DNA of 35,323 bases from Leidyana gryllorum EB-2025a (taxonomy: Eukaryota > Protista > Apicomplexa): positions 1 through 35,323 of the forward strand of contig JBLWGC010000120.1 in the NCBI GenBank assembly GCA_048772705.1. Direction: 5' to 3'. The position numbers were made by a program, and so were the translations under genes. The notes beneath the pieces are model-generated. The model was not told the DNA's origin and did not search any database. It saw nothing but the letters and a program-made list of their open reading frames with translations. Positions 1 through 35,323 of this stretch are shown here, one piece after another (within the stretch, counting starts at the first letter, position 1; every line of letters begins with the position of its first letter).

Positions 1-3000
1 GAGGAGTCTGATGTCGAGCGTCCACAAACCCGAAGAGCCGCTGCTGATCTCTGAGCCTCAATCTGAGGAATCTGATGTCGAGCACCCACAACCCGTCGAC
101 AGCGAGAAGCCACAGACTGTCTCTGAGCCTCAATCTGAGGAGTCTGATGTTGAGCACCCACAACCCGTCGACAGCGAGAAGCCACAGACTGTCTCTGAGC
201 CTCAATCTGAGGAGTCTGATGTCGAGCGTCCACAAGCCGAAGAGCCGCTGCTGATCTCTGAGCCTCAATCTGAGGAGTCTGATGTCGAGCGTCCACAACC
301 CGTCGACAGCGAGAAGCCACAGACTGTCTCTGAGCCTCAATCTGAGGAGTCTGATGTCGAGCGTCCACAACCCGAAGAGCCGCTGCTGATCTCTGAGCCT
401 CAATCTGAGGAGTCTGATGTCGAGCACCCACAACCCGTCGACAGCGAGAAGCCACAGACTGTCTCTGAGCCTCAATCTGAGGAATCTGATGTCGAGCAAC
501 CTCAACCCGAAGAGCCACAGCTGATCTCTGAGCCTCAATCTGAGGAGTCTGATGTCGAGCGTCCTCAACCCGTCGACAGCGAGAAGCCACAGACTGTCTC
601 TGAGCCTCAATCTGAGGAGTCTGATGTCGAGCGTCCACAACCCGAAGAGCCACAGCTGATCTCTGAGCCTCAATCTGAGGAGTCTGATGTCGAGCGTCCT
701 CAACCCGAAGAGCCACAGACTGTCTCTGAGCCTCAATCTGAGGAGTCTGATGTCGAGCGTCCACAACCCGTCGACAGCGAGAAGCCACAGACTGTCTCTG
801 AGCCTCAATCTGAGGAGTCTGATGTCGAGCGTCCACAACCCGAAGAGCCGCTGCTGATCTCTGAGCCTCAATCTGAGGAGTCTGATGTCGAGCGTCCCAA
901 ACCCGAAGAACCGCTGCTGATCTCTGAGCCTCAATCTGAGGAGTCTGATGTCGAGCACCCACAACCCGTCGACAGCGAGAAGCCACAGACTGTCTCTGAG
1001 CCTCAATCTGAGGAGTCTGATGTTGAGCAGCCACAACCCGAAGAGCCGCTGCTGATCTCTGAGCCTCAATCTGAGGAGTCTGATGTCGAGCGTCCCAAAC
1101 CCGAAGAGCCACAGCTGATCTCTGAGCCTCAATCTGAGGAGTCTGATGTCGAGCACCCACAACCCGTCGACAGCGAGAAGCCACAGACTGTCTCTGAGCC
1201 TCAATCTGAGGAGTCTGATGTCGAGCGTCCACAACCCGTCGACAGCGAGAAGCCACAGACTGTCTCTGAGCCTCAATCTGAGGAGTCTGATGTCGAGCGT
1301 CCACAACCCGAAGAGCCGCTGCTGATCTCTGAGCCTCAATCTGAGGAATCTGATGTCGAGCAGCCACAACCTGTTGACAGCGAGAAGCCACAGACTGTCT
1401 CTGAGCCTCAATCTGAGGAATCTGATGTTGAGCAGCCACAACCCGAAGAGCCGCTGCTGATCTCTGAGCCTCAATCTGAGGAGTCTGATGTTGAGCAGCC
1501 ACAACCCGAAGAACCGCTGCTGATCTCTGAGCCTCAATCTGAGGAGTCCGATGTCGACCGTCCCAAACCCGAAGAGCCGCTGCTGATCTCTGAGCCTCAA
1601 TCTGAGGAGTCTGATGTCGAGCACCCACAACCCGTCGACAGCGAGAAGCCACAGACTGTCTCTGAGCCTCAATCTGAGGAGTCTGATGTCGAGCAACCAC
1701 AACCCGAAGAGCCACAGCTGATCTCTGAGCCTCAATCTGAGGAGTCTGATGTCGAGCGTCCACAACCCGAAGAGCCACAGCTGATCTCTGAGCCTCAATC
1801 TGAGGAGTCTGATGTCGAGCACCCACAACCCGTCGACAGCGAGAAGCCACAGACTGTCTCTGAGCCTCAATCTGAGGAGTCTGATGTCGAGCGTCCACAA
1901 CCCGAAGAGCCGCTGCTGATCTCTGAGCCTCAATCTGAGGAGTCTGATGTCGAGCGTCCCAAACCCGAAGAACCGCTGCTGATCTCTGAGCCTCAATCTG
2001 AGGAGTCTGATGTCGAGCACCCACAACCCGTCGACAGCGAGAAGCCACAGACTGTCTCTGAGCCTCAATCTGAGGAGTCTGATGTCGAGCGTCCACAACC
2101 CGAAGAACCGCTGCTGATCTCTGAGCCTCAATCTGAGGAGTCTGATGTCGAGCGTCCACAACCCGAAGAGCCGCTGCTGATCTCTGAGCCTCAATCTGAG
2201 GAGTCTGATGTCGAGCACCCACAACCCGTCGACAGCGAGAAGCCACAGACTGTCTCTGAGCCTCAATCTGAGGAGTCTGATGTCGAGCGTCCACAACCCG
2301 AAGAGCCGCTGCTGATCTCTGAGCCTCAATCTGAGGAGTCTGATGTCGAGCGTCCACAACCCGTCGACAGCGAGAAGCCACAGACTGTCTCTGAGCCTCA
2401 ATCTGAGGAGTCTGATGTTGAGCAGCCACAACCCGAAGAACCGCTGCTGATCTCTGAGCCTCAATCTGAGGAGTCTGATGTCGAGCGTCCCAAACCCGAA
2501 GAACCGCTGCTGATCTCTGAGCCTCAATCTGAGGAGTCTGATGTCGAGCGTCCACAACCCGAAGAACCGCTGCTGATCTCTGAGCCTCAATCTGAGGAGT
2601 CTGATGTCGAGCGTCCCAAACCCGAAGAACCGCTGCTGATCTCTGAGCCTCAATCTGAGGAGTCTGATGTCGAGCGTCCCAAACCCGAAGAACCGCTGCT
2701 GATCTCTGAGCCTCAATCTGAGGAGTCTGATGTCGAGCGTCCCGAACCCGAAGAGCCGCTGCTGATCTCTGAGCCTCAATCTGAGGAGTCTGATGTCGAG
2801 CGTCCCGAACCCGAAGAGCCACAGACTGTCTCTGAGCCTCAATCTGAGGAATCTGATGTCGAGCGTCCAGAACCCGAAGAACCGCTGTTGATCTCTGAGC
2901 CTCAATCTGAGGAGTCTGATGTCGAGCACCCACAACCCGTCGACAGCGAGAAGCCACAGACTGTCTCTGAGCCTCAATCTGAGGAGTCTGATGTCGACCG

Positions 3001-6000
3001 TCCCAAACCCGAAGAGCCGCTGCTGATCTCTGAGCCTCAATCTGAGGAGTCTGATGTCGAGCACCCACAACCCGTCGACAGCGAGAAGCCACAGACTGTC
3101 TCTGAGCCTCAATCTGAGGAGTCTGATGTCGAGCGTCCACAACCCGAAGAGCCACAGCTGATCTCTGAGCCTCAATCTGAGGAGTCTGATGTCGAGCGTC
3201 CACAACCCGAAGAGCCACAGACTGTCTCTGAGCCTCAATCTGAGGAGTCTGATGTCGAGCGTCCCAAACCCGAAGAGCCACAGACTGTCTCTGAGCCTCA
3301 ATCTGAGGAGTCTGATGTCGAGCGTCCACAACCCGAAGAGCCACAGACTGTCTCTGAGCCTCAATCTGAGGAGTCTGATGTCGAGCGTCCACAACCCGAA
3401 GAGCCACAGCTGATCTCTGAGCCTCAATCTGAGGAGTCTGATGTCGAGCACCCACAACCCGTCGACAGCGAGAAGCCACAGACTGTCTCTGAGCCTCAAT
3501 CTGAGGAGTCTGATGTCGAGCGTCCACAACCCGAAGAGCCGCTGCTGATCTCTGAGCCTCAATCTGAGGAGTCTGATGTCGAGCGTCCCAAACCCGAAGA
3601 GCCACAGACTGTCTCTGAGCCTCAATCTGAGGAGTCTGATGTCGAGCACCCACAACCCGTCGACAGCGAGAAGCCACAGACTGTCTCTGAGCCTCAGTCT
3701 GAGGAATCTGATGTCGAGCGTCCCAAACCCGAAGAGCCGCTGCTGATCTCTGAGCCTCAATCTGAGGAGTCTGATGTCGAGCACCCACAACCCGTCGACA
3801 GCGAGAAGCCACAGACTGTCTCTGAGCCTCAATCTGAGGAGTCTGATGTCGAGCGTCCACAACCCGAAGAGCCACAGCTGATCTCTGAGCCTCAATCTGA
3901 GGAGTCTGATGTTGAGCACCGACAACCCGTCGACAGCGAGAAGCCACAGTTTGTCTCTGAGCCTCAATCTGAGGAGTCTGATGTCGAGCGTCCCAAACCC
4001 GAAGAGCCACAGCTGATCTCTGAGCCTCAGTCTGAGGAGTCTGATGTCGAGCAACCTCAACCCGAAGAGCCACAGACTGTCTCTGAGCCTCAATCTGAGG
4101 ACTCGGATGTCGAGCGTCCCAAACCCGAAGAGCCGCTGCTGATCTCTGAGCCTCAATCTGAGGAGTCTGATGTCGAGCACCCGCAACCCGAAGAGCCGCT
4201 GCTGATCTCTGAGCCTCAATCTGAGGAGTCTGATGTCGAGCACCCACAACCCGTCGACAGCGAGAAGCCACAGACTGTCTCTGAGCCTCAATCTGAGGAG
4301 TCTGATGTCGAGCGTCCCAAACCCGAAGAGCCACAGACTGTCTCTGAGCCTCAATCTGAGGAATCTGATGTCGAGCGTCCACAACCCGACAGCGAGAAGC
4401 CACAGACTGTCTCTGAGCCTCAATCTGAGGAGTCTGATGTCGAGCGTCCTCAACCCGAAGAGCCGCTGCTGATCTCTGAGCCTCAATCTGAGGAGTCTGA
4501 TGTCGAGCACCCACAACCCGTCGACAGCGAGAAGCCACAGACTGTCTCTGAGCCTCAATCTGAGGAGTCTGATGTCGAGCGTCCACAACCCGTCGACAGC
4601 GAGAAGCCACAGACTGTCTCTGAGCCTCAATCTGAGGAGTCTGATGTCGAGCGTCCACAACCCGAAGAGCCACAGCTGATCTCTGAGCCTCAATCTGAGG
4701 AGTCCGATGTCGAGCGTCCACAACCCGAAGAGCCGCTGCTGATCTCTGAGCCTCGATCTGAGGAGTCCGATGTCGAGCGTCCAGAACCTGAAGAGCCCCT
4801 GCTGATCTCTGAGCCTCAGTCTGAGGAATCTGATGTTGAGAGTCCACAACCCGTCGACAGCGAGAAGCCACAGACTGTCTCTGAGCCTCAATCTGAGGAG
4901 TCTGATGTCGAGCGTCCACAACCCGAAGAGCCGCTGCTGATCTCTGAGCCTCAATCTGAGGAGTCTGATGTCGAGCACCCACAACCCGTCGACAGCGAGA
5001 AGCCACAGACTGTCTCTGAGCCTCAATCTGAGGAGTCTGATGTCGAGCGTCCACAACCCGAAGAGCCACAGCTGATCTCTGAGCCTCAATCTGAGGAGTC
5101 TGATGTCGAGCGTCCACAACCCGAAGAGCCGCTGCTGATCTCTGAGCCTCAATCTGAGGAGTCTGATGTCGAGCGTCCACAACCCGAAGAGCCACAGACT
5201 GTCTCTGAGCCTCAATCTGAGGAGTCTGATGTCGAGCGTCCACAACCCGAAGAGCCACAGACTGTCTCTGAGCCTCAATCTGAGGAGTCTGATGTCGAGC
5301 GTCCCAAACCCGAAGAGCCACAGACTGTCTCTGAGCCTCAATCTGAGGAGTCTGATGTCGAGCGTCCACAACCCGAAGAGCCGCTGCTGATCTCTGAGCC
5401 TCAATCTGAGGAGTCTGATGTCGAGCAGCCACAACCTGTTGACAGCGAGAAGCCACAGACTGTCTCTGAGCCTCAATCTGAGGAGTCTGATGTCGAGCAC
5501 CCACAACCCGTCGACAGCGAGAAGGCACAGACTGTCTCTGAGCCTCAATCTGAGGAGTCTGATGTCGAGCACCCACAACCCGTCGACAGCGAGAAGCCAC
5601 AGACTGTCTCTGAGCCTCAATCTGAGGAGTCTGATGTCGAGCGTCCACAACCCGAAGAGCCGCTGCTGATCTCTGAGCCTCAATCTGAGGAGTCTGATGT
5701 CGAGCGTCCCAAACCCGAAGAGCCACAGACTGTCTCTGAGCCTCAATCTGAGGAGTCTGATGTCGAGCACCCACAACCCGTCGACAGCGAGAAGCCACAG
5801 ACTGTCTCTGAGCCTCAATCTGAGGAGTCTGATGTCGAGCGTCCACAACCCGAAGAGCCGCTGCTGATCTCTGAGCCTCAATCTGAGGAGTCTGATGTCG
5901 AGCACCCACAACCCGTCGACAGCGAGAAGCCACAGACTGTCTCTGAGCCTCAATCTGAGGAGTCTGATGTCGAGCGTCCAGAACCCGAAGAGCCACAGCT

Positions 6001-9000
6001 GATCTCTGAGCCTCAATCTGAGGAGTCTGATGTCGAGCGTCCCAAACCCGAAGAGCCGCTGCTGATCTCTGAGCCTCAATCTGAGGAGTCTGATGTCGAG
6101 CACCCACAACCCGAAGAGCCGCTGCTGATCTCTGAGCCTCAATCTGAGGAGTCTGATGTCGAGCACCCACAACCCGTCGACAGCGAGAAGCCACAGACTG
6201 TCTCTGAGCCTCAATCTGAGGAGTCTGATGTCGAGCGTCCCAAACCCGAAGAGCCACAGCTGATCTCTGAGCCTCAATCTGAGGAGTCTGATGTCGAGCG
6301 TCCACAACCCGTCGACAGCGAGAAGCCACAGACTGTCTCTGAGCCTCAATCTGAGGAGTCTGATGTCGAGCGTCCTCAACCCGAAGAGCCACAGACTGTC
6401 TCTGAGCCTCAATCTGAGGAGTCTGATGTCGAGCGTCCACAACCCGAAGAGCCGCTGCTGATCTCTGAGCCTCAATCTGAGGAGTCTGATGTCGAGCAGC
6501 CACAACCCGAAGAGCCGCTGCTGATCTCTGAGCCTCAATCTGAGGAGTCTGATGTCGAGCGTCCCAAACCCGAAGAACCGCTGCTGATCTCTGAGCCTCA
6601 ATCTGAGGAGTCTGATGTCGAGCGTCCACAACCCGAAGAGCCGCTGCTGATCTCTGAGCCTCAATCTGAGGAGTCTGATGTCGAGCGTCCCAAACCCGAA
6701 GAGCCACAGACTGTCTCTGAGCCTCAATCTGAGGAGTCTGATGTCGAGCACCCACAACCCGTCGACAGCGAGAAGCCACAGACTGTCTCTGAGCCTCAAT
6801 CTGAGGAGTCTGATGTCGAGCGTCCACAACCCGAAGAGCCGCTGCTGATCTCTGAGCCTCAATCTGAGGAGTCTGATGTCGAGCGTCCAGAACCCGAAGA
6901 GCCACAGCTGATCTCTGAGCCTCAATCTGAGGAGTCTGATGTCGAGCAGCCACAACCCGTCGACAGCGAGAAGCCACAGACTGTCTCTGAGCCTCAATCT
7001 GAGGAGTCTGATGTCGAGCGTCCTCAACCCGAAGAGCCGCTGCTGATCTCTGAGCCTCAATCTGAGGAGTCTGATGTCGAGCGTCCACAACCCGAAGAGC
7101 CGCTGCTGATCTCTGAGCCTCAGTCTGAGGAGTCTGATGTCGAGCGTCCACAACCCGAAGAGCCGCTGCTGATCTCTGAGCCTCAATCTGAGGAGTCTGA
7201 TGTCGAGCGTCCAGAACCCGAAGAGCCGCTGCTGATCTCTGAGCCTCAATCTGAGGAGTCTGATGTCGAGCATCCACAACCCGTCGACAGCGAGAAGCCA
7301 CAGACTGTCTCTGAGCCTCAATCTGAGGAGTCTGATGTCGAGCGTCCACAACCCGAAGAGCCGCTGCTGATCTCTGAGCCTCGATCTGAGGAGTCTGATG
7401 TCGAGCGTCCAGAACCCGAAGAGCCACAGCTGATCTCTGAGCCTCAATCTGAGGAGTCTGATGTCGAGCAGCCACAACCCGTCGACAGCGAGAAGCCACA
7501 GACTGTCTCTGAGCCTCAATCTGAGGAATCTGATGTCGAGCGTCCACAACCCGAAGAGCCACAGCTGATCTCTGAGCCTCAATCTGAGGAGTCTGATGTC
7601 GAGCGTCCACAACCCGTCGACAGCGAGAAGCCACAGACTGTCTCTGAGCCTCAATCTGAGGAGTCTGATGTCGAGCGTCCACAACCCGAAGAGCCACAGC
7701 TGATCTCTGAGCCTCAATCTGAGGAGTCTGATGTCGAGCGTCCTCAACCCGAAGAGCCGCAGCTGATCTCTGAGCCTCAATCTGAGGAGTCTGATGTCGA
7801 GCGTCCCAAACCCGAAGAGCCGCTGCTGATCTCTGAGCCTCAATCTGAGGAGTCTGATGTCGAGCGTCCCAAACCCGAAGAGCCACAGACTGTCTCTGAG
7901 CCTCAATCTGAGGAATCTGATGTCGAGCGTCCACAACCCGACGAGCCACAGACTGTCTCTGAGCCTCAATCTGAGGAGTCTGATGTCGAGCGTCCTCAAC
8001 CCGAAGAGCCGCTGCTGATCTCTGAGCCTCAATCTGAGGAGTCTGATGTCGAGCGTCCTCAACCCGAAGAGCCGCTGCTGATCTCTGAGCCTCAATCTGA
8101 GGAGTCTGATGTCGAGCGTCCAGAACCCGAAGAGCCGCTGCTGATCTCTGAGCCTCAATCTGAGGAGTCTGATGTCGAGCGTCCAGAACCCGAAGAGCCG
8201 CTGCTGATCTCTGAGCCTCAGTCTGAGGAATCTGATGTTGAGCGTCCACAACCCGAAGAGCCGCTGCTGATCTCTGAGCCTCGATCTGAGGAGTCTGATG
8301 TCGAGCGTCCAGAACCCGAAGAGCCGCTGCTGATCTCTGAGCCTCAGTCTGAGGAATCTGATGTTGAGCGTCCACAACCCGAAGAGCCGCTGCTGATCTC
8401 TGAGCCTCGATCTGAGAAGTCTGACGTCGAGCGTCCACCACCTGTTGACAGCGAGAAGCCACAGACTGTCTCTGAGCCTCAATCTGAGGAATCTGATGTC
8501 GAGCGTCCCAAACCCGAAGAGCCACAGCTGATCTCTGAGCCTCAGTCTGAGGAATCTGATGTTGAGAGTCCACAACCCGTCGACAGCGAGAAGCCACAGA
8601 CTGTCTCTGAGCCTCAATCTGAGGAGTCTGATGTCGAGCGTCCACAACCCGAAGAGCCGCTGCTGATCTCTGAGCCTCAATCTGAGGAGTCTGATGTCGA
8701 GCGTCCACAACCCGAAGAGCCACAGCTGATCTCTGAGCCTCAATCTGAGGAGTCTGATGTCGAGCGTCCACAACCTGTTGACAGCGAGAAGCCACAGCTG
8801 ATCTCTGAGCCTCAATCTGAGGAGTCCGATGTTGAGCAGCCACAACCCGAAGAGCCGCTGCTAATCTCTGAGCCTCAATCTGAGGAGTCTGATGTCGAGC
8901 ACCCACAACCCGTCGACAGCGAGAAGCCACAGCTGATCTCTGAGCCTCAACCCGAAGAGCCCGATGTTGAGCAGCCACAACCCGAAGAGCCACAGACTGT

Positions 9001-9170
9001 CTCTGAGCCTCAATCTGAGGAGTCTGATGTCGAGCGTCCAGAACCTGTTGACAGCGAGAAGCCACAGACTGTCTGCGAGCCCCAATCTGAGGAATCTGAT
9101 GTCGAGCGTCCAGAACCCGTCGGCAGTAATACGGCACAGCTGTCATCTGAGGCTCAGTCTGAGGTGTCTG
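1..9170 (+). repeat. Coding tandem array of roughly 135-140 units of 63 bp (21 aa) or 72 bp (24 aa): SEPQSEESDVE-[R/H/Q]P[Q/K/E]P-[EE|VDSEK]-P-[LLI|QLI|QTV]
   Basis: Near-invariant 36-bp core TCTCTGAGCCTCAATCTGAGGAGTCTGATGTCGAGC alternates with 27- or 36-bp variable segments. Units degenerate after ~8,400. Unit count is estimated from length. Confidence 0.97.
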
Positions 9171-12100
9171 ATTTTGACTATTTGAAGGCGAGACGTCATA
9201 CGGCGGTTGAGAAGATTGATGAGCGGGAAAGCGCAGATCGGCTCGAAGGCATTCAACTCGGTCATTGTGTGGACAAGATTGATCAGGAAGCTGGAAATGC
9301 AACGTGTGACTCAGAAGAGAAGGACTGGAACTACGTGCGAGAGACGTCGGCAGCCCACGGTGTTGTTTCGGGCTTGTCTGACTCCACTGGGTCAGCACAT
9401 ACGATTAGAAGTGCTGATGTGCCTCTAATCGCGAGTGAACATGAGAGTTGCGGTGAAAGCCCCGTATCAGCCTCGGCCGCAGATTCCACCGTCGATGCAG
9501 AGAGTGTGGGGACGGATACTCAACCTGAGGAGCTTCGTGTTTGCACACCCGAGAGAGTGATAAAAGATGTTTCTGAGAGAGCTGAAGTAGTTGAGAAACA
9601 GGAGAATGAGCGTCGACAAATGGTTGCGGTTTCGATGGTCCGTCCCACGTCTGAGAACAGCATTGCTGTGTGGCCGAACGACTCTCCATCTCTTCAATCA
9701 ACGCCCAGGATCCGGAATCCTTTCTCTGCCGTGACCGTATACGCGGAAGCGCTGCCAGATCAGAGGGTACACACTTCGGTGCCTGGTATACGAGTGGATG
9801 TGTTGGATTTGATTCCAAGGTTCAGTACCATTGAGGATGGCACTGAAATTGTTGTCAATCACCGGGGAGTTCCTAAAGTCACAAGGATTGATAGTGACGG
9901 TAGTGCTTCTGTTATCGATCGCGATCATTCCGAATCTCCTTCACAGAGTCCGGAAGAGCCAAGTACCCCATCTGGGGCATTGGAGCCGCCCTTCATGGCA
10001 GAGCGATTGGAGAGTCCTTTGTCAAGCATCATGTTCGCGAGTCAGGTGTCGCGAGGTACATGGTCGCCTAGCTCCCGGGTAGTAGCCCACGAACTCTGCT
10101 CACCCCGAGGCTTTGAGAGTGAAACATCCATCCCAATAACAGACGAGGAACTGCTGAGGCCGGGTGAGAAGGAACGGATCTCACAAGAGCGAGTATCGAT
10201 CCATGTCTTGTCAGACGTCTCGTCTGACTATGAGGAATTATTGCCCTCTGCCCACAAACGTAGTGTGGAACACTGGCCTCTACTCCCAATCCGCACGGCA
10301 AATGTTTCGAGGATTCGCAGTGTCTCACCCGCACCCAGAGAAGAGTTGAAATTCACTCCCATCAGGAAGTCTTTGACTGCTCGAGACGAGGTGTACCCAT
10401 CCCGTCTTCGACGACAAAGATTTACAACCATTGTCGATGGAGTGGACGACACGCCCCGCGATCAGTGTGAGGAGCATCGAGACGCCCGTTGCCGCCGTCG
10501 TACCAGAGTCACAGAACTACGACGAGGCTTCAAGGGTGAGAGTCGGTATACCAGCAGCTCGCAAGGCAGAAAGGAGTTCGTATCGTCTTTCGTTGATTCT
10601 GATGGAATAGTGTCGGAGGGGTCCAGAAGCAATTCACCGTTACTATATCCCACTCCACGACCCCAGCCTCCACAGACCTCACAGGTTGCCGCCACCCAAC
10701 GAACTGAGAGGGTAAAGCGGCATCAGCTTTTCACGGATACATCGCACACTGATCCATCTCCGACTATGTCAGTGGGTGACAGAGGCATCTTTGTACCAGC
10801 TGCGGAGGAATATGATCTTCGAAGTAGATCTGCCGGCACAACCGGGGCTGCATACACGCGAGTCCAAAACAGACTCCATATGAGTGGATCGACTGAAGCC
10901 TTTGATCTCCGGAGTGTGTCGGACGAGGCAGTGCCTTCCTCGGCGGAAATGCGCAGCACTGTCAATGAAGTGGCCGAAGAAGTCGACGATGGACGCAGGA
11001 GAGCTCTGGGCCCAACGCAGACCCACGCAACTGAGATTGCTCCACCGAAGCCTCGCCACAGTCGAGACAAAGCCACGGCGATTTCAGTGAAGAGTGAACA
11101 GAGTGATAAACGGAGTCGCTGGAAGATTGTGCAGCAGATGACTAGTGAGTTATTGGAGGCGCTGCCCGCTAAGGCTACCGTGCTATCACGGACAGGCTGT
11201 GACGAGACTCACATCTCGGGACCTCATCCCCGCATGAACATTGCCACTCCCTCTGACAGTGTGCACATCAAGGCCTTCAAAGATACCAACCGTCGGCAGT
11301 CAGGCAGAAGCTCAGCCTATGCACCCATATATATTGACAATGCCGGATCTGAGACACCTTCGAGTACTTCGAGGCCCACCCATTGTACATCTCATCATGA
11401 CATCTCAACACCGAGACTGGACATCTCAACACCGAGACTGGACATCTCAACACCGAGACTGGACATCTCGGCTTCGGCAGCGGAGGGTGGTCAACGAAGC
11501 TCAACACCCTGTGTCCTGACTCGGGGCACTTTGTCTCAGAGGGCTTCTCGTCTAAGCGACAACAGGTCGGAGACGACGGAGTATTTGCTACAGGATCACC
11601 TTGGCGACCCACGCTGGAGGAGGCTGAGTGCAGCAGAAGACAGTGAAGATTCGATTGGCCGAGACACTCTGCCCTCATTCGCCCAATTCGCGGACGCCCT
11701 CCAGGTACCCAGAGGAGAGATCAGTCATGCAGCCCACCGACCGGTGAGATCGAGAGTCACCAAGACTACTCGGGTGACCCATACACGGACTGTCGAGGTA
11801 ACGGACCTCAAGGAGAGGATCAGCAACACTGCCGACACCAAGCAACCCTCGGCTATCAGATTGGACCTATCGCCACCAATGGGAGGTGTCGACCGGTACA
11901 CCTCGCCATCGGGGACGAGTGGTACCTCGGAACATCACAGAGGCAGACCGTTGCCACCCTCGCCCAGCAAGGTGGCGCAGGCTGCCTTGGCAGAGATGGT
12001 GGATAGCGTCGTGACCCGTTACACGTCTCAAGAACGAAGATCGCAGTCTCCCGCACGCCGACCCCGATCTCAGTACCAAATAGCTACTGAACCTCACATC

Positions 12101-14115
12101 AGGTCAGTCAAGAAAGCTGCAGAGAGACACGCCTCATCCTCCCGTGGGCGGTCCACTCGCGCGCAATCTAATGAAAGACCCGTTGAGCGACTGACTCACA
12201 TGGATTCTGCACCAAGACCGATGTCTCCAGCTCCGCGTACCTTCAACGAGTACAAAGCGTGGCGAGAAGCCAAAGCGCTCGTGGTGGAGACGAAGCAACG
12301 CATCCGCAACTCGGAGCAGACTGACCTCATTCAACTTCCTCCGCCTTTGACTGAGCTCAATTCACGCACACATGAGGCCGTCAGAGATTATCTGCCCCGA
12401 CCCACAAAGAAAAGACACAGTGTTCGTCAGCAGAAGCACACCAAGATCTCTCAAAAGCACTCCAGCGTTGAACGAGAAGCGCCGCGGCCCCGTAAGTCGA
12501 AGGATGGATTGGCTGGTGTGGTTCAAGAAAGTGTGACAACTGATCATCATGTGAAGACCGAAGACGTGTATCCCAAGAAATCAAGACCGAAACGCATGAA
12601 GGTGACAAAGTTGATTGATCAGGCAGAAGAGTGGTATGAGGGCATCGGAGCTATTCACCGAGGCGTCGCCATTGACTTCCCTAAGCCAAGTCTGACACTC
12701 AAGCGGGTGAATGCCATGCACATAATTGGAACAGGCCGACGTACACGGTCTGTACCCCTTCACCCGAGTGCGAGAGGCTCTGTACCTGCAGCAAGATCGA
12801 AACGCTCGGGTTCCGTCTCCGCACCCTCAAGTATTTCGAAACACACAGTTGTGCAAACTGAAGCAATTGACAAACTGCCAAAACGTCATGTGGTACATCA
12901 CCAGACACAGATGTTCCTGCCAGCGGCTCCTAAACCCTGTTCGAGAATAGTCACACAGACGTGCTATATTGAACCGGCTGAGCGTCACACCATGGAGCGA
13001 GCTCTGGCCATTCGCATCGAATTCATCACAGTGCAAGGCAAATGGCAGCTGGTCACAACTAATCAACTCAGCGATGAGAAGGGAGGAGCATATTCGCTCG
13101 CTCTGAGAGGTCGAAAGAAGTGGGGCAAAGTTGACCGACTTGACATGGCCCAGACTGCTCGTGCACATTCTCTCAGCCCGAAAGCAATGTTCCCGACACC
13201 CGATGAAGAGAATAAGGCCGCCGTGCCGTCGTCCTCGCGAGTCAAACTACAGTCTGTTCCGCCTCTCCATTACAGTCCTCGAGCTGTGACTGAGGACTTG
13301 GCTGCCAGCTACAGAGAGATGATGTCGGCAACCCACAGAGTGGTCCGCAACTCTGGCGTCTCAATGGAACAATCGAGAGCGAGGATCTGGTCCGCAAAGA
13401 AAGTTCAAACTGTGGAAGCGAGAGATCTGCAGATGACATGGGTTCCGGCTTTGGCACTGGAGACTGCTGTCAACTTTAGGGGCAGTGTGTCATCTTCTGG
13501 TGCTTCCACAGGAGTGCAAATTGGTGTTCCCAATTTGGGAGGAACCAGTAGGAGAGCGTCACGGGTGAGTACTAAGACTACCATAATGGCAATCTCAATT
13601 GTGTTTTATGCAGATCTCTGAGGTCGAAGACGCGTTAAGTGTGGTTTCGAGCGTGCCCGCATTGTCGAGTCGTGTTGATGAGGTCATTGCTCCCACCACC
13701 ACCGATGTTCTGTCGAGTCCAGATACTGACGGTCCCCCGCAACCCACGAAGCTCGGTGCCAACGAAGTGGTTTATGCCCCTACCGTGACCGACGTTCCCA
13801 GAGTGGTAAGTTTTTGGTTTCAGCTGTCATCTTTGATATGTGGTGGTGCAGAGGATCTGGCGAGAAGCTGTGACCGAATGTGTGATGAGGCCCAAACGTC
13901 GCAGAAAGAGGCGCACTTCCACTATCCCTGAAACGGTGGTCAATGCAGAGGCATCGAATCCAACTGGGGAGAATTTCTTGGACGTCCCCCGTGTACACCC
14001 CACGAGCGAGAGACGGGGACGGCGCGTGAGTGAAGCAGCGCTTCTGGTGACTACGACTCGGAGGAGTACTCGGATCACCCTCGTTTCGGAGACTGCAGTA
14101 ACTGAGCAGCAGTGA
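1..14115 (+). CDS. Giant repetitive, intrinsically disordered protein, 5'-partial (>4,600 aa): ~3,050 aa acidic E/S/P/Q repeat followed by ~1,600 aa S/R/T/P-rich tail. Exons <1-13564, 13614-13805, 13852-14115
   Basis: 13.6-kb stop-free frame. Phase-0 introns 13565-13613 (GTGAGT..TGCAG, 49 nt) and 13806-13851 (GTAAGT..TGCAG, 46 nt) join it in frame to the 13599 and 13840 ORFs. The ATG at 11 is out of frame with the repeat and only connects via an extra base at ~26-28, so the real start is upstream of the window. Confidence 0.8.
11399..11469 (+). repeat. 21-bp tandem repeat x3.4 (DISTPRL)n within the giant gene
   Basis: GACATCTCAACACCGAGACTG at 11399, 11420 and 11441, plus a partial copy at 11462. 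Confidence 0.95.
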
Positions 14116-14331
14116 TTGAGCAATTGTAGCGTCCCTATAACGATTGATTGAACCCGCCTTTTTGAGTATCTCAATGTTCTAATTGATATTGACAACGAAT
14201 TGAAGCTTTGTTTGGTACATTTGATGACCCAGCAGCGAGATCAGGGACATTGGGTCATTGGTGTCGTATCACACAAGGGTTAAGTAGTTCTTGTTTTTTT
14301 GTATTTTTCGCTTGGACAAAGGGAGGTGGCC

Positions 14332-16179
14332 ATGGGAGAAGTCCAGAAAGGAGTTGCTAAGGCGGCTGCCATTAAAGCAACTTGGTCGAGCAAGGCATTG
14401 ACCTACCTCTATGTAGGGATTCTAATCTTTGCCTGCATGACCTCTCTGGAGTCTCAAGTCAATTATCTCTTCATTCCTTATATCACATCTGACTTTCGCT
14501 CCCATGGCCTGTTATCAACCATCCAAATCGTGTCTGCGGTGCTGCAAACAGTCTTGAAAGCTCCAGCGGCCAAGGTCGCTGATGTCTTTGGACGTACGGA
14601 AGCTCTCCTCACCGGCATCCTCTTTTACGCATTGGGATATCTGTGCATGGCCGTCTCAACCAATATCTGGTGGTATGCAGCGTCTCAGATTTTCTACATT
14701 GGTGGCAATACGGGAATTCAATTCCTGCTCCAATTGATCATTGCTGATACCTCAAGTCTTACCAACCGTGCGCTTTTATCTACAATCCCAACGGTACCTT
14801 TCCTTTGGAATGTCTGGGCAGGCCCTCTACTTGGACAATGGCTGCTTCGAGATGTCGGCTGGCGGTGGGGTACCGCTCTGTGGATGATTGTGGTCCCCGT
14901 TTCGGGCATTCCTTTGTTCGTCGTCTTGATCAAGAAAGGTCGAGAGTTCCGCAAGAAGGCAGCAGAACAATCACGTGTGGAAGTGCTCGTCGACGGCGCT
15001 GGAGCCAATGAGGCTTCGGGCGACTCGCAACCTGAGAAGACCAAAGCTGACCGCAGCCAATCTGGCTCGGCCGCTATTCAGGACTCCTCTTCCTCTCGAG
15101 AGATGAAAGAGAAAAAATCGTGGTGGAGACGGACCGTCGACTACTGTGATCAGATGGACATCGGTGGCACTCTGGTGGTGTCAGCTGGGTTGGCACTAAT
15201 GCTCGTTCCTTTGACATTGGCGTCTTCCTCGCCAGACCGGTGGGGTTCTGTTGGTGTTATCCTGCCCATCTGTCTCGGTTTTGTACTCTTCGCCTTATTT
15301 GTCTGGTACGAGCTCAAGTTTGCCAGACATCCTCTGGTCTCCCTTCGCCTCCTAAAGAATCCTTCCGTCTTCTTCGCATGCTTCGGAGGCTTCTTTTACT
15401 TTTTCTCGTACTACGTCGGAAGGCTGTACTTCCCCTCATACCTTCAAGTGGCGGCTGGATACAGTCCGCGGAAGGCGGGACAGGTCCACAATGTCATGAA
15501 CTTCAGTTCAGTTGCGGTTGGTTTCCTCGTGGGACTGGCAATCAAGTGGTTGAAGCGCGTAAGAATCTTCGTCATCTCCGGTGTGATTTGCTATCTGGTT
15601 GGTCTGGGTTTGCTGATCTTTGTCCGAACCCCAAGCAACAAATTAGCCGCGTTGATTTTGGGCCAATTAGTGCTGGGTATTGGAGGAGGTCTATATTCCG
15701 GACCAAACCAGGTGCTCGTGCAGAGTCATGCAACCCATCAAGATCTTGGAGCTGCGACTGCCCTCGTGCTGGTCATCACGACACTGGGATGGTCCACGGG
15801 CGCCGCAGTCGCCGGAGCTATCTGGACTAACTATCTCCCTCGGCGCTTGACAGCCAACCTGCCTGATCATATGCTCGACATGGTCGACGACATTGCTAAT
15901 TCAATTGTGGTAGCACAGGATTACGAGATGGGCACACCAGAGAGAACTGCCATCAACCTTGCCTATGTCGAGGTTATGAGGCTCCTCTGTATCATTGGCG
16001 TCTGTCTCGGAGTGCTACAGCTTATCTGCGGATTTATGGTCAAATCCGCACCCATCACTGACGCAGTTGCTATCGAAACTGAATCTGGCGATGAGAAATC
16101 CCTTGCCGTTTCCGAAGATGAAGCAACACCCAGTCTCAGAGAAACATCAGAGATTGCCAAGTCGGAGTTCGCTGTTTAA
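14332..16179 (+). CDS. Siderophore-iron transporter, MFS SIT/ARN family (Sit1/Arn/MirB/Str-like), 615 aa, intronless
   Basis: About 14 hydrophobic segments. Family-typical motifs: KGVAKAAAI..W, YITSDFRSHGLLSTI, AKVADVFGRTE, IIADTSSLTNR, PFLWNVW, WRWG, and C-terminal YEMGTPERTAINLAY..MRLLCI. ATG context GCCATGG. Confidence 0.88.
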   Translation: MGEVQKGVAKAAAIKATWSSKALTYLYVGILIFACMTSLESQVNYLFIPYITSDFRSHGLLSTIQIVSAVLQTVLKAPAAKVADVFGRTEALLTGILFYALGYLCMAVSTNIWWYAASQIFYIGGNTGIQFLLQLIIADTSSLTNRALLSTIPTVPFLWNVWAGPLLGQWLLRDVGWRWGTALWMIVVPVSGIPLFVVLIKKGREFRKKAAEQSRVEVLVDGAGANEASGDSQPEKTKADRSQSGSAAIQDSSSSREMKEKKSWWRRTVDYCDQMDIGGTLVVSAGLALMLVPLTLASSSPDRWGSVGVILPICLGFVLFALFVWYELKFARHPLVSLRLLKNPSVFFACFGGFFYFFSYYVGRLYFPSYLQVAAGYSPRKAGQVHNVMNFSSVAVGFLVGLAIKWLKRVRIFVISGVICYLVGLGLLIFVRTPSNKLAALILGQLVLGIGGGLYSGPNQVLVQSHATHQDLGAATALVLVITTLGWSTGAAVAGAIWTNYLPRRLTANLPDHMLDMVDDIANSIVVAQDYEMGTPERTAINLAYVEVMRLLCIIGVCLGVLQLICGFMVKSAPITDAVAIETESGDEKSLAVSEDEATPSLRETSEIAKSEFAV

Positions 16180-16601
16180 ATATTGACATATTCTTATTAT
16201 TACTGATCGTCACGGAGAGAGCGAGATGCCCTTCCCAAGACATCGGGTGACTTTAGATAAATGCTCTAGATTTTTGGTCAATGCCACATCCCTCTTGAGC
16301 CTCTGGCTTCGAGCGATCTTCTTGTCTCACTTCACATGAAATAAGACAATTGCTTTCGCTGATCCCTTCGGGGCACAAGCGAACTGCGCAGTCAGCAACA
16401 TTATACATATCAAAGTAGCACACTGAATCACCATCTCACCAACACTGCCAGACACGCTTCGATCGGGGTCAAAGGGACGTGTCTCCAGGACACTTCCCCC
16501 ATACACACACCAAACACACACGCACACGATTCGCCTTGGTATGTACCCAATTTGCTGTGAGGGGAGAGCTAATTAGTTTGTCAGCGCCAGACCATGTCTC
16601 A

Positions 16602-17960
16602 TCATTTCTCAGCTACTACAATTTGGGGTATGGTCTTATCTGCGAATGATTCGAAAGCTTTGCATTGATCATCGTCGCGTGCTAGTCTTGACATGAGGGT
16701 CGGTCGACATTCCTGATGATGGTGTCCGGGTTTAGCTTCATCATCCAGAGCACAATATAAGATGGTGGCAGACCCAGCCGAAGTCTCTTTGCCGAATGTC
16801 CACATGGTGGCGCGCAGTAAAAGTTCGGTTAATTGGCTGGTCCCGATTCGGCCTACAAGCTTGGTCCAAACGACTCCTGGCATCACAGAATAGACCTTGA
16901 GTCCGGCGTCTCCATGTTTCCTCATCAAGATCCGCATGTGATATAGCTGGGCCAACTTTGATACTCTGTAAGAACGCAACATGCTGTATGTCTCAGGCTT
17001 GGGAGTACTGTATGACTCCCAGTCCAAGTCGCTGACTTCTGCTTGGAGGTGCGCTGAGCTGCTTGTCATGATGATTTTCTTGTCTTGAGATTTCATCACC
17101 AGTGGCATCAAGAGCTCGACCAAATAGTAGTGAGAAATGGTGTTGACCTGCAGGCACGGTTCCAGTCCATCTTCTGTCAGTTGAACCTCAGCAGCAGTTT
17201 TGGGGCCGGCTATACCAGCATTGCAGATCAAGATATCGATTCCCTCTGGACACTCGGAGGCCACCTCTTTAGCAAAGTCGGCAACGCTCTTGAAGGAGGA
17301 GAGATCCAAGTTGAGAGCCACCACCTCAGGCTCGAATTCGAACAAGCTCTTGACTTCCTTCTTGATGTTCTCAACTATCATTGCTCTACGATCTTTGCCT
17401 CCTCTCACTCCCAATACAACTTTATCGGCTTTGAGTGCTGAGAGATGCGAGGCAGCGTAGAAACCGAAACCATCGGAGGCACCAGTCATGACTACGGTTT
17501 TACCCTTGAGCTTCTCGGCATCCTCTTCAGCGATCTCGTATATGGCGCCGTTAGCGATTTTGCGATAGAAAGCGGCGCAGCAGAACACGAGAATGTAAAC
17601 AGACACTCGACTCCTGCTGGATACGTATGGGAGGAGGAACCAAATCGTAATTGGAACGCTGCAAAGGTATAGCATAGACTGGATGTAGGGCTCGCGATAC
17701 ATCGTGACGAAAAAGACATGATCCAGACGCTCCCGGGCGCGCTCGGGCAACAACTGGGCCAACGCTTTGCGAACCTTCTGCTGTTTGATGATTTTCAGAG
17801 TGGCTTTATAGGCGAACGAGTCTCGGATAGTTCGCAATTGCCACATAACTGGATTGTAACGTGCGATCTTGTCCCATAGCTCCTTCCTTTTCACTGGATC
17901 AGAGAGCATCGCAATCAGCCGCTTCGCAAGCGGGATCAGCTTCCCGAGCTTGTCCATCAT
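16602..17960 (-). CDS. Short-chain dehydrogenase/reductase (RDH/WWOX-like) with N-terminal extension and two hydrophobic helices, 452 aa, intronless
   Basis: TGASDGFG Rossmann motif, LDLSSF, ICNAG, catalytic S..YRVSK, PG motif. ATG at 17960 is in GCCACCATG context; the ORF-track start at 18014 is TTG. Confidence 0.88.
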   Translation of the reverse strand: MMDKLGKLIPLAKRLIAMLSDPVKRKELWDKIARYNPVMWQLRTIRDSFAYKATLKIIKQQKVRKALAQLLPERARERLDHVFFVTMYREPYIQSMLYLCSVPITIWFLLPYVSSRSRVSVYILVFCCAAFYRKIANGAIYEIAEEDAEKLKGKTVVMTGASDGFGFYAASHLSALKADKVVLGVRGGKDRRAMIVENIKKEVKSLFEFEPEVVALNLDLSSFKSVADFAKEVASECPEGIDILICNAGIAGPKTAAEVQLTEDGLEPCLQVNTISHYYLVELLMPLVMKSQDKKIIMTSSSAHLQAEVSDLDWESYSTPKPETYSMLRSYRVSKLAQLYHMRILMRKHGDAGLKVYSVMPGVVWTKLVGRIGTSQLTELLLRATMWTFGKETSAGSATILYCALDDEAKPGHHHQECRPTLMSRLARDDDQCKAFESFADKTIPQIVVAEK

Positions 17961-18060
17961 GGTGGCCCACTCGACAAATTTTAGCCCACACTGGGAGGCG
18001 AATTGAGGACTCAAAAATAGTGTTGTTGTCTTTGATATGGAATGGCTGCACTGTGGATGG

Positions 18061-20483
18061 CTACACCGTGGCGAGACATCCCAGACAAACGTTGGCAGTA
18101 AGCCACTGCCTGATAGAGATATTTCTGTCTGAATACGGAATGTGTTGATCTAAAGACGAGTCTTGATGGTCGCAGCAACTTGTTTCGGGCCATCCAGGGC
18201 ACATTACTAATTGGTCAGCTGGAGCTTCTTGGAACTCGACGAGTGAATTCAGCGCTCCCATATGCTCATCGCGGCTTGGGTTTACACAATATCCTCCCAC
18301 CACCACGGGAGACGGTGGTGTGAAGTGTCGTACCATTGACAGCCCCACCTTCGGATGGGAAGCCGGGCACTGCACTCTGTTCTCCAACAACAGTTCCCCC
18401 ACAGAACATTTGGAAACTTGATGTTTTTCCTGAACACCGCCCAATGAACCTTCAAATACGTATTCACCAAAATAGGGTAAGGGGAACAATTGCTTTATGG
18501 CTTCTCGTAAGTGGGACCCAAATTTCCTTCGCTTGCCTTCGTCTCTTACGGCATTCGAGAACGTCTCCCAACGTGTCACCGAGCCTCTCCGAGCAGCAAT
18601 GTACCCCAGCATGTGATCCTTCCTCCACTCGTGGTAATCAAAAGATCTCTTCATGAAACTTCGGGTACTGTGGTGGTCGAGGCGTACCTCATATAGCGGA
18701 TTGAATCTGCTGACAGTCCCGGGGAACTCATGAGAGGTTCGGGTTGCACAATAATGAATCCAAGGAGACCGACATCCTTCCACCTCGAAAGATCGACGAA
18801 ATTGGTTCCACAATCGACGATTGGCCGTGTCCTCTTCCGTGCGTCTCCCCTGACGCTCTTCGTTTCGCAAAAGCTCCCCTGTCCAATACATTGTCTTGCC
18901 GACGAGAGTAGTGTCCAAGTAGTCAGGCCCAAGTCGACCCACTTTGCACATGACATGTGGCAACGTCACATTAGGCGGCGGGGGATCGGCATACGGATCG
19001 GGATCATTCCAGTTTGCGTCGATCTCCCTTACCGCTTGCAAGTACTCCTTACACTCTGGGTATCCTTTCTCAACACTGTCATAGATCATGTCAAGCTCAT
19101 CACCCATCGTTGCACACGGCATCCGCCATACAGCCTGATCTGTGATCAGAGGGTACGCTTCTGCCCAATAGTTGCTCCATTTAGACATGAGCTCGTCCAA
19201 CATCAGTTCCCGTTCAAGACTTCCCGCGCCCTTATGACCGAGATCAAGCCGTTCTCTCAAGAGGGCCAGTAGCTCGTCAGCTCCTTGAACAGGCCAAGGT
19301 GCTATCAGTGGTGTCTCGGCCCCCTCCTCATAATCGATTCTGCAGACAATAGGAGAGAGAGACATGGATGTTTTCGTCTCTTCTCGCACTCACCTCAGAC
19401 GGTCTCGTAAGAATGAATGAATCACTTCTGGGTCTTCAGCATCCAGTAAGGCAGTCATGCTCTCCTCAGTGAGCGCTTCACGCCGCTGAGCCGTGCCCTC
19501 ATCCCATTCAAGAGCACTCCAACGAGGTACTACAGACTGGCGGAGACTGGACAATTCTTCATTATCCATTCGACGAACGATATTGGGATTGCTGAGCTTC
19601 TGACGCTCTTCGATGGGGAGGGCGTTCCAAGTGAGATTGAAATGAAAGTCATCGCGGGGATCGAAGTATAGATTGATGATACCCGATATAGGATCCCGCA
19701 GTAGTTTATGATGGTGGGACCAGAATACCCCCGCGGCTCCATAGGGCTGGGATGCTGCGAAGAGGCCGATTAAGGTCTGGTTCTTCAAATATATCATCCA
19801 TTCTGTGGCGTCTTGTTCAAAGAGATTCGTGAACAGTTCCAAGGCAGTGTCATCCGGCTCCACGGTGGGATGCAATGGACTCCCAATCAGCGGATACGCA
19901 CCGGCATCTTCTCCCAGCACTCGCCGATAGTACTCGTGCCCTATAACATACAAATACTCAGACACAGTCGCATTGGTGTGAGGGTCAACCACCCAGAGAA
20001 ATTCGTCGGGGTCGAATAGCGCGACCCACTCTGCCTTCTCCTCGTAGCGGCGGAGACAGTCGAGATACGCAGTGTTCTGCAGAATAGAACGTCAATAATG
20101 AGACCGAGGGCGGGCGGGCGTACCTGTCCTGTCCGGTGCCAGTCATTATAAGAGCTTGACAAGTGCGCTTGAGGCCCGACAAAATCTCCGAGCATGGGTC
20201 CCAGTGGGACCACTTCGATCAAATCCACATCACCTCTCTGAGCATAAAACTCTTGCAGTAAGTGGACCCGAGAGGCCGATAAGGAAGCCCTCCGATCATT
20301 TGGAGGTGCCTCCGTATAAAGCACAAACTTGTCGAAACCCTGGAGACGGTGAAACTCAATCCACTCTATCAAATGTGTGTCTTCATTAGCGACCTTGGCA
20401 CACGCCACTATGAACTTCTCTGGAACATAGCTCGACACTGCTGCCCAAGCTACTGCTGGCAGCACAATGCCAAATGACCACAT
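18061..20483 (-). CDS. Secretory-pathway glycosyltransferase, GT92/DUF23 (GT-A)-like, 773 aa. Exons 20483-20124, 20076-19394, 19339-18061
   Basis: Signal-like N-terminus MWSFGIVLPAVAWAAVSS. Motifs ACAKVANE..LIEWIEFHRLQGFDKFVLY and Q-NTAYLDCL..WVALFDPDEF (DxD). Introns 20077-20123 (47 nt) and 19340-19393 (54 nt) join three ORFs in frame. Confidence 0.78.
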
Positions 20484-20499
20484 AATTTACGCAGACTCT
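20484..20499. promoter_or_regulatory. 16-nt spacer between divergent start codons (GT92-like / sedlin-like)
   Basis: CAT at 20481-20483 and ATG at 20500-20502. A promoter role is inferred from gene geometry only. Confidence 0.45.
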
Positions 20500-21377
20500 A
20501 TGACGATAGCCTATGTTGGGTTTGTAAGTGCTGAGGTGAGCATGCGTGCTATTCTGGACAGAGTCTTCTGTAGAATACTCCTCTATTCTCAGCTTGTATC
20601 AGGACCACTTCCTGTCAAACCAAAACGGGCCCTTTCTTGCTGAGAAATGACGAAGTGTCAGACGATATGGAACGCTGTCTTGAACTGGAGATGATAGCAT
20701 ATCAAACGTTGGATCTTATCGACAATACCAGTATGTCTCTCTTCGGTCGCACGTCTCCTTTGCATCACCGGAACAGTACGGGAACAGGCGCTAAGAGACG
20801 GCGGGTCAGGACAATCCGGCCAACATGACGCCTTCCTCGGGTGTCTCGGCTCATGTCTCCTTACTCCGTGCCACCTCGATGGCCGTGCCTACGGTTTCAT
20901 CTCCAGTACCAACACGAAGATTATCGTCATCGTGGAACGGTGCGAAGTGGAAGTCAATGAAATGCGGAACGTGAGTTGGAGAAGGCGATAACACCCATCA
21001 CCTATTCCCCGTGTCTCCCCCCTCCCCCTCCCTCTCTCCCCCCTTTCTGGCTCATACAATTTAATCACAGCTGTGTCGGGCTCTGTACAAGCTGTACTGT
21101 CATGCCATAGCGAATCCTTTCTTTACTGGAGATGTGGAAACACCAGGATTCATCAACAAGTTGGGTAAGTCAGTCGGTGCTATTGCATATGTATGTGTGT
21201 GTGTATGTTATCGTGTAATCAAGCCGGAGGAATGGAGAGCTAAGAGGACAATCTTCACGAGGCGATCGATATTCCTCTCCGGTTTGAAATTGATGCCTAT
21301 CTAACTTTTTCATTCTTCTTCTTGCTGCAGAGAGCCTCGTCCGCCACTACAGTACAGCCATACAACTGGCTGATTGA
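20500..21377 (+). CDS. TRAPPC2L: Sedlin-family TRAPP subunit (TRAPPC2L/Tca17-like), 175 aa. Exons 20500-20535, 20574-20730, 20777-20970, 21071-21164, 21331-21377
   Basis: Spliced translation MTIAYVGFVSAENTPLF..EMIAYQTLDLID..FLGCL..AYGFISSTNTKIIVIV..LCRALYKLYCHAIANPFF fits the sedlin longin pattern. Four GT-AG introns (38, 46, 100, 166 nt) keep frame. Mostly invisible in the ORF track. Confidence 0.78.
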
Positions 21378-21400
21378 TGATCTCTGAGAGGTTCGTTATA

Positions 21401-24400
21401 TCATCCAACTCGCCGACTTTCGCGGGTGCGAGCGGAGGACGCTGAACCCTTGGTACCGAGCGTCTTGTCCCCGCTTTTGTGCAGGTGACAGTGGCTGCTT
21501 GATTCATGTCGCTTAGTGCCAGTGGAGGTGGGCGGGCAGACTGTTTCGCATACCACGCGACAGCGTCGCTTGGTGCGCACCTCACACTGCTCACTGTAAG
21601 CAGACTCGCTCTCAGAATAGCTAGACTCGCTCTCAGACACCGACTCGCTCACAGACAGGCTACTTGACTCGCTCACCGACACTGAACTCGATACCGAAAC
21701 AGACTCCGACTCCGACAGTGACGACGACGATGAGTACTCCTCCTCTGAGATCTCTTCCACACGTTCCCTCTGCGAGCGAAAGATGGTATGAGACGAGTAA
21801 AGAGAGAGGCAGGGAGAGAGGGAGAGAGAGAGAGAAAATTGGAGGTGGAGAGGGATATTTTGATGGGACAATGTCATCCACTTACCCTGGCGCACATCAC
21901 TTGGCAGCGACGTTCACATGAAGCAGACGAGGAAGCTGCAATAGCGTTGGAGGTCCTGTGCCTGGAGGATTCCAGATGAGTACGTAAGTCATCGGCAAGC
22001 GCTCCCAAGCCAATGGCAGTGAAGAAATTGATGGCAAATCTAACGTTGGCCATGCTGTCACGCGGGAACAGGGAGCGTTCCAGGGAAGGTTGCAGGTCGG
22101 GCTCGCGTAGTTTGAGCTGAAGTTTCTCCAGACCCAGTTCATCAGCCAAATCTTGGAAGATGATTTTGATGAAAATACGAGAAGCTGCGGTCGTAGCTTC
22201 ATCAGTCAAAATCAAGATCTCAAAAGCGCTCCAGGGCAAAGCACCTATGAGAATCGGATGAGGGGCTGCTGGTAAGGGTCTTACCAGTGGCGAACAGATG
22301 AGCAAAGAACTTGGCAATGTTACGCAATTTATTAGTCTCGAGCCGGTGGACCTGGGAAGAGCCAAACAATCCATCAATCATAGCAGAATGCGTCTATTTA
22401 CCTGTTGATACTGACGTTTGAAGCACTCCAGGAGCGCATTCCTGTATGATTCCTTAAGCTTGCACAGCCGCTCTGCTTGGAGGGCGAAGAAGCTGGAGAA
22501 GGTCCTCTCCATCGAGCAGCAATCGATGAGCATTATGCAGACCTCTGTTTCCTGACCTTCAGGTATGTTAAGCTTTAGCAGTTTATGGACGCATTCCTCG
22601 AAGCTGGCGGAAGACATTATACAGAGGTACACGGTCTTCCGGAGGTTAATGAGGTCTTGTTCAGTGCAGTCCATGATGGTAACTTGACCAGAAGCTTGGA
22701 GCTCCTCTCGAATCTGCAACACGAATGAGACGTCGAAAAAGCAAGTGGGTACTATTGCCGCCGCAACCAACCCCCCTCCTAACACTTTTGTTTGGGCGCC
22801 TCGGATGAGATGGGTCCCAAGCAAACACGCACGGCGGCCGGGCGGCACAACAATTTCATTTATGACACTGACACTTACCCGGTCGGCCTCGGCCTCTGAG
22901 TCGGAAGAAGAAGCTTGGGAAAGTTGATCATCATCATCGTCACCGGATTCATCCGCCTCTGAGCCTTTGCCCAGAACATCGTCACTTATCTCCTTCCATC
23001 GGGCCTCCTCTTCGTGAAATTGTTCGGGAGGTAGGGCTTTGAACACATCCAGCAACTCTTGGCGCTGTAACTCGCCGTCGAGCAAATCAATGGCATGGGT
23101 GACTTGATCGTCTTCTTCGATCAAGTCCAGTTGAGGCAGCACCTGAGAGGGTAAAGTAGAAGCATTAGTATCAGCACTCGCGGCAGGGGCTTGCACGTAA
23201 GTGAGGATTGAGCCAACCAACCCGCGGAGAGCAGCTGCCATTCCAATCCAAAGACACACAGTTGGATCTCCCAGTTGCCCCATGCAGACACTTACCCCTG
23301 GAAAATCTGCGAACTTCTTACGACGGATTTCGAACAGCTTCTCAATGGTATACTGTGTTCTCATGTCCACATCACCCTCATTTAGGATGGCACGTAACCG
23401 CTCAAAGATCATCCCCAACGCTTGGGGCTGTAATTCCCCAAGAACGTGGCCACACTCCTGGACAAAGCCACAACACACGTCCACCCCGTCATTTGTGGGC
23501 TTCTCCAACAGTAAAGCGCACACCTCCAGTGCCGTCACCTCTGACAGCACTTTCTGGTTAACCAAATGTGCGATAAACTTGAGACACCCAAGAGTCACTA
23601 TTTTGTCGTTCCTCTTGTATGCTCGCCGAAATTGCAACACCAGCCTTGTAATCAGCAGACGACCAATTTCAGGTAGCTTTGAATTCAGTACTGCCAATAA
23701 CGCCGCGAAGACGTGCGTAAACGTAGGAGAAGCGAGTTGAGCGCGCAGTATGGTTCGCGCTAACAATCCTCGCCCTCGTACCAAATTCTCCTTGAACATT
23801 TCTTGCACCAACTCTGGAATATTGTCCTGATTCGCCTTGTTCACGTGACCATTAATAGACTTTCGGAGCGCCTCCCAATATTGACGTTGGTATTCCACTG
23901 AATTCTTATCGGTGACCTCCTTTCTCATCAAAGCGAGTTTGAAAGGAGGAATATATATACCTCCCGTCCGTCCAATCGGGCCTGACTCATGACCCGCTGC
24001 CCCGTTGACAGTCGCCTCAGCTTTCCTCTCGTCAGCCTCCCCAGCCTCCTCCTGAGAAGATTTCTTGGAGGGATCTGAAGATGAACCCCTGATGCGCTCG
24101 GAAGAGAGCTTGCTCTTCTCGTCACGTGAACCTTCCGCATCCTGCGAGCTCCCATTCTCTCTCAATCTCTCCTTGTCTCTAGGCCACTCTCTGTCCCTCA
24201 ATCTCTCTCCATCTCTCGATCTCTCCCTGCCTCTTGGCCTCTCCACCCCTCGCGGTCTGTCGTGGTAACGTGCCCTCTCTGTGTCACGTGGCCTTTCGTC
24301 GTCTCTTGGCCGCGATCGCACTCTCTCTACGTCTCGGGGTCGGTCCCATCCCCTCTCTGTCGGCCGTTCCCGGTCCCGATTCCGTTCGCGCTCCTCATTC

Positions 24401-24729
24401 CGCGGCGACCCATCTCGCTCATCCCTCACACGCCGTTTATCGTAGCCCCGATGTCTCTGGCGATCCCGATATCGGTCGTGGTAGCGGTCTCGGTCTTCAC
24501 TACTCACACTTGAGGAGTCCCTATGCCGACTCTCACGACTCCTGTCTCGGTCGCTCCGCCGCTCGCGGTCACTTCGGTCTCTCCGGTCTCTCTCACTCCT
24601 CCTGTCCTCCACATCGTGCGAAGACTTTATCTCCTCCACTCGTCGTATACGTCTGGGAGGGCTGTGTGCGTGTTTACGGTGATGCCCATCCCCATTCCGC
24701 CGTCCTTCGTCGGTGGAAACCGAGGGCAT
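21401..24729 (-). CDS. CWC22: Pre-mRNA splicing factor CWC22 (RD/RS-rich N-terminus, MIF4G and MA3 domains), 934 aa. Exons 24729-23296, 23142-22879, 22713-22402, 22351-22285, 22244-21886, 21769-21401
   Basis: RTGGIYIPPFKL, EYQRQYWEALRKSING, NLVRGRGLLAR..AQLASPTFT, LDLIEEDDQVTH, RKTVYLCIMSS..FEECVHKLLK, HRLETNKLRNIAK, SRIFIKIIFQ, RFAINFFTAIGLG. Five GT-AG introns (153, 165, 50, 40, 116 nt). Confidence 0.95.
21801..21836. repeat. Imperfect (GA)n microsatellite in CWC22 intron 5
   Basis: AGAGAGAGGCAGGGAGAGAGGGAGAGAGAGAGAGAA; forms a pyrimidine tract on the minus strand. Confidence 0.8.
22714..22878 (-). other. CWC22 intron 2, 165 nt, in frame and stop-free
   Basis: GTAAGT donor and TTGCAG acceptor. 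The 55 encoded residues are hydrophobic and interrupt the acidic MIF4G-MA3 linker. Confidence 0.8.
23143..23295 (-). other. CWC22 intron 1, 153 nt, in frame and stop-free
   Basis: GTAAGT donor, TACTAAT branch-like site, pyrimidine tract and CAG. Removal restores the conserved FPG|VLPQLDLIEEDDQ junction. Confidence 0.85.
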
Positions 24730-24901
24730 TATTGGGTTTTTTTGGAGGAAAAATGAGTCTCAGGTTTGCTGTGATGACCACTATAAATGGACCTGTAGTA
24801 GGCAAAGGGACTAACTAACAAGAGGCGATAACTCCACTTCGGGAGTAGAAATCAGTTCTGGGGGGATGGAGGAAATATCTCTCTATCTCTCCCCGCGCCA
24901 T

Positions 24902-25429
24902 CTAACTGTCTGACTGTGAAGAAGTGCTGTCCCCAGTGCTGAGCCAAGGCTGCATGACATCGTCGTTCAACGTCGACCCTCTTCGTTTCCGCAATGTGGA
25001 ATTCATTAAAATCGCAAGTTCTCGGGCCACAGCCACTGACTCACGAGGGCTGGGCAGACACACACGTGCGGGCAATTGGCCTTCGGCTATGAGAGTCCTC
25101 TCAGCTTCGCTCAAGCTCTTGACTAACATAACTATGCTGGTGTGGTGCATCGACTGGGATTTCTCGACAACTTGCCGATGGCAGTTGGTACGTATGTACT
25201 GACAAATGTATTCAGGTGTGATTGGACGCAGCTGATCAACCGGGTCAACCAGGTGGTCTTCATATGGATGAGGACGTAGTCGATCGGCTACAAGCCGGAG
25301 GGCTCGGCGGCACGCTCCAGTAACATCGGTCCGTCGCCGCAAACCGTCGACACACACTGATAAGGTCATCTTCTTTGCCCATGACTTTGCGTTCTCAGTG
25401 TCAAACATATTCATCGAGTCCGTCTTCAT
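24902..25429 (-). CDS. Hypothetical protein (>=175 aa); may have an upstream exon
   Basis: ATG-initiated ORF filling the gap between CWC22 and eIF1A. An acceptor-like CCTCAG lies ~35 nt upstream of the ATG. No recognisable motif. Confidence 0.5.
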   Translation of the reverse strand: MKTDSMNMFDTENAKSWAKKMTLSVCVDGLRRRTDVTGACRRALRLVADRLRPHPYEDHLVDPVDQLRPITPEYICQYIRTNCHRQVVEKSQSMHHTSIVMLVKSLSEAERTLIAEGQLPARVCLPSPRESVAVARELAILMNSTLRKRRGSTLNDDVMQPWLSTGDSTSSQSDS

Positions 25430-25935
25430 GCCGGAGGGGAGCGGTAGGATTGTGCTAGTGAACCTGAGGTTTGGAAGGTGCAGTCACACAGGTTTGTTGT
25501 TTCTTGCACACTGAAAGACTTGGCGGAAATCACTAACTTGTCATGCTACTCTGTCACGCGGGGACAGCGGGATCCGCGTCTAAGCGCGCCACCGTCTGAA
25601 CCTCCAACAACACCGTGCCTACCATAGAGTTTCCTGATCATTTCGGGCGATCAGGAATGGCAGGATAGAAAGGGAACTGTAGGGCACTGTAGGGGAGGAG
25701 AGTGAGCTCTGGAATGGAGGAATCGGGTATTGGAGCGTGTCTGCTACTCGGAGCTGTTGGTAGTCCGCCTTTCACTGAGATGGGACGAGTGCAGAAAAGG
25801 CCCCCCAAGCGGGGTGGAAGACTGTGGTTGCAGTAGGGGGGCGGTCAGTAGGTTGAATAGGCATTGAATGAGAGTAATGCATTGGGTTTTGGCACTTTAG
25901 CCCGTGTTGAAACCACCAAACACGCATTGACTGCA

Positions 25936-26473
25936 TCAAACATCCATGATATCAATGGCCTCGCGGTCGTCATCCTCCTCGAAATCAATGTCATCGCCTT
26001 CGTCACCAGAGCCGTATCCTTCAGCTCCCATAGTTTCTACAACACGGAAAGCCTCGGGAATCTCGCGCATCGCTTTAAGTGTCCGAACTTCGTCGGGGTT
26101 ATACCTGTGGATTGCGATGATATGGGGCATAACGGATATTGGGTAACTAACTTATGGATGATATCGCCCTTTTCATCCTGGAAGTCACGCAACGAGACGA
26201 GGACTACGTCTCCAGCGTTGATCCACACCTTCTTGCGCATCTTTCCTCTGATCTGGCAGAGACGTTTGATACCGTCAACACACTGTGCCTCGAGGCGGCC
26301 GTTGCCGAGCATCTTCAATACCTGGGCGTACTCTGGGGGGAGAAATGGGTTGAAAGCGGCGGAAACGACTCACCCTGGCCGGGCTCCTTGACGATGAGCT
26401 CACGCTTATCACCGAAAGCGTCATTCTTGCCCCGACGACGGTTACGACCGCCTTTGCCTCCCTTCTTGGTCAT
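25936..26473 (-). CDS. EIF1A: Translation initiation factor eIF1A, 149 aa. Exons 26473-26374, 26332-26152, 26104-25936
   Basis: [80 protein letters not shown] with an acidic tail. Introns of 41 and 47 nt. Confidence 0.97.
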
Positions 26474-26532
26474 GGCTTAGGCACTTTTTTAAGCACACAA
26501 CAGAGGCTTTTTGTCCAAATTTTCGGAGCGGC
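26474..26532. promoter_or_regulatory. 59-nt divergent spacer, probable bidirectional promoter (eIF1A / SRRM1-like)
   Basis: Both starts are fixed by conserved N-termini. The spacer contains three T-tracts. Confidence 0.55.
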
Positions 26533-28497
26533 ATGGCTGCTTCCGGCCCAGGGTTCTATAGGGGCACCACCCATGACCAGACACCATTCTTCTGTGATAA
26601 GGAGAAGAAGATGATTGGAGAAGGCAATTGGCCGGCTTGCTTCAACCAGAAAGTTGATTTCAGCAAAGTCTCCCTCGACGTTGTTAAATCTTGGATCACC
26701 AGAAACGTTACACAAATTCTGGGCCATGAGGACGACATTGTCATAGATTATGTCATGCAACAGCTTCTACAGCCTCCCAGCGCAGAAGAACGGGGCAATC
26801 TGGACGAGCAGGTGAGGCAGTCTGCGCTGGAAAAAACCCTCGAAACTATCTATCTATCCACCTCAGGATGATAACGGCTCATGTGTGGATCCGAAGAAAC
26901 TCACTGTCACTCTTACAGGCTTCATGGCTGACAAGGCACGGCCGTTCGTTGCTGACCTTTGGCGCCTGCTTCTGAGCGCGCAAGAGAGTAAAGAAGGCAT
27001 CCCTCGAGAGCTCGCCGAAGCTCAAGAATTGGAACGCCAACTCAAACTCCGCGAGGCTGAGCGTATCAAAGGCGAGCTCGCCAAACTTGCAGCGCAGCAA
27101 GGTGAGTAATCAATCCCCACTAATAATTCGCGCGCGTCTCCCGAACACGTGTTTTATCCTCACTGAATTGTCCTATGAATAATATTTCCTTGTCGTTGCA
27201 GCCAGCGGTGACGAATTCGGCGGAGGAAATGACTCTGACGGACCTGGGGGAGGCAATTTTGACCGTTCACGGCGAGGTGGAGCCGGTGGAGGTAAGCCCC
27301 ATAATGATGTGTCTGCCCAGTGTTTATTGCGTATTACCCTAAACAGGGCGCCGTTCACGCAGTAACAGTATGCGACCTTGGGCGGCAGGACGGTCTCCAC
27401 GTAGAAGAAGTCCCGAACGCGGGGGCCGGAGGCGAAACTGGGCTCCCCATCCTGCTCGAGGCCACTCGACCGAGAGGAGATGGGAAGACAACCGACGCCG
27501 TTCGCCCTCACCACCCCGAGGTCGGTCCCCTGATCGATGGAAGCGTCGATGGGACAGAGATCCGCCGAAAGACTCTTCGTTGACTCCTCCTCGGAGGCGC
27601 CGTTCAGTTGATCGCGAGAGAGACAGCCGCAGATCTGTAGACAGACGAAGCAGTCCGAGAAGGTCCGTGGAACGGGAGAAACACTCTGTAGAACGCGAGA
27701 GACGGTCGTCAGTCGCTCTTGAACGAGATCGTGAGCGCAAGACATCGGATCGAAAGAGTTCTGAGACGCCTCCACCAAGGAACAGGCGCTTGTCAGATCG
27801 CGATCTTTCCGTGTCTCCGCCGCCTAGAGACCCGCCGTCCCCTATCCGTCGACGTAGAGACCGAGACCATCATCGAGAGAGGGAGTACAGTCCTCAACGT
27901 CGTCACCGGTCACGCTCCCGCGAACGGGAGAGGGACCGCGATCGCTCTCCATTGAGAGACCGTAAGCGTGACCACCATAGAGACCATCGTGACAGAGACC
28001 GTGAGCGGGATCGTGATCGCGATCGCGAACGGGATAGAGACAGGGACCGTGAGCGGGACCGCGATCGGGATCACCATGGCCGGCGAGACTCTACTTCAAG
28101 ACACCATCGCGATTTCCGTCGCGAATCTTCCAGGGAACTGGCTCACGACAGCAGTCGGCGAAAGCCACTGTTACCACAGAGGTCGAGTCGTCGCGGTTCA
28201 CGAGATCGCGCTTCTCCCTGGAGGCGGTCTTCACCATCGCCTGCCTCGCCGACAGCGTTGTCGCCGGTGGCGCGAGAGCGGAAGTGTTACATGGACGAGG
28301 AGGACAGCAGGTGGGAGACACTCGAAGAGCGTGGAGACGATTGGATGTTCCGGAGACGCGAATCGTCTGAGGGTGAACGACCATCTTCAAGAAAGCGAGC
28401 CCCGTCGGACAGCGAGAGGCGTACTTCGAGCGAGGAAAGATTGCGCGCGCTGGCTTTGCGGAAAGTGCGTCGACTGAAATCGCAGAGTCCGAGTTGA
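26533..28497 (+). CDS. SRRM1: PWI-domain SR-rich splicing protein (SRRM1/SRm160-like), 584 aa. Exons 26533-26811, 26867-27101, 27202-27291, 27347-28497
   Basis: GFYRGTTHDQTPFF.DKEKK, KVD..KV.LDVVKSWI...ILGHEDDIVIDY, DPKKL.V.LTGFM..ARPFVADLWRLLLSAQES.EGIP, followed by an RS/RD/SP-rich tail. Introns of 55, 100 and 55 nt keep frame. Confidence 0.9.
27955..28080 (+). repeat. Coding low-complexity (RD/RE)n tract in the PWI protein
   Basis: RDRDRERDRDRDRERDRDRDRERDRDRD encoded with varied codons. Confidence 0.8.
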
Positions 28498-28538
28498 TTG
28501 CATGTATGTGTGCGTGGAGAAGACACAGAGAAGAGAGA

Positions 28539-29340
28539 ATGATGAGCCGAGTATGTGTGCTGGTTGGTTTGCTGATGAAGGTAAGCCGAGGCGAAGTCGG
28601 GTAGAGGAAGAAAGGTTGTGGTCGTCAGCTATCGGCAACCAGTGATTTACTGCATAAGCACTGTACGTTAATGGGTCGGACGGCATCTGCACAGTGAGTG
28701 AGTGAGTAGAAGGAGATTTGTGGAAGAAAAGAGTCGTAGACCCTGTTGTTTGTACTGGAGGAGGGCGTTGCCGACCACAGTGGATCTATCTGAGTTTGCC
28801 TGCCAAGACAAGCCGGATCCCATCGAGTCGAGCGCCCCTGGCGTCCTCGCAGCGCCCCCCGCTTATTTGCTGGCAGAGAGGAGAGCAATCAGCCCTGACA
28901 TCCAAGCAGGAGGCGGCGTGGAGTACGAGGCAGCACCCACAGCTCTTGAACTAGCTGCTGCAACTCCCAGACAACACAACTTCCCTACTGGTTTTGGGGC
29001 CACAGTAAACCACATGTCCGGCCTGTACGGTTCACTTCTGAGTCAAAGAGGGATTGTTGACAACCCGTTTACCCTTGGCAAGCGCAGCGCTAAGATAATT
29101 CCCTCCTTTATTGAAAGGCCCGCCACCTACACATCCCACTCTCGCTCATCGAAAAGAAACTTCGACCCCGTTGTTGTCGGACCACTGCCCCGACTACAAG
29201 TCCCGCCACTACCGTTCAAACCAGGACCGCCCCCCGCTGGTAATACCGGTCAGACTCTGGGTGTCAAGACCGGACTCGGCAATACCTCGGGAGGCCGCGC
29301 CAAACCGATCGCCAAGAAGAAGAGAAAACCCCCACAATAA
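28539..29340 (+). CDS. Hypothetical protein, 235 aa, Pro-rich C-terminal half with basic end (KKKRK). Exons 28539-28580, 28629-28693, 28740-29340
   Basis: Two GT-AG introns of typical size (48 nt GTAAGC..CAG; 46 nt GTGAGT..TAG) link an ATG in frame to the 28702-29340 ORF. No recognisable domain. Confidence 0.5.
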
Positions 29341-29607
29341 CACAGAGGCGCTACCAACCGATTCCACCCCCTATCCCATTCATTATTCACGAATAACCGA
29401 CCAATAACAACAACACGTGTTAGAATCGCTGACCGATTTCTTCCTCGTCTTTGTACAGTAAAAGTCGCTCACCGCCAAAACTCTGACTATGTGACTCTCT
29501 ACTCGTTCACGGAACTCGACACCCACCAGCAAAGTTGACGTGTCGTTGACTCTCTCGATCAAAAGAAGACTGTCTGTGTGGCAACAGCCCACCATGCAGC
29601 AGAGACC

Positions 29608-32600
29608 TCAGCCGTTCCGCGGCGGGTCAGATCCAGCGAAGAACATCGGCAGCATAGACTGAGAGCCTTGGGTGAGCCAATTTTTGACATTCCGCTTCAG
29701 TTCGGCAAAGTCACTCGACACTGCAGAGTTGATATCCGCTGCAATTGCGAGATACACGAAATTGGAACCAGAATACTGTGGACTTACAGAACTTCTTCTG
29801 TATCGTCATATTGGGACCGCAGGTCAGCCGAGAATGGATATCCTCAATGTTCTCCACATCAACTTCGGTTCTCCAAAGTGACAGAGTGATCTCTGCCAAC
29901 TTCTCCTTCCGACGCTGCGTTGCGGAACGTGGACTCTCTGGCGGGTCTTCGCTCGGGGGTGACACGGCGGAGGGTGACGAGATTATCGCACCCACCGAAG
30001 TCGGCCCAACGGCATCCAGTTCTGTCATAGCGGAGAAGAAGAGAGTCGTTCCGCTCGAAGAATTGCCCCTTGGCCACTCACCGTCCAATTGCGCTCGGGC
30101 TCCCTCGAGTTGACCGGCCGCTTGTGTTATGAGCTCCAGCATCTTGGCGAACTCCATTTCCTCATCCGAGTTGTTGTTGACAAACACCGCAGCTCCACAT
30201 AGGTCAGTCTGTCGTGAGTATCGGGTCACATGAGACCGCTCAAAGAGTGAACTCACCTCGGAACTTGTGGCCTCTGATTGTCTGTCGAGGGGCGTCTTCC
30301 TGAGTGTGTCACGATCGATCAGTCGCGATTTCTCTTTCGCCGCCTCAACGCGAGCCCTCAAACGATTCTCTTTCCTGAAATAAGGGTTTCAGAGATGGTG
30401 AGGGGCAGACGGGAGAGGCCCCCAGATAACTCACTTGACCAGATCAGCTTTAGACAGCGTTTCCAGCCGCATACCCTTGGCCAAGCTCACGGGTTCCTGC
30501 ACTTCCTGGTCCGCTTGATCAGCTTTCCCAATAGCTCGACGGAATCGCCGAGAGTGTCCCATAAGCGTCATTTTGTTGATCTTACGACCCCGAGTCCAAC
30601 AAGCCAAGGCCTTCAAACCGGCGACCCAAAGGTCAAACTCCTCTTCATCTTTGGCAGCCAAGTCTAAGCAGACATCCGCAATGACGCGGAAGCTGATCGG
30701 ATTCAGGAAGACCGGCTCCAGGTGTCCCTCTCCGGCTCCTACTTTGATTTCGGTTATGGAGGCAATTTTGACTGAAGGTTTGGATGAAATCCGAACTTAA
30801 GCCGATAATTCGGCAACTTACTCATAGTCTGTTCTTTACTTTTGTTCCCAGAATACCACAGCAGCCGTTTGAGGTCAGGAGACAGCTGAAAGTGCCTTAA
30901 ATGCGGCTGTCCATAGGATGTTCGTTTCAACAAGTTCGCTCCCTGGCGCATTCTTGCGATAGCCTTTTGACTCTCGACGTGTTTCAGTGGTTCTATAGCG
31001 ACACCAAATCGTCGGAAGCGGTCTCCGAGGATTCCTTTGAGGTCCTCCCGTTCCATTGATATTTCTAAGACATAGAGTTTGTCGGCTTCCAAGCGGTCAA
31101 AGTCCTCGAACTGATACACTAATCCGCGTTTGTACCACACCTCCTTGTTCTCTTGAGTCAGCTTCATCAGTTTGCCCCCCAACTTGTTCTCTCCAGCTGC
31201 CAATAGTGTCTCGAGCTCGCCGCGTCCCAGTGGGACAGCTTCTCTCAATTGGAATCCCGTATCCGCGATGGCGTGACAGGCACAGGCGATATTCTCCCGC
31301 ATATCACTGACATCAATATCGGCTATCCAAGACACTGCCGTGACTTGACCCTTATGCAGTACGAATATCGTCTTCTTCTGCACCTCTTCAAGATCAGATG
31401 TGTCTTGAACCGGAGCGGGCGGGCGTCGTGCGTGACTTTCCGAATAGTCAGACAGTTTCGGTACTATGCCCACCACGGCATTCAAACCATCCTCGCTATG
31501 CTGAGAGTCCTCATCATCCGTCAGCAAATTAACAGCGCTGGGGCGCTCAAAGGCTTTCGCGGGCGTCTTGTTGGATAATGACTCCTTTGCCCCGGTCGCC
31601 GCCATCGCAGGAGTTGAAGTTGGAGGTGACATGCCGCGACTTGAAAGCGAGCCTTTCTTGGGTTTGGGGCCAAATTCCAACATATCGTCCAAGAGAGATG
31701 GATCAGCACCCGTTACAGATGCCGAGGCCGCCAGAGAAGTCTGTTTCGGGCCCGGAGACATTGCAGCCAAACCGCTTACGTGGCCAAAAGCGCCTGCGGG
31801 ACAGCAATTCAGTAGTGATACTTCGATTAGACATCATCAAGTCGCACTTACTCAAGTCTATCTCCACTGGGCTCCGAGGCATCCCGGGATATTGAGCACT
31901 GCCGGGTGAACTTGGCAAACTCAGTGCGACTGCCGATGAGTCACATTGAGTGAGGAGCTAAACAGAGACTCACCGGGATGAGACTGCGGGCTGCTCAGAT
32001 GTCTGAAAGCCTCACTGATTCGCTCATATCGGCCCTCGACCTCGGAACCGTCAAACTGTAACCGTTATGTGCGATATCGAGAGTGACTGACTGACTCACC
32101 GGTGGGCTCCGACATTCGGCCGCATTGGGGTATTCTCTCCGTGAAGGAGCCGGTTCTGTTCCCGTCACCAGGAGATTCGATGATGCTTCTGCTATGAGCG
32201 ACATACCGACAGTGCCTGAAGAGGCACTGGCCATCTCAGGTGCAGAGCCCAACTCATTCGCCATGTCCAACACCTGGTAGTGTGGTTGAGAGGACTGACT
32301 TGGCGGTTGATGACTCACGTCAGCTGTAGCGCTTGGAGGCGGGAGGTTGGCAGCAGCAGCGGCAGAGATGGCCTCTCCAGTGCTCACTTGACCCTGGGAA
32401 GGCTCGTCAGGACGGGTGACGGCCTTGGCCTGGTCTTCTTCAGAGGTGAGCACAACGAGGACGTTGTCATTGGGATTGTCAGAAGGTTTGAATGAGCTGG
32501 GAGCCGTAAGCTCTTCGATAGGGTGATTGCGTAAGTCAATGACGTTAGAGTCGGAGGATGACGACAATGAGCGGTCGACGTACTGTTGGCGGACCGCCTC

Positions 32601-33335
32601 AAAGTCGAGCAATCCCGAATCGTGATTTACAGTGGCATATTCTGCAGAGAACTCGGCCTCAAGCGTGTCTAGCTCGGGCTGGTCCATAAGGAAACCATGA
32701 AAGGTGTTGTTCCCAGACCCAAAAAAGTGGCATCAAGGCCACATTCCCCTCCACCATGCCATGAAAGTATCAACAAAAGCAGTCCCGCAAGACACCTGGC
32801 TGGGCTGGATGGCGCTGGTTCGTCTGGATAATGGGAGCCGTACTCCTTTGTCAGTGGGGGATGACCAGATTCGGTTGCGCAGGTTGACAAATGGTGTGAA
32901 AGGGTCCCTCGTGGTCTTCTGTGTTGGCCTCCGCAATATGCGATTCATTGGCGGTCGGCTCGATACAATCTGCTCGCCATCTAACGGTGTGCCCGAGCTT
33001 ATGGCCGAGGCGGGTATATGTGTAGGCGAGATGACTATCTGTTGTAAGGGGGGGTGTGTCGCCGAGTCTTGTGATGATGCACCTACCTGGCCGCAGACAT
33101 CGGCCTGTGTGTACTCGACAGCTTTGGGAGATGAAGCAGCTGTCGAACGAGGAGAGTTAAGAGAACCGTCCGACGGAGGCCACGTTAAGGGCGATGTTCG
33201 CTTTGTGGAATTAGGTCTCAGTACCAAACGAGGTGAATCAAAGGGTTCATTCATTGTTTCAAGTCGGGAGGCGCAGGGAGTGTTCGGAAAAGAGAAGTAT
33301 AGTTCCGAAGCCCCACGCTGCTGCTCCACCAGCAT
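29608..33335 (-). CDS. Large PH-domain protein with disordered S/P-rich N-terminus and C-terminal coiled-coil. Probable introns 32679-32795 (uncertain), 32056-32099, 31930-31973, 31794-31851, 30772-30821, 30375-30434, 30209-30256, 29739-29787
   Basis: PH signature (PLC/PRAF-type) after splicing: MRQGANLLKRTSYGQPHLRHFQLSPDLKRLLWYSG..IKIASITEIKVG..SFRVI..LDLAAKDEEEFDLWVAGLKAL. The splice chain keeps frame to TGA at 29608. Start may be 33254, and linkage of the first exon is tentative. Confidence 0.72.
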
Positions 33336-33411
33336 TGAGTGACAGATATGAGTGCCTAGAAGAAGGGCATGCAAGCAAGCGCGTGCTGATAGTGACTGGG
33401 TGCAACTGAGT

Positions 33412-35323
33412 TTAGGTTTGCAATGAAGCCTTCACTTTGACCAGCCAGGCCAAAGTCACTTCGCGACAAGCTTTGGGAGAATCAGCTGTTCTCAAACTCT
33501 GCACCCGGCATTTCCTCACAGAGTGCCACTATTTCTACTTACCGAAATCAACGTGTCCACAAAACCTGAACTGGCACCAAGCAGGTTGAGCATAACGTCA
33601 TTGACTTCACCAAATAGAGCCATTATCGCTCTCATCGTCACCTCCTTGGCGGCTGAGTCCCCTTCCTGAGCTTTCACCCCGAAACAGCTCCCCGTAGCAG
33701 TGAACCGCAATAGCACCCCCATTTCCTGCAACAACTGCGCCGATCCGCAATTTCGGTGCCCGCCATGACTGTCTGCGCTTACCCTCAACGTAGCGGCAAC
33801 CTGATAATCTTCCGCGGACATTAGCTGTGTCATCAGAGCTCTCAGAATGTCTGGGACCCGTAACATCTTGGGAGTAACCGAGGCCAAAAGTGTGGCTCTG
33901 TCGCAGGTGAGGGCTGGGTGTTTCAGTAACTGTTCCGTCACGACGGGACTCTTGTTGGCCAACAAGCGTAATTGGTCGACAATGTCCACATTGGTGTAGA
34001 AGTGGCAGAGGATATTGGTATAGGCTTGAACGTTACCGCCAGTGTAGTTGGAGACAGTACCGTTCCGCACACCCAAAATCATCCCGTGCAGGAGATAGTC
34101 AATCACAGATTCTTTGACCTGATCCGTCGGCGAGACTGCTCCTCTCAAAGTACCCAATATGGACACGCTCGGAGGCAAGAAATCTTTTGTGAGAGTCAGC
34201 ATAATCGCCGACGCAGGGGCCTTGCACCCGAGTGTCTGTACAATGGAGAGAACCTCTTGCAGAGTGTCACGAGCCAACGAGTTGCTGGTGGCGTTCTCTG
34301 CCCCATAAAGGGTCACCCACGACTGAACATGCGTGTGCAGCATCCTGTAGGAGAGGTGTGAGTGATTGAACATTGGTGGAGACGGCGGTTTACCATGAGA
34401 GAAGTGTGGTGCCCTCGTGTGGGCGTGAGAGAATGCTTATGACGCCGGCGTCTCCCCAGGTATTGATGACAGCGGTGACGAGACTGGCGAGTCCGGTCAG
34501 ATAACCGGTGCTGCGGTGCGACACTCCACCCTCGACGGCGGCCCTTTGACATATTGGGAGCAGCTGGACGTAAAAGGTCGGAAGAAGTTTACCGAAACTC
34601 TCCTGCACTGCAGCCATCTGACAGCCATTGATGAAGCGACGAGCCAATATGAGACTATTATGGAACAGTCGACCAGTTGATCCCAAGAGCTGCGACAAAG
34701 AAAGAGACGGCGATTGAGAGGCGAGAGAAGTGTGTGTGTGAATTTCTTACCTCGACTGCGAAACCAATAAACTCCAACATTCGGTTGACTTGATCGATCG
34801 CAAAGCTCAAGTCATTGTAGCCTTTGAGGAAACTACTCAGAGCTCTGGTGGTCCGACTTATCCAGTCAATGACAGCCCACTTTTGTGCTTGAGTTGCCGT
34901 GGAATAAAAGTCCGAGACTTGAGATCTGTCCACATTGGCCAAGACACTGTCGACGATGACACGTAGTAACGCTTGTTTTTGTTCGCCCTGAGTCAGACAA
35001 GTTCCAGTAAACTCGAAGATCCGTAATTGATCCTCCAGAGAGAGCATAAGCCGATTCGGATGGTAAGTTTTGTCCATCCACTTTCCGCCTTCGAGCTCCT
35101 CGAACGTCTCAATCCGTGGCATCATGTCGGGTGGCAAGGCCTCAATGCTAAAGTACCCGTCTTGTTGCAGTGAAACGACTATGGGGAAGAGGACCGGTGC
35201 TGGCGGCAGTGGCATAGATTTGGTGAAACGTAAGAGCTCGCGAACCGCAACAAAGACCGCCCGTCGGGAGTCTTGCGAACGCAGTCCTGTTGGTCCCAAG
35301 AGCGCTGTCAGTCCCGCCACAAC
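33412..35323 (-). CDS. XPOT: Exportin-T (Los1/XPOT, tRNA export karyopherin), C-terminal part; 5' end outside the window. Introns 34690-34750, 34345-34393, 33735-33782, 33499-33542
   Basis: LTALLGPTGLRS..LLRFTKSM and LSLEDQLRIFEFTG..KQALLR resemble recalled exportin-T segments (AFLDHRGLRH..RFVKSL; SDDQLFIYETAG..KQALMR). HEAT-like helical pattern. Introns keep frame to TAA at 33412. Confidence 0.7.

What the first reader, a model, noticed from the sequence alone, without database searches (positions are those of the whole stretch)
14332..16179. Fungal-type siderophore-iron importer in an apicomplexan-looking genome: candidate horizontal transfer and siderophore piracy
Seen: an intact, intronless 615-aa MFS gene with SIT/ARN motifs along its whole length, among genes that mostly carry several small introns. 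Established: the SIT/ARN family (Sit1, Arn1-4, MirA/B, Str1-3) is known chiefly from fungi and imports ferric siderophores. Inference: the neighbours look alveolate rather than fungal, so this may be a fungus-to-protist transfer that lets a parasite take up siderophores made by other microbes. No siderophore synthesis gene is in the window.
Basis: partly seen in the sequence, partly recalled or inferred. Interest (0 to 1): 0.85.

Follow-up and report, generated by a model that had tools for sequence, protein, structure and literature searches.

The report
Fungal siderophore transporter family in gregarines
A gregarine (a single-celled parasite related to those of insect guts) and several of its relatives carry a transporter from a family that reviews call fungus-only, most likely taken from a fungus long ago, and it probably lets them take up iron bound to other microbes' iron-scavenging molecules.

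Summary
Confirmed. 14332-16179 (+) is an intact, intronless 615-aa, 14-helix SIT/ARN-family MFS gene, with one match in its genome. It keeps the Tyr-Arg-Tyr triad (Y531/R538/Y545) that yeast Str1/Str2 need for ferrichrome use. The host is a gregarine: CWC22 groups 100/100 with Gregarina. The gene is not private to this genome: orthologues in G. niphandrodes (GenBank 'putative siderochrome-iron transporter'), Gregarina sp. Poly, Blabericola migrator and two unnamed runs form one clade (100/99). That, and gregarine gene order on both flanks, argue strongly against contamination or a chimera. The clade falls among fungal SITs (Str1, Str2, MirC region); the donor is unresolved, and a place outside all fungal SITs is not formally rejected (AU p 0.06 and 0.62). 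No siderophore-synthesis family was found in the genome. A 2023 review calls SITs exclusively fungal; I found no paper on this transfer. Old fungus-to-gregarine transfer: about 0.85. Substrate is untested: surface siderophore import about 0.5; rivals are vacuolar or intracellular handling, heme import (no ferrochelatase found) and efflux. No reads were available. The scan's notes show no such gene elsewhere in this genome.

The parts
14332..16179 (+). SIT/ARN-family 14-TM MFS transporter gene, 615 aa, intronless
15823..15981 (+). Extended last loop between TM13 and TM14 (siderophore transporter domain, SITD; residues about 498-550), with Y531 (15922-15924), R538 (15943-15945), Y545 (15964-15966), equivalent to S. 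pombe Str1 Y553/R560/Y567
   Evidence: alignment to Str1; residue roles from PMC11840675
15001..15120 (+). Disordered Ser/Glu-rich linker between TM6 and TM7 (residues about 224-263), longer than in most other SITs (66 against median 24 residues over the same span)
   Evidence: pLDDT; lengths
14224..14283 (+). 19-codon upstream ORF in the 216-nt gap before the start; no evidence of function
   Evidence: sequence; fold z 0.19; no Rfam match; no shared upstream motif seen
11..14115 (+). Left neighbour: giant repeat protein (predicted 4669 aa, predicted introns 13565-13613 and 13806-13851); its last exon matches the end of the ORF that abuts the GT92-like gene in gregarine locus L011
16602..17960 (-). 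Right neighbour: short-chain dehydrogenase with a hydrophobic N-terminal part; like the transporter, absent from the matching interval of L011
21877..24729 (-). CWC22 (approximate lower end), the host marker that places the contig in gregarines

Best explanation
An ancestor of the Gregarina/Blabericola group of gregarines acquired a SIT gene from a fungus (probability about 0.85). It has since been inherited vertically as an intronless gene with different neighbours in each lineage and host-like base composition. The protein most likely sits in the surface membrane of the gut-dwelling trophozoite and imports ferric hydroxamate siderophores (ferrichrome or ferrioxamine type) made by gut or dietary fungi and bacteria, coupled to protons, with the TM13-TM14 loop Tyr-Arg-Tyr as the binding site. 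The iron would feed Fe-S enzymes such as pyruvate:NADP oxidoreductase. Shown: intact gene, family, fold, triad, gregarine host, single gregarine clade, no siderophore-synthesis families found. Inferred: direction and donor of transfer, membrane location, substrate, proton coupling, the host animal of this particular genome.
For: Six sequences form one clade at 100/99 or 98/99 in three careful trees and share residues rare in the other SITs (I51 6/6 against 2%, T73 6/6 against 4%, S337 6/6 against 10%). All 28 or so named non-gregarine close relatives are fungal. With deep branches sampled, the other SITs are never one clade without the gregarines in 200 bootstrap trees, and a 98/89 node joins gregarines with Dikarya SITs to the exclusion of the chytrid Spizellomyces. 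No relative found among 185,579 prokaryote genomes by the pattern scan; none of the 68 metagenome loci long enough to place enters the gregarine clade. R538 and Y545 are kept in 6/6 gregarine copies, Y531 is Tyr or Phe in 6/6; these residues are needed for ferrichrome use in Str1, Str2, Arn1, CgSit1 and for transport by MirB (PMC11840675). The nearest characterised proteins, Str1 and Str2, handle ferrichrome (PMC8470733). No SidA, NRPS condensation or IucA/IucC family in G000. Orthologues come from trophozoite transcriptomes, on contigs named with coverage 301 and 261 against 49 for the CWC22 contig (PMC8051059).
Against: AU tests do not reject the gregarine clade as sister to all other sampled SITs (p 0.62; p 0.062); the sister group changes between trees. 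Phylogeny is a weak guide to substrate in this family (PMC8470733). Str2 is vacuolar and MirC is intracellular and apparently not an importer (PMC5355445). The triad is present in most family members, so it does not separate siderophore carriers from heme or glutathione carriers. Gut lumen is hypoxic and the genome has ZIP-family genes, so ferrous uptake may already supply iron. Transcript coverage belongs to contigs of 5-8 kb that may hold several genes. No reads could be laid on this locus.
Confidence: 0.5

Rival explanations
1. Same fungal origin, but the protein works on an internal membrane: it moves ferric siderophore into or out of a vacuole or endosome after pinocytosis (Str2-like) or manages an internal chelate pool (MirC-like).
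For: Schizosaccharomyces Str2 is the sister in two of the trees (SH 94; 82/80); MirC-clade proteins give the best fungal scores. Str2 is vacuolar, MirC intracellular.
Against: The Str2 sister link is never starred. No acidic dileucine signal in the query's cytosolic tails, and the N-tail is only 18 residues against a median of 56 in the other SITs. A MirC-like role in ferricrocin synthesis is unlikely without NRPS genes.
Confidence: 0.2
2. It imports heme, as S. pombe Str3 and Cryptococcus CnStr1/CnStr3 do.
For: No ferrochelatase found in G000, yet a ferric-reductase/NOX-type gene, a heme protein family, is present, so heme may have to be imported. SIT-family heme carriers exist (PMC13535237). 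The G. niphandrodes copy has both a YX3Y and an SX4Y in the last loop.
Against: The query's last loop has neither Str3 motif, nor do Poly or ERR10900105; such short motifs also occur in Str2 by chance. Gregarinoidea lack complexes III-V, so heme demand is low (PMC8051059). The ferrochelatase blank could come from introns or an incomplete assembly. Str3 itself was not identified in my trees.
Confidence: 0.14
3. It has drifted to a non-iron substrate: glutathione exchange (Gex-like) or efflux of toxic diet or microbial compounds (DHA2-like).
For: ARN, GEX and DHA2 share an origin (PMC3890622). Long branches (0.9-1.1 changes per site). Best solved folds are efflux pumps.
Against: The SIT-specific last loop and triad are kept over long divergence in all six copies; identity to DHA2 pumps of solved structure is only 13-17%.
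Confidence: 0.11
4. Origin is not fungus-to-gregarine: ancient eukaryotic gene lost almost everywhere, or both got it from an unsampled donor.
For: AU tests do not reject a sister position. Many tree rows are unnamed.
Against: SITs occur in all main fungal phyla as many old paralogues (PMC10500206; trees). No other alveolate joins the clade, though orthologues score 1e-90 or better and the list ran to 1e-45. The unnamed rows checked by neighbours looked fungal or were ordinary intron-bearing eukaryote loci.
Confidence: 0.12
5. Fungal contamination or a chimeric contig.
For: No reads were available to span the locus. The gene is intronless and absent from the matching interval of L011.
Against: Orthologues in five independent data sets group together and apart from every fungal and metagenome sequence. 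The G. niphandrodes copy is on a 282-kb scaffold among ordinary genes. Both flanks of the window are neighbours in another gregarine. GC3 0.56 against 0.52-0.62 for host ORFs.
Confidence: 0.02

Closest known systems
Gregarina niphandrodes EZG67007.1 / XP_011130394.1, 'putative siderochrome-iron transporter'
   Same: Orthologue: same clade (100/99), intronless, 14-TM SIT layout, R and last Y of the triad.
   Different: Only 34-36% identical, different neighbours (trehalase, GH77), Phe at the first triad position. Annotation only; I found no paper or test.
Schizosaccharomyces Str1 and Str2 (ferrichrome; plasma membrane and vacuole)
   Same: Same region of the SIT tree; Y-R-Y triad aligns residue for residue with Str1.
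   Different: 31-35% identity; host is an alveolate; much shorter N-terminal tail; regulation unknown.
MirC clade (Histoplasma, Tuber, Aspergillus)
   Same: Best fungal scores (37-40% identity, full length).
   Different: Separate clade in every tree. MirC is tied to ferricrocin synthesis, for which this genome shows no genes.
S. cerevisiae Arn1-4 and other xenosiderophore carriers of non-producing fungi
   Same: Same proposed logic: uptake of siderophores made by others by an organism that makes none.
   Different: Outside the fungal kingdom; these proteins were not identified in my trees.
Str3, CnStr1, CnStr3 (heme) and Gex1/2 (glutathione)
   Same: Same family and fold.
   Different: Query lacks the Str3 YX3Y and SX4Y loop motifs.

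Membership tests
SIT/ARN (siderophore-iron transporter) family | MFS protein with 14 transmembrane spans | tested here: met
   14 hydropathy peaks, AlphaFold model, DHA2 folds best
SIT/ARN (siderophore-iron transporter) family | Extended loop between the last two helices with conserved Tyr-Arg-Tyr | tested here: met
   Y531/R538/Y545 = Str1 Y553/R560/Y567
SIT/ARN (siderophore-iron transporter) family | Groups with SITs, not with bacterial DHA2 pumps | tested here: met
   100/100 split from the bacterial-type outgroup; non-SIT fungal DHA2 pumps were not available as outgroup
SIT/ARN (siderophore-iron transporter) family | Transports a ferric siderophore | not testable with these tools
   needs heterologous uptake assay
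SIT/ARN (siderophore-iron transporter) family | Induced by iron starvation | not testable with these tools
   no runs listed; no shared upstream motif seen in four copies
SIT/ARN (siderophore-iron transporter) family | Found only in fungi (as stated in PMC10500206) | tested here: not met
   host is a gregarine; this concerns the stated range of the family, not the protein's features
Str2 orthologues | Supported sister relation to Schizosaccharomyces Str2 | tested here: inconclusive
   SH 94, 82/80, open
MirC clade | Nests within the MirC clade | tested here: not met
   outside the starred MirC clade
Str3-type heme carriers | YX3Y and SX4Y motifs in the last loop | tested here: not met
   neither in the query (motif from PMC13535237)
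Fungus-to-protist horizontal transfer | Recipient clade nested inside donor clade, alternative rejected | tested here: inconclusive
   nested in ML trees and 200/200 bootstraps, AU p 0.062 and 0.62
Fungus-to-protist horizontal transfer | Physically linked to host genes and shared by related hosts | tested here: met
   assembly-level only, no reads

The most novel reading that the evidence does not exclude
A whole group of arthropod-gut apicomplexans uses a fungus-derived SIT at its surface to take iron from gut-microbe siderophores. This would be, as far as I could find, the first SIT-mediated siderophore uptake outside fungi and the first siderophore piracy in Apicomplexa, and would make these parasites open to siderophore-drug conjugates designed for fungi.
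Probability: 0.45. Interest if true: 0.8.

Novelty: new variant of a known kind. Interest (0 to 1): 0.62.

Why it matters
A 2023 review states twice that SITs are unique to fungi and builds the case for fungus-specific Trojan-horse drugs on it (PMC10500206). A conserved, transcribed clade in gregarines breaks that rule. It offers a candidate fungus-to-apicomplexan gene transfer, a direction for which my searches found no paper, and a testable route by which gut parasites compete with the microbiome for iron. Iron uptake in Apicomplexa is only now being worked out (ZFT in Toxoplasma, PMC12875612). The test is a routine yeast complementation. The limits: the protein family and fold are well known, the G. 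niphandrodes gene already carries the family name in GenBank, and gregarines are not human pathogens.

Tried and rejected
Reads: the look-up of sequencing runs listed no run; continuity and expression of this locus are untested. The AU test on 169 rows did not finish. Upstream hairpin and uORF as an iron switch: whole 219-nt gap folds no better than shuffles (z 0.19), no Rfam hit, nothing shared with three other copies; rejected for now. Recent or private transfer: rejected, orthologues are 33-40% identical and GC3 is host-like. MirC orthology from best hits: rejected by trees. Gregarine identity of ERR10900127 and ERR10900105 could not be shown from neighbours; it rests on the tree and the compact intronless layout. 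Paper searches for the transfer or the accessions found nothing; the library lacks most subscription journals.

Full report
Observation. The ORF runs from ATG 14332 to TAA 16179 on the + strand, 615 codons without a stop. It matches Pfam MFS_1 (E 5e-28) and, below cut-off, DHA2 models. It has 14 hydropathy peaks. The AlphaFold model is confident (pLDDT 89, pTM 0.87) except for the TM6-7 linker and C-tail; the best solved folds are the 14-TM pumps EmrB and QacA at 16-17% identity, and the best Atlas matches are ascomycete clusters, the first by features named a putative ferrioxamine B transporter. Two searches of the 15.5-Mb assembly find only this copy. The 'intronless among intron-bearing genes' contrast is weak: the adjacent SDR is also unbroken.

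Host. The CWC22 MIF4G region, about 7 kb away, is 77% identical to Gregarina sp. Poly and no named fungus is among the best 120 hits. In a tree it groups 100/100 with Gregarina sp. Poly and three Logan sequences inside alveolates. One of these (L011, run SRR31860986) keeps the gene order of window 18-32 kb: GT92-like, sedlin-like, CWC22, eIF1A, PWI and three further genes. Next to its GT92-like gene lies a large low-complexity ORF whose last residues match the last predicted exon of the window's giant gene (10/19 identical, pairwise E 2e-5; 4 of 2000 shuffles score as high). So both flanks of the transporter are neighbours in another gregarine, and the SDR and transporter sit between them here but not there. 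This is good assembly-level evidence against a chimera, though the left-flank match is short and no reads could be obtained.

Relatives. The best hits are not fungal but gregarine: Gregarina sp. Poly (E 1e-118) and Blabericola migrator (E 1.5e-111) from EukProt, G. niphandrodes EZG67007.1, annotated 'putative siderochrome-iron transporter', and two unnamed Logan contigs from runs ERR10900127 and ERR10900105. The three genomic copies are intronless and have different neighbours. These six sequences, 33-53% identical to each other, form one clade in every tree (FastTree 99; IQ-TREE C20 100/99, 98/99, 100/99) and share residues rare elsewhere. Every other named close hit is fungal: Tuber, Histoplasma MirC, Saitoella, Lipomyces, Schizosaccharomyces Str1 and Str2, Kwoniella, Spizellomyces and others. 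The pattern scan of 185,579 prokaryote genomes found no relative, and none of the 68 metagenome loci that could be placed joins the gregarine clade. GC3 is 0.56, within the 0.52-0.62 of host ORFs. Independent data sets giving one divergent clade make fungal contamination very unlikely and date the gain to at least the common ancestor of these gregarines.

Direction. With a bacterial-type DHA2 root and only named or checked fungi, the base is unresolved and a sister position for gregarines is not rejected (p-AU 0.62). With 169 rows the clade is nested under two starred nodes (LG+G4 quick tree). With a balanced 46-row set that includes the deepest branches, it is nested in all 200 bootstrap trees, under a 98/89 node with Dikarya SITs, and the sister tree is 14.9 log-likelihood units worse but p-AU is 0.062. 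Some rows in these larger sets are unnamed and only presumed fungal. The nearest fungal lineage shifts among Str2, Saitoella and others and is never starred. Fungus-to-gregarine therefore rests on tree tendency plus distribution: SITs occur across all main fungal phyla (PMC10500206), whereas only this group of alveolates shows one. I put it at about 0.85.

Mechanism. The feature that sets SITs apart from other 14-TM pumps is the long last loop with a Tyr-Arg-Tyr triad, needed for ferrichrome use in Str1, Str2, Arn1 and C. glabrata Sit1 and for transport by MirB (PMC11840675). Str1 Y553/R560/Y567 align to Y531/R538/Y545; Arg and the last Tyr are kept in all six gregarine copies, the first is Tyr or Phe. 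E40 in TM1 is invariant in the six, which fits proton coupling (inference). The genome shows no ornithine N5-oxygenase, NRPS condensation or IucA/IucC family while controls ring, so any siderophore substrate would be foreign; blanks in a spliced, possibly incomplete genome are not proof. It has ZIP-family matches on five contigs and one ferric-reductase/NOX-type gene, which could release iron from a chelate (inference). The named relatives are gut parasites of insects; Gregarinoidea lack complexes III-V and use Fe-S-dependent PNO (PMC8051059). Orthologues were assembled from washed trophozoites on high-coverage transcript contigs (names). The simplest reading is surface uptake of hydroxamate siderophores from gut fungi and bacteria, about 0.5.

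Rivals. Str2 is vacuolar and MirC is intracellular and not an importer (PMC5355445), so an internal role is plausible (0.2). No ferrochelatase was found, and family members Str3, CnStr1 and CnStr3 carry heme, but the query lacks the Str3 loop motifs (0.14). Glutathione exchange or efflux, as in the related GEX and DHA2 groups, is possible (0.11). Phylogeny predicts substrate poorly in this family (PMC8470733).

Known and new. By sequence, fold, loop and tree this is a SIT; transport was not testable. It is not a MirC orthologue, and Str2 orthology is unproven. [quoted passage not shown] The G. niphandrodes annotation shows the family label has sat in GenBank, but ten searches of the open literature found no paper that notes it or a fungal transfer into gregarines; subscription journals were mostly not covered. 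The scan's own notes hold no other siderophore finding in this genome.

Verdict. Real gene, real gregarine context, conserved across a gregarine group, probably of fungal origin; function likely but unproven. New variant of a known kind; interest 0.62.

Noticed in passing
window 11-14115 and L011:14768-18838: Giant repeat protein (predicted 4669 aa) has a probable orthologue in another gregarine that shares only a short C-terminal motif (REA[IV]TECV followed by basic residues), a candidate functional anchor in an otherwise fast-evolving protein.
   Followed up: partly
window 16602-17960: SDR gene with a hydrophobic N-terminal part; it and the transporter both lie in an interval that is empty in L011. 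Atlas look-alikes are broad eukaryotic SDRs; its origin and any functional link were not tested.
   Followed up: partly
L004:7754-14679, L005:6701-9019, L007:1729-3006: In the three other genomic copies the transporter lies beside carbohydrate enzymes (trehalase and GH77; GH20 hexosaminidase with a laminin-G-like domain; galactokinase), different in each. Probably chance. The GH20 gene was not found in G000 with that query.
   Followed up: partly
G000:C208:80470-80745 (L098): Ferric-reductase/NOX-type gene in a genome where no ferrochelatase was found, which suggests heme is imported by some route.
   Followed up: partly
P0237 (tree): A CWC22 labelled as from the fly Condylostylus longicornis groups inside alveolates, so that assembly probably holds an apicomplexan parasite.
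   Followed up: no
P0058 (G. niphandrodes): The orthologue has short tandem repeats in the TM6-7 linker and both Str3-like motifs (YX3Y, SX4Y) in the last loop; weak, since such motifs arise by chance.
   Followed up: partly
window 14224-14283: 19-codon uORF before the transporter; no structural or comparative support for a role.
   Followed up: yes
all six gregarine SITs: N-terminal cytosolic tails are short (18-31 residues in genomic copies against a median of 56 in other SITs). Fungal tails carry sorting signals (own knowledge), so trafficking control may differ.
   Followed up: partly
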